Source: an uncultured Coriobacteriia bacterium
GTDB lineage: Bacteria; Actinomycetota; Coriobacteriia; Anaerosomatales; JAAXUF01
NCBI GenBank assembly: GCA_963789515.1
Contig: CAWBKW010000009.1
Coordinates: 31,088-95,087 of the forward strand
Direction of reading: 5' to 3'
Length of the DNA: 64,000 nt
Below, piece by piece: positions 1 to 64,000 of the stretch. How positions within the stretch are numbered: the stretch's first letter is position 1; each line of letters opens with the position of its first letter. The translations under genes and the position numbers were made by a program. A model generated the notes under the pieces. It worked only from the letters and a program-made list of their open reading frames with translations. It had not been told where the DNA came from and ran no database searches.

Positions 1-61
1 CTTGCTGCGTCACGAAGCTCAGTCGGAAAGACTATACTGGGCCTAGTGACTCGCCCTGGAG

Positions 62-75
62 GTTTCACGTGAAAC
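62..75. promoter_or_regulatory. parS: parS centromere site (ParB binding)
   Basis: Perfect palindrome GTTTCACGTGAAAC, the actinobacterial parS consensus, about 0.8 kb upstream of parA and overlapping the rsmG GTG start. Confidence 0.92.
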
Positions 76-791
76 ATGTCCTGCTTGTGGATGAGCTCGA
101 TCGCTATCTGAATCTCGCAGGACTCCGCGTCCAGCCAGCGCAGCTTGAACTGTTGGCTCGACACATCGAGCTAGTGCTCGAGGCCAATCAGCGGGTCAAC
201 CTCACAAGGGTCACGGATCCCAGTGCTGCCGTGAGGCTTCATACTGCCGATTCCCTGACGGTGCTTCCCGAGGTTCAGTCCGCACCCCAAGGGCCGCTGC
301 TCGATCTGGGTTCGGGGGCCGGATTCCCCGGCATCCCTCTCGCCATTTGCACGACCAGACGAATCACGCTTCTTGATTCTGTCGGCAAGAAGATGCGAGA
401 ACTGAGGCTGATCGTCTCCGAGCTCGACCTGTCTCATCAGGTGGAGGCAGTGGCTGACCGAGCGGAGTCGTTGGCGTCCACCAACAGAGCATCCTTCGGC
501 GTGGTGACAGCGCGTGCGGTGTCCGAGCTCCCGGCTCTGGTGGAACTCGCCGCTCCCCTGCTTAAGCGTGGGGGAACGTTGATCTGCCTCAAGGGCTCCC
601 CCCATTCAGACGAGTTCGCTCGAGCCGATTCAGTAGGCGAACTGGTGGGAATGCGCCTGAGCCAAGTACGCCGTTTCGAACTCCCCGAGGGCGCCGGTCA
701 TCGGACCATCGTCTGCTACGAGCGGCGCGCCGGCTCGCAGGTCAAGTTGCCGCGGCGACCCGGTCTCGCACAGCATTCACCGCTCGCGTGA
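69..791 (+). CDS. rsmG: 16S rRNA (guanine(527)-N7)-methyltransferase
   Basis: VNLTR, H-x-x-DSL, LDLGSGAGFPGIPL and TARAV motifs; canonical position before parA. Confidence 0.95.
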   Translation: MKHVLLVDELDRYLNLAGLRVQPAQLELLARHIELVLEANQRVNLTRVTDPSAAVRLHTADSLTVLPEVQSAPQGPLLDLGSGAGFPGIPLAICTTRRITLLDSVGKKMRELRLIVSELDLSHQVEAVADRAESLASTNRASFGVVTARAVSELPALVELAAPLLKRGGTLICLKGSPHSDEFARADSVGELVGMRLSQVRRFELPEGAGHRTIVCYERRAGSQVKLPRRPGLAQHSPLA

Positions 792-863
792 GACCCTATC
801 CTGCGGCTGGCCGCTGGACTATACTCCTGCATTGATGGCTCACTGACGGGAAGAGGGGGACGA

Positions 864-1661
864 GTGCCATACGGAGACTCAGTTCGACGTCGTACCGGGC
901 CTGGACTGCTGCTTGCGGTGGTCAACCAGAAGGGCGGAGTCGGCAAGAGCACTACGGCGGTGAACCTTGCGGCTTCCCTGGGGCAGCTGGGATTCAAGAC
1001 ACTGCTCGTTGACTTGGATCCCCAAGGAAACGCGACCTCGGGCTTCGGGCTGAACAAGAATCAGCGCGAGCTCTGCATCTACAACGCGCTTCTGGGTGAT
1101 ACGTCGCTTGCCGAGATCATAGAACCGGTTGAGATCGAGCACGTCTTCGTGGCGCCGGCGACTATTCAGCTTGCAGGTGCCGAGATCGAGCTCGTCTCGG
1201 CGTTCAGTCGAGAGACGAAGCTGAAGTCGATTCTCGAGCCCGTCGCGGACGACTTCGATTTCGTGATCATCGACTGCCCGCCGTCCCTCGGTCTCCTCAC
1301 CATCAACGCCCTCACAGCGGTAGATGGACTGCTCATCCCCATCCAATGCGAGTACTACGCCCTTGAGGGGCTCTCCAAGCTGCTGGACAGCGTCCGGCTG
1401 GTGAAGACCCATCTGAATCCTCAGCTGGAGGTCTTCGGAGTCGTGATGACCATGTATGACTCTCGGACGCGCCTGGCGCAACAGGTGGTTGAAGAGGTGC
1501 GGGACTTCTTCGAGGACAAGGTGTTCAATACGCTCATTCCGCGCACCGTGCGGTTGTCTGAAGCACCAAGCTTCGGGAAACCGGTAACCCTGTACGACCC
1601 GACGGGCAAGGGCGCCCAAGCCTACTCGAGCCTAGCGAAGGAAGTGGTCGAACGTGTCTAG
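864..1661 (+). CDS. parA: Chromosome partitioning ATPase ParA/Soj
   Basis: NQKGGVGKST deviant Walker A, DLDPQGNAT, IDCPPSLG, QCEYYALEG. Confidence 0.96.
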   Translation: MPYGDSVRRRTGPGLLLAVVNQKGGVGKSTTAVNLAASLGQLGFKTLLVDLDPQGNATSGFGLNKNQRELCIYNALLGDTSLAEIIEPVEIEHVFVAPATIQLAGAEIELVSAFSRETKLKSILEPVADDFDFVIIDCPPSLGLLTINALTAVDGLLIPIQCEYYALEGLSKLLDSVRLVKTHLNPQLEVFGVVMTMYDSRTRLAQQVVEEVRDFFEDKVFNTLIPRTVRLSEAPSFGKPVTLYDPTGKGAQAYSSLAKEVVERV

Positions 1662-2535
1662 AAGGGGACTAGGACGAGGGCTGTCCGCGCTGATCCCGAG
1701 CGCTTCTCAGGAGTCACAGACCAACGGGGATGTATACGAACTCGCAATCGAGATGATCTCCCCCAATCCGGACCAGCCGCGCACGGATCTTTCCGAGGAC
1801 AGCCTGCTCGAGCTCAGCGACTCAATCAAGAAGGTCGGGCTTCTGCAGCCGATCCTGGTCCGCCCGATGGGCGAGGGCTACCAGATCATCGCCGGGGAGA
1901 GGCGGTGGCGGGCCTCTCGGCACGCCGGACTCGAGCGGGTGCCTGTTCGAGTCCGAACGAGCACCGAGATCGAGTCTCTTGAGATAGCACTGATTGAGAA
2001 CCTGCAGCGCAAGGACCTTAACCCGATGGAGGAGGCGCGCGGCTACCGTCGGCTGCTCACCGAGCATCGGATGACCCAGGCGGAGCTCGCCGACAAGGTG
2101 TCGAAGTCCCGCTCGACCATCACCAACGCACTCAGGCTGATAGACCTGCCTGAAGAGGTGCAGGAGATGGTCTACCTGGGGGGCATGACCGCCGGCCACG
2201 CGCGGGCCGTCTTGTCGGTTCCGGATGAGACAGCACGCCTCAAGCTGGCCCACCGAATCGTCGACGACGGACTCTCCGTGCGCGAGGCCGAGAATCTCGC
2301 CCGGCTCTTTGCGGCCGGCCAGACCGACCGTACGCCTCGGCCCCCGACGCCCAAGTCCTTCAAGGTCGTGGCGCGGCAACTGCGTCGACGTCTTGGAACG
2401 AATGTGCGGGTGAAGCTCACGAAGGACCGCGGGAAGATCGAGATTGATTTCCAGGGCGAGGAAGACCTGGACCGCATCTATCGGCTGCTGACAGTAGCGG
2501 AGGCCGCGCCGGCCAGCCAGGAGGTCGAGGAGTGA
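1654..2535 (+). CDS. parB: Chromosome partitioning protein ParB/Spo0J
   Basis: GLGRGLSALI N-terminus, IIAGERRWRA, LIENLQRKDL, HTH KSRSTITN. Confidence 0.96.
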   Translation: MSRRGLGRGLSALIPSASQESQTNGDVYELAIEMISPNPDQPRTDLSEDSLLELSDSIKKVGLLQPILVRPMGEGYQIIAGERRWRASRHAGLERVPVRVRTSTEIESLEIALIENLQRKDLNPMEEARGYRRLLTEHRMTQAELADKVSKSRSTITNALRLIDLPEEVQEMVYLGGMTAGHARAVLSVPDETARLKLAHRIVDDGLSVREAENLARLFAAGQTDRTPRPPTPKSFKVVARQLRRRLGTNVRVKLTKDRGKIEIDFQGEEDLDRIYRLLTVAEAAPASQEVEE

Positions 2536-2825
2536 AGAGGAATCTGGAATATTTTGTCATAGGTGCCGTTGTGGGAGGATTGGGCGGTCTTCTGATCGGT
2601 CTCCTGCTCGCACCGAGCTCCGGCTATGCGACCAGGCAGCGGCTTGCAGTAGAGGCCCGGCGTGCAGCTGAGGTGGCGCGCGCGCTGGCGGACCGGGCCG
2701 AGAGTGCTGCCGAGATGCTCGGGGGCAAGGTGGATCACTATCTCGGCCGAGACGAAGAAGTCGCCTGGCGCAAGGTCCGAGAGATTCGAGAGGGAGTGCA
2801 GAACTACACCGTCACCCAGGACTGA
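2532..2825 (+). CDS. YtxH-like small membrane-anchored protein
   Basis: Gly-rich N-terminal helix followed by LLLAPSSGxxTR and a helical tail; GTGA overlap with parB. Confidence 0.7.
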   Translation: MKRNLEYFVIGAVVGGLGGLLIGLLLAPSSGYATRQRLAVEARRAAEVARALADRAESAAEMLGGKVDHYLGRDEEVAWRKVREIREGVQNYTVTQD

Positions 2826-2869
2826 TGTCAGACCTCAGCGGATAGTGGGTTCTGACCAAGGAGCAACAC

Positions 2870-5674
2870 ATGCCGCTGAAGCTTGTCGTCGGCCGCGCCA
2901 ATGCGGGCAAGACCGGCTGGATTCTGAAGTGGGCCTTCGAGTCCCTCGAGCAAGGCACTCCCCCGACCCTTGTGGTTCCCAGCCTGGCGGATGTTCGGCG
3001 ACTCCAGCGGGAGCTGTCCGCGAAGGCGCCCCTCGGTGTTCGGGTGCTGACGCCCCACACCCTGGCGGAGGAACTTTGGCAGCTGCACGGAGATGGCCGC
3101 CGGCTGATCGGCGGTGCGGCGCGTTCGGCGATAGTCAGGAAGATTCTGGCAGAGCCCGTGCCGGAGGAACTCTTGCCGTCCGCGAGGGCACCCGGTTTCG
3201 AGCAACTGATGATCAGGACGGTGCGCCGGAGCTCCCCGACGGTCACGCGCGCGAGATCCACCGGGCCTGCGGATGCTCTCGTGCTCGATCTCCTGCGGCG
3301 TTACGGGGACGCCCTCAGCGATCTTGGCCTGGTAGAGGAGGAATGGATCGGCTCGCTGCTCGCCGATGCCCCGCCCGAAACGGGCTTCCTTGCCTTCCTG
3401 CACTTCACCACGTTCTCGTCTTCGCAGGTCGCGCATATCAGGTCTCTTGCCGAGGCGAACACCGTTTGCGCCGCTGTGACCTGGGAGGAAGGGTACGCCC
3501 CTACCGCGGCCAACGGTCACACGGTTGCTGCGCTCGTCGAGCGCGCTACCGAGATCCAAGTGGCCACAGAGCGACCGGCCGGCTCGGAACTCGACGGGTT
3601 GTCCGCCCGGCTTTACGCCGGAGCGGGGTCGCTGCGACCCACGGGACAACTCGTGCTGGGCGAGGCGAGGGGTAAAGAGGCGGAGGTGGTGCTGGCCGCC
3701 GGCCTCGCCGGTCGCGCGGTTCGGAGCGGTATCGCTCCCGACCGCGTCGCGGTCGTGTTCGGTGAAGTGGGGCCGCGCCTGCACGCGCTGCGCAATGCGA
3801 TGGCAGCGGAGGGCCTGGAGGCGGACTTCGACTGCCCGTTGAGCGTGGGCGCGACCTCATTCGGAAGGGCGCTCATCGCGCTGCTCACCGTCGCGACCGG
3901 CAGGGGAGCACGCGCTCAGGCCCTACAGTTCCTGCAGGGACCCTACAGCGATGCCGACGTGGTGGCTGTGGCGCGCCTGGACGCCGAATGGAGGGAGCGG
4001 CGCCAGACCGACGACAGTGCCCGCGTTCTGGCGGGATTGACCGGGCTCGGCGGCACGGCAGGATACGCGGCCTCGCTGTGCCGAGACGTCGCCCGCGTTC
4101 CGCTGGACGCGGCGAACGTCCCGAAATGGCAGGAATTGGCAGATTGTCTCATCGCCACGGCCGTTGCGACGGACTCACATGAGGCCCGAGGCGTGGACAC
4201 GAGCGCGCACAGGTCTGTCACGGCGGCGATCGCCGAGATGGCCTCCGTCCCGGGTCATCCGTTCAGCGCAGGGGACGTACTGGACTCGCTCGCGGTGCTG
4301 CCTTGCGCGATTGCTGAGGAGGAGTCAGCCGGCCGCGTGCAGGTCATCGAGGCGTCACGCATGGGCTCACGACGATTCGACGAGGTCGTGATCGCAGGTT
4401 TGACTCAGGCCGAGTTCCCTCTGGCGCCCCGCGACACCTTCGCATCGGAGGTCCAGGCACTGGCGACAGAGCGTTCGAACGCCAGCGACGAAGCAAGAGC
4501 GAGGTTGGAGTTCTACTCACTGATGACCCGCGCGCGTACGCGCCTGTCGCTCATTCGCCAGGCGGTGAGCAGCGACGGCAAGCCGCAACTCGCATCGCCC
4601 CTGCTCGAGGAGGTCCTCGATGTCTATAGAGAACGCTGCGGTACCCCGGAAGCCCTCGAAGCCAGGTTGGCTGAACTCGAGATCGTGCGCTGTGAGGACG
4701 CCCGGTCGTTCATGCCCGTGTTCACGCAAGGGCGCCGCGAGCAGCGACAGGGCGCCGAGGAGACCCTGCCTCCGATCAGGCGCGTGTCTCACTGCTCGGT
4801 GAGCGCTGAGGCCGCGGGCGAACTTGTCGGCGCGCGCGTCTTCTCGGCGACCGAGATCGGAGACTACCTGCAGTGCCCGTACCGATGGTTCTACGCTCGA
4901 GTCCTGCGTCCCGGAGAGATCGATACTGAGCTTGACGCAGCGGCCCTGGGAAGCCGCACCCACCGGATCATCGCCGACTTCTACGACGCGCTGAAAGGGG
5001 AGGGCATCGAGCGTGTGACACAGGAGACGCTCCCTGGCGCACTCGAGCTGTTCGATCGCAGCGCAGACGGCTCGGAGCGCGCCATGGCGACCCCCCAGGG
5101 CATCTCTGAGGAGATCGACACGGCACGCGCACGCGCATGGGCCCGGCACGTCGTGGAAGACGACGCGTATCTGCTTCCCGGCTACACGCCATGGGGGCAC
5201 GAGATCGGTTTCGGCCGTGAGACCGCCTTCGAGTTCGCGGGAGTCCGCCTATCGGGCCGCATCGACAGGATCGACATCGGCCCCGCGGGCATGGTGGTCA
5301 CGGACTACAAGTCCAGCCGAGAGGTCGCCAAGCTGGCGCGACCGGGAGAGGACTCCGGCATCCAGCACCTCCTGTACGCGCTGGCTGCCGAGCAACTCCT
5401 CGATCTGCCGGTCGTGGGGTCGGTCTATCGCTCGCTGCGCGCAAGAAGGCTGCGAGGGGTCTGGCGAAGCGACTTGCTCAAGTGCCTTCCGCCCGAGGCG
5501 TGCGATCGGGACGCAGTGGACGCCGAGGGGTTCTCGGCGCTCGTGGATTCGCTGGCCGTGCGAGTTGAAGCGGCGGTTGACGGAATGGCAGCCGGCCGCA
5601 TTCCGCGCGCCCCGAAGGGCGCCGATTCCTGCAGGTACTGTGCGATCAAGACCACCTGCGAAGGAGCGCTGTGA
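2870..5674 (+). CDS. addB: AddB/RexB-like helicase-nuclease subunit (PD-(D/E)XK nuclease with Fe-S staple)
   Basis: N-terminal GRANAGKT, C-terminal YLQCPYRW...GRIDRID...DYKS...CRYCAIKTTC; coupled to the UvrD-type gene. Confidence 0.8.
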   Translation: MPLKLVVGRANAGKTGWILKWAFESLEQGTPPTLVVPSLADVRRLQRELSAKAPLGVRVLTPHTLAEELWQLHGDGRRLIGGAARSAIVRKILAEPVPEELLPSARAPGFEQLMIRTVRRSSPTVTRARSTGPADALVLDLLRRYGDALSDLGLVEEEWIGSLLADAPPETGFLAFLHFTTFSSSQVAHIRSLAEANTVCAAVTWEEGYAPTAANGHTVAALVERATEIQVATERPAGSELDGLSARLYAGAGSLRPTGQLVLGEARGKEAEVVLAAGLAGRAVRSGIAPDRVAVVFGEVGPRLHALRNAMAAEGLEADFDCPLSVGATSFGRALIALLTVATGRGARAQALQFLQGPYSDADVVAVARLDAEWRERRQTDDSARVLAGLTGLGGTAGYAASLCRDVARVPLDAANVPKWQELADCLIATAVATDSHEARGVDTSAHRSVTAAIAEMASVPGHPFSAGDVLDSLAVLPCAIAEEESAGRVQVIEASRMGSRRFDEVVIAGLTQAEFPLAPRDTFASEVQALATERSNASDEARARLEFYSLMTRARTRLSLIRQAVSSDGKPQLASPLLEEVLDVYRERCGTPEALEARLAELEIVRCEDARSFMPVFTQGRREQRQGAEETLPPIRRVSHCSVSAEAAGELVGARVFSATEIGDYLQCPYRWFYARVLRPGEIDTELDAAALGSRTHRIIADFYDALKGEGIERVTQETLPGALELFDRSADGSERAMATPQGISEEIDTARARAWARHVVEDDAYLLPGYTPWGHEIGFGRETAFEFAGVRLSGRIDRIDIGPAGMVVTDYKSSREVAKLARPGEDSGIQHLLYALAAEQLLDLPVVGSVYRSLRARRLRGVWRSDLLKCLPPEACDRDAVDAEGFSALVDSLAVRVEAAVDGMAAGRIPRAPKGADSCRYCAIKTTCEGAL

Positions 5675-8600
5675 AGGTGAGCCTCAACCAAGAACAGGAG
5701 CTCGCGGCGAAGTGTCTCAGCGGCCGGGTGCTGGTGACGGCGGGGGCCGGTTCCGGCAAGACGAGGATGCTCACGGAGCGCTTCGCCAACGCCGTGGTCC
5801 CGGGACGACTGGAGGGCTGGTCTCCCGTCGACCCGGGAAGCGTCGTGGCGATCACCTACACCGAGAAGGCCGCGGGAGAGATCGCCGAGCGCGTGAGGGC
5901 CGAGATCGGAAGATCCCCGGCCGCTACCGCGGCGGGCTGCGACGACCTGTGGATTTCGACGATCCACGGATTCTGCAGCCGGATCCTGCGTCGCAATCCG
6001 TTCGAGGCCGGGATCGACCCGCTCTTCTCGGTGGCTGACACCCTCGAGGCGGGGCGCCTGAAGGAGCAGGCGTTCGACGATGCGCTCAGGCAGCTCGACG
6101 GCGCCGGCGGCCGCCTTCGAGAACTGCTGGAGGCCTACAGGCCTGACGCGGTGTTCGCGGCTACGCTTGAGGTGGTGCGGCAACTGGCGGTGGCCGGCCT
6201 GGACCCCGAGTCGATTCGTCTTGAACCCGCGCGAACCGTCTCTGAACTGCTGGAGGAAGCCGAGTCGCTCTTCGGGGACGGGCTGTCGACCTGCGATATC
6301 GACTACCACGGGAGCAGCAACGCCCCTATCGAGCACTCGGAGCACTGTGGCGAACTCCTGGCTGAGTGCTCGGTGATCGCCTCGCTCGACCACTCGGACC
6401 GGGGGACGCTCGAGCGGATCATGGGGCTGGCGCAGAGCTATCGGCCCCTGAGGAAGCTGAAGGGATTCGACGACATCAACGAGGAGTTGACCAAGCGCAA
6501 GGAGCAGCTCGCGGCGCACGTGGCCGGAGCGCTGGCTGCCGATCATGCGGCGGTACTGCGCGAACTCGTGATCGAGTATGCGGGCGGATATCGGCGGCTC
6601 AAGGACCGGGCCGGCGTACTCGACTTCGAGGACCTGCAGACAAAAGCGGTCGACCTGTTGGTCGGCAGGCCGGAGATAGCGGGGGCATATCGCGAGCGGT
6701 TCCGGGTCGTGATGATCGACGAGTTCCAGGACACCGACTCGCTGCAGGTGCGACTCGTTGAGCAAGTGGCGGGGGAGAACCTGTGCACGGTCGGCGACGA
6801 GATGCAGTCGATCTACGGTTTCCGCGGTGCGGATGTGGAAGTCTACCGACAGCATCGGGCGTCGATGGAAGCGGGAGGAGCACTGGTCGCCGAGCTGGCG
6901 ACGAACTACCGCTCGCATCCCGGGATCCTTGCGTTCGTCAATCAGGTGTTCGGCTCCGAGGAGTACTCCCGGAACCGGACGCTTCCACTGAAGCCGGCTC
7001 CCCAGGGACGGGGCGCGCAGCCGCTCGACGAAGCACTCGACGGGCAGCCGCGGGTCGAAGTGCTCTTCGTCGACGCCGGAGCCCAAGGACTCGGATCGGC
7101 TCGCGTGCGCGAAGCGGCGGAGGTGGCCGATCGCCTCGCCGAGCTCAGGCGTGGCGGCATGGAGCCGGGTGACGTCGCGGTGCTCCTCAGGGCCTACGCG
7201 GACGCGCACATCTACGCGGATGCGCTCTCCGAGCGCGGCATCCCCGCGGTGATCATCGGCGGCGGCCGGTTCTTCGGCCTGCCCGAGACAGCGGTGATGC
7301 GCGCACTGACCCGAGTCATCGCCAACGTGCGGGACGAAGAAGCGCTCGGTGTGCTGCTCGTCTCGGAGTTCATTCCGGTGTCGGACGACGCGCTCCTCAG
7401 GTTGCGGCTGGATGCCCCGGATCGGCGGACGTCACTGTGGGAGCTGGTCTGCTCGGGAAGCGAAGCGCCTGAAACCGCCGACGCCGAAGCGTTCGGACGG
7501 CTGCGGGAGGTCGTCGAGGCCGCCCGGTCGCGCGTGGGGCGCGAACCGCTCGCCGACGTGCTGCTGAGGGCGGTGGAAGAGGCCGGCTACGACCTTCGTC
7601 TGCTCGGGCAGGGCAACAGCGGACGGGACGCGTTCGCCAACGTCCTCAAGTTCGCGCGCCGGGCCGCGGAGTTCGAACTGCGCGACGGATCGGGGCCCGC
7701 GGGGTTCTCGGCGTACCTGGACGCCAAGGAGCGGCTCAACGACCTCGAGGCGCCCGACAGCGCCGTCGACGAGGGGGCGAGTTCGGTCCAGATCATGAGC
7801 ATCCACGCGTCCAAGGGCCTGGAGTTTCCGGTGGTCGTTGTACCCGATATCGGGAGGACGGGCAGGCGCAGCGGGGGCATCGTCCGTACTGAGCGCGCCC
7901 CGGACGAGCTTCTGGTCGCGCTCAAGACCCCGCAGAACACCGACGACGGGGAGTCGCTTCCCGGCTCGGAGTGGTTCACCGCGTTCGACAGACGGGCGAC
8001 CGCCGCGGAGGAGGAGGGCCTTGAACGCCTGTTCTATGTCGCCCTGACCCGGGCGCGCGATCTCCTCCTGGTCAGCGGTTCCGGCAACCTCAATCCGGCC
8101 AAGCGTTCCACCAGGAACCTCGACATCGTCAAACTGGCGCGGGTGCTGGGATATGACGTGCCGATCGGAGAGAACCGCGACGAGGTCCACACTGGCGCCA
8201 CCGGGCAGACGTGTCGCGTGCGGGTCATCGACCTGGCGGACGGGCAGCCGACGACGCCCCCGAACCGCGCTCCGCAATCGAACGCATCTCCTCCCGCGTT
8301 CGGAGCGCCGCTGGCTGCTCCCCTCGCACGAGGATGGCGGCCGGACACCGTCTCGTACACACAGCTGAGCGAGTTCGAGCGGTGTCCCCGGCAGTTCCGT
8401 GTTCGCAGGGTGCTCGGCATCGCACCGCCCGCGGCGGTGGCTTCGGGCCGCCCTGAGCCGAAACGGCTGGGAATCGCCTTGCATGCAGCCCTGCGGTTGC
8501 TCACGTCGGACGGAGCGCCGCCCGACGAAGCGCGAATCCAGGCCCTGGCACGCTACTTCGAACTCGACCCCGAGGAGGCCGACAGGCTCAGGGAGTCGAC

Positions 8601-9105
8601 CGCGCGCTACTGCGAGTCCGACGTCGCCCGACGCGCGACCGAAGCCGACATCGTGATGCGCGAGGCCCCCCTGTCTGTCGCTGTCGGCGGGGGACTGTTC
8701 GTCATGGCAGGGAGCATCGACCTGTACGCGCGGAACGAAGACACGGTGCTGATCGTCGACTACAAGTCGGGGACGTCCGGGGTGCACGAGGAGCTCGTTG
8801 AACGCTACCGGCTGCAGGCGGAGTGCTATGCGTTCGCCGCGCTGGGTGAGGGGTGTGCACGTGTCGAGGTCGTGTTCGTCCGGCCCGAGTCGATTCGCGA
8901 CGGCCAGGTGGAGCAGATCGGCTTCTCGTTCGACGCCACGGACGCCGGCTCCATCGAGGAGGGGCTGGTCAGCCGGTACCGGCAGATCGAGGAGTCCGAC
9001 TTCGCGCCGGCGCCCGGAGCTGCGTGCGCCGGCTGCGACGTGCCTCGGGGGCTGTGCGAACACCGCGCCGAGGGCGAAGCAGCCAGCGCGCTGCGAAGTC
9101 GCTAG
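5671..9105 (+). CDS. addA: AddA-like UvrD/SF1 helicase with C-terminal nuclease
   Basis: AGAGSGKT, IDEFQDT, VGDEMQSIYGFRGA, NYRS, SIHASKGLEF, YVALTRARD, IDL...VDYKS. Confidence 0.85.
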   Translation: MKVSLNQEQELAAKCLSGRVLVTAGAGSGKTRMLTERFANAVVPGRLEGWSPVDPGSVVAITYTEKAAGEIAERVRAEIGRSPAATAAGCDDLWISTIHGFCSRILRRNPFEAGIDPLFSVADTLEAGRLKEQAFDDALRQLDGAGGRLRELLEAYRPDAVFAATLEVVRQLAVAGLDPESIRLEPARTVSELLEEAESLFGDGLSTCDIDYHGSSNAPIEHSEHCGELLAECSVIASLDHSDRGTLERIMGLAQSYRPLRKLKGFDDINEELTKRKEQLAAHVAGALAADHAAVLRELVIEYAGGYRRLKDRAGVLDFEDLQTKAVDLLVGRPEIAGAYRERFRVVMIDEFQDTDSLQVRLVEQVAGENLCTVGDEMQSIYGFRGADVEVYRQHRASMEAGGALVAELATNYRSHPGILAFVNQVFGSEEYSRNRTLPLKPAPQGRGAQPLDEALDGQPRVEVLFVDAGAQGLGSARVREAAEVADRLAELRRGGMEPGDVAVLLRAYADAHIYADALSERGIPAVIIGGGRFFGLPETAVMRALTRVIANVRDEEALGVLLVSEFIPVSDDALLRLRLDAPDRRTSLWELVCSGSEAPETADAEAFGRLREVVEAARSRVGREPLADVLLRAVEEAGYDLRLLGQGNSGRDAFANVLKFARRAAEFELRDGSGPAGFSAYLDAKERLNDLEAPDSAVDEGASSVQIMSIHASKGLEFPVVVVPDIGRTGRRSGGIVRTERAPDELLVALKTPQNTDDGESLPGSEWFTAFDRRATAAEEEGLERLFYVALTRARDLLLVSGSGNLNPAKRSTRNLDIVKLARVLGYDVPIGENRDEVHTGATGQTCRVRVIDLADGQPTTPPNRAPQSNASPPAFGAPLAAPLARGWRPDTVSYTQLSEFERCPRQFRVRRVLGIAPPAAVASGRPEPKRLGIALHAALRLLTSDGAPPDEARIQALARYFELDPEEADRLRESTARYCESDVARRATEADIVMREAPLSVAVGGGLFVMAGSIDLYARNEDTVLIVDYKSGTSGVHEELVERYRLQAECYAFAALGEGCARVEVVFVRPESIRDGQVEQIGFSFDATDAGSIEEGLVSRYRQIEESDFAPAPGAACAGCDVPRGLCEHRAEGEAASALRSR

Positions 9106-10145
9106 GCGCCGGTCGCACGCTGCCGCAGCTGCCCGCAAGCGGCGTCGATGTCGGAGCCTCTCTCGGCGCGTGTGGAGACCTCGATGCCCGCATCGCTCAG
9201 GCCGCGCTCGAACGCCACGAGCCGCTCGGTGGGGGAGCGGGCGAAGCCGGTGTCGGTCACGGGGTTCACGGGGATGAGGTTCACGTGCACGAGCATCCCC
9301 CGGCAGAACCCGACGAGCGCGCCGAGCTCGGCCGGGCTGTCGTTGACGCCGTCGATGAGCGCGTACTCGAGGGAGGGGCGTCGGCCGGTCTTCTCGGCGT
9401 AGTCGATGAGAGCCGCGCGCAGCTGTGACAGCCCGAGCGCGCGGACGCCCGGCATCAGCCGGTCGCGCGTCTCCTGGACCGCCGAGTGGAGCGAGACGGC
9501 GAGCGTGAACTGCTCGGGCTCCTCGGCGAACCGGGCGATGCCGGAGATGAGCCCGCAGGTCGAGACGGTGAGGTGGCGCGCTCCGATGCCGAGGCCGGAG
9601 TCGGCGTTCATGAAGCGCAGCCCGCCCAAGGTCGCGTCGTAGTTGGCGAACGGCTCGCCCTGGCCCATGGCCACGGCGTTGGAGACCCGGCGGCCGAAGT
9701 CGTCGGCGACGAGGCGGACCTGGTCGACCATCTCGCCGGGTCCGAGGTCGCGCACGAGCCCGCCGCTGCCGGTCGCGCAGAAGGCGCAGCCCATCGCGCA
9801 TCCGGCCTGCGTCGAGAAGCACACGGTGAGGCGGTCGCCGCTGGGAAGCCCGACGGTCTCGACCGTGGCGCCCCCGGCGAGCCCCACGAGGTACTTGCGG
9901 GTTCCGTCCGCCGACTCCTGGCGCTGCAGGACAGAGGGAGGGGACAGCGCCAGCCGACCCGCGAGGGTCTCTCGCAGGCCGGCTGGGAGGTCCGTCATCT
10001 CGGCGAAGGAGCCGACGCCCCGCCCGTACAGCCAGTGCTCGATCTGCCGAGCGCGGAAGCGCGGCTGGCCGAGGTCGCTGACGAGCGCTTCGAGCCCCGG
10101 CCGGTCGAGTGCCTTGATGCCGACGAGCTCGACGTCGGAGGCCAC
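9102..10145 (-). CDS. rlmN: 23S rRNA (adenine-C2)-methyltransferase RlmN
   Basis: CFSTQAGCAMGCAFCATG, MGQGEP, SLHSA, DIDAACGQL. Confidence 0.95.
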   Translation of the reverse strand: MASDVELVGIKALDRPGLEALVSDLGQPRFRARQIEHWLYGRGVGSFAEMTDLPAGLRETLAGRLALSPPSVLQRQESADGTRKYLVGLAGGATVETVGLPSGDRLTVCFSTQAGCAMGCAFCATGSGGLVRDLGPGEMVDQVRLVADDFGRRVSNAVAMGQGEPFANYDATLGGLRFMNADSGLGIGARHLTVSTCGLISGIARFAEEPEQFTLAVSLHSAVQETRDRLMPGVRALGLSQLRAALIDYAEKTGRRPSLEYALIDGVNDSPAELGALVGFCRGMLVHVNLIPVNPVTDTGFARSPTERLVAFERGLSDAGIEVSTRAERGSDIDAACGQLRQRATGA

Positions 10146-10147
10146 GG

Positions 10148-10657
10148 TTACTGGCCGAGTTCCTCGAGTGCGGCGAGGTACTCGCTCTTGTGCTCGCCCT
10201 CGTAGCGGCCGACGGAGCGGAAGTAGGACGCGATCTGCGGGTACCCTTCGGCCTCGGCGGTCTCCGCGAACGACGGGTACATCTCGGCGGTCTCGTAGCC
10301 TTCACCCTCCGCGGCGGCGGCGAGGTTCTGCGCGGTCGTGCCGAAGCCGCCCATGTACGCGAGGTGGCCGAGCGCGTGCGCGGTCTCCTCGGCGGCAGCG
10401 CGGTCGAAGGCGTCGAGCGCCGACTGGGGCGCGCCCTCGAGCTCGGCGATGCGCTTCCAGAGCGTGTAGCGGCGATTGGCCTGGGACTCACCGGCGAAGG
10501 CGGCCTTGAGGTTCTCGAGGGTCTCGGTGCCGGTAAGGTCGCCGGGCCCCGCGTAGAGCGAGAACGCCGTGCGCGGCGCTCCGCACACGGGGCAGTGCTC
10601 GGGAGCGGGACCGACGTGGAGGTAGCCGCATGAGCTGCATCGGTACATCTCGACCAT
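10148..10657 (-). CDS. Reverse rubrerythrin (N-terminal rubredoxin-like domain plus di-iron domain)
   Basis: CSSCGY...CPVCGA followed by AFAGESQANRRY, EETAHA, EGYE, EGEH. Confidence 0.88.
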   Translation of the reverse strand: MVEMYRCSSCGYLHVGPAPEHCPVCGAPRTAFSLYAGPGDLTGTETLENLKAAFAGESQANRRYTLWKRIAELEGAPQSALDAFDRAAAEETAHALGHLAYMGGFGTTAQNLAAAAEGEGYETAEMYPSFAETAEAEGYPQIASYFRSVGRYEGEHKSEYLAALEELGQ

Positions 10658-10838
10658 GGAGGTCTCCTTTCGTGGCCGAAGCCGGTTGCTTTCGGCGGTG
10701 ACAGGTTCCTACCCAAGCCCGTCGCCGGAAGCCGCATCATAGCCGAGCGCAAGGGGCGACGATACACGGTCGCGCGGGTAGACTGATGTCGGCCTCGCAC
10801 GAGCAGGCCGAACGATGCCGGTCGAGGAGGACGTACAG

Positions 10839-12228
10839 ATGAAGAGGCTTTCCCGAACGCTTCCCTTGTTGTTCAGCGGGCTGATGCTGGCGCTGCTGGT
10901 CGCATCTCCTGCGCTGGCTGAACCCGTCCCTGTCGCGGCGGGGAACGCCAGCGTCGCCGCGTTCCCTTCGGCTGAGAACTGCGGATGCCACTCGACGCTC
11001 GTCGATCAGTGGAGCCAGTCCCTGCACCGCCAGGCGCTCGAGGACCCGATCTTCAAGACGAAGGTCGCACAGGCGGACGCCGCCACCAACGGCAAGATCG
11101 GGCCCGTTCTGCAAGAAGTGCCACGGACCCGTCGCCGAGATGACCGGTGAGTCGGGCAAGGACACCGCTGCGATGAGCCCGAGCGCGGCACAGAGCATCG
11201 GGTGCATGTTCTGCCACCAGGCCGTCGGCAACACCGAGCCCCTCGGCAACGTCTCCCAGCTGCTCGAACTGACCCTCACCCGCCGGGCGCAGATCGAGAA
11301 CCCCCAGGCGCCGCATCCCGCCGTCTACTCGCCCTTCCATGCGACCTCGGCGATCTGCGGCGGCTGCCACAACGTGAACCATCCCATCAACGGCATGCAC
11401 CTGGAGTCGACCTACCGAGAGTGGGCTGTGAGCCCGCAGGGCAAGGCCGGCACCCAGTGCCAGGACTGCCACATGAGCCAGAAGCCGGGACAAGTCGGCC
11501 CGTCCACCGGATCGGCCGCGTACGGAGCCCCCGAGCGACCCAATATCTACCAGATGACCTTCACCGGGGCGCAGGTCGCCCTCGGCAATCCGGAACTTGC
11601 CACACAGATGCTCCAGAGTGCCGCGACGCTTGAGATGGATGCGCCCAAGGTGGTCAAGGCCGGGGAAGATGCCTCGGTGACCGTGAAGATCACCAACAGT
11701 GGCGCCGGTCACTACCTCCCGACGGGACTGACGGAGGTCCGCGAGATGTGGCTGGACGTGTCGGTCGTCGACGCTGCCGGAACTGCCACGAGCCTCGGAG
11801 AGCACAAGTTCGGCACCGTACTCAAGGACGCAGCAGGGAAGTACCCCGCCGAGCTGTGGGACGCCGTTGCCGTACAATCCGACGACCGCATACCGCCGAA
11901 GGAGAGCGTGACCCACTCGTACAAGGTCGTCCTTCCGAGCGGGGTCGAAGCAGGCACGCTCAGGGCACAGCTCCTCTACCGCTCAGTCCCCGAGGAGCTT
12001 GCGACCAAGGCGGGGGTGAAGAACCCCACGACGGTGATGGCCTCGGCCCAGCAGCCTGTCTACGCGTCTGCTGAGGCCGAGCAGAAGGCCGCGCAAGACA
12101 CCGGGTCCGCAGAGACCGCCCCGCCCAACGTCTGGCTGATCACGTTCCTCACCGTCCTCGGTGTCGGAGTTCTGGTCCTGCTTGGCGTGCTCTGGTGGCG
12201 CCGTCGCTCCTCAGGCGGGTCGGCCTAG
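10839..12228 (+). CDS. Exported multiheme c-type cytochrome (c554-like, 5 heme motifs) with C-terminal membrane anchor; one frameshift near 11100
   Basis: RBS GAGGAGG, signal peptide; motifs CGCH, CKKCH (restored by removing 1 nt near 11101-11105), CMFCH, CGGCH, CQDCH; GAGHYLPTG; hydrophobic tail ending WWRRRS. Confidence 0.85.
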
Positions 12229-12256
12229 ACGGAGCTCGTCTACCCGCACACTCAAA

Positions 12257-12289
12257 GCGAGGCCCCGACCGCTGTGGTCGGGGCCTCGC
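12257..12289. terminator. Hairpin between convergent cytochrome and htrA genes
   Basis: GCGAGGCCCCGACC-gctgt-GGTCGGGGCCTCGC perfect 14-bp stem. Confidence 0.8.
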
Positions 12290-12318
12290 GCGCTTCCTTC
12301 GGGTCGTGGATCTCAGTG

Positions 12319-13749
<1,431 letters not shown>

Positions 13750-13969
13750 TCGTGACTCCTTCTCATGGATTGTGTGGCTTTCGGGGCGCGTCGCCCGCGA
13801 AGTGCGATGATGGTACTAGCATCAAGCGCGCCGCCCACACGGACTACACGGTTTCTTCCCGACAAGACCACAGAGGTCTCGCAGGTGCGCAAGGAAGATG
13901 AACCCGCAGTTGAGCGACGGGCGCTTGGTGGCTAGACTCACCAAAGGCACACCACGATGAGGGGGCTTC

Positions 13970-14850
13970 ATGGGGGACGGGCAGGATCGCCAGGACGCCG
14001 CAGAAGGAGTGAGCGCACCGGGTGCGCAGCCGCAAGCCGAGCCGGCAGCTCTTGCAGCGGATCCTTCCGACACGGGGGGCTCGGCCACGGGCGCCTTGTT
14101 CACTGACGACGCCAGCCTCACCGGAGCCATCGCATCTCTCGAAGCACCGGAGCCGCCATCAGCCGTCCGGGACGGCGAAACGACCGCTGTTGAGCCGGCG
14201 CCGGCCGCCGACGCGGGCGCTCCGGACGCCCCGACGCGCCCGACGCGACGACGGCCGACTCCGAGATCGCCGCGCTGCAGGCCGACCTCGAAGCATCCGG
14301 CGCGGACCACCCCGCCGAGGCTGCCCCGGCCGTCGTGGTCACCGCCGGCGCGGAGACGGTGAGCGCCGAGGACGTGCCGGTTGCAGCTGTCGCCGAGGCC
14401 GAGGCTGTCGCAGCACCGTCGGAGTCCCTCGACGACATCGCCCCGGGCACCGTGGGTGGAGAGCAGGCCGCGATCGAGGACGCCGGGGACATCGCGCTGC
14501 CCAACGATCGTCCGGGCGTGCCCATCTGGCCGTTCATCGTCTACTTCGCGGCGTGGGTGGTGTTCGCCGCGCTGCTCGTATGGCAGTTCATGCAGACTCC
14601 TGCCGGCATGCCCCTCTATGAACTCGCGATCTACGGACCCAGCATCCTCCTGGGTCTGGTGCTCACCGTCATGGGCCCCCTGGTGGCCATCGCAGTCTGG
14701 CTCGTGGTCTGGCTGACTCGGCCGGGCGCCCGGGCCGGGCTCTTCAGCCGCTGCCTGATCCTCGGCGCAGTGGCCACACTGGGCGGGGTCGCGGTGTGGC
14801 TGGTGGCACTCGGCGTCGTGGACATGCTTCGCCTCGGCAGGCTGCTCTAG
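13970..14850 (+). CDS. Hypothetical membrane protein (acidic Ala/Pro-rich N-terminus, about 3 TM helices); frameshift near 14230-14250
   Basis: ORFs 13970.. and ..14850 share composition and join across a GACGCCCC/GACGCG repeat patch. Confidence 0.6.
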
Positions 14851-14866
14851 CCCGAAGGGACTCGCT

Positions 14867-15813
14867 GTGACCATCACTCCCGACGAGATTCGCGTCGCCG
14901 TCCTGTACGGCGGAAGATCCGCCGAGCGTGCCGTGTCGCTCAACACCGGCGCACAGGTGTCCAAGGCGCTGCAGGGACTGGGATTCGATGTCGTCCCGAT
15001 AGACACCGGCGACGACGAGTTCATCATCGCGCTCACGCGCGCCGAGGCCGACGTGGCGTTCATCTGCCTGCACGGCCGATTCGGCGAGGACGGCACCGTC
15101 CAGGGGCTGTGCGAGCTGCTTGAGCTCCCGTACGTGGGCTCCGGTGTCCTCGCTAGTGCGCTGGCGCTCGAGAAGGTCAAGAGCAAGCAGTTCTTCTCGC
15201 TGGTGGGACTACCCACTCCCGACTACGCGGTGGTCCACCGCGGCTCTCTCTACGACGTCGACGCCCTGGTGTCGTCGCTCGGCGAGAAGACCGTCGTCAA
15301 GCCGGCCAGCGAGGGCTCGTCGGTGGGCATGACGATCGTCCACCACTCCGGCGAGCTCGCCGATGCGATCGAGAAGGCCTTCGAATACGACCGCGACGTG
15401 CTCGTAGAGCGCTTCGTCGAAGGCACCGAGGTCACGATCGCGGTGATCGGCAACGACGATGTGGTCGCGCTGCCGACCCTCGAGATCGTCCCGGAGCACG
15501 AGTTCTACGACTACGACTCCAAGTACGTGCCGGGCATGAGCAGCCACATCATCCCGGCGCGGGTGAGCGAAGGCGGCCCGCGCAGAGTGCCAGCGGCTCG
15601 CCGTCGCGGCCCACAAGACGCTCGGCTGCAGGGGCATGTCGCGTGCCGACACGATCGTCGAGCCCGACGGCAGCCGTCTGGCTGCTCGAGGTGAACACCA
15701 TCCCGGGCATGACCTCGACCTCCCTTGTGCCGGATGCCGCCCGAGCGGCCGGAATCGAGTTCCCGGAGCTGTGCCGGATGCTCGTGGGGTTCGCGCTCGA
15801 GCCGATCCGCTAG
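14867..15813 (+). CDS. ddl: D-alanine--D-alanine ligase; two frameshifts (near 15572 and 15674)
   Basis: [38 protein letters not shown]; the C-terminal [15 protein letters not shown] lies in another frame ending at TAG 15811-15813. Confidence 0.9.
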
Positions 15814-15848
15814 CTCGCCGAGTTCCGGTCGGGCGGACGTCGACCGCG

Positions 15849-16527
15849 CTACGCGCGCGGGAGCTCGATGCGCGCGACGGTTCCGCCGCCTTCTCGTGCG
15901 GTGAAGGTCAGCCGTCCGTCGTGACCCTGCGCTACGTTGTGCGCGATGCTGAGGCCAAGCCCGCTCCCAGGGGTGTCCGCATCACGATCCAGCCGGGCGA
16001 AGGGCTCGACGACGCGCGCCAGTTCGTCTTCGGGGATTCCCGGTCCGCGGTCCGCGACCTCGACGAACGCCACGGGACCGGACTCGCACGTCCTCCTCGG
16101 CGACACGCACCTCGATCGGCGCGTTTCTCAGTGAGTACTTGGCGGCGTTGTCGATCAGGTTTCCGAGGACCCGCGCAAGGGCGTCCTCATCGCCGAGAAC
16201 CATGGCAGAGCCCTCGGCCGTGAGTTCGATGGTGCGGCCGGTGGCCGAGCGCAGATCGGCAACGACCTGCTCGGCAAGCACGGCCAGTGAGATGGGCCCC
16301 GGGGCGCGGGCCGCCGAGGCAGGCGCGCGTCCGGCGAGTGCGTCGGAGCACAGCGTGTCGGCTCGGCGGATCGCACGCTCGATGCCGTCGAGTGCCGACT
16401 CGCGCTCGGCCGCGGAAAGCGGACGGCGCAGGAGTTCGGTGTAGCCCGCAATGATGGTGAGCGCGCCGCGAAGCTCGTGAGCGTACGCCGCGAGGTCTTC
16501 GTGGGGCAGCGGGGAGTGTTGGGTCAT
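15849..16527 (-). CDS. Sensor-less histidine kinase (HisKA plus HATPase); frameshift near 16090
   Basis: AHELRGALT H-box, NLIDNAAKY N-box, DRGPGI and GSGLGLSI G-boxes across two frames. Confidence 0.8.
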
Positions 16528-19285
16528 CGAGACGGTCCCTTGCGACGCCGCGCGACTGCGGGCCGCCGTGAACAGCTTGGCCGCGTCGAGGATCGCGATG
16601 GCTGCGACGCTGGCGACTATCACCGCGAGCCAGTGGACCGGGCTCAGCGCGGCGGTCTTGAACACCGACTGCGCTGCCGGCAGGTAGATGACCAGGCACT
16701 GCAGCGCCATGGATCCGACGAGTCCGGCCAAGAGCCAACGGTTGGCGAACGAGCGCGAGCTCCAGACGCTCTCGGTTTCGCTGCGGAAGTTGAAGGAGTG
16801 GAGGAGCTGTGTGAGTACGAGGGCCGCGAAGAGCATCGTGCGGTCGATGTTGGGCGTCATGCCGGGGAGCAGAGGCGCCACCAGGTAGTAGAGTCCGAGA
16901 CAGGCACCCGTCATCACCGCGCCCTGCCACAGGATCTGGATCTTCCGCGGTCGACTCAGGATCGACTCGTCAGCCTTGCGTGGAGTGCGGTCCATCACGC
17001 CGGACATCGCCGGGATCGACGCCGAGGGCGAGCGCGGGCAGGCCGTCGGTCACCAGGTTGATCCACAGGAGCTGGAGTGGCAGCAGGGCTGCCGAGGGGG
17101 AGAGGAGCGCGGTCACGAAGACGACCAGCACCTCCGACATATTGCAGGACAGGAGGAAGAGGATCACCTTGCGCAGGTTGTCGAAGACCACACGTCCTTG
17201 CTCGACCGCGTGGACGATGGTCGCGAAGTTGTCGTCGGACAGCACCATGTCCGCAGCCTCGCGAGCCACGTCGGTGCCCACCTTGCCCATGGCGATCCCG
17301 ATGTCGGCCCGCTTGAGCGCCGGCGCGTCGTTGACCCCGTCACCGGTCATGGCGACCACCTCGCCGTTGCGCTTGAGCGCATCAACGATTCGCAGCTTGT
17401 GCTCCGGGTTCACCCGGGCGTAGACGCGGATGTCGCGCACCTGCTCGGCGAGCTCGTCGTCGCTCATCACCTCGAGCTCTTGACCGGTCACCACCCGGTC
17501 GGTGTCGAGCAGTCCGATGTCGGCGGCGATGGCGCGCGCCGTCAGCGCGTGGTCTCCGGTCACCATGGCGACGTGGATGCCGGCGCGGTGGCACTCGGCG
17601 ATCGCATCGCGGACTTCCTCGCGAGGCGGGTCGACCAGACAGAGTATCCCTACGTACGTCAGGTCCCGCTCGATATCCTTTGAGTGCTCGGGCAGGCCGT
17701 CTTCCAGCTCACGGACCGCGAAAGCGAGGGTGCGGTAGCCGGACGCCGCGAGCCTGGAGTTAGCGGCGGAGATCGCGCTGCTGGTCTCCTCGGAGAGGGG
17801 CACCACCTCACCGCGCAGGCGTGCATGCGTACACAGTGCGAGGACGACGTCGGCGCCGCCCTTGGTGTAGGCGGTGAGCGCGCCGTCAACGCTGTGTACG
17901 GTGGTCATGCGCTTGCGTTCCGAATCGAACGGCACCTCCGAGACACGCTTGGGTCGCAGGTGACCGGGGGCCAGCTGCTTCGCCGCGACGAGGAGTGCCG
18001 TCTCGGTCGGGTCGCCCACGAGTTCGCCGGCGGCGGTGATCCGCGCATCGTTGTTCGCGGCGGCCATTTCCAGCAGCAAGGCGAGATCTTCGGCATTCGG
18101 AGAGCTCTCGGCCGGCTCAAGTCCGTTCTCAGACGTGACGCGGACGTCGTCGAGGCCGACCATCAGCCGCTTGACGGTCATCTCGTTCTTGGTGAGCGTG
18201 CCGGTCTTGTCGGAGCAGATGAACGTGGTCGAGCCGAGCGTCTCGACGGCGTGCAGTTTTCGCACGATGGCATGACGCTCGGCCATCTTGCGCACCCCGA
18301 GCGACAGAGAGACCGTCACGATCGCCGGCAGCCCCTCGGGGATAGCGGCGACAGCCAGCGAGACCGCGACCAGCAGCCCGGCCGAGAGGCCCGCGCGGAA
18401 CGCAGGGTCGCCCAGATCGTCGATCAGCGAGCCACCGATCTTGCTCCACTCGACCCAGGCCTCTTCGAAGAACACGATCGCAGCGATCACCAGCACGAGG
18501 ACGGCGATGCTCTTCCCGACGATCGCCAGCTCCTTCTGGAGCGGGGTCGTCTCGTCGTCGGTGGCTGCAAGCAGGTCGGCGATCTTGCCCATCTCCGTGG
18601 CTTGGCCCGTTGCCGTGACGATCATCCGGCCGCGACCCACCGCCACCGCCGTACCGGCGAACACCATGTCCCGCTGGTCGCCCAAGGGGGCGTCGGGCTC
18701 CGGCACCGCCTCCGCGCGCTTTCGGGCGGGCTTGCTCTCGCCCGTGAGCGCGGACTCGACCACACGCAGCGCCGCCGCCTCGGCGAGGCGACCGTCTGCC
18801 GGCACCTTGTCGCCGGCCTCGAGCAGCACGATGTCGCCCGTGACGAGCTGCTCGGCGGGGATGTCGCTCTCGGCGCCATCCCGAATGACGGTGGCGATGG
18901 GGGCCGACAGCTGCTTCAGGGCGTCGAGCGCCTTCTCGGCGCGATACTCCTGGACGAAGCCGAGCACACCGTTGAGGAGCAGGATCGCCAGGATCGCGAT
19001 CGACTCGGGCACCTGACCTTCGAACGCCGAGATACCGACCGCGAAGAGCAGGACGTAGATCATGAAGTCGTTGTACTGGGAGACGAACAGCCGCCAGGCG
19101 GGGGTCTTCGGCTTCTCGTCGAGCCGGTTCGGGCCATTCGCTGCCAGTCGCACCTCGGCCTCGGCTGTGGAGAGGCCGAGCTCGGGATCGCTGCTGAGGC
19201 GTTCCGCGACCTCGGACACGGCGAGGGCATGCCAGACGGCGAACTCGTTGCGGGTCGTGGCTGCAGGGGAGTGGGGCTGCGTCAT
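16524..19285 (-). CDS. Cation-transporting P-type ATPase (type IIA, Ca2+-like); frameshift near 17012, 3' end uncertain
   Basis: [45 protein letters not shown]; C-terminal TM helices continue in ORF 15982..17007. Confidence 0.9.
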
Positions 19286-19511
19286 GGGTCCTCCGGCGGG
19301 TGGCATGTACGTGCTCACCGCCGAGAGTCTTGCTGCAAACGGACAGAACCGGGGCGTGTCGCCCGTGATGACGGCCTGCCTCCCCGGTGGTGTACCGGAG
19401 CGCTACTCCCTCTCGACTGCTCGATGCTAGCAGAAGCCGGAGTCAGGGGTGCGTGGACGCGCCGAGGCCATGCTGCAACGATCGACGTGGCGTCCGCCTC
19501 ACGGCACGGGT

Positions 19512-20377
19512 TCAGTCGCGCTCCCGCAACGACGCGGCCATGTCGCGGCCACAGGGCGTGACCGCGAGTCCTCCCAGCGCGGTCTCGCGCAGGGAGGGGG
19601 GCAGTGAGCGGCCGACCCAGCCCATCGCGTCGACGACCTCGTCGAACGGGACGGGGAACTCGACGCCCGCGAGTGCCATCTGGGAGGCGGCCAGCGCGAC
19701 CGAGGCACCGGTGGCGTTACGGAAGACGCACGGCACCTCGACGAGCCCGCCGATCGGATCGCACACGAGCCCCATCTGGCCCTGCAGCGCCAGAGACGCC
19801 GCCTGACCGGCCTGGGCCGGCGTTCCGCCCAGCAGTTCGACCGAGGCTGCAGCGGCCATCGCCGCGGCGGAGCCGATCTCGGCCTGGCAACCCCCCACAG
19901 CACCCGACAGCGTGGCCCGCGAGGCGATGACTCCGCCGACGCCGGCCGCACAGAACAGCGCGTCGACGAGCTGCTCGTCGGTCGCCCCGCACTGCTCTCC
20001 AACGCCGAGCAGCACCGCGGGCAGCACGCCTGAGGCTCCTCCGGTCGGGGCGGCGACGATGCGGCCCATCGCCGCGTTGACCTCGCCTGTCGCCAAGGCG
20101 GCGGCGATGACTCTCGCGAAGGTGCCGCCGAGCGGACCGGCCTCGGATCGGCGACCCGGTGCGCGTCGCCGCCGACGAATCCGGAGCGCGATCTCACTTC
20201 GCCGGTCAGCCCCGACGTCACCGCCTGCCGCATCACGGCGAGCGTCTCGGCCATCCGTTCGCGAGCCTCGGCCGGAGCCACCCCCGACTCCTCGGCCTCG
20301 AGCTCGAGTGCAGCTCCGCCGAGAGAACCGCACCGCGCGGACGCGGAGAGCAGGTCGGTGAAGGACGCGTAGGCCAT
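19512..20377 (-). CDS. sdaAA: L-serine dehydratase alpha subunit (Fe-S); frameshift near 20150
   Basis: EVNAAMGRIVAAPTGG, GGCQAEIGSA, GLVCDPIGGLVEVPC, LRETALGGLA. Confidence 0.9.
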
Positions 20378-20513
20378 GAGGGTGTCCCTTCGGTCGCGAA
20401 CAGGTCGTAGTGGCTCGCAGCGCCCACCGACCGTCCTCGGCGATTGTAGCGCGGGCGGTGAACGAAGGCGGATGGGCGTCTCCGGATCAATCCTAACTAT
20501 TCTTGTCGGGTTA

Positions 20514-20543
20514 TTGACGGCGCCCGCCACGAGGGCGTAGTAT
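20514..20543 (+). promoter_or_regulatory. Sigma70-type promoter of the feo operon
   Basis: TTGACG-N18-TAGTAT upstream of feoA. Confidence 0.65.
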
Positions 20544-20559
20544 CTGCCCAGTAACGGAG

Positions 20560-20573
20560 TTAGCATATGCTAA
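20560..20573. promoter_or_regulatory. Putative DtxR/IdeR-family metal repressor operator
   Basis: Perfect palindrome TTAGCATATGCTAA (flanked by GTAAC/GTTAC) just downstream of the feo promoter; resembles the TTAG..CTAA core of DtxR boxes. Confidence 0.6.
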
Positions 20574-20655
20574 GTGTTACCGCGCCAGCGACATCGCGCG
20601 AAGCCACGTGAATCCGCCGCAAAGCGGCGATCATGCTCAGAAGGAGCTCGCAAGA

Positions 20656-20961
20656 ATGGAAGACTCGACCGTCCCGATCGCCCACATCGAAACGCCCCTG
20701 CTCTGTGATCTGTGCTCGCTTGACTGCGTGCGCAAGGGTGAGCGCATCGAGATCGTGTCGGTGGACGACAAGCACGCCCGCGTTCAGGCACTGCGCTTCG
20801 GCATGGCCGAGGGCGCGTGCGTCGAATGCGTGACCAAGATCCCGGCCGGCCCGCTCGTCATCAAGAGCGGCAGGCAGGAGATCGCCGTCGGACGCGCGCT
20901 CGCGAAGCGCATCAGCGTCCGCAGGTTGCGTAGCAGCTCTCCAGCGTTCTGCGCGCGTTAA
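20656..20961 (+). CDS. feoA: Ferrous iron transport protein A
   Basis: LRFGMAEG...GPLVIKSGRQEIAVGRALA FeoA pattern; RBS AAGGAG. Confidence 0.85.
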   Translation: MEDSTVPIAHIETPLLCDLCSLDCVRKGERIEIVSVDDKHARVQALRFGMAEGACVECVTKIPAGPLVIKSGRQEIAVGRALAKRISVRRLRSSSPAFCAR

Positions 20962-21022
20962 GGCGCGCGACACCAAGACGGAAGCGGGCGGCAGCCGGCA
21001 CCGCACAGATAGGAGATGAGCC

Positions 21023-22881
21023 GTGAGCGAAGCTCACTGCCACACCGCCGCCGGCACCAAGGCGCGCGCCGGAGCCGAGACCATCGTTCTGGCCGGCAAC
21101 CCCAACGTCGGCAAGTCGGTCGTGTTCAACGCGCTGACCGGCACCTACGTCGACGTCAGCAACTTCCCCGGCACCACCGTCGAGCTGACTCGAGGGCGTC
21201 TCGGCGAGCACGACGTGATCGACACGCCGGGCGTCTACGGCGTCAGCTCGTTCAACGACGAGGAGACCGTCGCGCGCGACATCATCCTGTCGGGCGACAT
21301 CGTCATCAACGTGGTCGACGCGGTGCATCTCGAGCGCGACCTGTTCCTCACGCTGCAGCTCGTCGACATGGGCAAGCGCATGGTCGTCGCGCTCAACATG
21401 GCCGACGAGGCCCGCAAGCGGGGCGTCGCCGTCGACCGCGATCTGCTCGAGGACCTGCTCGGCGTGCCGGTGATCGAGACCGTCGCGGTCGAAGGCAAGG
21501 GATTCGACGAGCTCATCGCGGCGATCCCGCGTGCCCGCTGCGGCCACGCCGACGCCGAGCTCGACGTCGACATCGTCGAGATGGCCTCACGCGTGGGCAC
21601 GCGAGCCGAGGCGCTGCTGGTGCTCGAGGGCGACGAGTTCGTCAGCGAGCGGCACGGGGTTCCGGCCGGGACCGCGCGCGACGCCATCTACCTGCGCCGG
21701 CGCCATCGCGTCAACGACGTCTGCGGGCACGTCATCACCGAGACCGTGCAGGGCGCGTCGTTCTCGGCGAAGCTCTCGCACGCGATGATGCACCCGCTGA
21801 CCGGCATCCCGATGCTGTTCCTCCTGCTCTACGCGATGTGGGTCGTGATCGGGCAGTGGGTCGCGGGAGACATCGTCGGCTTCCTCGAAGGCACGATCAT
21901 GAACGGCTACTACGAGCCGTTCGTGCGCGGGATCGTCGGGCAGGTGTTCGCGCCCGGCACGGCGATGTTCACGATCCTCGCCGGCGAGTTCGGCGTGCTC
22001 ACCATGACGCCGACCTACCTCCTCGGCGGTCATCCTGCCGCTCGTCACCGCGTTCTACCTGCTGCTCTCCGCGCTCGAAGACACCGGCTACCTGCCGAGG
22101 ATCGCCGCGCTGACCGACCGCTCGCTCATGGCGATGGGACTCAACGGGCGCGCGGTCATCCCGCTCATCCTCGGCCTGGGCTGCGTGACGATGGGCACGC
22201 TGACGACGCGCATCCTCGGCAGCAAGCGCGAGCGCTTCATCGCGACGGCGCTCATGGCCATCGCGGTGCCGTGCTCGGCGCAGATCGCCGTCATCGCCGC
22301 GCTCATGGCCAAGACCGGCGCCGTCTACGCGGGCGCCTACCTTGCGATCCTGTTCGCGATCTTCGTGGCGCTGGGCACCGTTCTGCACCGCATCATGCCC
22401 GGGCAGTCGACCGACCTGCTCATCGACCTGCCGTCGCTGCGACTTCCGCGGCTCGACAACGTCGTTCGCAAGAGCGGCGTCAAGGTCTGGGGCTTCATGA
22501 AGGAGGTCACCGTCTTCTTCCTCGCGGGCGCCGCGTTCATCTCGGTGCTCCAGGTGCTCGGGCGTTCTCAGGTGGATCATCCGCGTCGCCGCGCCGGTCA
22601 CCATAGGGTGGCTCGGGCTGCCGCCGCAGGCCGCCGCCGCGTTCGTGATGGGCTTCGTTCGCCGAGACTTCGGCGCCGCGGGGTTCTTCTCGATGAACCT
22701 CACGTCCGCGCAGCTGCTCGTGGCGATGGTGACGATCACGCTCTTCGTGCCGTGCATCGCGAGCACGATGGTCGTGCTCAAGGAGCGCGGCTGGCCGTTC
22801 ACGATCGGGCTGTTCGCCAGCTCGATCGGGCTCGCGTTCCTGCTCGGCGGGATCATCGCCCGCGTCGTCGGCGTGGCGTAG
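21023..22881 (+). CDS. feoB: Ferrous iron transport protein B; frameshifts near 22030 and 22560
   Basis: GNPNVGKS, NFPGTTV, DTPG, NMAD GTPase motifs; EDTGYL, LGLGC, VPCSAQ and LFVPCIA in successive frames. Confidence 0.9.
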
Positions 22882-22892
22882 AGGAGGCGGCC

Positions 22893-23100
22893 ATGGGAAT
22901 CCTCGCGAAGTGCCCGTCGTGCGGGATGGCGTCACCGGAGATCCGCTGCCCGCGCTGCAACGCGCTGAAGGTCGTGGGCTGCTCGGGCTCGTGCGCCCTG
23001 TGCAAGAGCGACTGCGAGAGCGATGCATGCGCGCCGGAGCCGGCACTGGCCGGCGAGGGGGATGCGCACAAGTCGCCCGCGACGAGGCTCGGACGGCTAG
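22893..23100 (+). CDS. Small Cys-rich protein associated with feoB (3' end uncertain)
   Basis: RBS GAGGAGG; MGILAKCPSCG...CPRCNALKVVGCSGSCALCKSDC; the TAG at 23098-23100 needs a 1-nt shift. Confidence 0.6.
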
Positions 23101-23138
23101 ACTCCTCTTGTCGGAGCACCACCCGTCGAGGAGTACCG

Positions 23139-23679
23139 ATGCCAGCCGAGAGCCCCGCAGACTTCCTGTTCCGTCCCATCACCGTCGACGACATCGCGAC
23201 CGTGGTCGAGTTCCGGACGCGCATGTTCCGCGAGCTGGGGTGGCGGGACGAGGCCCGGCTCCTCCAGGTCGAGCCGCTGTTCGCGCGGTACCTGGCAGAG
23301 ACGCTGCCCGCCGGCGACTGCTCCGGCTTCGTCGCCGAGCACCTCGATGCGGACGGGACGCTGCGGCCGGCCGGAACCGTGGTGGTCGTGTGGCAGCGCG
23401 TGCCGCCGACCGTACGCAATCTCGAGGGGATCCAGGCGTACGCACTCGGCATGTACGTGGTTCCCGAGCTCCGCCGCCGAGGGGTGGCGATGGAGCTCAT
23501 GTCGCGCACCGTCGGTTGCGCTGCCGAGCGGGGTGCGGCGCTCGTCACCTTGCACGCGAGCGAACTCGGACTCCCGCTCTACGAGCGCATGGGGTTCACG
23601 CTCACCTCGGAGATGCGGCTCTTCACCCAGAACGCGCCGCCGTCGGCGTGGGGTGGCCGACGAGGGGAATCCGGACTAG
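23139..23679 (+). CDS. GNAT family N-acetyltransferase; frameshift near 23650
   Basis: MYVVPELRRRGVA and LHAS..G..LYERMGF acetyl-CoA motifs; RBS GAGGAG. Confidence 0.8.
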
Positions 23680-24346
23680 ACTGCCGGCACGCGCCGCACC
23701 TGGTGATGCCGGGCTGGGCGGCGATCCGTTCAGCGGTTGCCGCCTCGACCTCGGCGTCGGTCTCGATGAGCATCAGCGCATCAGCGCCTCGGCGCTTGCG
23801 CGACACCTGCATCGACGCGACGTTGACGCCGTTCTCGGCGAGCAGCCTGGTCACGGCCGCGATCTCCCCGGGGCGGTCCAGGTGCGCTACCACGAGCAGG
23901 GGCAGATCGCCGGTCGCCTCGACCTCGAAGGTGTCGATCTCGGTCACCACGACATCGCCTCCGCCGAGCGAGGAGCCGCGCACCCTCATCCGGCGCCCCT
24001 CGGCGTCCTCAAGTTCGAAGACGGCGGTGTTGGGATGCGCGTCGCCCAGGTCCGCCTCGGCGAAGGACACCGAGAGCCCGGCCTCATCGGCCAGTTCGAA
24101 GGCACGGGGAATTCGAGCATCGTCCGGCCGCATGCCGAGCAGCCCGGCCACCAGCGCCAGGTCGGTCCCGTGACCGGGACCGGTCGAGGCGAAGGAGCCG
24201 TGGAGCAGGATGTGGGCGGACCTGGGGGTCGAACCGAACACCGCAAGTGCCAGCGCGCCAAGGCGGCATGCTCCGGCCGTGTGGCTGGACGAAGGTCCAA
24301 TCATCACAGGACCTACAATATCGAAGACGCTTCTTTGGCGTGCCAT
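23676..24346 (-). CDS. sdaAB: L-serine dehydratase beta subunit (with ACT domain); frameshift near 23700
   Basis: SVFDIVGPVMIGPSSSHTAGA, GSFASTGPGHGTD, HPNT, SLGGG; leaderless start after TGcTACGAT. Confidence 0.9.
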
Positions 24347-24474
24347 TCGCTCATCGTAGCACCGACCGAGGCCCCAGCTATGCGCCCGGGGCGTCGCGAG
24401 GGTATAGTGTGCCAGCGCTTTCAGGGGCGCTTCAGTTCAGGCAAGCATCGGTAATCGCACGCGAAAGGAAGACC

Positions 24475-25050
24475 ATGTCGGAAGAGACTCAGTCCAACAA
24501 CCAGCAGATGATCGTCATCGCCCTCGTGGTGATCGCGGTTCTGCTCGCCGCTATCGTCGGCGTCGTGATCTGGCAGCAGAGCAAGGCCGCCAGCACTCTC
24601 CCCACGCCGACCGCGACACAGGCACCTGCCGCCACGGGCGGTCAGGCTGGCGCTCCCGCAGGCATGGGCGGCGCCGCTGGCGCTCCCGCAGCAGCGCCGG
24701 GTCCGTTCGACGCCAAGACGGCGACGAAGGTCTCCTCCGGCAAGTCGCCCGAGGAGTTCCTCAAGACGTACGGCGACGACATCCTCGCCAACAAGTACGC
24801 CGAGGCCTACAAGATGCTGCCGCTCGACAAGCAGCAGAGCTACGGTGACGCGGCCGCCTACGAGGCGCAGGTCAAGGCGTACGGCATCACCAAGTTCAAC
24901 ATGGGCAAGCCCGTCACCGATGGTGACAACGTGACCATCGTCTCCGAGCAGGTCACGCCGCAGATGCCGATCACCTACACCTGGACCTTCAAGAAGGTCG
25001 GCGGCCAGTGGTACGTCGTGTCCCGCACGATGGGCGGCTCGCTTCAGTAG
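24475..25050 (+). CDS. Hypothetical membrane-anchored extracytoplasmic protein
   Basis: RBS AAAGGAAG, N-terminal TM helix, Ala/Pro/Gly linker, globular C-terminus, strongly biased codon usage. Confidence 0.75.
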   Translation: MSEETQSNNQQMIVIALVVIAVLLAAIVGVVIWQQSKAASTLPTPTATQAPAATGGQAGAPAGMGGAAGAPAAAPGPFDAKTATKVSSGKSPEEFLKTYGDDILANKYAEAYKMLPLDKQQSYGDAAAYEAQVKAYGITKFNMGKPVTDGDNVTIVSEQVTPQMPITYTWTFKKVGGQWYVVSRTMGGSLQ

Positions 25051-25076
25051 CCACCGGTCTGAGATGCAACGTCTTT

Positions 25077-25104
25077 GCGGGGCGCCCAAAGGGCGCCCCG
25101 TTTT
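25077..25104 (+). terminator. Rho-independent terminator
   Basis: GCGGGGCGCCC-aaa-GGGCGCCCCGT followed by TTT. Confidence 0.7.
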
Positions 25105-25142
25105 GCGTTCGGGGGGCCGTCGCAGCGTGCTAGTCTTTGCGC

Positions 25143-28049
25143 GTGACTCTCGAGAATCTCTCGGCATTCCTCGTCCCGGGTACGGACGAAACCGTCGAAG
25201 CGTCCTACCGGACGCTTGCCGAACGCGCTCGCACGGCGGCGTTCGGTTTCGACGACGAGGTCGCGGTGGTCGACATCGAGACGACCGGCTACGACCCGGA
25301 CCGCGACCGCATCATCGAGATCGCCGCCGCGATCATGCACGGCCCGGACATCGTAGGGACCTTCTCGGCGCTCGTCGATCCGCTGGTTCCCGTCCCGTCC
25401 GAGATCTCGAAGCTCACCGGGATCACCGACGAGATGCTCGAGGGCCAGATGAGCGCGGAGGCGGCCGTCTTCAGGCTCGTCGAGTTCATCGGTGGCCGAG
25501 ACATCGTGGCGCACAACGCATCGTTCGACCGTTCGTTCATCGAGCGTGTTGCGGGGCGCCATGCGCTTCGGGGCTCGTGGCTCGACTCGCTGCAGGTGGT
25601 GCGGGTCGCCCTGCCCCGGCTCCGCTCGCACCGGCTGGCGGACCTCGCTCGGGCGTTCGGAGTCCGCCCCGAGGGCCCGGCTCACCGCGCACTGCCGGAC
25701 GTCGAGGCGCTCGCCGCGGTCTGGCGCATCGCGCTGGTGGGCCTCTCCGATCTGCCGCCCGGGCTGCTGCACCGGCTGACCGAGCTCGCGCCGACCACGC
25801 CCTGGCCGATACGCTCGGTGCTCGCTCGAGTCGCCGGCGCTGAGCCCCCGGGCGGCTTCTTCGACCTGAAGGAAGGGCGCCGCCGCAAGGTGGCCGCCGA
25901 CAAGGCCGACGCACTGCACGACGCCGAAGAGATCGAGTGCACGTGCCCCGAACCGGAATCGGTTCTGGGCGAGTTCTCGAGTGACGGCATCGCCGGACGC
26001 ATGTACGAGGGCTACGAGGCCCGTGCCGAGCAGCTCGAGATGGCCGGTGCGGTACTCGAGGCCTTCGGCACGCGGACTCACGCTGCCATCGAGGCGGGAA
26101 CCGGGGTCGGCAAGTCGGTCGCCTACCTGGTGCCGGCAGCCCTCTACTCGCTGCAGAACCGTGTCGGCGTCGGGGTCGCGACCAAGACCAACGCGCTCAT
26201 GGACCAGCTCGTCTACCACGAGCTTCCCAAGCTCAACCTGGCCCTCGGCGGGGTGCTTCGCTACGCGGCGCTCAAGGGCTACGACCACTACCCGTGCCTC
26301 CGCAAGCTCGAGCGCTTCGCGGGCGAACTCGAGGCCGGGGCCGACGAGGACCGCCTCGCGACCGTCGCCGCGCTCTACGCGTGGACGGCGCAATCGTCGT
26401 GGGGTGACCTCGACGCGATCAACCTGCACTGGGGCCGCCGCGAGGTGCGTGCCGCGGTCTCAGCGTCGCAAGCCGACTGCACGCGCAAGCGCTGCCGGTT
26501 CTACCCCAACCTCTGCTATCTGCATGGCGTACGGCGCCGCGCCGCGAGCGCCAACGTGGTCGTCACCAACCACGCGCTGCTCTTTCGAGATGTCGTCGCG
26601 CAGGGAGGCATCCTTCCGCCGATCCGGCACTGGATCGTCGATGAGGCGCACTCTGCCGAGAGCGAGGCGCGCAAGCAGCTCACGAGCGGAGCAAGCCACG
26701 TCGAGCTCTCGGCGGTTCTCGGCGGGCTGGCCTCGAAAGGCCGGGGTGGGCTGCTCGAGAACCTGCGGCGCGCCCTGCGCGGGGCGGACACGGCCTCGGC
26801 CGTCGGTGCGATCGCCCGCATGGAGGACCAGGTCGCCCGGTGCTCGACGATCAGCGACTCCCTCTTCGACTTCGTCAAGGACCTGGCGCCGCTCGCCGGT
26901 GGGTCCGAGTACGACGCGGCGCAGCTCTGGCTGACCGAGGAGACCCGCGAGACCGGTCCGTGGGGCACCGTTTCCTCGACCGGCAGCGCGCTCGCCAAGC
27001 GCCTCGAGTCGCTCATCGCCGACGGCCGCGAGCTCATGACCCTCCTCGAGGAGCTGGGCGGCGACTTCACCGAGGGCCGTGCCGACCTCGTCGGGCTGCT
27101 CTCCCGGCTCGCCGAGCAGCACGCCGGCCTCGTCGCCGTACTCGACGGCGAGGACGAGGGGCTGGTCTACTCGGCCACGCTGGACCGCCGACGGGACCGC
27201 GACGCCGAGAAGCTCGTCGCCGAGCGGCTCGACGTGGGCGAGGTCCTCGTCGATGACCTGTACCCGCGCGTCCACAGCGTGGTGTTCACCTCGGCGACCA
27301 TCGCGACGGGGGAGTCGTTCGAGCACTTCGCACGAGCGGTGGGACTCGACCGCGTCGCGCCGGAGTCGTGGCGCTCACTGCGTCTGGCGTCGAGCTACGA
27401 CTTCGAGCGGCAGATGGCCGTCTTCGTCCCCACGGACATGTCGCTTCCCGCCGAGCGGGGCTATCTCGCCGATCTCGAGCGGCTGCTCGAGGATGTGCAC
27501 GTCGCCATGGGTGGCAGCGTGCTCACGCTGTTCACCAACCGGCGCGACATGGAGCATCTGCACGCGATCCTCGAACCGCGGCTCGAGCGCGCGGGGATCG
27601 CCTTGCTGTGCCAGAAGCGGGGGACGAGCGCCAAGCGGCTCCGGGACGAGTTCCTCGCCGACGAGCGCCTGTCGCTCTTCGCGCTGAAGTCCTTCTGGGA
27701 AGGGTTCGATGCCAAAGGCGACACCCTTCGCTGCGTCGTCGTGCCCAAGCTACCGTTCGGCCGTCCCACCGACCCGCTCGCTCAGGAACGCGAACGCCGA
27801 GAAGGGCGGCAGGCGTGGAGCCGCTACACGCTGCCCGAGGCCGTCCTCGAGCTGAAACAGGCGGCCGGGCGCCTCATTCGCAGCCGGACCGATGTCGGCT
27901 GTCTCGTCATCGCCGACGCACGTGTGATCGCCAAGGGGTACGGACGCGAGTTCATCTCGGCGCTCCCTGTCGCCGACATCGAGAAGCTGCCGACCCGCGC
28001 GGCGGTCGAGGAGATCCGGAAACGGTTCGGGCGCTCGGGCGGGACGTGA
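25143..28049 (+). CDS. dinG: DinG-family helicase with N-terminal DEDDh 3'-5' exonuclease
   Basis: VDIETTG, AHNASFD, HRALPD exonuclease; EAGTGVGKS, VDEAH, FTSAT, FWEGFD, KLPF, QAAGRLIRS; probable leaderless GTG 6 nt after TGcTAGTCT. Confidence 0.9.
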   Translation: MTLENLSAFLVPGTDETVEASYRTLAERARTAAFGFDDEVAVVDIETTGYDPDRDRIIEIAAAIMHGPDIVGTFSALVDPLVPVPSEISKLTGITDEMLEGQMSAEAAVFRLVEFIGGRDIVAHNASFDRSFIERVAGRHALRGSWLDSLQVVRVALPRLRSHRLADLARAFGVRPEGPAHRALPDVEALAAVWRIALVGLSDLPPGLLHRLTELAPTTPWPIRSVLARVAGAEPPGGFFDLKEGRRRKVAADKADALHDAEEIECTCPEPESVLGEFSSDGIAGRMYEGYEARAEQLEMAGAVLEAFGTRTHAAIEAGTGVGKSVAYLVPAALYSLQNRVGVGVATKTNALMDQLVYHELPKLNLALGGVLRYAALKGYDHYPCLRKLERFAGELEAGADEDRLATVAALYAWTAQSSWGDLDAINLHWGRREVRAAVSASQADCTRKRCRFYPNLCYLHGVRRRAASANVVVTNHALLFRDVVAQGGILPPIRHWIVDEAHSAESEARKQLTSGASHVELSAVLGGLASKGRGGLLENLRRALRGADTASAVGAIARMEDQVARCSTISDSLFDFVKDLAPLAGGSEYDAAQLWLTEETRETGPWGTVSSTGSALAKRLESLIADGRELMTLLEELGGDFTEGRADLVGLLSRLAEQHAGLVAVLDGEDEGLVYSATLDRRRDRDAEKLVAERLDVGEVLVDDLYPRVHSVVFTSATIATGESFEHFARAVGLDRVAPESWRSLRLASSYDFERQMAVFVPTDMSLPAERGYLADLERLLEDVHVAMGGSVLTLFTNRRDMEHLHAILEPRLERAGIALLCQKRGTSAKRLRDEFLADERLSLFALKSFWEGFDAKGDTLRCVVVPKLPFGRPTDPLAQERERREGRQAWSRYTLPEAVLELKQAAGRLIRSRTDVGCLVIADARVIAKGYGREFISALPVADIEKLPTRAAVEEIRKRFGRSGGT

Positions 28050-28130
28050 TCGCGATGGGAAGCCGGGGCGGAGACCATGATGCAGTCGGGACAGCGACGA
28101 GGGCGATCGTGAGCCGGCGCGCCGTCACCC

Positions 28131-28526
28131 TTGGCGTCGCTGCTGCTGTGCGCCGCACTGGCGGTGACCGGCTGTACGTCTCGGCGAGCACCGGGTCCGG
28201 ACGCCACCCAGAGCATCGTCGGTCTCTGGAAGATCGAAGCTGCAAAGGGCCGGCCCGCCAGCCTCTCGGAGATCGGCTTCGGTGCGGACGGCTCGTTCAG
28301 GCACTCCGGCAACAACGCGCTCGGGCTACCGGTCAACTTCGGGGGGCGGTACGAGATAGGCGGTTCGGCGAAGGAGTCGGTGATCCGGCTGACCTACGAT
28401 GACTTCCCCGACAAGCCGACGACGTGGTTCTTCCGCTTGGCGGGAGACACCTTGACCGTCGCGCCCAGCGCGGCAGATCTGGGAACCGAGGCGGCGATCG
28501 TCTTCACGCGCGCTCAGCAGCAGTAG
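28131..28526 (+). CDS. Putative lipoprotein (small beta-barrel-like domain); start uncertain
   Basis: Hydrophobic stretch and lipobox VTGC, IVGLW motif. Confidence 0.55.
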   Translation: MASLLLCAALAVTGCTSRRAPGPDATQSIVGLWKIEAAKGRPASLSEIGFGADGSFRHSGNNALGLPVNFGGRYEIGGSAKESVIRLTYDDFPDKPTTWFFRLAGDTLTVAPSAADLGTEAAIVFTRAQQQ

Positions 28527-28529
28527 GCG

Positions 28530-29486
28530 CTACGGGACCAGGCGCGAGGTGCGCGCGTACTCCTCGCGTGCGAGGGCCACGACCGCGGCGCGGACCGCTT
28601 CGGGTTCCAGCACCTCGACACTCCCGAGACGCGCCACCACGCGACGGGCGATCCAGTCTGTCCCCGCGAAGGGGACCTCGGCGATCTCGTCGCCGTTCTC
28701 GCGCTGTTCGACCAGACGTGAACCCGGCCAGTCGCGCTCGACGAACGTCCCGGGGCCCGCGAATCGCAGACGGGCCACCGGCAGGCCCTCGGCCGAGAAC
28801 GCCGTGGAACTCAGACCCGAGGTCCCGTGTGCGGCCGGCGCGAACGGTTCACCCGTCGCTTCCAGGCCCCGGATGCGGTCGACGCGGAAGGTACGGAAGT
28901 CGTCGGCCTCTCGGCACCAGGCCGAGAGATACCAGGCACCGCGGTCGGCCAGTAGCTGGAGCGGCTCGACCGTGCGCTCGCCGGGCGCGTCAGCGCCGTC
29001 GCGCTGGTAGGCGAGCTTCACCGTCCGGTGGTCGCGGATCGCCGCCGCGAGCGCTTCGAAGACCTCGACGTCGTGCCCGGCCGTCTCGGTACGAAGCGTC
29101 TTGGCGAGCTCCTCGGCGTCGAGCGAGGCGCTGGTGGCCGCAGCGAGCTTGGCGTTGAGCGGGTCGTCAGCCGAGAACCCCGCCGCCGACAGCGCCGCCG
29201 AGAGCGCCTCGGCCTCGGCGAGCGACAGCCGGACCGGGCCGCGCATCGCGGGGACCGAGCCGAAGACCTCGACCCGGTCGCCCTCGATGGAGAGCGGCAC
29301 GAGCTCCCACGGAGAGTACGGGGCGATGCCGCACATGGACAGGGTCGTCAGATCGGCCGCGAGCTCCGCGGGCGACGAGCCCACCTCCGCGGCCATCTCG
29401 GCGAGCGAGATCACGCTGCCGTTCTTCATGCGTCCCAGCAGTGCGATCAGGCGTCGTGCGCGATGGGCGGTGCTGGCCTTAGCCAT
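28530..29486 (-). CDS. WYL-domain transcriptional regulator, PafC-like
   Basis: N-terminal HTH (RARRLIALL..LAADLTTLSMCG), AWYLSAWC...RTFRVDRI, WCX-like C-terminus. Confidence 0.88.
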   Translation of the reverse strand: MAKASTAHRARRLIALLGRMKNGSVISLAEMAAEVGSSPAELAADLTTLSMCGIAPYSPWELVPLSIEGDRVEVFGSVPAMRGPVRLSLAEAEALSAALSAAGFSADDPLNAKLAAATSASLDAEELAKTLRTETAGHDVEVFEALAAAIRDHRTVKLAYQRDGADAPGERTVEPLQLLADRGAWYLSAWCREADDFRTFRVDRIRGLEATGEPFAPAAHGTSGLSSTAFSAEGLPVARLRFAGPGTFVERDWPGSRLVEQRENGDEIAEVPFAGTDWIARRVVARLGSVEVLEPEAVRAAVVALAREEYARTSRLVP

Positions 29487-30456
29487 GGGCGACGAGCACC
29501 TCCTCCAGACCGCTGCGAAGCGCATCGACGGCGTCGCGGGGCTCGACGAGTCGCAGTCCCGGGCCGTTGTCGATGACGAACTGCAGCAGCCGTGACTGAG
29601 AACTCGCCGCAACGCGCCACAGACCCCCGTCGCCATCCTTCTCGATGGAGCCCTGGCCTGCCGAGAGGGACTCCATCCGCCACACAGCGCTGGGCTCGAA
29701 GCGGATCATGGCCTCGAACCGGGATGCGTCAGGTCCGTACTGGAAGGGGAGGCGTACGAAGCTCCCCACGTCGAACCCGTGCGGCCGCTCGAAGTCGGGC
29801 GACTTGGGGCGGGCCGGGTTCACCGCGATCTCGGACATGCGGGCCACCGTGTACGTCCGGAGCTGGTCCTTGACGATATCGCGGCCGACCAGGTACCACC
29901 GGCCGTCGTGCAGGAACAGCCCGTACGGCTCCACTGCGTGAGGCGCGCTGACTCCCTGCGAGTTGGTGTAGCCGAAGTCGACCGACTTCCCGCGTCCCGC
30001 GGCATCCGCGAGCAGCGCGACGATCGCCCCCTGGTGCTCGGGTTCCTCGTCGGCAAGCCGCGCAGCGGCGGGCACGTCACCTGAGTCCGTCGCCGAGGCG
30101 ATCTTGGCCATCGCGAGGCGCAGGTCGTCGGAGAAGGGGAACGAGGGGTCGTCGAGCAGCGCACTCGCTGCGGCCTGCACGGCAGCCGCTTCCTCGGCCG
30201 TGAGGTCGAGTGGGGCGGCGAAGGTGCCCGCGCGGTCGAGGCGGTAGTAGCCCTCGTTCTCGGCGTCGGTCAGGATCACGAGACCGGCGGTGCGCAGATC
30301 GTCCTTGTCCCGCTCGAACTGGCGCTTGAAGGCTTCGTCGGCCTGGTCGGGCGCGTAGCCCTTGACCTCGGCACGAATGTCTTCGGCGCTGACGGGTTCG
30401 CGTGCGGCCGAGAGGTAGAGCGCGAGATTGACGAGACGTTCGACTGCGGTGTACAA
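29479..30456 (-). CDS. WYL-domain transcriptional regulator, PafB-like
   Basis: ERLVNLALYL, FKRQFERDKDDLR, VEPYGL...RWYLVGRD...RTYTVARM; TTG start after GGAGG. Confidence 0.88.
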   Translation of the reverse strand: MYTAVERLVNLALYLSAAREPVSAEDIRAEVKGYAPDQADEAFKRQFERDKDDLRTAGLVILTDAENEGYYRLDRAGTFAAPLDLTAEEAAAVQAAASALLDDPSFPFSDDLRLAMAKIASATDSGDVPAAARLADEEPEHQGAIVALLADAAGRGKSVDFGYTNSQGVSAPHAVEPYGLFLHDGRWYLVGRDIVKDQLRTYTVARMSEIAVNPARPKSPDFERPHGFDVGSFVRLPFQYGPDASRFEAMIRFEPSAVWRMESLSAGQGSIEKDGDGGLWRVAASSQSRLLQFVIDNGPGLRLVEPRDAVDALRSGLEEVLVAHG

Positions 30457-30532
30457 GAAGCCCCCTCCGGCGGTGCGGACACCGTGATTGTACGGCACCC
30501 CCGACTCCCCGCAGGGCAACGTGCGTCCCGAG

Positions 30533-30649
30533 AAACGAAACGACCCGCGTGGGGGGCGCGGGCCGTTCAATTTCCTGAGCGGGCGTTCCCCGACTCTGAG
30601 GGGGGTTAGAGGCGGTTCGCCACTGCTCGACCAACTTCCAGCAATGTGT
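30533..30649 (-). ncRNA. Candidate structured small RNA with two C6 loops (6C-like) ending in a terminator
   Basis: Possible -10 CATTCT; stems CATTGCT/AGCAGTG, CTCT-aaCCCCCCtc-AGAG and AACGGCCCGCG-CCCCCCa-CGCGGGTCGTT plus T-rich tail; G-U wobbles work only on the minus strand. Confidence 0.5.
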
Positions 30650-30743
30650 GTGCCAAGAATGCGCACACGAGGCACTCAGTGCGTCTCGGAGTCGACTGAT
30701 CCGCTGAGCGGCCGGCCGGCCCGGGCCGAGGCTTCTTTGCGGT

Positions 30744-31376
30744 GTGACCTCGGGTGCGGTACAAGAAGGCGGGGACACGAGCGCATGGGCACTCCGAAAG
30801 GTGGCACGAGATCCGGTGGCAGACCAGCATGCAGGCTCCGAGACCGACGCGGAATCGCCCCCGGTTCCCGATGTCGACCACAGCGACCGGACGATCTGGT
30901 GGACGATCTTCGTCGTTGGGTTCGTGGTGTTCGTCGGGATACTCCTGCTCGGGAGGCCGTTGGTCCAGGGCCGTCTCACCGCCGCACGCAATCTCGATCG
31001 AGCGTCGGCGATCATCGCCGATACGAAGACGGACATTGCGGCGATCGACGACCGCGTGCGTGCCGTGTCAGCGACGTCCGGAAGCGGCTCAGGACCCGGC
31101 ACATCCGCCGAGATCGCGGCCGCCCGGGGTCGGCTGAAGGAGGCGGCCGCGCTCTCCGAGACCGGATACGACCGGCTCACGTCCGACGAGCAGGAGCGAG
31201 CAGTGATCGTCAAGGCGACCGCACTTGCACGGCTCGAGGTTCTCGACGCCGCCGCCGCGGTCCTGTCGGCGGGAACAACGGGCGTTCCGACCGGAGGAAC
31301 TGAGCGGGCGCTCAGGGAGTACGAAGCGGCGGTCGACAAGGTGCGACAGGCCGACGAGGCGCTTCTGAGGCTCTGA
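30744..31376 (+). CDS. Hypothetical single-pass membrane protein with helical domain
   Basis: One TM helix (IWWTIFVVGFVVFVGILLL) followed by an amphipathic helical region. Confidence 0.6.
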   Translation: MTSGAVQEGGDTSAWALRKVARDPVADQHAGSETDAESPPVPDVDHSDRTIWWTIFVVGFVVFVGILLLGRPLVQGRLTAARNLDRASAIIADTKTDIAAIDDRVRAVSATSGSGSGPGTSAEIAAARGRLKEAAALSETGYDRLTSDEQERAVIVKATALARLEVLDAAAAVLSAGTTGVPTGGTERALREYEAAVDKVRQADEALLRL

Positions 31377-31440
31377 GGGCGGAGTCCGGTCCGACGAGTC
31401 CTTGGCTGAAGGATACCGACGTGGATCTGAGGGGGCAGGC

Positions 31441-32235
31441 GTGAGCGCACAGGAGTTCTGGTCCGGTTGGTGGTGGCCGGCAGCGACGGCGTTGGTCGGT
31501 CTCGTGTTCGCCTGGCTCGTCTTCGACCAATGGCTGCACCGGCGCAAACCCCATCAGCTTGCGTGGTCGGTAGGTCTGCTCATGTACGGAGTCGCGGCAC
31601 TGATGGAGGCGGTGTCCGAGTTCAGCGGGCACTGGAACCCGCTGGTGTATCGGCTCTACATCGTGCTTGCCGCTTCGATGGTGGGCTACCTCGGCCTTGG
31701 TTCGTACTATCTGATCGCCAAGAAGAAGACCGGCCCGCACATCTATCTGGGGATGCTCCTCGGCTGGGAGATCGTGTTCCTCTGGGGCGTGTTCAACACC
31801 ATGCTCATCCCGACCAAACTCGTGCCCGGCATCACCGTGGGTGGCCAGGCCCTGGGCGCCGCGTCGACCTTCCCACGCATCATGTCGCTGCCGTTCAACA
31901 TCACCGGTTCGATCTTCCTGCTCGGCGGCGCGCTCATCTCGATCTGGCGCTTCGCGCGCAAGAGGGAGTTCGCGTACCGGATGTGGGCGAACGTCTTCAT
32001 CGCGGCCGGGACCATCATCATCGCGGGCGCCGGCAGCATGGCCAGGGCGGGGCTCAGCGTCGGTCTCTATCCCGCCGAGATGGTCGCCTCCGCGCTGCTG
32101 CTCGTCGGATTCCTCATGGCCGGGACGCTCGACAAGGGCGTCAAGGAGTCGGTGCAGCACGGGCGCGAGCGCCGCGCACGCGAGGCGGCGGCGCGAGCTG
32201 CCGAGGAGATGCCTCCGCCCGACGAGGCGTCGTAG
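31441..32235 (+). CDS. Hypothetical polytopic (about 7 TM) membrane protein
   Basis: Multiple hydrophobic segments, typical codon usage. Confidence 0.7.
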   Translation: MSAQEFWSGWWWPAATALVGLVFAWLVFDQWLHRRKPHQLAWSVGLLMYGVAALMEAVSEFSGHWNPLVYRLYIVLAASMVGYLGLGSYYLIAKKKTGPHIYLGMLLGWEIVFLWGVFNTMLIPTKLVPGITVGGQALGAASTFPRIMSLPFNITGSIFLLGGALISIWRFARKREFAYRMWANVFIAAGTIIIAGAGSMARAGLSVGLYPAEMVASALLLVGFLMAGTLDKGVKESVQHGRERRAREAAARAAEEMPPPDEAS

Positions 32236-32256
32236 GCCGCGAGCCGAACGTTCGGG

Positions 32257-32973
32257 TCAGCCCTCTTCGTAGCCGCTTCCGAGTGCGGCGAGCGCCCGCA
32301 TGTCGGTGATGGTGACGTTCTGGCCGCTCACCTCCATGACTCCGTCGTCCTTGAGCCGCGCGAACGCTCGTGAGAGCGATTCGGGAGTGGTTCCGAGAGC
32401 CATGGCGAGTTCGCCCTTCTTCATGCCCAGGCTGACATGCAGCCCCGTGGCCGTGGGGCTGCCCGATTGCAGCGCGCGCTGGAAGACGTAGCGGGCGACA
32501 CGGCTCGGGACATCGAGCGCCAGCGTCGTGACGACCGCGGTGAAGTTCACGACGCGCGTAGCGAGATCCGCGAGCAGCGTGCGTGCCACCTGCGGCTCGT
32601 GGTCCAACAGCTCGAAGAGCGCTTCGGCCGGCACGCACGCGTAGGTCGCCGGCGTCGCAGCGTCGATGTTGGCCGGATAGCGCGCTCCGGCCATGGCCGC
32701 CACGGCGGCGAGCGGCTGGCCCGACTCGACGGTCTCGAAAGTGATCTGCCGGCCGTCTGCGCCCAGATAGAAGACGCGCGCCTTGCCCGCTATGAGCACA
32801 CCGAACTCCTCGGCGGGTTCGCCCTCGCGTGCAAGCGAGGCCCCGCGCGCCACGTCGGCGACCCGCGCCTGGCGCGCGAGCACCGCCACTGCTTCGTCGG
32901 AGGCGGTACGCCACAGCCTGCAGGCGCGGAAGGCGGCCCAGACGTCGGGACGGATGTCGGTCGGTGCGTCCAT
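32257..32973 (-). CDS. Crp/Fnr-family regulator (HcpR/Dnr-like)
   Basis: cNMP-like domain and HTH with TPESLSR recognition helix; no FNR Cys cluster; divergent from the hcp operon. Confidence 0.88.
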   Translation of the reverse strand: MDAPTDIRPDVWAAFRACRLWRTASDEAVAVLARQARVADVARGASLAREGEPAEEFGVLIAGKARVFYLGADGRQITFETVESGQPLAAVAAMAGARYPANIDAATPATYACVPAEALFELLDHEPQVARTLLADLATRVVNFTAVVTTLALDVPSRVARYVFQRALQSGSPTATGLHVSLGMKKGELAMALGTTPESLSRAFARLKDDGVMEVSGQNVTITDMRALAALGSGYEEG

Positions 32974-33088
32974 GGTGTCCGTTCGATAGAAGCGCCCCCG
33001 GCGGGTTCAGGGGTCCGCCCACATTCTACTCGCCGTCGGCGAGCGCGATCCGCTCTCGCGACACGTCCGCTCAGGAATCGTGTCGCTC

Positions 33089-33102
33089 TTGATGTACGTC
33101 AA
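33089..33102. promoter_or_regulatory. FNR/HcpR-type binding site (class II position)
   Basis: TTGAT-gtac-GTCAA, centred at -41.5 if TAGAGT (33125-33130) is the -10 element. Confidence 0.8.
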
Positions 33103-33168
33103 GGAACCGGCCTGAACCCATGCGTAGAGTCGGACTCGTTCCCCGTGTGAAGGAAGGACCGCTCACCC

Positions 33169-33645
33169 GTGAACGACCGATTCGCCGAGAAGCTGGCCGA
33201 CCCCGTCATCGTGCACGACACCACGACGCTGGCGGACTTCGTCCAGATCTACTGCGACGGCCACCACAAGGATGCAGCGCGCAGGTCCGTCGAGACCGAC
33301 GCCGCACAGCTCGGCATCTACGGGCGCAAGCATCCGGTCCTCTGTGCTGAGTGCGAGGCTCACCTGGCATACGCCGAGAAGCGTCGTGCGTACTGCAACC
33401 AGGACCCGAAGCCGTTCTGCGCCTACTGCGAGGTCCACTGCTACAAGAACGACGAGCGCGAGTGGCAGCGCCAGATGATGCGCTACTCGGGTCCCAAGTC
33501 GTGGCGCAAAGGCCATGCGATCGACGGCGTCAAGCACATGCTCGACGGCCGCAAGTACCGAAAGCTCGCCGAGGCCAAGGCCAAGACGGCCGCCGCCGAG
33601 AAGACCGCCGCGCCCGCGGCAGACAACCAGGAGGAATCCCGATGA
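33169..33645 (+). CDS. YgbA-like (nitrous oxide-stimulated promoter family) Cys-rich protein
   Basis: IYCDGHH, LCAEC, YAEKR..C..KPFCAYC..HCY, MRYSGP motifs. Confidence 0.8.
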   Translation: MNDRFAEKLADPVIVHDTTTLADFVQIYCDGHHKDAARRSVETDAAQLGIYGRKHPVLCAECEAHLAYAEKRRAYCNQDPKPFCAYCEVHCYKNDEREWQRQMMRYSGPKSWRKGHAIDGVKHMLDGRKYRKLAEAKAKTAAAEKTAAPAADNQEESR

Positions 33646-34028
33646 GCACAACCGTGACACGCCAGATCGTCCGCATCGACGAGGAGCTCTGCAACGGCTG
33701 CGGCGTGTGCGTCTCGCCGTGCGCCGAAGGCGCGATCGTCATCGTCGACGGCAAGGCCCGCGTCGTGAAGGAAGAGCTGTGCGACGGAGCCGGCTTCTGT
33801 CTCGGCGTCTGCCCGACCGGCGCCCTGACGCTCGAGACCCGCGAGGCCGTCCCCTTCGACCACGACGCGGTCGAGGCGCACGTCGCCGAGCAGCCCAAGA
33901 CCTACATCGCCCAGACCTGCTTCAACTGTGGCCGCTCGGAAGATGACGGCCCGCTGCTGCCGGTCCGCACGCAGGGGACGAGCACGTGGGTCTGCACGCG
34001 CTGCTTGCCGGCACTGATTCACGGGTAG
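33642..34028 (+). CDS. 2x[4Fe-4S] ferredoxin with extra C-terminal CxxC...CxxC domain
   Basis: CNGCGVCVSPC, CDGAGFCLGVCP, CFNC...CTRC. Confidence 0.85.
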   Translation: MSTTVTRQIVRIDEELCNGCGVCVSPCAEGAIVIVDGKARVVKEELCDGAGFCLGVCPTGALTLETREAVPFDHDAVEAHVAEQPKTYIAQTCFNCGRSEDDGPLLPVRTQGTSTWVCTRCLPALIHG

Positions 34029-34040
34029 TCGGCGGGGGTG

Positions 34041-34125
34041 GGGTGCGAGCGCGGGGGTCCGGTGCTCAGACATCCTCGCCGCTTCGCGGCTGCGGAACTG
34101 CGCCCGGACCCCCGCGCTCGCACCC
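34041..34125. repeat. Long intergenic inverted repeat (REP/MITE-like hairpin)
   Basis: 22-bp perfect arms GGGTGCGAGCGCGGGGGTCCGG / CCGGACCCCCGCGCTCGCACCC enclosing the nested hairpin GCCGC-ttc-GCGGC. Confidence 0.75.
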
Positions 34126-34215
34126 TGCTCGCGAAACCCCCAAGACCAACTCCAGAGCGACGCGCAAGCGCCAGATGCCCTGAAGGCCTCTTCCAGAACG
34201 ACGAAAGGATCGCGA

Positions 34216-35877
34216 ATGACCCCGAACGAGAGCGTCATGTTCTGCAACCAGTGCGAGCAGACGGCCCATGGGACCGCCTGCGAGAAGATCGGTGTGTGCG
34301 GCAAGTCGCCGGACGTCTCGGCGTTGCAGGACCTGCTCGTGAATGCCTGCCGCGGCATCTCCATCGTCGCCCTCGACGCCGAGGGGCTCGGTATCGACAC
34401 GTCGGTCGCCGGCGCGTTCGTGGCCGACGCGCTGTTCACCACGCTCACGAACGTCGACTTCGACGCCGAGTCCGTCGCCTCGATCACCCGCGATGGCGTT
34501 GCGCTCCGTGAGGCGCTCAAGGCCGACGTGCGCGAGGCCGGCGGAACGACCTCCTACGACGACCTGTACGCCACGTTCGAACCCGCCGAGTCGACCGCCG
34601 GGCTCATCGCCCAAGGCCGCGAGTTCGGCTCTCCCTGGGACACTTCGCGCGATGCCGACGTGCAGTCGCTTCAGGAGACCACGCTGTACGGCATGAAGGG
34701 CGTCGGCGCATACGAGCATCACGCTCGCGCACTGGGCCACACCGACCCGGTCATCTACAGCTATCTCTTCAAGGCGCTCGCCGCGATGAGCGATGAGAAC
34801 CTCGACCTGAACGCGTGGGTCGGCCTGACGCTCGAGTGCGGTGCGGCGAACCTGCGCACCATGGAGATCCTCGACGCGGCCAACACCGGCGCATACGGCG
34901 ATCCCACGCCCACGTCAGTCTCCCTCGGCCAGCGCAAGGGCAAGGCGATCCTGATCTCCGGCCACGACCTCGCCGACCTCAAGGCGCTGCTCGAGGCCAC
35001 CAAGGGCACCGGCGTCGACGTCTACACCCACGGCGAGATGCTGCCGGCGCACGCGTACCCCGAACTGCACGCCTACGAGAACCTCGCCGGGCACTTCGGC
35101 ACCGCGTGGCAGAACCAGCACAAGGAGTTCCGCGAGTTCCCCGGCGCCATCCTGATGACCACCAACTGCCTGATGATCCCGCACGCCGAGTACAAGAGCC
35201 GCCTGTTCACCAGCGGGCCCGTGCGCTTCCCGGGTGTTCCGCACCTCACACGCGATGACTTCTCGGCTGTCGTCGAGAAGGCGCTCGCCGAGCCGGGATT
35301 CGAGTGGGACACGACCGTCGGCGAGGTTCTCGTCGGCTTCGGCCACAACGCCGTGCTCGCCGTCGCCCCGACCGTCATCGAAGCCGTCAAGAGCGGCGCG
35401 ATTCGCCACTTCTTCCTGGTCGGCGGGTGTGACGGCGCCCGTCCGGGGCGCAACTACTACACCGAGTTCGTCGAGGAGACCCCGAGCGACACCATCGTCA
35501 TGACGCTGGCCTGCGGCAAGTTCCGCTTCTTCGACAAGCAGCTCGGCGAGATCGGCGGTCTTCCGCGCCTCATGGACGTCGGCCAGTGCAACGACGCCTA
35601 CTCGGCGATCAAGATCGCTGTCGCGCTCGCTGACGCGTTCGAGTGCGGCGTCAACGACCTGCCGCTGTCGATGATCCTGTCGTGGTACGAGCAGAAGGCC
35701 GTTGCGATCCTTCTGACCCTGCTCCACCTCGGCATCACCGACATCCGGCTTGGCCCCACCCTGCCGGCGTTCATCACTCCCAACGTCTTGGGCGTGCTCG
35801 TCGAGAACTTCGCGATCAAGCCGATCGCCGCGAGCCCCCGCGAGGACCTCAACGCCATCCTGGGCGAGAAAGCGTAG
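34216..35877 (+). CDS. hcp: Hybrid-cluster protein (hydroxylamine/NO reductase)
   Basis: MFCNQCEQT..C..GVCGK, ILISGHDL, YTHGEMLPAH, TTNC, GGCDG, LACGK, GQCNDAYS, SWYEQKA. Confidence 0.96.
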   Translation: MTPNESVMFCNQCEQTAHGTACEKIGVCGKSPDVSALQDLLVNACRGISIVALDAEGLGIDTSVAGAFVADALFTTLTNVDFDAESVASITRDGVALREALKADVREAGGTTSYDDLYATFEPAESTAGLIAQGREFGSPWDTSRDADVQSLQETTLYGMKGVGAYEHHARALGHTDPVIYSYLFKALAAMSDENLDLNAWVGLTLECGAANLRTMEILDAANTGAYGDPTPTSVSLGQRKGKAILISGHDLADLKALLEATKGTGVDVYTHGEMLPAHAYPELHAYENLAGHFGTAWQNQHKEFREFPGAILMTTNCLMIPHAEYKSRLFTSGPVRFPGVPHLTRDDFSAVVEKALAEPGFEWDTTVGEVLVGFGHNAVLAVAPTVIEAVKSGAIRHFFLVGGCDGARPGRNYYTEFVEETPSDTIVMTLACGKFRFFDKQLGEIGGLPRLMDVGQCNDAYSAIKIAVALADAFECGVNDLPLSMILSWYEQKAVAILLTLLHLGITDIRLGPTLPAFITPNVLGVLVENFAIKPIAASPREDLNAILGEKA

Positions 35878-35883
35878 AGAACG

Positions 35884-36291
35884 ATGTCAGACCTCGATCG
35901 TGATACGACATCAGCAGCCGACGAGAGCGACGACGTCGCAGAGCAGACCGTCGAGTGCGCACCTGCCGGCCCGCGCTGGAAGCGGGTGCTCAAGTGGACC
36001 GCGATCGGTGTCGGCGGCACGCTGGTGTTCCTCGTGTTCGCGGCGTTCATGCTCTACAACTTCGGCGGCATGTGGGGCTCGGTCTACCCCGAGCTCGGCC
36101 CGCAGTACGAGCAGCTGGTGGCGTCCGGTCAGGCCCCTGCGTTGAGGAAGCGCTTCGTCATCCCGATTCCCGGGTGCCAGTGTCACAGCACCGACCCCGT
36201 GCTGACGGCACAGCACTCCAAGCGCCACATGAACGAATGCGGCAAGTGCCACAACACGCGGCCGGCCCACATGGAGCCCGGCGTGCTGTAG
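35884..36291 (+). CDS. Small membrane-anchored putative di-heme cytochrome c (CxCH plus CxxCH)
   Basis: Basic patch and TM helix, then GCQCHST and ECGKCHN; starts 6 nt after the hcp stop. Confidence 0.7.
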   Translation: MSDLDRDTTSAADESDDVAEQTVECAPAGPRWKRVLKWTAIGVGGTLVFLVFAAFMLYNFGGMWGSVYPELGPQYEQLVASGQAPALRKRFVIPIPGCQCHSTDPVLTAQHSKRHMNECGKCHNTRPAHMEPGVL

Positions 36292-36322
36292 GACCTCGCC
36301 TCACAGCACCCGCTCGAGCATC

Positions 36323-36356
36323 GCGGCCCGGCCTCCGGCGACGGAGGCCGGGCCGC
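36323..36356 (+). terminator. Terminator of the hcp operon
   Basis: GCGGCCCGGCCTCCG-gcga-CGGAGGCCGGGCCGC followed by TGTCTT. Confidence 0.75.
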
Positions 36357-36463
36357 TGTCTTCGTGTCGGATTCGGGCGTCCGCACCGCCACTCTCTGCG
36401 CTACCATGGGTCGTGGCGGTCGACGGCCGCCCGTGCCCGCACGAGACCGCGTCGGAGGACCCG

Positions 36464-38305
36464 ATGGCCGAGATCATGCAGCACCTGACCGCGTTGGCTG
36501 ATGAGATCGGCCCGCGTCCGGCGACGAGTGATGCCGAGAGCCGCGCCGCTGACTACATCACGTCGGTGTTCGTGGCGCGCGGGCTCGAACCCGAGACCCA
36601 CGAGTTCGATTCGCCCCGGACCTACTCCTGGGCGTTCGTCATCTACTTCACCCTGACGCTGCTCTCGGCCGTGGTGGCGGGGATCAAGCCCGAGATCGCC
36701 GCGCTGAACTGGGGTGCGCTGCTTGTCTCAGCGGGTGTCGCGGTCTCATTCTGGCTCGACCTCGACACGCGCAGGGGAGGGCTCAGTCGGCTCATGCCCA
36801 AGGGCCCGAGCCAGAACGTCATCGCGCGCCACGTCCCCAAGTCCCGGCGTGGCGAGAAGCTCAAGAAGATCGTCATCGTCGCTCACTACGACACCGCCCG
36901 CGCGTCGCTCGCGTTCTCACCGGGGATGGTGCGTCAGTTCCCGGTGACGTTCGCCCTCATGAAGTGGGCGACGTTCCTCACGCCGGTCCTCATCCTCGCG
37001 ATGGCGACCCCTTGGACCGCCAAGGCCGAGCCGTACCTGTGGTACGTGACGATGGTGCTCGCCGCCTACCTGCTCATTCCGCTGTTCATCAACGTCCAGC
37101 GCGAGCTGATGATGCCGTTCGTCGACGGCGCCAACGACAATGCGTCGGGCGTCGCCGCGATGCTGGGCGTGCTCCACAACCTCGTTTCAGAGCCGGAGGC
37201 TTCGCGCTTCTCGACCTCGCAGTTCGAACCGGTGCAGCGCGGAGCCGAGGCGGCACTCGCCGCCGACGTGGTTCCCGAGGGTGCGCTCCTCTCGTACTCG
37301 CCTGCCGGATCGCGCGACACCGCAAGCGAGCTGCCCGAGGACTTCCGTTGGGCCGAGCCGTCCGGAGAGGCCGCACGTCCTCCCCAGAAGGGCCAGGGCT
37401 TCCTGGAGTTCGGGACGATCGACTTCGCAGCCGTCGGCCCCGAGGCGTCCAAGCCGTCCAAGCCGGAGGAGCCGGTTGCGCCGGAACCGCCTGCACGCTC
37501 GAGCGTTTCTACCGGCCCCGATACGCTGCCCGGCTCGGGTGCCGTACCCGGGAGCGGTGCGACCGAAGACCCGTCGCGCAAGCGCCGCGGGCTTCTCGGC
37601 GGGCTGGGACTCGGCAAGAAGAAGAAGGAAGAGGACCACGACGTCAAAGGTTGGCTCGGGGTCGACGACGAGTTCGACGCTCGCAAGGCGGGCGCCGACA
37701 TCGGGTCGTGGGACAAGTTCGGTGACGGTGACGACGATGACGACGACGGCATCGGCTGGAAGGGCGGCTGGGCGGGCGACGACCCGATCGGCGACGATGA
37801 CTTCTCGGCCAACGAGGCAGCCCGTATCCGCCGCAGGGTCACCGAGTCGGTCGACCGCGAGCTGAGCGAGAAGGAAGTGTGGTTCGTCGCGACCGGTGCC
37901 GAGGAGGTCGGGACCGTCGGCATGCAGGCGTTCCTTGACGACTACGGCGACGAGCTGCGCGACGCGCTCATCATCAACATCGACAACGTGGGCGCCGGTC
38001 AGCTCTCGTGGGTCACCGCTGAGGGCATGGCGCGCCGCTACCGTGCGGCCCAGCGGATCATCGGGCTCGCCAAACGCGCCTCCCGTGAGCGCGAGATCCT
38101 CGTGAAGCCGCGCGTCTTCAAGGGCCTCTCGACCGACGCCACGCCGGCGCTCGCTCGCGGCTTCAAGGCGATGACCCTCATGGCGTTCGACAACTCCGGC
38201 CTGCCGATGAACTGGCACTGGAAGACCGACACGACGGACAACATCGAGCCCGAGGTCGTCGAGCGCGTGGCCGACCTGGTCACCGAGATGATCCGCGAGG
38301 CCTAG
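36464..38305 (+). CDS. Membrane-embedded M28 family metallopeptidase
   Basis: IGPRPATS, VAHYDT, GANDNASG, GAEEVG, NIDNVG, WHWKTD; four TM helices and a long acidic insertion. Confidence 0.85.
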   Translation: MAEIMQHLTALADEIGPRPATSDAESRAADYITSVFVARGLEPETHEFDSPRTYSWAFVIYFTLTLLSAVVAGIKPEIAALNWGALLVSAGVAVSFWLDLDTRRGGLSRLMPKGPSQNVIARHVPKSRRGEKLKKIVIVAHYDTARASLAFSPGMVRQFPVTFALMKWATFLTPVLILAMATPWTAKAEPYLWYVTMVLAAYLLIPLFINVQRELMMPFVDGANDNASGVAAMLGVLHNLVSEPEASRFSTSQFEPVQRGAEAALAADVVPEGALLSYSPAGSRDTASELPEDFRWAEPSGEAARPPQKGQGFLEFGTIDFAAVGPEASKPSKPEEPVAPEPPARSSVSTGPDTLPGSGAVPGSGATEDPSRKRRGLLGGLGLGKKKKEEDHDVKGWLGVDDEFDARKAGADIGSWDKFGDGDDDDDDGIGWKGGWAGDDPIGDDDFSANEAARIRRRVTESVDRELSEKEVWFVATGAEEVGTVGMQAFLDDYGDELRDALIINIDNVGAGQLSWVTAEGMARRYRAAQRIIGLAKRASREREILVKPRVFKGLSTDATPALARGFKAMTLMAFDNSGLPMNWHWKTDTTDNIEPEVVERVADLVTEMIREA

Positions 38306-38329
38306 TCGCCCGGCTGGAAGGCACTCGGC

Positions 38330-39040
38330 CTAGGGCCAAGCCTCGGGCATCTCCATCTCCTCGATGTCCTCGCCCTCCTCGGCGAGTTCCTCCTCGGCTT
38401 CTGAGAATCCGAGGGGCTCTCCGTGTGGGCGGTGCCACGCGAGCCTGTCGGCGTAGAAGGCCATCGCCGTTCCCACGGTGACGAGTACGGCGCTCGCCGA
38501 GAAGACAGGCAGCATCAGCGGCGAGCGCTGAAGGGCCACGATCACGATTCCGAACACGATGAAGCCGAGGTGCAGCAGGCCGCTGCCGGCCTTGGTGAGC
38601 CGGCCTTGGGTCAGATAGGACGGGCCGCGCACGCCGGCCACGGTCATGACCACCACCGCGACTTGGATCGCCGCCGCCAGGCCCAGGTAGACCGCGAGGC
38701 CGCGGCCCAGGTCCGAACTCGCCACACCTGCCACGACGCCCGCAGCGACCATGGCGACCGAGATCGCCAGGAGCAGTCGTCGCGAGAACAGGCGCTTGGG
38801 CACGCACAGCCCCATCACCACGACGAGCGCCAGGATCTGCGGTGCAGCGATCGCGTTCATCGCGGAGACGTAGGAGGTGTAGCCGGCGCCCTGCTCCCAG
38901 CCGGGGATGGTCTTCTCGGCGAAGAGCACCCAGATGGTGCCGACGAAGGATTGCACGCCGAGCGATGCGAGGAGGATGACCGTGATCACCGTGAGCGCGA
39001 AGTCCCAGGAACGCTGACGGATGTGCTCGATATCGACCAT
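38330..39040 (-). CDS. Membrane protein resembling the C-terminal half of heme lyase CcmF
   Basis: FVGTIW, MNAIAAP..LVVVMGL and GLLHLGF segments parallel CcmF LLGTLLP, FFN..P..LLLG and AHLG; TGATG coupling to the upstream gene. Confidence 0.6.
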   Translation of the reverse strand: MVDIEHIRQRSWDFALTVITVILLASLGVQSFVGTIWVLFAEKTIPGWEQGAGYTSYVSAMNAIAAPQILALVVVMGLCVPKRLFSRRLLLAISVAMVAAGVVAGVASSDLGRGLAVYLGLAAAIQVAVVVMTVAGVRGPSYLTQGRLTKAGSGLLHLGFIVFGIVIVALQRSPLMLPVFSASAVLVTVGTAMAFYADRLAWHRPHGEPLGFSEAEEELAEEGEDIEEMEMPEAWP

Positions 39041-40032
39041 CAGACGACACCTCCTCCGGCGAGGACGGCGGCGGCATAGGAGTGCGCCCCCGGGACCACG
39101 TAGGTCGCGAGATAGGTGAGCACCAGGATGAGGAAGGAGAGGACCGCGAGCGCGGCCACCATCTTCCACATGCCCTGTCGTCGCAGGTAGAGCCGTGCGT
39201 GCAGGTACGCGGTGTAGAGCATCCACATCATGATCGACATGTTGACCTTGCCGGACCACCACCACGCCTCACCCTGCCAGGACATGAGCGCCCACGGGAA
39301 CCCGAGCAGCATGCCGATGGTGAGGGGAAGGTAGCCGAGTCGCGCCCAGCGGTACGCGGTGGTCTCGAAGGCGGAGCGTCGTTGGACGATCATCTGGATG
39401 GTCGCCACGAACGAGATCGTGAACGCTCCGTACGCCAAGAACAGCAGCGGCGGATGCACCCACATGAACCACGCGTTGTAGTAGTAGGTCGCCGCGCTCG
39501 CCATGCCCTCGAAGCCCTGCTGCGCCGCCACCCCGCCCATCGACGTGGCCTGCAGGTAGCCGTAGTACTGGGCGATGAAGCCCGGTAGGGGCCGGGTCAA
39601 GGGCGCACCGATGAGTGCGGCACTCGCCGACAGCCCTGCGACTGCCAGCATGACGCCCGGCAGAAGCTGCTCGCGGTGCCTGCGCATCACGACGCCCATC
39701 AACGCGACGATGAGCGCCCACACGTAGAGCTTCTCGGACTCGACCCACGGCGAGACCGCGACGTGCGTGACGATGCGTCCGGTGGATGGATCGACCACGA
39801 CCGCCAGCTGCCATAGACGCCAGTGAAGCCAGATCAGCAGGCCTTCGCCGCCGACCAGCAGCGCCGCCATGACCCCGAGGGCCCGGCCACGCCATCGAGC
39901 CGCTGAGGGCACGAGCGCGCAGATCGCGAGAAGGAGTGCGGACGTGGCGATCACGGTTTGGAGCGGATAGCCGATCCTCGCGACGGTCGCAAGGAGTTGC
40001 ACGATCGAGTCGTAGGTCAGCAGCGGGTTCAT
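39040..40032 (-). CDS. Cytochrome c biogenesis protein (CcmF/CcsA family, N-terminal half) with divergent WWD loop
   Basis: WVESEKLYVW, VHPPLLFLAY, WALMSWQGEAWWWSGKVN, LYTAYLHAR, GAHSY; leaderless ATG 6 nt after TATACT. Confidence 0.82.
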   Translation of the reverse strand: MNPLLTYDSIVQLLATVARIGYPLQTVIATSALLLAICALVPSAARWRGRALGVMAALLVGGEGLLIWLHWRLWQLAVVVDPSTGRIVTHVAVSPWVESEKLYVWALIVALMGVVMRRHREQLLPGVMLAVAGLSASAALIGAPLTRPLPGFIAQYYGYLQATSMGGVAAQQGFEGMASAATYYYNAWFMWVHPPLLFLAYGAFTISFVATIQMIVQRRSAFETTAYRWARLGYLPLTIGMLLGFPWALMSWQGEAWWWSGKVNMSIMMWMLYTAYLHARLYLRRQGMWKMVAALAVLSFLILVLTYLATYVVPGAHSYAAAVLAGGGVV

Positions 40033-40158
40033 CCTGCCAGTATACGACCGGTCCGGCGGCGTGCGATTTGCTGCCTCCGAGTGTACGCGGGTACACTCGC
40101 GAAGCGCGCCGACCGCCGAATCGGTGCGCGCCTTTGTCCCCGAGCCACCGGAGGCCTG

Positions 40159-41418
40159 GTGAGTCCGAGCCGGCTCAGGAAGCGAATCTCGCGCGCCCTC
40201 ATGGTGTCGTGGAGAGAGCAACCGACGCGCTACGACATCGAAGCGGTACAGGCCAACACGCGCCGCGTGGGGCTTGTCATCCGCGTGCGCTGGGCGTTGC
40301 TCATCGTGCTGGTCATCTACTCGCTGTTGGCCGGCGCGGCCTACATCACGGTGATGCCGTTCAGTGAGTTGGCCTCCCGCATGCTGATTCCTGCGCTCGC
40401 CCTCGGCTTCGTCGCGCTCTACAACACCTTCTATCAGTTCAACTACCGGCGCCTCGGCAACATCGCTGTCTGGAACAACCTGCAACTCGCGCTCGACGCG
40501 CTCGTCGTCACGGTGCTCGTCTACTACTCCGGAGGCGTGAGTTCGTGGTTCTGGTCCATGTACTCACTCTTCATTCTCGAAGCCGCCTTCATCTTGCCCA
40601 GGCGTCGTGACACGTGGGCGTTGGCCCTGCTGTGCATGCTCATCCTCGGGGCCATCGAGGTTTTCGAGCTCCTGGGAATCCTGCCGCACGTCACCATCCC
40701 CTACGCCTCGGCCGAGCAGTATCTCGATCCGGTCTATGTCTCGGTCCGCTACCTCTGGCAGGTGGCCGTGCTCGCCGGAACGGCCGCGGTTGCCACCCAA
40801 CTCGTCGGCGAGCAGAGGGACGAGGCCGCCGGCAGACAGTCGCTCGCGGTGCTCGACGAGACCACCGGGTTGTACTCACGCGCCTACTTCCTGCGCGCGC
40901 TCGGCGCCGAGATCCGTCGCGCACGTCGGGACGCCCGTCCCTTGCACGTCCTGCTCATCGACATCGACTGTTTCGGCGACTTCAATCGCCGCTTCGGCAT
41001 CGACGTCGGTGACCGCCTGCTCGTCCTCATCGCGACCGCGATCACCCGCTGCGTCGCCGAGGCGGGCGACATGCTCGTGACGACCAACCTGGCGGCACGT
41101 TTCGGCGGCGAGGAGTTCGTGATCCTGCTTGCCGAAGACCAGGAGACGCAAGGACCTCCGGACGACAGCGACGCGCTCCGACTTGCGGAATGCCTCCGCA
41201 TCGAGATCGGCGAGCAGAAGGTGGAGGGCGTCGGCGTCACCGTCTCCGTGGGAGTCGCATCGATGCCCACCGACGGAGCGACCTCCGATGAGCTGCTCGA
41301 CGCGGCAGACGGTGCTCTCGCAGCAGCCGTCGACGCCGGTGGTGACCGGGTGGTGATGGCATCTTCGCTGTCGCCGGCATCGTGGGAAGCCGAACTCCTC
41401 GGCGTGCCCGAGGAATAG
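40159..41418 (+). CDS. Membrane-bound diguanylate cyclase (GGDEF domain)
   Basis: Several TM helices, DETTGLYSR, IDIDCF..FN..FG..VGD, ARFGGEEF, VTVSVGV. Confidence 0.88.
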   Translation: MSPSRLRKRISRALMVSWREQPTRYDIEAVQANTRRVGLVIRVRWALLIVLVIYSLLAGAAYITVMPFSELASRMLIPALALGFVALYNTFYQFNYRRLGNIAVWNNLQLALDALVVTVLVYYSGGVSSWFWSMYSLFILEAAFILPRRRDTWALALLCMLILGAIEVFELLGILPHVTIPYASAEQYLDPVYVSVRYLWQVAVLAGTAAVATQLVGEQRDEAAGRQSLAVLDETTGLYSRAYFLRALGAEIRRARRDARPLHVLLIDIDCFGDFNRRFGIDVGDRLLVLIATAITRCVAEAGDMLVTTNLAARFGGEEFVILLAEDQETQGPPDDSDALRLAECLRIEIGEQKVEGVGVTVSVGVASMPTDGATSDELLDAADGALAAAVDAGGDRVVMASSLSPASWEAELLGVPEE

Positions 41419-41419
41419 C

Positions 41420-42112
41420 GTGCGCCACGTCTGGAGCGTCCTGATCGGCTTGGCGCTCGCCGTGTTCGTGGTGGGTCTGGCGCTCGCCCTGCTCACCCAG
41501 CCCTTCTTCACGCGCACTCTTGCCGAGCGCTTTTCGCTTGCCGAGGAGGCCGGACTGCCCCGCGAGCGCATGCTCGACGTCGCCGAGCAGGTCCGCGCGT
41601 TCGTCGCTGACCGTGGGTCCGCGACCCTTCCCGACGTCGTCGACGGCCGCCCCGGCTTCGACGCGCCCTCGGTCAGCCATCTCGCCGACGTCCGGCGCGT
41701 CATCGCCGGCGCTCGCCTCCTGACCTGGGCGCTCGCGATCGTGCTCGCGATCACGCTCGCGACCGCGGTCGCTCGGCGGAGGTTCGACGGGATCGCCGCT
41801 GCGCTTCGCGCAGGGGCCGCCGCGTGCGCGGTGTTCGTCCTACTGACGGTAGTCGCGGGGCTGTTCGACTTCGACGCGCTGTTCTCGTCCTTCCATGGCG
41901 TCTTCTTCGCCGAGGGCACGTGGACGTTCGCCTCGGACTCCCTGCTGATCCAGACGTTTCCCGAGACGTTCTGGGCCACGGCCGCAGCGGTTTGGGCGGG
42001 CCTCGTTCTGCTCGGCGCGGCCCTGCTTGCGTTGGGCGCGAGGGCAGTGAGGGCGTCGCAGGCGGAGGCGTCGAGATCCCGAGGACAAGGCTCGTCGGGG
42101 AATGGGGCGTGA
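41420..42112 (+). CDS. DUF1461/TIGR01906-like membrane protein
   Basis: HLADVR, FDALFSSFHGVFF...W.F...SLLIQTFPETFW. Confidence 0.75.
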   Translation: MRHVWSVLIGLALAVFVVGLALALLTQPFFTRTLAERFSLAEEAGLPRERMLDVAEQVRAFVADRGSATLPDVVDGRPGFDAPSVSHLADVRRVIAGARLLTWALAIVLAITLATAVARRRFDGIAAALRAGAAACAVFVLLTVVAGLFDFDALFSSFHGVFFAEGTWTFASDSLLIQTFPETFWATAAAVWAGLVLLGAALLALGARAVRASQAEASRSRGQGSSGNGA

Positions 42113-42250
42113 CAACGAGCGCGGATTCTGTAGACTTTCGTAGGGGGATGAAGTTCAATCGCCCCAGGGGACACCACAATCGTAGCGGCAGCACCTGCCC
42201 GGGTGCGAAGCCGTCACAGCGATTGCATCGTCAAGGAGGTGACTGCGCGA

Positions 42251-42400
42251 ATGGCTGCTAAAGAAGGTTACTGCGTCAAGTGCAAGGACAAGAAGGAAAT
42301 GGTTGAGCCCGAGGACATCACCATGAAGAACGGGCGTCCGGCAACGAAGGGGACCTGCCCCGATTGCGGAACCAAGATGTTCAAGATCGGCAAGTCCTAG
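42251..42400 (+). CDS. Small zinc-ribbon protein (DUF5679-like)
   Basis: RBS AAGGAGGTGA; YCVKCK..EM...KNGRPATKGTCPDCGTKMFKI. Confidence 0.85.
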   Translation: MAAKEGYCVKCKDKKEMVEPEDITMKNGRPATKGTCPDCGTKMFKIGKS

Positions 42401-42422
42401 GTTCTTCTGGTTTCGATCGCAT

Positions 42423-42454
42423 AAGCGCCGTCGGGTCACGATCCGACGGCGCTT
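42423..42454 (+). terminator. Hairpin terminator
   Basis: AAGCGCCGTCGG-N8-CCGACGGCGCTT. Confidence 0.7.
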
Positions 42455-42499
42455 CGCGTTTGCGGGCGCGTTCTTGGCTGGGATACACTCTCTCGGCGC

Positions 42500-42574
<75 letters not shown>

Positions 42575-42655
42575 GAGCCCCTTCTCGACCGCCGGTCCGG
42601 CGGTCGTCTTTCGTTCTTGCGCAGCATCGCTTCGCGGAGTATGGTCGTTCCAGAG

Positions 42656-42669
42656 CGAACAGATGTTCG
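42656..42669. promoter_or_regulatory. LexA (SOS) box
   Basis: CGAAC-agat-GTTCG matches the Gram-positive/actinobacterial consensus, just downstream of TTGCGC-N17-TATGGT (42617-42645). Confidence 0.8.
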
Positions 42670-42720
42670 TATTCGCCCCGCACACTCCCGCTCCTCGCCG
42701 CTCAGGCAGGAGTGATACCG

Positions 42721-43828
42721 ATGATCGACCTCGGACCGCGCCACCTCCGTTCGGTCCCACGCGCTCGCGTGGCAACAGCCGCCCCACCCCCCTCACGTGC
42801 CGATCGCCGGCGGGCGGCGTGCTGTGTGGCGTGCGCCGCGGCACTCGCGGCGATGCTGGTCCTGCCGTCCGAGGCCCCGGCCGGCTGGCCGCTTGCAGGG
42901 GAGGCCGGGCCTGCGCTCGGCTTCGGCGAGACCTACACCGCTCCCGACGGGACCCCGTCGACCCACCGCGGTAGCGACCTGTCGGCCGCTGCCGGATCTC
43001 CCGTACGCGCGCCCTTGTCGGGACGCGTGAGTTTCACCGGGCGCGTGCCCGGTCCCGGCGGCGGGACCGTGTTGGCGGTGACCATCGCGACGGACAGCGG
43101 CTCGCTCACGCTGCTCCCGCTCGACTCCGCGTGCGTCAGGGCCGGCGCGCAGGTGGCCGAGGGGGACCTCGTGGGGGAGCTCGCGGATGCCGGCGACCCC
43201 TCCTCGGCGGGAACCCACCTGCACGTGAGCCTGCGCAAGGGCGATCTCTACGTCGACCCGGTCCCTCTGCTGGCGTCGCCCGCGGCTGCAGGCGGGAGCT
43301 TCGGAGTCACCCCAGCCGAGCCCAGCCGTACAGCCCGCACCCGGGAGTGTCCCCGCCGAGGCTCCGGGTACCCCCCGACCGCAAGCCGTTCCTGATGTCG
43401 CTGCCGTGCCCGCTGCAGTCCCGGCGGCAGTGCCCGCACCGTCGTCCGTGGTTCGCCCCGGGGTGGTCGTCGCAGGGGGAACCGTGCCCGTGCCCGTTCC
43501 CGGAGCGGGCGTAGCGCCGGGGGTCTCGTTCCCGAGCGCGGCGGGTGTCCAGGCCGGTGGCGGCAGCACGATGGATGCTGTGGCGGCCGCGGTCTCTGCG
43601 GCGGTCGACGAGGCGCGAAGCAGCAAAGGGTCGAACGCGGGCGGGTTCGTCGAGTGGGCACTGCGCGCGGCGGCGGGCTCGCTGTGGGCGGGTGCCCGGG
43701 TCCTCGCGGGGGTCTTGCTCGCGCTCGGCGCGCTGTGGCCGATCTGGAGACGAGAGCGGCGGAAAGGTGCCGGTGAGCTTTCGGTCAGACCCTTGGGTGA
43801 CGATGTTGCGGCAGTAACGGGCCGGTGA
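42721..43828 (+). CDS. M23 family peptidase with Pro/Ala/Val linker and C-terminal TM; frameshift(s) near 43300-43390
   Basis: HRGSD, VRAPLSGRV, THLHVSLR..YVDP; the linker and TM tail are in ORF 43406..43828. Confidence 0.75.
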
Positions 43829-43909
43829 TACACTCCACAGGTTCATTTCCTGCTCCGGGCCGCTGCCTTCATAGTCCCGGGGCCGAACCAGCCCAGGGGA
43901 GGTGACAAA
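43829..43909 (+). promoter_or_regulatory. rpsF promoter and probable S6:S18 autoregulatory leader
   Basis: TACACT -10 and a leader in which TTTCCTG/CCGGGC can pair with GCCCAGGGGA next to the SD; position typical of S6:S18 leaders. Confidence 0.5.
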
Positions 43910-44203
43910 ATGAAGGCTTACGAACTGTTGCTTCTGCTCAATCCCTCTCTCGACGAGGAAGCCCGCGCGGCCGTTCTGGACAAGGTCCAGGGCGTGATCA
44001 CCGCTGATGAGGGCGTTGTGGATGCTGTGGACTCGTGGGGCAAGCGCAAGCTGGCCTACGAGATCGGCAAGGTGACCGAGGGCGACTACGTCCTCGTCGA
44101 CTTCCACACCAAGCCGGCCGCCATCGCCGAGCTGGACCGCGTACTGCGAATCACCGATCCCGTAGTCCGTTTCATGCTCGTGCGACGCGAGGACAAGGAA
44201 TAG
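43910..44203 (+). CDS. rpsF: 30S ribosomal protein S6
   Basis: MKAYEL, WGKRKLAYEI, ELDRVLRI..VVRF. Confidence 0.96.
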   Translation: MKAYELLLLLNPSLDEEARAAVLDKVQGVITADEGVVDAVDSWGKRKLAYEIGKVTEGDYVLVDFHTKPAAIAELDRVLRITDPVVRFMLVRREDKE

Positions 44204-44278
44204 TCCTCGTTCGGCCGTGCGCCACGGACTTCCCGGGCGGTGGCCCGAATCCGTGTTCGTCAGAAGGTGGGTAGAACC

Positions 44279-44709
44279 ATGAGCATCAATCGCGTCAACA
44301 TCACAGGCAACCTCACGCGAGACCCCGAGCTGCGGTCCACGGGGAGCGGCATGGCCGTTCTCCAGATGGGCGTGGCGGTCAACGACCGTCGCAAGAACCA
44401 GCAGACGGGCGAGTGGGAGGACTCGCCCAACTTCATCGACGTGGTCATGTTCGGCACCCGCGCCGAGTCCGTCTCCCGCTTCCTGTCCAAGGGCTCGAAG
44501 GTCGCCATCGAAGGCAAGCTTCGCTGGAGCTCCTGGGAGGACAAGACCACCGGCGCCAAGCGCTCCAAGATCGAAGTCGTCGCCGATGACATCGAGTTCA
44601 TGAGCAGCAAGTGGAGAGGGTGGCGGCGGCGGTCGCGCGGACTATGCACGCGCCGGCAGCGTCTGCGCCCTCGGCCGACCCCGTCATCGAGGACGATATC
44701 CCGTTCTAG
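44279..44709 (+). CDS. ssb: Single-stranded DNA-binding protein; 1-nt deletion near 44610
   Basis: INRVNITGNLTRDPELR, KGSKVAIEGKL; the EDDIPF-stop tail lies in a shifted frame. Confidence 0.93.
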
Positions 44710-44791
44710 GCACATCCGGCACGCCCTCCCCTCGGGCGTGCACCGAATCAAGAGATACCGCGACTGATATCGCGGAAGGAGGTCTTCGAAC

Positions 44792-45055
44792 ATGTCCGAT
44801 TTCGCCCGTAAGCCCCGGCGCAAGTACTGCCAGTTCTGCAAGGACCACGTCGAGTACATCGACTACAAGGACGTGCAGATGATGCGCAAGTTCATGACCG
44901 ACCGCGGCAAGATCAAGCCTCGCCGTGTGTCGGGCACCTGCGCCCAGCACCAGCACACCCTTTCCATGGCCATCAAGCGCGCGCGTGAGATGGCACTCGT
45001 CCCCTACACCGTGCCGGTCATCAGCGGCCGCATCGACCGCAGGGGCGGTAGGTAG
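44792..45055 (+). CDS. rpsR: 30S ribosomal protein S18 (Zn-binding form)
   Basis: CQFC, IDYKD, RGKIKPRR.SGTCAQHQ, AIKRAREMAL. Confidence 0.96.
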   Translation: MSDFARKPRRKYCQFCKDHVEYIDYKDVQMMRKFMTDRGKIKPRRVSGTCAQHQHTLSMAIKRAREMALVPYTVPVISGRIDRRGGR

Positions 45056-45062
45056 TCTCCCC

Positions 45063-46016
45063 GTGGAGACAAGAACCGCAGATATTCGCGACGCGTCGCT
45101 GCTCTCGGTGGCCGTGGTGTTGGGCGCCCTCATGACGCCGCTCGTCGCGGCCGTCGGGCTCCCTGTCGTCGCGGCGGGAGTCGCGGGACTCGTGTATCGC
45201 GGAAAGGTGGCGATCGCAGGCTTCGCAGCGGCCTTCGGCGTGAGCGCGGTCTTCGTGCTCCAGCGCGTCGATGCCGTCTTCGTGCTTCCGACGGTTGTGG
45301 CCGTCCTGTTCGCAGTCGCCTTGCTGCCCAAGCGCAGCGCTCAGGTTGTCGGGGCGATGCTCGTCGGCGTGATCACGTTGGCCAACATCGGCTTCGAGGA
45401 GGCGCTCGCGCGCGCTCAGGGGACCACCCTGACCGCAGCGACAGCGCTTCAGCTGCAGCTTGCGGTGGGTCAGGTGGTCAAGGCGCTCGGAACCTCGGCG
45501 ACCGCCGAGGTCGTGAGCCGCTTGAACGAAGTCGTGAAGATGATGTCGACGGCGTGGCCGGCCACCTACTTCGAGGCGGCCCTCGTAGCCGGAGTGCTCG
45601 TCATCGCCGCCATCGCGTGGGCCGCTCGCAGAGCGGGTCAGCACGTCAACGTCGTGTCGTTCTCGCGGCTGGACCTGACGCCCCACGTACTCTGGGTGTT
45701 CGTTGTAGGACTGCTGCTTCTCGCAGCATCGTATGGGGCCTTTCCGGCATCGAAGCCGTTCGGTGTCGTGGGGCTGAACCTCGTTCTGTGCGCTCGCACG
45801 CTGTTCGTCCTTCAGGGGCTCAGCGTGTCCGCGGGGGTGCTCGACCGGGCCGGCGTCGGTCTCGGCGGGCGCATCCTGGCGTTGGCTGCGCTCGCCGCGC
45901 TCGACGCACTCACGCTCGTGGTCAGCTTCATCGGCCTGCTGGATTTCTGGGTCAACTTCCGGCGTCTGCCGCGTGACGGCGTGACGCCGGCCGCACCGAC
46001 GCAAGTCGGGGCATAA
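45063..46016 (+). CDS. DUF2232/YybS family membrane protein
   Basis: Polytopic membrane protein with LQGLSV and IGLLDFWVNFRR; conserved position between rpsR and rplI. Confidence 0.8.
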   Translation: METRTADIRDASLLSVAVVLGALMTPLVAAVGLPVVAAGVAGLVYRGKVAIAGFAAAFGVSAVFVLQRVDAVFVLPTVVAVLFAVALLPKRSAQVVGAMLVGVITLANIGFEEALARAQGTTLTAATALQLQLAVGQVVKALGTSATAEVVSRLNEVVKMMSTAWPATYFEAALVAGVLVIAAIAWAARRAGQHVNVVSFSRLDLTPHVLWVFVVGLLLLAASYGAFPASKPFGVVGLNLVLCARTLFVLQGLSVSAGVLDRAGVGLGGRILALAALAALDALTLVVSFIGLLDFWVNFRRLPRDGVTPAAPTQVGA

Positions 46017-46085
46017 CTGACGTTCTAACGTGTAGGGAACTGCCGTCCGGACGGCACGAGTCGTTCGGCGATTGAAGGAGTAACC

Positions 46086-46688
46086 ATGAAGGTCATCCTG
46101 TTGCAGGAACTCAAAGGACGTGGAGGCGAGGGAGACGTGATCGATGTCGCCCAAGGCTTCGCGGTGAACTATCTGCTGCCGCGCAAGGTCGCGATCCAAG
46201 CGACCAAAGGCAACCTCAAGCAGCTCGAGCAGCGTGCGAAGAACATCCAGGTGCGCGAAGAGGGTCGCATCGGCGAGTCCAATGCGCTCGCCGAGGCCCT
46301 CGAGGGCAAGGTCGTCACGGTGTTCGCCAAGGTCGGCGAAGAGGGCCGTCTCTTCGGCTCCGTGACCACGGTCATGATCGGCGAGGCGATCGCCGAGCAG
46401 CTCGGCGTCGAGATCGACCGCCGCAAGATCGAGACCCACGGCCACATCAAGGACGTCGGTCCGCACATCGTCAACGTCGCGATCTACCGCGAGGTCAAGG
46501 CCGAGCTCACGGTCGACGTCGTCGCCGAGGGCCACGTCGCCGAGGAGGTGCCCGTGACCATGGTCGCTGAGGTCGAGGGTGTCGGCGCTGACGGCGAGCC
46601 ATTCGTCGAGGTCGTCGAGGAGACGGCCGAGCAGGCCGACTCAGACGTCGCCCTGGACGAGGCTGTCGAAGCCGAAGAGGCCGAGTAG
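46086..46688 (+). CDS. rplI: 50S ribosomal protein L9 (acidic C-terminal extension)
   Basis: MKVILL, GFAVNYLLP, GRLFGSVT, IDRRKI. Confidence 0.96.
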   Translation: MKVILLQELKGRGGEGDVIDVAQGFAVNYLLPRKVAIQATKGNLKQLEQRAKNIQVREEGRIGESNALAEALEGKVVTVFAKVGEEGRLFGSVTTVMIGEAIAEQLGVEIDRRKIETHGHIKDVGPHIVNVAIYREVKAELTVDVVAEGHVAEEVPVTMVAEVEGVGADGEPFVEVVEETAEQADSDVALDEAVEAEEAE

Positions 46689-46718
46689 CCTTCCCGAGCC
46701 ACCGTTCCCGTTGCATCG

Positions 46719-46751
46719 CAGCGCCGGCCCTCCTCACGGGGGCCGGCGCTG
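46719..46751 (+). terminator. Terminator after rplI
   Basis: CAGCGCCGGCCC...GGGCCGGCGCTG followed by TT. Confidence 0.7.
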
Positions 46752-46782
46752 TTCGCTCGTCGGCAGAATTCACCCGCAAACC

Positions 46783-46854
46783 CGTGGATAATGTGGATAA
46801 CTCGTCGAGACGCAGGTCGCGCACACCGGCACGTCCACCGACCCCTGTGGACGC
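46783..46854. promoter_or_regulatory. DnaA-box cluster upstream of dnaB
   Basis: Tandem CGTGGATAA and TGTGGATAA (perfect reverse complement of TTATCCACA) at 46783-46800, degenerate TGTGGACGC at 46846-46854. Confidence 0.75.
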
Positions 46855-46872
46855 CCGTTTGGGCCGCGCCGC

Positions 46873-46895
46873 TTGTCAGTCCGCTGTCCTACTAT
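46873..46895 (+). promoter_or_regulatory. PafBC-type (RecA-NDp-like) promoter of dnaB
   Basis: TTGTCAG-N10-TACTAT matches TGTCRG-N10-TANNNT. Confidence 0.65.
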
Positions 46896-46944
46896 CGCAG
46901 TGAGGCGGGATGTGACCGGCGCGAGGAGAGGGAGCGGCGAGTCG

Positions 46945-48312
46945 ATGGTCGATACGGTCGGCAGGCGGCGCCAAAGCGGGATTGAGCGTGAAACCCCGCA
47001 CAATGTCGAGGCGGAGCAGGCTATTCTCGGCGCCATGTTCCTCTCGGCCGAGGCGGTCGAGGGCGCGCTCGTGATCCTCCAACCGGAGGACTTCTATCGA
47101 CCCGCGCATGCGCGCATCTACTCGGCCATGAGCGACCTGAACTCCCGCTCGGTGCCGGTCGATCACCTCTCGGTGGCTGATCGGCTTGAGTCCACAGGCG
47201 AACTCGCCTCGGCCGGCGGCAGGACCTATCTGCTCGACATCACGGGCGTCGTCCCCATCGCCTCGAACTGGCAGCGCTACGCCGACATCGTCAAGCGCAT
47301 GTCCATGCTTCGGCAGCTCATCACGGCGGGCACCGCGATCGCCACGATGGGCTATGACGCACCTGACGATCTGGACCAGGTCGTGGGCGACGCCGAGAAG
47401 CTCATCTTCGATGTGACCAACAAGCGGGTCAGCAGCAACTTCGCCGTCATCAACGATCTGCTCAAGGTGTCGTTCAAGAACCTCGAGGAGCTCGCGGAAC
47501 GCAAGGAGCACATCACCGGCGTCCATACCGGCTTCAAGGACCTCGACAAGCTGCTCGCGGGCCTCCACCCCGGAGACCTGTGCATCCTCGCGGCCCGGCC
47601 GTCGGTGGGAAAGACCGCGCTTGCCCTGAACATGGGGGTCAACGCCGCGCGGCACGGAGCGTCCGTGGCGATCTTCTCGCTCGAGATGGGGGCCGACCAG
47701 CTCGTCCAGCGAGTCCTGTGTTCCGAGGCCCGCATCAACCTGCAGGACGTGCGGACGGGTTACGTCAAGGACAGCGACTGGTACACGATCCACACCGCCA
47801 TGGGCAAGCTCGCGCAACTCGACTTCTGGGTGGACGACACCCCGTCGATCTCGATCCTGGAGGTCCGCGCCAAGGCGCGCCGGCAGCTTCGAGACAAGCC
47901 GAAGGGCTTCATCATCGTCGACTATCTCCAGCTCATGCAGCCCCAGGGTCGTCGCTCGGAGAACCGGCAGACCGAGATCGCCGAGATATCCCGGGGACTC
48001 AAGATCCTGGCCAAGGAGCTCAAGGTCCCGATCCTCGCGCTCTCTCAGCTGTCTCGCGCCGTGGAGCAGCGGGCCGGCAAGCGCCCCCAGCTCTCCGACC
48101 TACGTGAGTCAGGCGCCATCGAGCAGGACGCCGACGTGGTCATGTTCATCGACCGGAACACCGACCCGTTCGCCGATGACCAGGAGGGGCGTCCCCAGAA
48201 GGGCGTCGCCGAACTCATCGTGGCCAAGCACCGCAACGGTCCCACCGGGCAGATTCAGCTCGTCTTCAACGACCGCTTCACGAAGTTCATCGACTACACG
48301 AGCCAGGTGTAG
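46945..48312 (+). CDS. dnaB: Replicative DNA helicase
   Basis: PHNVEAEQAILG, AARPSVGKT, FSLEM, VDYLQL, LSQLSR, SDLRESGAIEQDAD, KHRNGPTG; no intein. Confidence 0.97.
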   Translation: MVDTVGRRRQSGIERETPHNVEAEQAILGAMFLSAEAVEGALVILQPEDFYRPAHARIYSAMSDLNSRSVPVDHLSVADRLESTGELASAGGRTYLLDITGVVPIASNWQRYADIVKRMSMLRQLITAGTAIATMGYDAPDDLDQVVGDAEKLIFDVTNKRVSSNFAVINDLLKVSFKNLEELAERKEHITGVHTGFKDLDKLLAGLHPGDLCILAARPSVGKTALALNMGVNAARHGASVAIFSLEMGADQLVQRVLCSEARINLQDVRTGYVKDSDWYTIHTAMGKLAQLDFWVDDTPSISILEVRAKARRQLRDKPKGFIIVDYLQLMQPQGRRSENRQTEIAEISRGLKILAKELKVPILALSQLSRAVEQRAGKRPQLSDLRESGAIEQDADVVMFIDRNTDPFADDQEGRPQKGVAELIVAKHRNGPTGQIQLVFNDRFTKFIDYTSQV

Positions 48313-48337
48313 AGGCGGTTCAGCGGCTTCCGCGGGC

Positions 48338-48628
48338 CTAGCGCTGCTTGAACTTCCCGTCCAGGAGCTTGCGGAACTCGCGTTCGTCCCAGCCCGTCAT
48401 GGCGTGTTCGCCGACTCGGATGACGGGAACCGCATGCCCGCCGGTCATCAGCGCCATCTCTCGGCGCCCGGCTCCGCGCCGGCTCACGTCCACCTCTCGG
48501 TACTCCATTCCATGCTCCGCGAGGTAGTGTTTCGCCACCCGGCACCAGTGGCAGTGCGGGGTCGTGTAGACCGTGATCGTGGGCGGATGCTTGTGGCTAC
48601 CGCTCGTCGGCATCTTCGAACCCTTCAT
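48338..48628 (-). CDS. Glutaredoxin-like protein (YruB type)
   Basis: VYTTPHCHWC, DVS, AVPVI, GWD. Confidence 0.85.
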   Translation of the reverse strand: MKGSKMPTSGSHKHPPTITVYTTPHCHWCRVAKHYLAEHGMEYREVDVSRRGAGRREMALMTGGHAVPVIRVGEHAMTGWDEREFRKLLDGKFKQR

Positions 48629-48749
48629 CGCTCCCATAAGGCCGCTCGAGTTCGTTGCTTGACAGCACAGGTATGATAACCGACGGCCTGAAAGCTCGTT
48701 CGACGCGACCGGCCCCCTGGCGGGGCCACATCCACGAGGAGTCCCCTTA

Positions 48750-50129
48750 GTGTCTTCCCCCCACTTCGCGGTCGTCATCATCGGTGCCGGTCCGGCCGGC
48801 ATCTTCTCGGCGCTCGAGCTCGCGCGCTCGGGCGTCACCGACGTCCTGGTGCTCGAGAAGGGTCACGGCATCGACAAGCGCCGGTGCCCCGCGCGCCGAC
48901 GGGCGTGCGTGGGCTGTCCCACCTGCGACATCATGACCGGATGGGGAGGCGCGGGCGCGTTCTCGGACGGCAAGCTCACGCTCACGACCGAGGTGGGCGG
49001 GTGGCTCGGCGACTTCGTACCGCGTCCGCAACTCGAGGAGCTGCTGGACTACGCGGACGGGCTGTGGCTGGAGTTCGGTGCCACCACCGAGGTCCACGGG
49101 CCGGATCCCGACACGGCTGCCGAGCTGTCTCGAGAAGCCACGCTGGCCGGCATGAAGCTCATTCCGATGAACATCCGCCACCTGGGCACGGAACGCTCGC
49201 CCGAGGTGCTCGACGCGATGCGCGTGTGGTTGCTCGAGCAGGGCGTGACGGTCCGAACCGACACGCCCGCCGCCCGAATCCTCGTCGCCGAGGGGCGGGT
49301 CACCGGCGTCGAGCTTGCCGATGGAGAGGTCATCACGGCCGATGCCGTCATCGCCGCGCCGGGCAGAGAAGGTGCCGACTGGCTGACCGCCGAGGCGCGG
49401 GCGCTGGGCCTCAAGCTCGTGAACAACGCCGTCGACGTCGGGGTGCGTGTCGAGTGCCCGGCTCCCGTGATGGAGCGCCTCACGGACGCGCTCTACGAGG
49501 CCAAACTCGTCTACCACACGAAGTCCTTCGGAGACACCGTCCGCACCTTCTGCATGAACCCGTACGGTGAGGTCACCACCGAGAGCTACGGTGACGTCGT
49601 CACCGTCAACGGCCACAGTTACGCCGAGGCCAAGACGCCCTACACCAACTTCGCCGTCCTCGTGAGCACCCGGTTCACCGAGCCGTTCCGCGACCCCATC
49701 GCGTACGGCCGCGCGATCGCCAAGCTCGCAAACCTGCTCGCCGACGGCATCCTCGTGCAACGGCTCGTCGACCTGAAGGCCGGCCGGCGCTCCACTCCCG
49801 AACGCATCTCTCAGTCACTCGCCGAGCCGACGCTCGCCAATGCGACGCCGGGCGATCTGGCGGCCGTGCTCCCGTACCGCCATCTGACCGACATCGTCGA
49901 GTTCCTCGATGCGATGGAGGCATTGGCGCCGGGCATCTCCGGTCCGTCGACGCTGCTCTACGGTGTCGAGGTCAAGTTCTACTCGTCGCGCCTCGAGGTG
50001 TCTCCCGAGATGCAGACGAAGATCGAGGGGTTGTACGCGATCGGCGACGGCGCCGGCATCACCCGCGGGCTCGTACAGTCCAGCGCGAGCGGCGTGATCG
50101 CGGCACGGGCCGTGGTGGCGCACGATTAG
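48750..50129 (+). CDS. NAD(P)/FAD-dependent oxidoreductase
   Basis: IIGAGPAG, GWGGAGAFSDGKL, RTFCMNP, AIGDGAGITRG. Confidence 0.88.
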   Translation: MSSPHFAVVIIGAGPAGIFSALELARSGVTDVLVLEKGHGIDKRRCPARRRACVGCPTCDIMTGWGGAGAFSDGKLTLTTEVGGWLGDFVPRPQLEELLDYADGLWLEFGATTEVHGPDPDTAAELSREATLAGMKLIPMNIRHLGTERSPEVLDAMRVWLLEQGVTVRTDTPAARILVAEGRVTGVELADGEVITADAVIAAPGREGADWLTAEARALGLKLVNNAVDVGVRVECPAPVMERLTDALYEAKLVYHTKSFGDTVRTFCMNPYGEVTTESYGDVVTVNGHSYAEAKTPYTNFAVLVSTRFTEPFRDPIAYGRAIAKLANLLADGILVQRLVDLKAGRRSTPERISQSLAEPTLANATPGDLAAVLPYRHLTDIVEFLDAMEALAPGISGPSTLLYGVEVKFYSSRLEVSPEMQTKIEGLYAIGDGAGITRGLVQSSASGVIAARAVVAHD

Positions 50130-50779
50130 AGCGCCGAGGACTCCCATCCCATCACCCTGAGGGCTGCATCGACGACCGCCTCGTCGGGCCGATCCCCTAA
50201 GACCATCGAGCTCAGGAAGCCTCCCACGATGAGCGCGAAGAGCGCCCGCACCCGGGCCTCCCGGGTCGTCTCGGCGCAAGGGACGTCGAAGGCGGCGTCC
50301 AGCTCGATCGCCTTGGCTGCGAGCCGGCCGAGGACCGGCTCGACGATCGCCGAGCGGAACGCTTCGAGGAACTCGGCGTTGCGGGCGGTGGCCGGAACGA
50401 TCGCGCGGAGCATCGGCGCGTTCACTCGCAGTGCGCGGCGCCGGTTGTCGAACATGCCGAGCAGCTGTTCACGCACCGTCTCGGCACGCAGGTCGTCGAT
50501 GAGCTCGAACGCCTCTTCGCGCATGTGCCCGCCGCCTACCCTGATGAGTGCGAGGAAGAGGGCCTCCTTGCCCGGGAAGTGCCGGTACAGTGCTGGCTCA
50601 CTGACTCCCACCCCCTTGGCGATATCGCGCATGGAGCCGTGGTCGTAGCCCTTCTCGGCGAACACGTGGAGCGCCGAGCCGAGGATCTCGCCTCGGCGGC
50701 CGGGCTCGATGTCGGTGAGGAACACCGTGGCAGGCGCGGGGGCGTTCGCCGGATTCGCGGTCCCGTCCGAGTCACTCAT
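50126..50779 (-). CDS. TetR family transcriptional regulator
   Basis: FAEKGYDHGSMRDIAKGVGVSEPALYRHFPGKEAL HTH; last gene of the efflux operon. Confidence 0.9.
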   Translation of the reverse strand: MSDSDGTANPANAPAPATVFLTDIEPGRRGEILGSALHVFAEKGYDHGSMRDIAKGVGVSEPALYRHFPGKEALFLALIRVGGGHMREEAFELIDDLRAETVREQLLGMFDNRRRALRVNAPMLRAIVPATARNAEFLEAFRSAIVEPVLGRLAAKAIELDAAFDVPCAETTREARVRALFALIVGGFLSSMVLGDRPDEAVVDAALRVMGWESSAL

Positions 50780-51612
50780 CGGCCCGACCCTTCTCTCTCG
50801 CGGGTGACAAGGTGGACGAACACGTCCTCGATGCTCGAAGTCCTCGCATCGCCGTGTTCGTCGGTCGCCCCGACTTCCGACAGGTAGTGCTCGCGGATCT
50901 GGCGTGGCGAGCCGGTTGCGATGAGCCGTCCGGCATACATGAAGGCGAGTCGCCCGCACTGAGCCGCCTCTTCCATATAGTGCGTGGTCACGAACAGCGT
51001 CACTCCACGACCGGCGAGGTCGTAGAGCAGGTCCCAGAAGTGTCGGCGGGCGACCGGATCCACGCCGCTCGTCGGCTCGTCGAGGAAGAGCAGGTCCGGC
51101 TCGTGGATGGTCGCGGTTCCCAGCGCCAGGCGCTGTTTCCAGCCCACCGACAGGTTCGCGGTGAGCTCGTTCTCGCGGCCCACGAGGTCCGCCATCTTGA
51201 GCACGTAGGCGCGCTGCTCGGCGAACTTCTCGGGAGCCAGGTCGTAGACGCCGGCGTAGAAGCGCAGGTTCTCGTCAACGGTCAGGTCCTCGAAGAGCGA
51301 GAACTTCTGGCTCATGTAGCCGATGCGCCGCTTGGCCTTCTCTGGGTTGGCGACGATGTCCTCGCCAAGGATGGTGATGCTGCCCGACTGCGGAGCGATG
51401 GCGCCGGTGAGCATGCGGATCGTCGTGGTCTTCCCGCTTCCGTTGGGGCCGAGGAAGCCGAAGATCTCGCCGCCTGCCACGTCAAACGCGATGTCGTCCA
51501 CCGCGGTGAAATCGCCGAAGCGCTTGGTGAGGCCCCGCACCGATACGGCGACGTCTGAGGGAGGGCTGCTCGCCGGCAGGGATTCGGTCGCGGGACCGGT
51601 CACGTCAACCAT
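50776..51612 (-). CDS. ABC transporter ATP-binding protein
   Basis: GPNGSGKT, LSVGWKQR, FLDEPTSG, TTHY. Confidence 0.93.
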   Translation of the reverse strand: MVDVTGPATESLPASSPPSDVAVSVRGLTKRFGDFTAVDDIAFDVAGGEIFGFLGPNGSGKTTTIRMLTGAIAPQSGSITILGEDIVANPEKAKRRIGYMSQKFSLFEDLTVDENLRFYAGVYDLAPEKFAEQRAYVLKMADLVGRENELTANLSVGWKQRLALGTATIHEPDLLFLDEPTSGVDPVARRHFWDLLYDLAGRGVTLFVTTHYMEEAAQCGRLAFMYAGRLIATGSPRQIREHYLSEVGATDEHGDARTSSIEDVFVHLVTREREGSGR

Positions 51613-51615
51613 CTC

Positions 51616-52737
51616 CTAGTCGCTCAGTCGTTTGTGGAAGCTGAACACCGCGGAACCCAGAAGCACCACCGAGAACAGGGCCAGGGCGAGCAGTTGCCAG
51701 ATGAGCTCTCTCGCCCCTGCGCCCTCGATGAACGTCCCGCGCAGGATCTCGATCGCATACCGAAGCGGGATGACGTAGGAGATGACCTGGAAGACGGGCG
51801 GCATCGACGCCACCGGGAAGATGAAGCCGGACAGGATGAAGAACGGAAGCATGATGAACATGACGGTCTGCTGCGCCTGCTGCCGCGTATGAGAGACGAG
51901 CGAGATGAACAGGCCGAGCGCGACCGTCGTGAGCATGAACAGGAACAGCCCCAGTACCACGACCCACAGCTGGCCATGGAAGGGCACTCTGAACCACAAC
52001 CGTCCCACGAGCGCGACGGTCGACATCTGCACCACGCCGATCAGAACGTAGGGAGTGAGCTTGCCCACCAGGTAGTCACCACGGCTGATGGGCGTGACGA
52101 ACATCTGCTCGAGCGTGCCGCGCTCCCGCTCACGCACCACGGACTGGGACATGATGGAGGCCATCGACAGGATGAGAATGGTCGCTATCAGCCCCGGGAT
52201 CATCGAGTTGACCGCTCGTAGACTCGGGTTGTACTCGACGCGGACCCGGGCATCGAGACCGGGACCGGCGATGGTGAGTCCCTGTTCGGCCAGGCGCTTG
52301 GCGTTGAACGCCGAGATCAGCTGAGATGCGTACCCGCTGCCGGCGCTCGCGATCCGACTGTCGGACCCGTCGACGATGATGCCGACCGCAGCCGCGTCGC
52401 CGCCCGAGACCCTCGATTCGGTGCCCTCGGGGATGACGAGTGCGACCTTCACGTCACCTCGGTCCAGCAAGGGGCGCAGGTCGCTCTCTTGGGCCGGGCG
52501 ATGGGTGATCTTGAAGTAGCCGGAGCTGGCGAAGCTCTCGGCGAGTCGGCGGGAGGTGACCGTGCGGTCCAGGTCGACCACCGCCGTGGAGAGGTTCTTC
52601 ACGTCGGCGCCCACGACATAGCCCATCAGCACCAGCTGGAGCACCGGAAGCAGAAGGAGCAGGCGAAGCAGCAGCGGATCTCTTCGGAGCTGGAGGAACT
52701 CCTTCCACATGAGGAGGCGTACGCGCTTGGCGTTCAT
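51616..52737 (-). CDS. ABC-2 transporter permease (YbhR-like)
   Basis: KEFLQLRRD, VRERERGTLEQ, LSGFIFP. Confidence 0.9.
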   Translation of the reverse strand: MNAKRVRLLMWKEFLQLRRDPLLLRLLLLLPVLQLVLMGYVVGADVKNLSTAVVDLDRTVTSRRLAESFASSGYFKITHRPAQESDLRPLLDRGDVKVALVIPEGTESRVSGGDAAAVGIIVDGSDSRIASAGSGYASQLISAFNAKRLAEQGLTIAGPGLDARVRVEYNPSLRAVNSMIPGLIATILILSMASIMSQSVVRERERGTLEQMFVTPISRGDYLVGKLTPYVLIGVVQMSTVALVGRLWFRVPFHGQLWVVVLGLFLFMLTTVALGLFISLVSHTRQQAQQTVMFIMLPFFILSGFIFPVASMPPVFQVISYVIPLRYAIEILRGTFIEGAGARELIWQLLALALFSVVLLGSAVFSFHKRLSD

Positions 52738-53882
52738 CGGGCGTCCCGCCTGCCGTAGAGGACTGATGCGATGACGATCACCAAGAGCGAGTACCCGGCG
52801 AGCAAGGCCAGTTGGGGCCAGAGCTCAGGGAAGCCGGCGCCCTTGAGAAAGACCCCGCGCGAGATGACGATCATGTAGCGCGCCGGGAAGAGGTAGCTCA
52901 CCGCCTGGAGGAAGGGCGGAATCGATTCGAGCGGGAACGCGAAGCCGGAAAGGATGAATGCCGGGAGGAACGCGACCATGAGCGCGATGATGTTCGCCGA
53001 CTCCATGCTGGGCGCAAGCGCCGAGATGATCAGGCCCAGGCCCAGAGATGCGAACACGAAGAAGGCTGCTGACACGGCAAGGAACCCCACGCTTCCGCGG
53101 AGAGGTATGCGGAAGAACCCGAGCCCGACGAGCGCGATCACCATCATGTCGACGAACGCCAGGAGCGTCCACGGCAGCAGCTTCGCGAACATGAGCTCGG
53201 GTAGCCGCAACGGGCTGACCAGCATCTGTTCCTGCGTGCCCAGGTCGCGCTCGCGGACCAAGGTGACCGCGGTCTGCTGCACGGTGACGATCATGATGAT
53301 TACCACCATCAGGCCGGGGATCAGGAAGTCGGCCGACTTGCGCTCAGGGTTGTACCAGGTGCGTACACGCGGTTCGAGCCGGCCGACTTGCGTCGTGTCG
53401 ATACCCTGCCGGTCGGCCCACTCCACGAGCACCTTGTTGCTGTACGCCTGGTTGAGCGCGATGGCGTACGCCTGGCCCAACTGCGCGGCGTTGGGCTCCG
53501 TGCCGTCGACCATGACGGCCACCTGCGCCTTCTCGCCGCGAGCGAGTGAGCGAGCGAATCCGGGCGGCACCACGACGGCGATCTGGGCAAGGTTGCGCTG
53601 GAACGCGTCGTCGACGCCGGCGAGGTTATCGATGGAGCCTTGCACCGCGAAGAAGTCCGACGACCGGTACGTCTGAAGGTACGCACGGCTCTCCGCCGTC
53701 TTGTCTTGATCGAGCACCACGGTCGGGACGTTCTTCACGTCGAAGCTGATCGCGTAGGAGAAGAGCAACAGCTGCACGATGGGTACGACAAGGACCGCGA
53801 TGAGCATGCGCGGGTCGCGCCGGATATGGATGAACTCCTTGCGCGCGATGGCGCTGATGCGGGAGTAGGCGGCGGCGATCAT
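52734..53882 (-). CDS. ABC-2 transporter permease (YbhS-like)
   Basis: KEFIHIRRD, WYNP, VRERDLGTQEQ, LSGFAFP. Confidence 0.9.
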   Translation of the reverse strand: MIAAAYSRISAIARKEFIHIRRDPRMLIAVLVVPIVQLLLFSYAISFDVKNVPTVVLDQDKTAESRAYLQTYRSSDFFAVQGSIDNLAGVDDAFQRNLAQIAVVVPPGFARSLARGEKAQVAVMVDGTEPNAAQLGQAYAIALNQAYSNKVLVEWADRQGIDTTQVGRLEPRVRTWYNPERKSADFLIPGLMVVIIMIVTVQQTAVTLVRERDLGTQEQMLVSPLRLPELMFAKLLPWTLLAFVDMMVIALVGLGFFRIPLRGSVGFLAVSAAFFVFASLGLGLIISALAPSMESANIIALMVAFLPAFILSGFAFPLESIPPFLQAVSYLFPARYMIVISRGVFLKGAGFPELWPQLALLAGYSLLVIVIASVLYGRRDAR

Positions 53883-54826
53883 GAGGCATCGCCTACCTGC
53901 TCGGCGAGGTACGCGAATGCGGCCTCCATGTCGATCTCGGTCGGCCGGGCATCCGTGACGGTCAGTCCGGCCGCTCGCACCTGGCCGAGAAGCGCGGCGG
54001 CGTCGGGGCCTTCGGAAGCGGAGAGCACGCGCACGACGTCGCCGTAGAGGTGCGCGGAGATCACGCCGTCCGCATCGGTGAGAACCGCGAGGGCCGCGCG
54101 CGGGTCTGGTGCAGCGACCTCGAACAGTACTCCGGGCACCAACGCCTTCACCTCGGCCGGGGTACCGGCGTACGGGATCCGTCCGTCACCCATGAAGGCG
54201 ATGTCTGTGCAGCGCTCGGCCTCGTCCATGTAGGGGGTGGCGACCAACACGGTCTTCTCGGCGGTCTGGAGGTCGGCGATGATGCGCCAGAACTCGCGGC
54301 GCGAGAGCGGATCGACGCCGGTGGTGGGTTCGTCGAGCAGCAGCAGGTCCGGCTCGTGCATGAGCGTGGAGGCGAGCATCAGCTTCTGCTTCATGCCGCC
54401 CGAGAGGTGCTGCGCCTGGCGGTCGGCGAACTCCGCGAGGCCCATCGACTCCAGCAGCGAGGCGGCGCGCGAACGGCGCAGCGGCGCAGGCACGCCGCGG
54501 ATGCGTGCGAAGAACTCGAGGTTCTCGGCGACGGAGAGGTCGGGGTACATCGAGAAACGCTGCGACATGTAGCCGATGCGCGGTGTCACGCGCCGGTGCG
54601 CGTGCACCACCGAGTCGCCGAAGACGAACGCATCGCCGGCGTCGGGTGCGAGCACGGTCGAGAGCATGCGGATCAGCGTCGACTTGCCCGCGCCGTCCGG
54701 GCCGAGCAGGCCGAAGACCGCGCCCTGGCGCACGACCAGGTCGACCCCGTCGACGGCACGCACGTCGCCGAACGTGCGGCGCAGGGACAGCGCTTCGATG
54801 GCGGGTGTATCGGTGGGGTCGGGCAC
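53879..54826 (-). CDS. ABC transporter ATP-binding protein
   Basis: GPDGAGKS, LSGGMKQK, LLDEPTTG. Confidence 0.93.
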   Translation of the reverse strand: MPDPTDTPAIEALSLRRTFGDVRAVDGVDLVVRQGAVFGLLGPDGAGKSTLIRMLSTVLAPDAGDAFVFGDSVVHAHRRVTPRIGYMSQRFSMYPDLSVAENLEFFARIRGVPAPLRRSRAASLLESMGLAEFADRQAQHLSGGMKQKLMLASTLMHEPDLLLLDEPTTGVDPLSRREFWRIIADLQTAEKTVLVATPYMDEAERCTDIAFMGDGRIPYAGTPAEVKALVPGVLFEVAAPDPRAALAVLTDADGVISAHLYGDVVRVLSASEGPDAAALLGQVRAAGLTVTDARPTEIDMEAAFAYLAEQVGDAS

Positions 54827-54827
54827 G

Positions 54828-55610
54828 CTAGAACGTCACGTCCACGGGCATGCCGGCCTTGAGGACACCGCTCGCATCGCTCAGGCGGACGCGCACTTCG
54901 TATACGAGCTTGACCCGCTGCTCTTTGGTCTCGACGTTGTTGGGCGTGAACTCGGCCTGTGAAGCGATGAACTCGACGGTGCCCGGGTAGATGGCGTCGC
55001 TCGAGTCCGTCTTGACCGTGGCCGCCGCGCCGAGCTTGACGTCGCCGATCCGGGTCTCAGGCACGAACACGCGCACGAACAGGTCGTTCGTGTCCGAGAT
55101 GGTGGCGATCGTCTTGCCCGGGCTCGCGTTCTGCCCGGCGTTGGCAGCGACGGCCGACACTACGCCGGCGTGCGGCGCGGTGACGACGGCGTAGCCCAGC
55201 TGCACCTTCGCCAGCTGGACGGCCGCCTGCGCCTGCGTGACTCGGGCCTTGGCGGCCTTGACCTCGGCGTCGGTGCCGTCGTTCTTCGCTTGCGTCACGG
55301 CGGCCTTGGCCGCGCTGACTCCCGCGACGGCTTGCGCGAGCTGCAGCTCGAGCGCGCGCTTGTCCAGCTTCGCGATCACGGCGCCGGCCGTGACGCTGGC
55401 GCCCTCACTCACGGTGACCGTCTCGATGCGCCCCGCCATCGCCGGGGCGATCTGATACTCGGTCTGCTCCACGGTGCCGCTCGCGGTCAGCGATCCGTTC
55501 GTTGCGGCCTGTTGAGAGCTCCACCACCAGTAGCCGAGCCCCGCCGCCACGAGCAGGATCACGATCACCACCACTGCTATCGGCCGCCGCCCGCGCTGTT
55601 CGTTAGCCAT
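54828..55610 (-). CDS. HlyD-family adaptor protein (YbhG-like)
   Basis: N-terminal TM, ASGTVE, lipoyl halves, AEFTPNNVET, LKAGMP. Confidence 0.88.
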   Translation of the reverse strand: MANEQRGRRPIAVVVIVILLVAAGLGYWWWSSQQAATNGSLTASGTVEQTEYQIAPAMAGRIETVTVSEGASVTAGAVIAKLDKRALELQLAQAVAGVSAAKAAVTQAKNDGTDAEVKAAKARVTQAQAAVQLAKVQLGYAVVTAPHAGVVSAVAANAGQNASPGKTIATISDTNDLFVRVFVPETRIGDVKLGAAATVKTDSSDAIYPGTVEFIASQAEFTPNNVETKEQRVKLVYEVRVRLSDASGVLKAGMPVDVTF

Positions 55611-55669
55611 CTCGCCTCACCCGACCTGTTCTTCCGTCGCCCGCTGCCATGGTGCCGTGCCGTTCGCCA

Positions 55670-56905
55670 CTACTCCCCGATAAACCGGACGTCGACCGGC
55701 GTGCCGGGTGGCAGCGCAGGCTGTTCGGCGGTGTCCGAGAGCGTCGTCTCGACGCGGATCGCCCGCGTGAGGTGTATCTCGCTGGTCGCGAAGGATGTAG
55801 GCGGGTACTCCGCCCGTGTGCCGATGCGCGTCACGCGCCCCCTGATCGGTGTGCCACCCGTGCCCACAGGGAACCAGTCCGCGCGAACCTCGGTCGCAGT
55901 GCCGATCTTCACCGCACCCAACTCCTCGGGCGCGAGCCACGTGATCACGCGCGGCGGACCGCTCCGGCGTACCTCGGCGACGGTCGCTCCGGGCGCGAGC
56001 ACATCACCCACCGACGCGACGCTCACGACCGTGCCGTCGACAGGGGACCGCACGACCGCCAGCTCGCGTTGGTACTCGGCGAGCCGCACGCCCACCTTGG
56101 CCGCGTCGACCGACACGCGAGCGAGCACGCGAAGGTCCCCGAGCTGTCTGCGCGCGTCGGCCAGCTTCGCGCTTGCCGAGGAGAGCTGGGCGCGACCGGC
56201 GCTCACTTGGGCGAGGCCGGCGTCGATCTGCGCGAGCGCCGCCGTGAGTTGCGTGATTCCGGCGCGCAGTTGCGCGGGGTCGGGGAGCGGACCGCCCGGC
56301 GGTACCGTTCCGGGGGGCTTGCCTCCGCCCCCGCCCGCGGCTTCGATCTTCGCGAGCAGGGCCTTGGCGTCGGTGAGTTGCGTGGCAAGCTTGGCGCGCG
56401 TGGTCGCTAGCAGCGTCGCTGCGTCGTTGATCTGGGCGCGCTTTGACGCGAGCGTCGACCGGTTGGAGGCCACGGTGTCGAGCGCGTCGTCCAGGACGCC
56501 CACCTGCGCGCGTGCGGAGGCGACCGTGCTCTTCGCGATTGCGACGTTGGCATCGAGTGCTGCCGAGTCAAGCCGCGCGATCTCCTGCCCCTCGTGGACA
56601 CCGACGCCTGCCGTCACCGAGACGCTCGCCACGCGCGCCACGGTGCCGAGGCCGGTGAGCGCTGCCGGCGTGGCGACGGCGCTGCGCCGGGCGCCGGTCG
56701 AGCGGTCGCTGGCCGTGGTGGGTGCGAAGCCCGCGTCGAGATCGACCGAGGGCATAGGGAGCGCCGGAGCCTGGAGCGTCACGGTGTCGTCGACGACTTC
56801 GCCCGCGAAGTCCCGAGGGGCCCCGTTCCGGGCACAGCCCGAGAGCGCCGCGCACGTGAGTGCGGCGACGAGGCTGACGGCGACAAGGCGGGCGGGCGTG
56901 AGCAT
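55670..56905 (-). CDS. HlyD-family adaptor lipoprotein with long coiled coil
   Basis: Lipobox LSGC, VRSPVDGTV, AEYPP, LPPGTPVDV. Confidence 0.8.
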   Translation of the reverse strand: MLTPARLVAVSLVAALTCAALSGCARNGAPRDFAGEVVDDTVTLQAPALPMPSVDLDAGFAPTTASDRSTGARRSAVATPAALTGLGTVARVASVSVTAGVGVHEGQEIARLDSAALDANVAIAKSTVASARAQVGVLDDALDTVASNRSTLASKRAQINDAATLLATTRAKLATQLTDAKALLAKIEAAGGGGGKPPGTVPPGGPLPDPAQLRAGITQLTAALAQIDAGLAQVSAGRAQLSSASAKLADARRQLGDLRVLARVSVDAAKVGVRLAEYQRELAVVRSPVDGTVVSVASVGDVLAPGATVAEVRRSGPPRVITWLAPEELGAVKIGTATEVRADWFPVGTGGTPIRGRVTRIGTRAEYPPTSFATSEIHLTRAIRVETTLSDTAEQPALPPGTPVDVRFIGE

Positions 56906-56924
56906 GGAGTTCCTCGGCAAGCGA

Positions 56925-56956
56925 GCGTAGGTTAGTTATCGATAACTAACTTACGC
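56925..56956. promoter_or_regulatory. TetR-type operator overlapping the efflux operon promoter
   Basis: Perfect 20-bp palindrome GTTAGTTATCGATAACTAAC (56931-56950) extended by GCGTA/TACGC; overlaps the minus-strand promoter TTGCCT-N18-TAAGTT. Confidence 0.8.
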
Positions 56957-57152
56957 CGATGCACTCCATGAAGGCAAGCACGAGGCACAACGGCGCTTCC
57001 CGAGGTGGCGCTCGCTCTTCGCGTGCGGCATACTACGCGCGCACGCTTCATCACGGTGGAGCGTCGCGCACGCCCTCGGGAAGTCGGCGTGCACGGTCCG
57101 GGAGCGGCAGAGATGAGTCCGCGGGACCCAGCACTCACGGGAGTAACCTCAC

Positions 57153-58443
57153 ATGGCCGGTATCGTGCTGGTCGGCGCCCAATGGGGCGACGAAGGCAAG
57201 GGGAAGATCACCGACCTGCTCGCCGACGACATGGACTACGTCGTCCGCTTCCAGGGCGGTAACAACGCAGGGCACACCATCATCCACGGCGGGCGTACGC
57301 TCAAGCTGCACCTGATTCCGTCGGGGATCATGTATCCCCACATCACGCCGGTCATCGGCAACGGGGTCGTCATCGATCCCAAAGTCATGCTCGACGAGAT
57401 GGACGTACTCGAGGCGGATGGCCTGTCGACGCACAAGCTCCTCATCTCCACCAACGCCCATCTCATCATGCCGTACCACCGCGATCTGGATGGCGCGAGC
57501 GAACACCGGCTCGGGAGCAACGAGATCGGCACCACGCGACGCGGCATTGGGCCGGCCTACATGGACAAGGCCTCTCGCATGGGCCTGCGCATCCAGGACC
57601 TCACCGATGAGCACATCTTCCGCAAGAAGGTCGAAGCGGCGCTGCTCGAGAAGAACGACATCCTGTCCAAGGTCTACGACATGCGGACGTACACCGTCGA
57701 CGAGATCGTCGACGAGTACATGGGCTACGCGGAGCGCATCAGGCCACACATCGCCGATACATCGCTCATCCTCAACAAGGCGCTCGAGTCCGACCAGTGG
57801 GTGTTCTTCGAGGGCGCGCAGGGCACGCTGCTCGACATCGACCACGGCACGTACCCCTTCGTGACCTCGTCGCCGTGCACCGCCGGCGGCGCGTGCACCG
57901 GAACCGGAGTCGGCCCGCGCCACATCGACCGCGTGCTCGGCATCGCAAAGGCCTACATCACACGCGTCGGCTCGGGGCCGTTCCCGACGGAGTTGCACGA
58001 CGAGACCGGCGAGCTGCTCCAGAAGGTCGGCGGCGAGTGGGGAACCACCACCGGCCGACAGCGTCGCTGCGGGTGGTACGACGGCGTCATCGTGCGCTAT
58101 GCGGTGCAGGTCAACGGCCTGACCGACCTGGTGATCACCAAGCTCGATGTGCTCTCGGCGGTCGACACGATCAAGGTGTGCGTCGCCTACGAATACGATG
58201 GCAAGCGCTACAACAACCTGCCCTGCCACCAGACGGCGTTCCATCACGCCAAGCCCATCTACGAGGAGCTCCCCGGCTGGGGGACCGACATAACCGCATG
58301 TCGCACCTTCGAGGAGTTGCCCAAACGGGCACGTGACTACATCAGCTTCATCGAAGACCTCGCCGACGTGCCCGTGTCGATGATCGCAGTCGGGCCCGAG
58401 TCGGGAACAGACCATCATGAGGCGCTGGGAATCCCGGCCCTAG
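57153..58443 (+). CDS. purA: Adenylosuccinate synthetase; 1-nt insertion near 58395
   Basis: [43 protein letters not shown]; the tail GPSREQTI lies in the shifted frame ending at TAG 58441-58443. Confidence 0.95.
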
Positions 58444-58542
58444 GGTCTATCCGAAAGCTCGCTGTTACCTCCTGCGGCGGACAAGCGGGTACACTATGGG
58501 CTGGGTTTCAACGCACTGATGTCGTTCATCCAGGGAGAATTC

Positions 58543-60084
58543 GTGTCGATAGGAACTGAATCGGCTGTCGAGCCGCGCCGCAATCCCGGTCACGCCCTCA
58601 CCGGCGTGCTCTCGTGGGCAACCATCGCTCTGGCCGTGCTGGGCTGCTTCTTCTTCCCGCGCGTGTGGATGGCCATCGCGACGATCTTCCTCATCTACTT
58701 CATCGTGCGCATGTGCGTGACCACGGTGTTCGCGCTCATCGGACAACGCAGGATCCAGGAGTGGAAGAAGCGCGATTTCACCGAAGGCGAAGACACCGTC
58801 GGAGCGTTCGGCTTCGCTCCGTCTGACGTGCGGCACGTGGTGATCGTCCCCACGTACAAGGAGCCGGCCGCGATCCTCCATCGGACGCTGGACGCCCTGG
58901 CGGCCCAGCACCGGGCGGACGAGCGCCTGATCGTGGTGCTCGGCATGGAGGAGCGCGAGGCCGATGCCCGCGCGAAGTCCGACGCGATGATCAAGGAATA
59001 CGCGGGGCGCTTCCTGCACATGATGGCCACCATTCACCCCGGCAACATCCCCGGTGAGGAGCCTGGCAAGTCATCCAACGAGGCCTGGGCAGGCCGCAAG
59101 GCCCGCGCCGAGATCGACCGCCTTGGGATCGATCCCGCGCTTGCCACCATCACGTCCTGCGACGCGGACTCAGTGTTGGATCCCTCGTACTTCTCGGCGG
59201 TGGCGGCATCGTTCGCGGTGGAGGAGCGTCGGCACCTGTCGTTCTGGCAGGCGCCCATCTTCTTCTACAACAATATCTGGCAGGTCCCCGCGCCCGTACG
59301 CTTCACCACGTGGATGCAGCACGCCTCCCAGCTCTCCGAGCTGGCAACGCCGGGGTTCGACTCGCTCCCCATCTCGACCTACACGCTCTCGCTCGAGCTG
59401 TGCGAACGCTGTGGCTGGTGGGATCCGGCGGTCATCCCGGAGGACTGGCACTCGTACCTGAACTGCCTCTTCGAGTCCGGTGACGAGATCGCCGTTCACC
59501 CGATCTTCTTGCCGACTCACGGTGACGCGACCGACGGCGAGGGCATGCGCGATGCGCTCAAGAACCGCTTCGAGCAGCTCAAGCGGCATTCGTGGGGAGC
59601 CGAGGACGTCGGCTACATGTGGGGCCAGCTCACCGAGCGCAAGAACACGTGGCGCTCCTCCACCGTGTTCCGTTTCACCCAGGTACTCCACGATCACAGC
59701 ATGCGCGTCATCAACTGGGTCGCACTCACCAGCATCTACGTGCTGACGTTCCACTACTCACGGATGCACTGGTACGACCTGGGCTGGCGCGCTTCGATCG
59801 CGCAGAACATCGTGATCCTCAACGTGCTGTTCAGTCTGGGCACGATGATCATGCTCACGTCGATTCTGCTCGAGCTCTGGCGCTGTCCTCCGCCTGACAG
59901 CAAGTCAAGGCTGGGCACCGCCGTCGAGATCATGGCGCTGTGGCTCCTGCTTCCGATGCTCGGCCTGGTTCTGGGCATGCTTCCGGCGCTCTCGGCCCAG
60001 ACTCGTCTGATGCTGGGGATTCCCCTCGGCTACAAGGTGACTCCCAAGCGCTTCGCCGAGCCGGTTCCGCAGAAGGCCGCCTAG
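58543..60084 (+). CDS. Membrane-bound family 2 glycosyltransferase (processive type)
   Basis: [31 protein letters not shown]; TM helices at both ends. Confidence 0.82.
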
Positions 60085-60203
60085 CCTTTTCGCCGTTCGG
60101 CACGCCGAGTGGGTCGGCGGTGCTTCGGCTACAATGCGGCAGGACGGCGGCTTCATTCGAGAGGCCCGTCACGGACTGCATCTTCGATGAGCGGGAGACT
60201 GCC

Positions 60204-61496
60204 ATGCGCATCCTCGTCCTTGGTTCCGGCGGCCGTGAACACGCGATCGTCCATTCGCTCGCGGAATCCCCGTCGGTCGATGCCATCTTCGCGGCGCCCG
60301 GCAATGGCGGGACCGCAGGCGAGCGCGTCACGGTCAACGTCGCACTCGACCCCGGCGATGCCCCGGCGGTCGTGGCGTTCGCACGCGAGAACTCCGTGGA
60401 CCTCGCTGTCATCGGACCCGAGGGGCCGCTGTGCGAGGGCCTGGCCGACCACCTTCGAGCCGCCGGTGTTCCGACCGTCGGCCCGGGAGCCGAGGGCGCC
60501 CAGCTCGAGGGAAGCAAGTCCTTCGCGAAGAGCCTGATGGAGCGCGCACACATTCCCACGGCGGGTTCCCGGACCTTCTCGGACCGTGCTTCCGCCGAGG
60601 CCTACGTGGAGACCGTCTCGGCACCGCTCGTCGTCAAGGCGGACGGACTGGCTGCCGGAAAGGGCGTCACCATCGCCGAGACCACCACGGAAGCGCTTGC
60701 GGCGATCGCCGAGTGCTTCGACGGGCGGTTCGGCGAGGCGGGCGACAAGGTGGTCGTCGAGGAGTTCCTCGAGGGCCCGGAAGTCTCGCTGCTGGCGTTC
60801 GTGGACGGCGCGACGGTGCTGCCGATGGCTCCTGCGCAGGACCACAAGCGGGTTGGAGACGGCGACACCGGTCCCAACACCGGCGGGATGGGCGTCTACT
60901 CGCCGGTCCCCGGCGTGACGGCTCATCAGTATGCCCGGATGCTCGAGATCCTCGAGATGACCGTGCGCGAGCTGCTCGAGAGCGGTATCGCCTTCCGAGG
61001 CATCCTGTACGGCGGCTTCATCCTCACCGCCGAGGGCCCGAAGGTACTTGAGTTCAATACGCGGTTCGGTGATCCCGAAACGCAGGTGCTCCTGCCACGG
61101 CTCGAGAACGACCTCGCCGAGGTGCTGCTCGCCCTGGCGAAAGGCGAACTCGATTCGTTCGGGGGCCTGTCGTGGAGCCGCGATGTCGCGGTCTCCGTGG
61201 TGATCGCGAGCGGCGGGTATCCCGGCGACTACGCCACCGGCAAGCCGATCAGCGGTCTCGACGAGGCCGCGGCGCTGCCCGGCGTCACCGTCTACCACGC
61301 AGGAACGACGGTGGGCGAAGACGGCACGGTCGTCAGTGCCGGGGGCCGCGTGCTGAACGTGACCGCCACCGCACCGGAGTTCGAGGAGGCCGTCGCGAGG
61401 GCCTACGAGGCCGTCCGCCTCATCGCCTTCGACGGCTCGTTCTATCGGCATGACATCGCGCACCGGGCCCTGGCCAGCCGGCAGCCCGGAGCCTAG
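60204..61496 (+). CDS. purD: Phosphoribosylamine--glycine ligase
   Basis: GSGGREHA, LEGSK, KADGLAAGKGV, QDHKR, GPNTGGMG, EFNTRFGDPE. Confidence 0.97.
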   Translation: MRILVLGSGGREHAIVHSLAESPSVDAIFAAPGNGGTAGERVTVNVALDPGDAPAVVAFARENSVDLAVIGPEGPLCEGLADHLRAAGVPTVGPGAEGAQLEGSKSFAKSLMERAHIPTAGSRTFSDRASAEAYVETVSAPLVVKADGLAAGKGVTIAETTTEALAAIAECFDGRFGEAGDKVVVEEFLEGPEVSLLAFVDGATVLPMAPAQDHKRVGDGDTGPNTGGMGVYSPVPGVTAHQYARMLEILEMTVRELLESGIAFRGILYGGFILTAEGPKVLEFNTRFGDPETQVLLPRLENDLAEVLLALAKGELDSFGGLSWSRDVAVSVVIASGGYPGDYATGKPISGLDEAAALPGVTVYHAGTTVGEDGTVVSAGGRVLNVTATAPEFEEAVARAYEAVRLIAFDGSFYRHDIAHRALASRQPGA

Positions 61497-61523
61497 CAGC
61501 GCTTCAGAAGGAGCCGAATCCAC

Positions 61524-62897
61524 ATGTTCTCAGAACGACTCCTCACGGCGGTGATGCGCCGGACGAACGATCGATACCTCACGCTCAGCCCGTCGGGCGT
61601 CGACCAACTGCCGGCACCGATCCCGGGACGCCCCTACCTGCTCTACGTGCATATCCCGTTCTGCGAGCGGTTGTGCCCATACTGCTCGTTCAACCGCTTT
61701 CCGTACAACGCCGAGCGCGCGACCCGGTACTTCAAGCAGCTCCGCGAAGAGATGCGGATGGTCGCGGACCTGGGCTACGACTTCCACTCGCTCTACGTGG
61801 GGGGCGGTACGCCGACCATCGACATCGACGAGCTCGTGGCCACGATCGACCTGGCCAAGTCGCTCTTCTCGATCAAGGAAGTCTCCTGCGAGACCAACCC
61901 CAACCACCTGTACCCGCAGTGGATCGATCCGCTGGTTGAGCGGGTCGACCGCTTCAGCGTCGGGGTCCAGGCGCTCGACGACGAACTGCTGCGCCAGATG
62001 GACCGGTATGACAAGTACGGCTCGGCGGCCCAGATCCTGGAACGGCTCCAATCCATCGAGGGCAGATTCCACTCGCTCAATGTGGACATGATCTTCAACT
62101 TCCCCAGCCAGACCGCCGAGAAGCTGGCGACCGACATCGAGCTGGTCAAGCGGACGGGAGCGAACCAGGCGACGTTCTATCCCCTGATGGCCTCGCCGGC
62201 GGTTCGGGAGTCGCTCAAGCGGACGGTCGGCAAGGTCGACTACGCACGCGAGTACCACTACTACCGTCAGATCTCGCAACAGATGAGCGATACCTTCGAG
62301 CCCGCGAGCGCGTGGACGTTCTCGCGTACGGGCGGCGGGATGATCGACGAGTACATCGTGGACTACGAAGACTACGTGGGCCTCGGCAGCGGCGCGTTCT
62401 CCTTCCTGGACGGTGCGCTCTACGTCAATACCTTCTCGCTGAAGGCCTACGGTGAACGCATCACCGAGGGCAAGACGCCTGCGCTGCAAAGCCGCGTCTT
62501 CACCACACTCGACCGGATGCGCTACCGGTTCCTGATGTCGCTCTTCGGGATGCGCCTGGACAAGCGCCGGTTCAAGGATGACTTCGGAGTCCGGATCGAG
62601 CAGGGGCTGGCGGTGGAGATGGCCTTCATGCGTTCGGCAGGCGCCTTCTCGATCGACAACTCCGATGAGCTCGTCCTCTCACCCACGGGGAGCTACCTGC
62701 TCGTCGCGATGATGCGCGAGTTCTTCGTAGGCGTGAACAACCTGCGCGACCAGGCCCGGGAGGCCCTGTCCACGCCCGAGCGCGAGCTGCTCTTCGGCGA
62801 CGGCGCCGCATCCTGCTCTGCCGAGGACGCCGCAGGTACCCTTGCGGCCGTGACCGCGGACACCGAGTCGGCAGAGGGCTCACCTATCCCGCGCTAG
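61524..62897 (+). CDS. menK: HemN-like class C radical SAM enzyme, probable menaquinone methyltransferase
   Basis: YVHIPFCERLCPYCSF, GGGTP, QATFYPLM signature and MMREFF..VN..RD tail as in MenK/MqnK. Confidence 0.7.
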   Translation: MFSERLLTAVMRRTNDRYLTLSPSGVDQLPAPIPGRPYLLYVHIPFCERLCPYCSFNRFPYNAERATRYFKQLREEMRMVADLGYDFHSLYVGGGTPTIDIDELVATIDLAKSLFSIKEVSCETNPNHLYPQWIDPLVERVDRFSVGVQALDDELLRQMDRYDKYGSAAQILERLQSIEGRFHSLNVDMIFNFPSQTAEKLATDIELVKRTGANQATFYPLMASPAVRESLKRTVGKVDYAREYHYYRQISQQMSDTFEPASAWTFSRTGGGMIDEYIVDYEDYVGLGSGAFSFLDGALYVNTFSLKAYGERITEGKTPALQSRVFTTLDRMRYRFLMSLFGMRLDKRRFKDDFGVRIEQGLAVEMAFMRSAGAFSIDNSDELVLSPTGSYLLVAMMREFFVGVNNLRDQAREALSTPERELLFGDGAASCSAEDAAGTLAAVTADTESAEGSPIPR

Positions 62898-63006
62898 CTG
62901 CCGATAGACCAGTTGAGGTTCTGCTACGCTCATGCGCAAACACGCCACGGAGGCGTTCACGCGTCGCCTGAGCACGTGGCGGACATCACGCACTGGGGAG
63001 GTTTCG

Positions 63007-63471
63007 ATGGCACAGACCCCGCTCGTCGGGATCATCATGGGATCCAAGTCCGATTCCGAGGTCATGGCGGCGTGCGCCGCCCAACTCGAGGAGTTCGGCG
63101 TGCCGTTCGAAGTGGTCGTGGCCAGCGCGCATCGCAACCCCGAGCGCGTCCACGAGTGGGCGTCCACGGCTGCGGAGCGGGGCATGCTCGTACTCATCGC
63201 GGCCGCCGGCAAGGCGGCGCACCTGGGTGGCGTCGTCGCTGCGTTCACGCCGCTGCCGGTGATCACGGTCCCCATGAAGACGAGCGACCTTGGCGGCCTT
63301 GACTCGCTCCTGTCGATGGTGCAGATGCCGACCGGTGTGCCGGTCGCATGCGTCGCGATCAACGGCGCCAAGAACGCGGCCATTCTCGCAACCCAGATAC
63401 TCGGCTCGGCGCTGCCCGAGTACCGAGCGCGCATCGTGGAGTACAAGCAGTCGATGGCCGAGGCCCGGTAA
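63007..63471 (+). CDS. purE: N5-carboxyaminoimidazole ribonucleotide mutase
   Basis: [44 protein letters not shown]. Confidence 0.96.
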
Positions 63472-63514
63472 TCCTCCGGGTTCGCCGTGAAGCTGCGGAA
63501 ACGAGGTGGTTCGG

Positions 63515-63949
63515 ATGAAGCGAGACATGATCGGCAGGGGAGGGAACGTGGGACCCCCCAGGGGTGCGGAGGAGGGGTTCACGCTCGTCGAGTTGATGGT
63601 TGTAGTGCTTATTATCGGCATACTCATATCGATCGCCATTCCGGTGTTCAACTCGATGACTGAGAAGGCGCGGCTGAGAACCTGCCTCGCCAACCAGCGC
63701 ACCATCCAGGGCGCGGCCTCGATGTGGAGGGTCGACTCCACCACACCGGTCTCGACGCTTGCCGGCGTCCTGAACGTCTCAAGTCCGCTGATGAACCCGC
63801 TGTACCTCCAGAGGCCGCCGCGGTGTCCCTCGGCGCCGAGCTGTGCGGACCCCAACAACCCGACCGTCGCCGAGGGCGCCTACTCGCTCGATGCGAGCGG
63901 GAACGTGCTGCCCTGTGCTCTCGGCAGCCCGATGCACGCGGGGCTGTAG
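63515..63949 (+). CDS. Type IV pilin-like protein (prepilin N-terminal cleavage/methylation motif)
   Basis: EEG-FTLVELMVVVLIIGILISIAIP, then CLANQRTI and a Cys-containing C-terminal domain. Confidence 0.88.
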   Translation: MKRDMIGRGGNVGPPRGAEEGFTLVELMVVVLIIGILISIAIPVFNSMTEKARLRTCLANQRTIQGAASMWRVDSTTPVSTLAGVLNVSSPLMNPLYLQRPPRCPSAPSCADPNNPTVAEGAYSLDASGNVLPCALGSPMHAGL

Positions 63950-64000
63950 GCGGTCGCACCTCGGACATGATGTCCGCCGGGACCGACTGCGTCTCGGCGG

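Follow-up and report, generated by a model that had tools for sequence, protein, structure and literature searches.

What does a small membrane protein carrying a Cys-x-Cys-His motif do at the end of an operon for hybrid cluster protein (hcp), and can such a shortened motif hold a haem? We addressed this question for a 135-aa protein, hereafter the mini-protein, encoded in the 64-kb stretch of DNA analysed here (the window). The best explanation of the locus as a whole, to which we give a probability of about 0.62, is a dihaem cytochrome anchored on the outer face of the membrane, with a contracted first haem site, encoded in an HcpR-type hcp operon and having a role under NO stress.

A small anchored protein family of one order

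The first-pass annotation of the window described a membrane-anchored protein with GCQCHST, CGKCH and spare His and Met residues, whose gene starts 6 nt after hcp and is the last of its operon; the residues are all present, and the coordinates agree (Table 1). The open reading frame begins with an ATG, the first possible start codon, two codons past an in-frame stop, and the hcp stop ends at 35877, which leaves the 6-nt gap. The mini-protein consists of an acidic and poorly conserved N-terminal stretch of 30 residues, a helix (residues 31-60), a conserved juxtamembrane stretch and a C-terminal Cys/His core that reads IPGC98QC100H101S...H111...C119GKC122H123...H129. The spare residues are H111, H115, H129, M116 and M130. 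The operon terminator reported behind the gene corresponds to a perfect 15-bp hairpin at 36323-36356, on which the consensus terminator scan made no call, since a clean T-run is absent.

Table 1 Features of the hcp locus and of the mini-protein; positions are those of the window, and motif assignments to haems or ligands are putative.
Feature	Position	Strand	Basis or remark
Crp/Fnr-family regulator gene, HcpR-like, divergent from the operon	32257..32973	-	HTH_Crp_2 5.8e-15, cNMP_binding 4.4e-13; syntenic in related loci
FNR/HcpR-type palindrome TTGATGTACGTCAA	33089..33102	+	Precedes ygbA by 67 nt
First operon gene, ygbA-like (nitrous oxide-stimulated promoter family)	33169..33645	+	PF11756 3.4e-20; NF007714 6.3e-24
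FrdX-like gene for a 2x[4Fe-4S] ferredoxin, overlapping with the stop of ygbA	33642..34028	+	Fer4_7 7.2e-11, related Fer4 models
hcp, hybrid cluster protein / hydroxylamine reductase	34216..35877	+	Prismane 4.2e-157; NF003658 1.8e-230
mini gene, 135-aa membrane-anchored protein, putative dihaem c-type cytochrome	35884..36291	+	ORF list, homologues
Single transmembrane helix, residues 31-60, predicted N-in/C-out	35974..36063	+	AF2 pLDDT 89-98, charge bias
C98-Q-C100-H101, contracted CxCH, putative haem 1	36175..36186	+	Invariant in both family alignments (33, 40 sequences)
H111, putative distal ligand	36214..36216	+	Invariant in 33-, 40- and 14-sequence alignments
C119-G-K-C122-H123, canonical CxxCH, putative haem 2	36238..36252	+	Invariant (33, 40 sequences)
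Family-specific tail NTRPAHMEPGVL with H129	36253..36288	+	Missing or different in the order's other families
15-bp perfect inverted repeat, 4-nt loop, terminator-like hairpin	36323..36356	+	32 nt past the mini-gene stop
M28-peptidase-like membrane protein gene, conserved downstream neighbour	36413..38305	+	Peptidase_M28 1.6e-20; after the mini gene in most loci
Divergent CcsA-like gene	39043..40035	-	2.7 kb downstream; coupled with a 236-aa membrane-protein gene

The mini-protein matches no Pfam or NCBIfam model, including the cytochrome models, at E<=0.1. A large protein collection contains 149 homologues, nearly all of them metagenomic "hypothetical proteins", with two labelled Coriobacteriia. 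Each of the 120 homologues listed (of the 149) carries exactly one CxCH and one CxxCH, which speaks against the possibility, first named as a refutation of the haem reading, that CxCH is not conserved. An alignment of 33 sequences shows no variation at C98, C100, H101, S102, H111, C119, C122 and H123, with H129 kept in at least 90%; across 40 diverse module sequences the invariant core is PGCxCHS-x9-H-x7-CxxCH. This core contains three universal His residues, not four, and no conserved Met. H111 is the sole invariant His beyond the two CH pairs; in the window's own family the His residues number four (H101, H111, H123 and H129).

To define the distribution of the family we searched 401 genomes of the class Coriobacteriia, namely 145 of the window's order, the window's own genome and 255 from the rest of the class. 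A match was present in 119 of the 145 sampled genomes of the order, which spans 25 family-level groups, and in the window's own genome; the other 255 gave one weak match, to the transmembrane region only. Other families of the order, and many of the homologues, have shorter versions that end directly at CxxCH. A second subtype carries a Pro/Ala-rich linker past the anchor, and in one family of the order both variants occur in tandem. The mini-protein is thus a member of a genuine, constrained family, a real signal beyond chance.

The place of the gene is equally constant. It lies behind hcp in all 5 loci from named MAGs, in 26 of the 30 best loci of the genome search and in 17 of 20 loci chosen for being low-scoring and module-only, the others (4 and 3) having it behind the ferredoxin gene with hcp missing. 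The homologue and neighbourhood search proposed for this gene therefore returned a position next to hcp or ferredoxin in all 50 loci looked at, counts that are not independent because all genomes carrying the mini-protein are kin.

We then assessed the orientation of the protein in the membrane. Every one of the 120 listed homologues has one hydrophobic segment, and the 15 residues before it hold on average 4.57 Lys and Arg, against 0.27 in the 15 that follow; 116 of the 120 are richer on the N side, 4 are balanced and none is poorer there. This bias predicts an N-in/C-out topology with the Cys/His core outside the membrane, leaving in the cytoplasm merely about 30 poorly conserved acidic residues. 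A cytoplasmic Cys/His domain, the second of the initially named refutations, runs against this prediction. No twin-arginine is conserved among the 33 aligned sequences. The mini-protein is accordingly predicted to be a type-II protein with a Sec-type anchor and an extracytoplasmic Cys/His domain.

The hcp operon and the proposed role

The mini gene closes a row of four genes in the order ygbA-like, ferredoxin, hcp and mini gene. The pattern TTGAYN4RTCAA matches once in the whole 64-kb window, at 33089-33102, against a chance expectation of 0.07. Rodionov et al. (PMC1274295) describe the HcpR consensus as wyTTGACnnnnGTCAArw, an FNR-like sequence found upstream of hcp and frdX, and the box in front of ygbA, TTGATGTACGTCAA, equals this consensus as it stands in the accessible part of that article. 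The initial assignment of the gene to a nitrosative-stress operon is strengthened by the relatives: the HcpR-type box TTGAYN4RTCAA stands between crp and ygbA in 23 of 23 related loci. The four genes probably form an HcpR-type, NO/nitrite-responsive operon with putative co-transcription, and the 6-nt gap suggests a coupling of the mini gene to hcp. Three metatranscriptome runs (4-5% of words only) gave no contig across the hcp/mini-gene junction and are uninformative on transcription. One 161-nt contig from an RNA library lies on 36172-36278; it has 13 differences, and is for this reason assigned to a relative, and it may be DNA carry-over.

Based on this arrangement, the HcpR-like regulator would turn on ygbA, ferredoxin, hcp and the mini gene upon nitrite or NO stress, and the ferredoxin-Hcp pair would clear NO in the cytoplasm. 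The mini-cytochrome would be exported by its signal-anchor, loaded with haem by the System I (Ccm) of the genome, with the first haem attached through the contracted CxCH and the second through the canonical CxxCH. On the outer face, it could be supplied with electrons by the multihaem quinol dehydrogenases that abound in the membrane and relay them to NO- or nitrite-derived species, or itself bind or reduce these, before they enter the cytoplasm.

The outward-facing haem domain implies that electrons are not donated directly to the cytoplasmic Hcp, for which the co-encoded 2x[4Fe-4S] ferredoxin is the expected natural donor. The proposal of a redox partner in NO/nitrite stress, made when the gene was first noticed, therefore divides: the HcpR-type operon supports the stress context, whereas the partnership with Hcp is not compatible with a domain outside the membrane and an Hcp inside. 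Hcr and FrdX share with the mini-protein a place in hcp operons that are controlled by NO-responsive regulators (PMC1274295, accessible part). Those two, however, are cytoplasmic flavin or Fe-S proteins, while the mini-protein is of haem type and predicted to face outward, and a FrdX-like ferredoxin is already present in the operon. These observations suggest that the nitrosative-stress response built on Hcp has an extracytoplasmic arm in these Coriobacteriia. The Hcp/HcpR literature searched, including the accessible part of PMC1274295, describes no such arm, which may still be published elsewhere.

A more specific version of this role is conceivable, and we hold it only tentatively. One of the two haems, which share only three invariant His, would be five-coordinate or weakly coordinated, its properties tuned by a CxCH contraction that is then no neutral variant, and the protein would act as an outer binder or reductase of NO (or of nitrite or hydroxylamine). 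If this is true, Gram-positive, iron-cycling Coriobacteriia would possess a two-compartment NO defence, with a haem outside and Hcp in the cytoplasm, both induced through HcpR.

On the other hand, a genuine dihaem cytochrome may have no job in NO stress at all, and be instead a generic relay for extracellular electron transfer or a partner of the M28-like protein, sitting at the end of a syntenic block. The mini gene does stay at the loci where hcp is missing (4/30 and 3/20), the M28-like gene is next to it in most loci, the whole region from the gene of a 277-aa membrane protein to a GGDEF gene is syntenic across the order, and the genome is rich in multihaem cytochromes (MHC). Nevertheless, without hcp the mini gene is still found directly behind ygbA and ferredoxin under an HcpR-type box; where hcp is present in the window only 6 nt separate the two genes, and a strong hairpin stands between the mini gene and the M28-like gene. 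The persistence of the gene with ygbA and ferredoxin after the loss of hcp fits a role in NO stress and a historical relay equally. Taking both sides together, we regard a function unconnected with NO as rather unlikely, and retain the NO-stress cytochrome as the preferred reading.

The two-site module and its haem reading

The preferred reading requires that the Cys/His core binds haem. We searched the profile of the module against 1.84 billion representative proteins and obtained 90 matches at E<=1e-3. The CxCH plus CxxCH pattern is present in 57 of the 58 best new representatives (P0195-P0252). The weaker matches, small proteins that are secreted or anchored and hold 2-6 haem motifs, share a module of the form ...PPGC[ST]CHSK[ND]P..V.MH.......C..CH; in five of them the first site is canonical (CKVCH, CTVCH, CNVCH) and the rest of the context agrees. 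Among 14 distant relatives of Cys/His-rich composition, picked from the profile matches (E 1e-7 to 1e-3) and aligned, the first site is CxCH in 9 and CxxCH in 5 with a one-residue gap between the two forms, and all share the residues C, C, H, S, H, C, C, H. The comparison of the 40-sequence module with these 14 relatives by hhalign gave a probability of 98.5% (E 3.9e-15, 37 columns), a link with some circularity, since matches of the first profile supplied the second group.

Several of the distant relatives pass the cut-offs of haem families in Pfam: P0263 that of Cytochrom_c3_2 (37 bits, cut-off 25), P0281 that of Cytochrome_C7 (28 bits, cut-off 24.8), and both P0277 and P0270 that of Paired_CXXCH_1 (20.6). 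A single-protein scan of metagenome contigs for the distant tri-haem relatives returned no match. Against the PDB, the sequence profile of the mini-protein found nothing significant, with weak rows for OmcA (E 0.022) and PpcA (E 1.3). The AF2 model of the Cys/His domain is of low confidence (pLDDT 45-61), and a Foldseek search of this model, poor in the core, had no match in the PDB at E<=0.001. Atlas neighbours at 0.88-0.89 carry c3/c7-type families and serve as leads only.

A haem-c site in contracted form is the most fitting interpretation of the CxCH, because the first site of the relatives alternates between CxCH and CxxCH, one residue apart. Judged from these alignments, the mini-protein is very probably a c-type cytochrome, its CxCH is very probably a haem site, and the core of about 30 residues probably binds two c-type haems covalently. 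The identification as a c-type cytochrome, already suggested in the first-pass annotation, now draws on the homology to c3/c7-type modules, on the outward topology and on the presence of CcmE and CcmF in the genome.

Three invariant His residues are too few for two bis-His haems, and one of the haems may be without a constant sixth ligand. This haem may be open or weakly coordinated, it may take a ligand from a partner or from a second copy of the protein, or only one haem may be bound. In the last case the CxxCH alone would carry the haem, with H123 and the distal H111 as ligands, and the CxC would, for example, be a redox-active dithiol or one reactive towards NO or metals, or would provide Cys98 as an axial ligand. 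The His count is in line with this, as are the tail past CxxCH, variable or absent, and the fact that in the literature accessible to us a functional CxCH haem site is documented for one protein only. However, the second Cys of CxCH is always followed directly by His, a canonical CxxCH occupies precisely this place in relatives, and CxCH replaces CxxCH in an unrelated MHC family as well, so that we find a single haem improbable and keep two haems as the preferred reading.

Still less probable is a core without haem, in which Zn or an Fe-S cluster is held by the four Cys, alone or together with His, or the Cys form disulfides. It is true that four invariant Cys lie within about 26 residues, that no cytochrome model matches the mini-protein, and that the motif of Rieske box II is likewise a CxCH (PMC4122944, accessible part), with a CxC in the CDGSH motif too. 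The domain, however, is predicted outside the membrane on a Sec-type anchor with no conserved twin-arginine, an invariant His follows each Cys pair directly, and the module is homologous to c3/c7-type cytochrome modules. Rieske proteins are spaced CxH...CxxH and CDGSH proteins CxC-x2-(S/T)-x3-P-x-CDG(S/A/T)H; we rejected both identities because motif order, spacing and location do not fit, and neither has a Pfam match.

Compared with known cytochromes, the module is similar in layout to the class III proteins, i.e. c7/PpcA, c3 and the doubled-CXXCH families (PF14522, PF14537, PF09699), which have about 13-25 residues per haem site as the module does. Both also have a His 7-10 residues before CxxCH, the ligand of the neighbouring haem and putatively so in the module. 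The mini-protein itself matches none of PF14522, PF14537 and PF09699 at E<=0.1, remote relatives alone passing, and it differs from class III proteins in having two sites rather than three or four, a contracted first site and an N-terminal helix tether. For the bis-His coordination of class III, with two axial ligands per haem, the counts are four His in the window's family and three invariant across the order.

The anchor is reminiscent of NrfH, NapC, NirT and CymA (PF03264), which likewise place a haem domain on the outer face through a single N-terminal helix. Those proteins hold at least four haems, with a quinol site beside the membrane, whereas the mini-protein has two sites and no similarity to PF03264. 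By analogy, it may function as a minimal multihaem unit of class III (c3/c7-type) held by an anchor like that of NrfH.

For the contraction itself, Kuste2854 (KsTH) offers a comparison, made by description alone. According to the accessible parts of PMC7096707 and PMC8388095, Ferousi et al. (2019, J Biol Chem) reported a contracted CKCH haem site in this tetrahaem protein of Kuenenia stuttgartiensis, an experimental precedent for haem c on CxCH. Like the mini-protein, Kuste2854 is a small multihaem protein with a Cys-x-Cys-His beside canonical CxxCH. It is soluble, belongs to anammox metabolism and is linked to hydrazine synthase; in contrast, the mini-protein has two sites, is membrane-anchored, and comes from an hcp operon in an actinobacterium with System I.

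The contracted motif is thus already known, and rare. What appears to be new, as far as sequence comparison can tell, is an unannotated, putative dihaem family that extends across the order, the constancy of its position within an HcpR-type hcp operon, and the natural alternation of CxCH and CxxCH within one small module. Such a module offers a compact natural system for the effects of contraction on haem attachment, redox potential and lyase specificity.

Maturation and contracted motifs elsewhere in the genome

The maturation genes for CcmE and CcmF are present in the genome (C2:191741-194691). CcmF was found in 135 of the 145 order genomes, and the 7 genomes that have the mini-protein and no CcmF match are 77-92% complete. 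Looking for genomes that have the mini-protein and no maturation system is uninformative here, because nearly the whole order has CcmF.

The locus also contains a divergent CcsA-like gene (Table 1), whose protein keeps the Trp-rich motif and the flanking His. In this respect it resembles the systems NrfI/NrfEFG (for CXXCK) and CcsA1 (for CX15CH), where a divergent gene of a haem-handling family lies near a gene with an odd motif. Unlike these lyases, the CcsA-like gene does not occur in step with the odd-motif gene. Its orthologues (E<=1e-30) are present in about 98 of the 145 genomes of the order and in no genome from elsewhere. No CcsA-like orthologue was found in at least 13 carriers of the mini-protein with 94-100% completeness, and at least 9 genomes have the orthologue and no mini-protein. 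The mismatch is visible within families, with the CcsA-like gene against the mini-protein at 21/44 versus 40/44 genomes in family f2, 2/15 versus 11/15 in f16 and 5/5 versus 1/5 in f11. Because the occurrences do not track each other, we rejected the CcsA-like gene as an obligatory lyase for the mini-protein.

The motif context leads to the same point. It had been suggested that CxCHST is a recognition signal for a special lyase, but T103 varies among the 33 aligned members of the family, the equivalent of S102 also follows canonical CxxCH in distant relatives, and the CcsA-like gene does not track the protein. A genome-wide look at the residue after CxCH, proposed as a check, gave no common tag, since at the other CxCH sites this residue is G, K or S. 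Despite a CcsA-like gene with a coupled membrane-protein gene only 2.7 kb downstream and confined to the same order, the idea that CxCH-S-T marks a dedicated lyase and that the mini-protein donates electrons to Hcp is hardly credible, given the complete carriers with no orthologue found, the non-carriers with one, the variable T103, the S102 shared with canonical sites, and a Cys/His domain predicted outside the membrane with Hcp inside.

The second CxCH protein of the window, a cytochrome 25 kb away, had been noted as having an identical CxCH-S-T context. ENCGCHST is indeed present (C56 at 10980, in the ORF 10815..11150), but the identity is not a general one, as 3 of the 4 homologues of this cytochrome read CGCHG. 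The ORF 10815..11150 runs on in another frame as the ORF 11140..12228; in view of a 92%-identical homologue of 469 aa, we take the two to be one gene, frameshifted near 11106 in the assembly.

Contracted sites recur in other cytochromes of the genome. Each of its three NapC/NirT-like multihaem proteins has the ending ...CxxCH-x8-12-[YF]C[TS]CH..., and among 68 homologues of one of them the C[TS]CH is kept in 66, one has CAKCH at the same spot and one is truncated. CxCH thus stands in place of CxxCH at a conserved position in the relatives of the mini-protein and in the NapC-like family alike. In the accessible parts of the sources that combine CXCH with haem or cytochrome terms, we found merely a software regex (PMC11218250, the FEET pipeline, which includes CXCH among its haem patterns), the Rieske box II (PMC4122944) and a CCXCH case (bioRxiv 653014).

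Searches for CxxCH only, and current family libraries, overlook the mini-protein and one haem site in several other cytochromes, and haem counts for OPB41-like Coriobacteriia are therefore too low. The order, rich in multihaem cytochromes, is probably OPB41/Anaerosomatales-like: the genome of the window (2.5 Mb, 66-67% GC, over 20 frames that each hold at least four CxxCH) resembles in size, GC content and multihaem richness the OPB41/Anaerosomatales isolates, for which the accessible part of PMC9686372 gives about 2 Mb, 66-68% GC and 17-18 multihaem cytochromes.

Contracted sites in other multihaem cytochromes

We find the contracted putative haem site, CxCH, beside canonical CxxCH haem-c motifs in further multihaem cytochromes of the window and of the genome to which it belongs (G000). 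The ExtKL-like cytochrome in the window carries one CxCH and four CxxCH sites together with a C-terminal membrane helix. A frameshift near 11106 splits its gene in the present assembly, where frame +1 from 11107 reads FCKKCHGPVAEMT; an unbroken homologue of 469 aa is 92% identical. The split could be a fault of the assembly, or the gene could be a true pseudogene. A rubrerythrin gene (10148-10657, minus strand) lies directly upstream; the N-terminal domain of its product is rubredoxin-like.

Elsewhere in G000, three NapC/NirT-like cytochromes bear 8, 14 and 23 CxxCH motifs, and all three have an additional contracted [YF]C[TS]CH a few residues from the C-terminus, which is kept in 66 of the 68 homologues of the protein encoded at C4:128383-129288. 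As judged from its sequence, the long frame at locus L068 looks like a series of repeated domains of surface type with seven CxxCH sites behind them; a CICH site precedes these seven.

Features of the window and of its genome, G000 (C4 and C9 are contigs of G000)
Feature	Location	Strand	Remarks
ExtKL-like multihaem cytochrome gene	window 10815-12228	+	NF040886, 3.5e-13 on second part
Multi-pass membrane protein gene	window 31402-32235	+	277 aa
M28-peptidase-like protein gene	window 36413-38305	+	
Multi-pass membrane protein gene	window 38330-39040	-	236 aa; translationally coupled to CcsA-like gene
Divergent haem-handling-family (CcsA-like) gene	window 39043-40035	-	331 aa
Three NapC/NirT-like multihaem cytochromes	C4:128383-129288, C4:300461-301831, C4:301901-303670		loci L066, L067
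1054-aa frame	C9:191890-195051	-	locus L068

A divergent CcsA-like gene

The CcsA-like protein contains the Trp-rich motif WQGEAWWWSGK with flanking His residues, and our genome search returned orthologues of its gene in the window's Coriobacteriia order only. Genomes that carry it also possess the full System I (Ccm) cytochrome c maturation machinery. If a long TTG-started ORF is taken for the gene, its 5' part overlaps a GGDEF gene on the opposite strand. A family search with the coupled 236-aa membrane protein gave no match.

Neighbours and tandem copies of the module gene

Throughout the order, the M28-peptidase-like gene is the conserved downstream neighbour of the module gene, which encodes the small putative dihaem cytochrome behind hcp. 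In the M28-peptidase-like protein, the peptidase domain is broken up by several helices that span the membrane and by a long stretch of low complexity. The 277-aa membrane protein likewise had no match in a family search, and its gene adjoins the Crp/Fnr-family regulator gene in an arrangement conserved in many related loci.

In one family of the order (loci L029, L035, L042 and others), two module genes stand in tandem behind hcp, the linker-type copy first and then the short type that ends near CxxCH. This arrangement suggests that the two products may form a heterodimer.

What the first reader, a model, noticed from the sequence alone, without database searches (positions are those of the whole stretch)
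38330..40032. Stand-alone split CcmF-like heme lyase with a rewritten WWD loop: candidate dedicated CxCH heme-attachment enzyme
Seen: two translationally coupled membrane-protein genes on their own leaderless transcript, with no ccmABCE/H or resB neighbours in the window. Together they carry equivalents of the four conserved CcmF histidines (VHPP, AYLHA and GAHSY in gene 1; LLHLG in gene 2). The substrate-binding loop reads WQGEAWWWSGKVN instead of the canonical WGxxWxWDPxE. Known: dedicated lyase paralogues handle non-standard heme motifs (NrfE/NrfI for CxxCK, Wolinella CcsA1 for CX15CH), and CcmF is split into N and C genes in plant mitochondria. Inference: this divergent pair could mature the CxCH motifs of the two cytochromes in this window, one of which lies about 2 kb away.
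Basis: partly seen in the sequence, partly recalled or inferred. Interest (0 to 1): 0.85.

Follow-up and report, generated by a model that had tools for sequence, protein, structure and literature searches.

The report
Split mini-CcmF haem lyase paralogue
Two overlapping membrane-protein genes together make a shrunken, two-piece relative of the cytochrome c haem lyase CcmF with an altered haem-binding loop, kept beside a normal Ccm system in many cytochrome-rich Coriobacteriia, but genome comparison does not tie it specifically to the unusual CxCH haem motifs.

Summary
Gene 1 (40032..39040, -) is a PF01578 haem-handling protein. Its three CcmF-type histidines are aligned and its WWD loop is rewritten to W..WWWSGKVN. 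Gene 2 (39040..38330, -) overlaps it by TGATG and has no Pfam or NCBIfam match.

Gene 2 is the membrane core of the CcmF C-terminal half without its periplasmic domain. Three results support this: the top fold hit of 48,161 chains is CcmF 341-630 (Z 12.4); hhalign gives E 1.5e-5; and GSxLLH157LG aligns to the CcmF TM-His2 block. A complex model passes (0.69 against 0.00).

The pair is adjacent in every locus with room and occurs in 98 of 146 genomes of the order and in other Actinomycetota classes. In the phylum sample, 16 of 17 pair-bearing genomes also match CcmF_C. The window's own genome has ccmE-F-A-B-C on another contig.

The proposed CxCH specificity is not supported. CxCH modules occur in 69 of 98 genomes with the pair and 32 of 48 without it. 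The small CxCH cytochrome keeps its motif in 8 of 8 pair-less loci. One hint remains: a pair-less genome with no ResB match has CAACH where relatives have C[TS]CH.

Verdict: a new variant of a known kind (an accessory split CcmF); its substrate is unknown.

The parts
39040..40032 (-). Gene 1, 330 aa. It corresponds to the N-terminal half of a CcmF-like haem-handling protein: the PF01578 core, the altered WWD loop, and histidines H193, H278 and H317, plus the family-specific H70.
   Evidence: Translation. Pfam PF01578 at 65.3 bits against a cutoff of 29.9. A profile of the family hits CcmF 6zmq_A at E 9e-7 (query 185-321 to chain 181-322) and CcsBA 7s9y at 7.5e-4. Invariant residues.
38330..39040 (-). 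Gene 2, 236 aa with 6 predicted TM helices. It corresponds to the membrane core of the CcmF C-terminal half without the periplasmic domain. It carries invariant H157 (GSxLLHLG) and C79 (LC[IV]PKR).
   Evidence: Translation. No Pfam or NCBIfam match. AlphaFold model with pLDDT 86. VIA-align top hit is CcmF 6zmq_A, Z 12.4, model 9-197 to chain 341-630. hhalign Prob 79.6, E 1.5e-5.
39241..39279 (-). Codons of the rewritten WWD loop, W252..N264 (WQGEAWWWSGKVN).
   Evidence: Column comparison with 24 CcmF and 5 CcsA-like sequences: D to S, P to G, V to K and E to V, with N kept as in CcmF.
38570..38572 (-). Codon of H157 of gene 2, the proposed TM-His2 (second axial ligand of a membrane haem b).
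   Evidence: Invariant in 52 of 52 relatives. In the relaxed hhalign it aligns to the conserved GGyvvHlG block of CcmF.
39199..39201 (-). Codon of H278 of gene 1, the proposed TM-His1.
   Evidence: Aligned with the invariant His of CcmF and CcsA-like sequences.
40039..40044 (-). TATACT, a -10-like hexamer at -12..-7 of the gene 1 ATG. It may be the promoter of a leaderless mRNA.
   Evidence: Sequence. The same hexamer lies 6-7 nt before the start in 11 of 17 related loci. Not detected by the generic promoter scan. No transcript data.

Best explanation
The two genes encode the two halves of a miniaturised, split paralogue of the System I cytochrome c synthetase CcmF. Gene 1 is the N-half. It has the tryptophan-rich WWD loop on the outer face, flanked by H193 and H317, and a transmembrane His, H278. 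Gene 2 is the C-half: six TM helices with the second transmembrane His, H157, and none of CcmF's periplasmic domain.

Inferred mechanism, by analogy with CcmF:
- the two proteins form one membrane complex;
- H278 and H157 hold a haem b in the membrane;
- the outer loop takes haem from the CxxxY-type CcmE of the resident Ccm system;
- the complex attaches that haem to a subset of apocytochromes.

The changed loop chemistry (WDPVEN in CcmF becomes WS[GP]K[VI]N here, that is two acidic residues lost and one lysine gained) and the missing periplasmic domain suggest a different haem pose or a different client set from the full-length CcmF. That client set is unknown.

Shown: homology, architecture, conservation, distribution. 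Inferred: complex formation (model only), haem b binding, lyase activity, dependence on CcmE.
For: GENE 1
- It meets PF01578.
- Its family profile aligns H193, H278 and H317 to the P-His1, TM-His and P-His2 positions of CcmF 6zmq (E 9e-7) and CcsBA 7s9y (E 7.5e-4).
- The columns HPP and ..N match CcmF (24 of 24 rows) and not the CcsA-like rows.
- In a quick ML tree of 57 rows the family is one clade (SH-aLRT 99). It groups with CcmF N-halves (SH-aLRT 92), and CcsA-like proteins fall outside.

GENE 2
- Of 48,161 PDB representatives, the best fold match is CcmF 6zmq_A: Z 12.4, rmsd 5.0, 169 residues, model 9-197 to chain 341-630. That region begins just after the part gene 1 matches. The next hit has Z 9.3 and covers only a helical hairpin.
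- hhalign against my 24-sequence CcmF alignment gives Prob 79.6, E 1.5e-5 (gene 2 residues 18-89 to CcmF 371-439).
- With relaxed settings the invariant GSxLLH157LG block aligns to the CcmF GGyvvHlG block.
- A language-model look-alike search gave a CcmF_C cluster at 0.83, which is a lead only.

COMPLEX MODEL
- Score 0.69, best of 3 controls 0.00. The mark was reached by 58 of 80 solved complexes and 2 of 110 mismatched pairs.
- The runs agree in at least 60% of contacts and the partner pLDDT is at least 70.
- The interface includes the H278 helix of gene 1 and helices 1 and 6 of gene 2.
- CcmF is solved as one chain, so this pass may reflect likeness to that structure.

LINKAGE AND DISTRIBUTION
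- Gene 2 follows gene 1 in 20 of 20 loci of the order and in 15 of 15 loci with room from the phylum search.
- No fused form appeared among 110 representatives found without a length filter; the longest was 355 aa.
- Gene 2 is in 98 of 146 genomes of the order and 17 of 301 genomes of a phylum sample.
- 16 of those 17 also match CcmF_C.
- The own genome has ccmE (CPSKY), a 727-aa ccmF with CcmF_C, ccmA, ccmB and ccmC.

PRECEDENT READ
- ccmF is split into N- and C-segment genes in Methanosarcina acetivorans (PMC9084895, passages).
- ANME archaea carry several CcmF paralogues, including a split one and one sitting beside a particular multihaem cytochrome (PMC9012536, passages).
Against: - No biochemical or expression evidence exists.
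- Gene 2 matches no Pfam family, CcmF_C included.
- Foldseek found nothing at E <= 0.001.
- hhalign against a single CcmF sequence gave only 2% probability.
- Z 12.4 lies within the range that helical bundles can reach by arrangement alone, per the tool's own note.
- The canonical WWD Asp and Glu are replaced, so lyase chemistry may not be retained.
- NCBIfam scores are far below every curated cutoff: CcsB 52.8 against 187.6, and CcmF/NrfE 43.9 against 569.
- The pair is dispensable: 48 of 146 genomes of the order lack it while ccm, where checked, and multihaem cytochromes remain.
- The tree used the quick method and only Actinomycetota sequences, and it flagged long branches.
Confidence: 0.6

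Rival explanations
1. One reading: the pair is the dedicated lyase for contracted CxCH haem motifs. A weaker form is that it is one of two interchangeable accessory lyases for CxCH, the other being System II CcsBA paralogues, and that CcmF alone cannot serve CxCH.
For: CxCH LOOKS LIKE A REAL, RECURRENT SITE IN THESE CYTOCHROMES
- The pattern gives 182 hits in 101 of 146 genomes, against 41 reversed-pattern control hits in 37 genomes (for the table, for the sum of hits; the control count is my own tally of that table).
- Six extracytoplasmic cytochromes of the own genome carry it.
- The small cytochrome family has invariant PGCxCH.
- A CKCH site binds haem in a Kuenenia tetrahaem protein. I saw this only as a passage in the review PMC7096707; the original paper is not held.

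THE PAIR-LESS GENOMES MOSTLY HAVE SYSTEM II
- 35 of the 48 pair-less genomes have ResB.
- ResB/CcsA genes sit beside large multihaem cytochromes with 1-3 CxCH motifs in 3 of 3 loci read.

GENOMES WITH NEITHER PAIR NOR ResB MATCH
- Among genomes at least 90% complete, 5 have neither, and 3 of these have no pattern hit.
- Three of these five (G011, G378, G382) still show 27, 24 and 15 paired-CxxCH hits, so they remain rich in multihaem cytochromes.
- In G011 the C-terminal module of the NapC-like cytochrome reads TCAACH where relatives read YC[TS]CH.

LINKAGE
- The pair lies within 10 kb of the small CxCH cytochrome in 51 of 65 genomes that have both.
Against: - The pair and the CxCH pattern do not co-vary: 69 of 98 against 32 of 48.
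- CxCH is kept in 8 of 8 pair-less loci of the small cytochrome and in the C-terminal modules of pair-less G024 and G346.
- G346 (96% complete) has CxCH but neither the pair nor a ResB match.
- Pair-bearing G060 and G133 (99% complete, 24 and 27 paired-CxxCH hits) have no pattern hit.
- The gene neighbourhood also holds hcp, an M28 peptidase and a GGDEF gene. The pair lies on the opposite strand. The hcp - cytochrome - M28 part persists without the pair.
- The linkage was not seen in the other class: 0 of 2 weak homologues lie on the pair's contig.
- The System-I-only contrast rests on 3-5 related genomes, and the pattern search has a chance hit in about a quarter of genomes.
Confidence: 0.13
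2. The pair is a haem-handling membrane complex that is not a cytochrome c synthetase. It could, for example, export, reduce or buffer haem for another acceptor, or act as a regulator of haem supply like the HemX-type PF01578 proteins.
For: - The WWD Asp and Glu that are invariant in CcmF and in the CcsA-like rows are replaced.
- The CcmF periplasmic domain is absent.
- The family has its own invariant H70 and, in gene 2, C79 near the inner face. CcmF has no counterpart to either.
- The superfamily contains non-lyase members. CcmC is one. A HemX-like copy lies beside sirohaem synthase in this genome.
- The pair is dispensable in cytochrome-rich relatives.
Against: - All four CcmF histidine positions are kept and invariant.
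- The pair was found almost only with a ccm system (16 of 17).
- All five pair-bearing genomes checked in other classes carry multihaem cytochromes.
- The tree places the family next to CcmF and not next to CcmC or the HemX-like protein.
Confidence: 0.2
3. Gene 1 is a divergent CcsA (System II). Gene 2 is an unrelated small partner that replaces ResB and supplies the fourth histidine.
For: - The best NCBIfam hit is CcsB/CcsA, TIGR03144, at 52.8 bits.
- NCBI names some relatives 'CcsA'.
- The PGAHSYAA motif resembles GMHSYAAGE of CcsBA.
- In CcsBA the fourth histidine also comes from the other module. This point is recalled.
Against: - Gene 2's fold and profile matches are to the CcmF C-half.
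- The HPP and N264 columns are CcmF-type.
- The tree puts CcsA-like proteins outside the gene 1 + CcmF group.
- The PDB profile E-value is better for CcmF (9e-7) than for CcsBA (7.5e-4).
Confidence: 0.07

Closest known systems
CcmF, the System I cytochrome c synthetase (solved: Thermus thermophilus 6ZMQ)
   Same: - PF01578 core.
- A Trp-rich outer loop flanked by two histidines, with the HPP and ..N signatures.
- A TM-His after the loop and a second TM-His in a GxxxxHxG block of the C-terminal helices.
- Six C-terminal helices superpose on CcmF 341-630.
   Different: - Two genes instead of one.
- No periplasmic domain in the C-half.
- The loop is WS[GP]K[VI]N instead of WDPVEN.
- An extra invariant H70 and C79.
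- 566 aa in total, against 727 aa for the genome's own CcmF.
- Fails the NCBIfam and CcmF_C thresholds.
NrfE, the CcmF paralogue needed for the CXXCK haem of NrfA
   Same: An accessory CcmF-type paralogue kept beside the general CcmF. The idea that a paralogue serves a non-standard site comes from a passage in PMC9012536 and from recall.
   Different: NrfE is full-length and is encoded with nrfFG and nrfA. Here there are no partner genes, no CXXCK cytochrome was noticed among the own genome's cytochrome ORFs, and no client is identified.
Split and duplicated archaeal CcmF: Methanosarcina acetivorans ccmF1/ccmF2, and ANME 'CcmF3' (split) and 'CcmF2' (beside MHC-B)
   Same: ccmF is divided into N- and C-segment genes in one operon, in a CcmH-less system with CxxxY-type CcmE. 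The organisms are rich in multihaem cytochromes and carry extra CcmF paralogues (PMC9084895 and PMC9012536, passages read; own CcmE = CPSKY).
   Different: - In M. acetivorans the split genes are the only CcmF, and the genome matches CcmF_C (control line).
- Here the split pair is extra to a full-length CcmF, and its C-half is too divergent for CcmF_C and lacks the periplasmic domain.
- Relatedness to the archaeal split forms was not tested. One look-alike cluster was commonest in Methanobacteriota, which is a lead only.
System II CcsBA paralogues dedicated to special sites (Wolinella NrfI, CcsA1)
   Same: The concept of dedicated lyases for odd motifs. NrfI is cited in a passage of PMC7096707; CcsA1 is recalled. 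In this order, ResB/CcsA paralogues sit beside cytochromes that carry CxCH.
   Different: They belong to a different branch of the superfamily: canonical WGRYWGWDP[IV]ET loops and a large ResB partner.
Plant mitochondrial CcmFN1/N2/C
   Same: CcmF encoded in pieces (recalled, not tested).
   Different: There the pieces together form the organelle's only CcmF and keep the canonical motifs (recalled).

Membership tests
Haem-handling protein superfamily (Pfam PF01578, Cytochrom_C_asm) | Match to PF01578 above the gathering score | tested here: met
   Gene 1 scores 65.3 bits against 29.9, over residues 101-312.
Haem-handling protein superfamily (Pfam PF01578, Cytochrom_C_asm) | Trp-rich external loop flanked by two conserved histidines | tested here: met
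   W247, W252, W257 and W258 are invariant and W259 nearly so. H193 and H317 are aligned to the His columns of CcmF and CcsA-like rows.
CcmF/NrfE (TIGR00353; Pfam CcmF_C PF16327) | Curated NCBIfam score for CcmF/NrfE | tested here: not met
   43.9 bits against a cutoff of 569.05, and only residues 192-313 match.
CcmF/NrfE (TIGR00353; Pfam CcmF_C PF16327) | CcmF_C domain in the C-terminal half | tested here: not met
   No Pfam hit for gene 2 or for any of 52 relatives. Homology shows only by hhalign (E 1.5e-5) and by fold (Z 12.4).
CcmF/NrfE (TIGR00353; Pfam CcmF_C PF16327) | Canonical WWD motif W-G-G-x-W-x-W-D-P-V-E-N | tested here: not met
   D is replaced by S in 24 of 26 family members, E by V, I or L in 26 of 26, and V by K or N. 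All 24 CcmF rows keep D, V and E.
CcmF/NrfE (TIGR00353; Pfam CcmF_C PF16327) | Four conserved histidines (P-His1, TM-His1, P-His2, TM-His2) | tested here: met
   H193, H278 and H317 are aligned by HMMER and MAFFT. H157 of gene 2 aligns to the CcmF HxG block only in the relaxed hhalign. All four are invariant.
CcmF/NrfE (TIGR00353; Pfam CcmF_C PF16327) | Single polypeptide with a periplasmic domain between the last TM helices | tested here: not met
   Two genes, with no fused form among 110 representatives. The model has a 6-residue loop where CcmF has its domain.
CcmF/NrfE (TIGR00353; Pfam CcmF_C PF16327) | Binds haem b and attaches haem from holo-CcmE to apocytochrome | not testable with these tools
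   Needs biochemistry.
CcsA/ResC (System II, TIGR03144) | Curated NCBIfam score, and a ResB/CcsB partner | tested here: not met
   52.8 bits against 187.6. No ResB match in the own genome, which is 83% complete. The tree and signature columns favour CcmF.
   69 of 98 against 32 of 48 genomes carry the CxCH pattern. CxCH is kept in 8 of 8 pair-less loci.

The most novel reading that the evidence does not exclude
Contracted CxCH haem sites, here widespread in the multihaem cytochromes of anaerobic Actinomycetota, cannot be made by the general CcmF. They need an accessory lyase. This split mini-CcmF, with its charge-reversed WWD loop, is the System I solution. Co-encoded CcsBA paralogues are the System II solution. 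Lineages that lose both convert the site back to CxxCH, as in genome G011.
Probability: 0.13. Interest if true: 0.8.

Novelty: new variant of a known kind. Interest (0 to 1): 0.5.

Why it matters
Specialists know dedicated lyase paralogues (NrfE, NrfI, CcsA1) and split CcmF in archaea and plant mitochondria. A bacterial two-gene mini-CcmF differs in four ways: it lacks the periplasmic domain, it has lost the WWD acidic residues, it sits beside a full CcmF, and its C-half is filed as 'hypothetical protein' with no Pfam family.

- It would define the minimal membrane core of a CcmF-type enzyme.
- It gives a natural variant of the haem-binding loop to test what that loop does.
- It assigns a function class to a gene family seen in hundreds of metagenomic proteins: 625 at E <= 0.001 among 8,000 scored candidates.
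- It yields a testable system for a separate open question, namely which machinery matures contracted CxCH sites. These genomes offer CxCH and CxxCH versions of the same module, and three lyase types in different combinations.

Tried and rejected
NEGATIVE OR WEAK SEARCHES ON GENE 2
- Pfam and NCBIfam: no match.
- PDB profile search at E <= 10: none.
- Foldseek against the PDB: nothing at E <= 0.001.
- hhalign against one CcmF sequence: 2% probability. This was superseded by the 24-sequence alignment.

TAXONOMY OF DISTANT GENE 2 RELATIVES
- One scan with P0203 found no relative.
- The profile search listed only close Coriobacteriia relatives, all named 'hypothetical protein'.
- The range outside Actinomycetota is therefore untested.

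EXPRESSION AND COMPLEX
- No RNA holder was listed, and read laying was not used.
- Complex prediction was busy once. The same request was resent and answered.

REJECTED: NEIGHBOURHOOD AS PROOF OF FUNCTION
- The block is hcp - cytochrome - M28 - pair - GGDEF.
- Parts of it persist without the pair.

REJECTED: STRICT CxCH DEPENDENCE

CAVEATS ON THE PATTERN SEARCHES
- They do not enforce reading frame.
- They catch only CxCH lying 5-15 residues after a CxxCH.
- Reversed-pattern controls gave 41 hits in 37 of 146 genomes (my count), so single hits are noisy.
- The one hit in G382 reads CTCCHRLRCHPVLCDCH and looks atypical.

LITERATURE
- Searches found no description of this pair, or of CxCH in Coriobacteriia, in the held library.
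- I did not test whether the window's order is that order.
- The original CKCH paper (JBC 2019) is not held.
- Supplements were not consulted. The CcmF trees and alignments of PMC9012536 and PMC9084895 may bear on relatedness to the archaeal split forms.

UNPUBLISHED GENOMES
- The phylum-sample tallies (17 of 301, 134 of 301, 16 of 17) include eleven genomes flagged unpublished: G188, G088, G058, G278, G128, G160, G265, G041, G122, G214, G307.
- None of them is among the 17 pair-bearing genomes.
- Their loci (L054, L057, L060, L063, L066, L070, L071) were left out of my CcmF alignment, the hhalign runs and the tree.
Full report
WHAT IS THERE

On the minus strand, gene 1 (40032..39040, 330 aa) and gene 2 (39040..38330, 236 aa) overlap by one base, TGATG.
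- VHPP (H193), WQGEAWWWSGKVN (252-264), AYLHA (H278) and GAHSY (H317) in gene 1;
- LLHLG (H157) in gene 2.

A TATACT hexamer lies at -12..-7 of the ATG. It recurs 6-7 nt before the start in 11 of 17 related loci, and within 45 nt in 15 of 17. A leaderless mRNA is therefore plausible. The generic promoter scan found nothing, and no RNA run was listed.

The window's genome is 2.5 Mb in 10 contigs, 83% complete. Its ccmE, ccmF (727 aa, with CcmF_C), ccmA, ccmB and ccmC lie on another contig, together with a HemX-like PF01578 gene beside sirohaem synthase. It has no ResB match. Its CcmE carries CPSKY, the CxxxY type.

GENE 1

- It meets Pfam PF01578 (65.3 bits against 29.9) but falls far below every NCBIfam cutoff. 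The best are CcsB at 52.8 against 187.6 and CcmF/NrfE at 43.9 against 569.
- A profile of 14 relatives hits two solved proteins: CcmF of Thermus thermophilus (6zmq, E 9e-7, query 185-321 to chain 181-322) and CcsBA (7s9y, E 7.5e-4). H193, H278 and H317 fall on their conserved histidines.
- Across 26 family members from two classes, H70, H193, H278, H317, W257, W258 and N264 are invariant.
- I compared columns with 24 CcmF and 5 canonical CcsA-like proteins of the phylum. The family shares HPP and the final N of the loop with CcmF (CcsA-like rows have HV. and T). It replaces the otherwise invariant D (by S in 24 of 26), V (by K or N) and E (by V, I or L). In this order P also becomes G.
- H70 has no counterpart in CcmF.
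- A quick ML tree (57 rows, LG+G4) makes the family one clade (SH-aLRT 99) and groups it with CcmF N-halves (SH-aLRT 92), with CcsA-like proteins outside. The tool flagged long branches, and sampling is limited to Actinomycetota.

GENE 2

- It has no Pfam, NCBIfam or PDB sequence match, alone or as a 52-member alignment.
- A search of 1.84 billion representatives without a length filter found 110 relatives at E <= 0.001. All were at most 355 aa, so no fused form and no full-length CcmF was reached.
- C79 (LC[IV]PKR), G152, S153, H157 (GSxLLHLG) and G190 are invariant.
- An AlphaFold model (pLDDT 86) has six TM helices.
- Foldseek found nothing. An exhaustive alignment to 48,161 PDB representatives put CcmF 6zmq_A first: Z 12.4, rmsd 5.0, 169 residues, model 9-197 to chain 341-630. 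The next hit, at Z 9.3, covers only the first hairpin. The tool warns that helical bundles can reach such Z values by arrangement alone. Even so, the matched region begins just after the part of CcmF that gene 1 matches.
- hhalign against one CcmF sequence was uninformative at 2%. Against my alignment of 24 CcmF sequences it gave Prob 79.6, E 1.5e-5 (gene 2 residues 18-89 to CcmF 371-439).
- With relaxed settings the GSxLLH157LG block aligned with confidence to the CcmF GGyvvHlG block, and the last helix aligned to CcmF's last helix. The CcmF periplasmic domain is simply missing.
- A language-model look-alike search gave a CcmF_C cluster at 0.83, and a 215-aa unnamed cluster commonest in Methanobacteriota at 0.92. 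Both are leads only.

THE PAIR AS A UNIT

- Gene 2 follows gene 1 in 20 of 20 loci of the order and in 15 of 15 loci with room from the phylum search. Two further loci began at a contig end.
- A complex model of both proteins with two haems scored 0.69, best of 3 controls 0.00. The mark was reached by 58 of 80 solved complexes and 2 of 110 mismatched pairs. The runs agree in at least 60% of contacts and the partner pLDDT is at least 70.
- The interface joins the H278 helix and its neighbours of gene 1 to helices 1 and 6 of gene 2.
- CcmF is solved as a single chain, so this pass may reflect that likeness. It supports binding but does not show it.

DISTRIBUTION

- Gene 1 was found in 38 of 41 relatives.
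- Gene 2 was found in 98 of all 146 genomes held for the order and in 17 of 301 genomes sampled across the phylum. Outside the order the matches lie in other classes, not in the other families of the same class that were sampled.
- 16 of those 17 also match CcmF_C.
- The phylum tallies include eleven genomes flagged unpublished. None of them bears the pair, and their loci were left out of my alignments.
- Three pair-less genomes that I checked lack both genes but keep ccmF and ccmC-type genes.
- NCBI names some gene 1 relatives 'CcsA'. Listed gene 2 relatives are 'hypothetical protein'.

TESTING THE CxCH IDEA

CxCH is a real feature of these cytochromes.
- In the own genome it occurs in six extracytoplasmic cytochromes. 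Three NapC-like multihaem proteins end in ...C.KCHP(8-10 residues)[YF]C[TS]CH.... Three proteins carry C[QGI]CHS[TS].
- The pattern CxxCH-x5-15-CxCH gives 182 hits in 101 of 146 genomes, against 41 reversed-pattern hits in 37 genomes (for the table, for the sum of hits; control tally mine).
- The small cytochrome at 35884..36291 belongs to a family with invariant IPGCxCH..DP...H.......C..CH. A cytochrome with the same module occurs in another class.
- A review passage states that CKCH binds haem in a Kuenenia tetrahaem protein (PMC7096707). The original paper is not held.

The pair does not co-vary with CxCH.
- The pattern occurs in 69 of 98 pair-bearing and 32 of 48 pair-less genomes.
- In the first sample of 101 genomes, the small cytochrome is found in 65 of 75 pair-bearing and 15 of 26 pair-less genomes.
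- CxCH is intact in 8 of 8 pair-less loci translated.
- The C-terminal modules of pair-less G024 and G346 keep C[TS]CH.
- Pair-bearing G060 and G133 show no pattern hit despite 24 and 27 paired-CxxCH hits.

The 2-kb proximity is real but weak evidence.
- 51 of 65 genomes with both genes have them within 10 kb, with a median distance of 2.6 kb.
- The block is hcp - cytochrome - M28 peptidase - pair (opposite strand) - GGDEF. The hcp - cytochrome - M28 part stays together in genomes without the pair.

WHAT KEEPS A WEAKER VERSION ALIVE

- ResB (System II) is in 104 of 146 genomes, in up to 5 copies.
- 35 of the 48 pair-less genomes have it.
- In 3 of 3 loci read, ResB and a canonical CcsA (WGRYWGWD) sit beside large multihaem cytochromes with 1-3 CxCH motifs.
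- Only 13 genomes have neither the pair nor a ResB match. Five of these are at least 90% complete, and three of the five have no pattern hit.
- Three of the five (G011, G378, G382) are still rich in multihaem cytochromes, with 27, 24 and 15 paired-CxxCH hits.
- In G011 the orthologous C-terminal module reads ...FACVNCHPNGYSTYTCAACH..., where G000 reads ...FACTKCHPGSGKGPGHFCSCH....
- That swap argues that CxCH is a haem site. It is also what one would expect if CcmF alone cannot serve it.
- Against this, the contrast is one clear event among related genomes. G346 (96% complete) has CxCH with neither accessory system found. The pattern search is noisy.

COMPARISON WITH WHAT IS KNOWN

- Split ccmF genes are described in Methanosarcina acetivorans, where they are the only CcmF (PMC9084895, passages).
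- ANME archaea carry several CcmF paralogues, one split and one always beside a giant cytochrome. The authors suggest client specialisation by analogy with NrfE (PMC9012536, passages).
- The present pair is the same kind of thing in bacteria, with four differences: it is extra to a full-length CcmF, its C-half lacks the periplasmic domain and escapes CcmF_C, its WWD loop has lost both acidic residues and gained a lysine, and it has its own invariant H70 and C79.
- My four literature searches found no description of it.

VERDICT

The structural interpretation, a split CcmF-like protein, is supported. The functional interpretation, a dedicated CxCH lyase, is not supported by co-occurrence and remains a minority possibility in a redundant form.

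The most likely reading is an accessory, two-subunit mini-CcmF that works with the resident Ccm system on an unknown subset of clients.

Noticed in passing
own genome contig C4:128383-129288, C4:300461-301831, C4:301901-303670; locus L119 (G011): Three NapC-like multihaem cytochromes (8, 14 and 23 CxxCH motifs) end in a conserved module, GEHS..S..C.KCHP(8-10 residues)[YF]C[TS]CH..N.P.DD. In genome G011, which has neither the pair nor a ResB match, the orthologous module ends in TCAACH. The same site is thus CxCH in one genome and CxxCH in another.
   Followed up: partly
loci L116 (G381), L117 (G372), L118 (G389): ResB plus a canonical CcsA (WGRYWGWD or WGRYWSWD) lie next to large multihaem cytochromes (718-1164 aa, 9-15 CxxCH) that carry 1-3 CxCH motifs. 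ResB is found in 104 of 146 genomes of the order, with up to 5 copies. These System II paralogues are rival candidates for CxCH maturation.
   Followed up: partly
window 33169..38305: A conserved block: a YgbA_NO-family gene, a 4Fe-4S ferredoxin, hcp (34216..35877), the small membrane-anchored CxCH/CxxCH cytochrome (35884..36291), then an M28 peptidase with a long membrane and low-complexity N-half (36413..38305). hcp lies directly upstream of the cytochrome in most loci read across the order. An extracytoplasmic cytochrome paired with a cytoplasmic Hcp is unexplained.
   Followed up: partly
window 10815..12228: A multihaem cytochrome gene appears frame-broken. The signal peptide and CGCHST are in one frame (10815..11150). 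CKKCH, CMFCH, CGGCH, CQDCH and a C-terminal TM helix are in another. The switch is near 11090, in a GGGCCCG run. It is either an assembly indel or a pseudogene.
   Followed up: partly
own genome contig C2, locus L005:5742-6437: CcmE carries CPSKY, a CxxxY-type haem-binding motif rather than HxxxY. This is the variant System I known from archaea and some anaerobic bacteria. The cluster order is ccmE-ccmF-ccmA-ccmB-ccmC. I did not search for CcmH.
   Followed up: no
own genome contig C2, locus L005:11255-12802: A fourth PF01578 protein (280 aa) lies directly upstream of a sirohaem synthase-like gene (NAD_binding_7 + Sirohm_synth_M). The arrangement is HemX-like.
   Followed up: no
own genome: The genome is very rich in multihaem cytochromes: 48 stop-to-stop ORFs with at least 2 CxxCH (some are overlapping frames), with up to 23 motifs in one protein. 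Many Cx3CH and Cx4CH variants are present as well.
   Followed up: no
window 40261..42112: Divergent from the pair lie a membrane GGDEF diguanylate cyclase (40261..41418) and a Lit-family lipoprotein intramolecular transacylase (41420..42112). The GGDEF neighbour recurs beside the pair in 15-18 of 35 loci, by my clustering of flanking ORFs.
   Followed up: no
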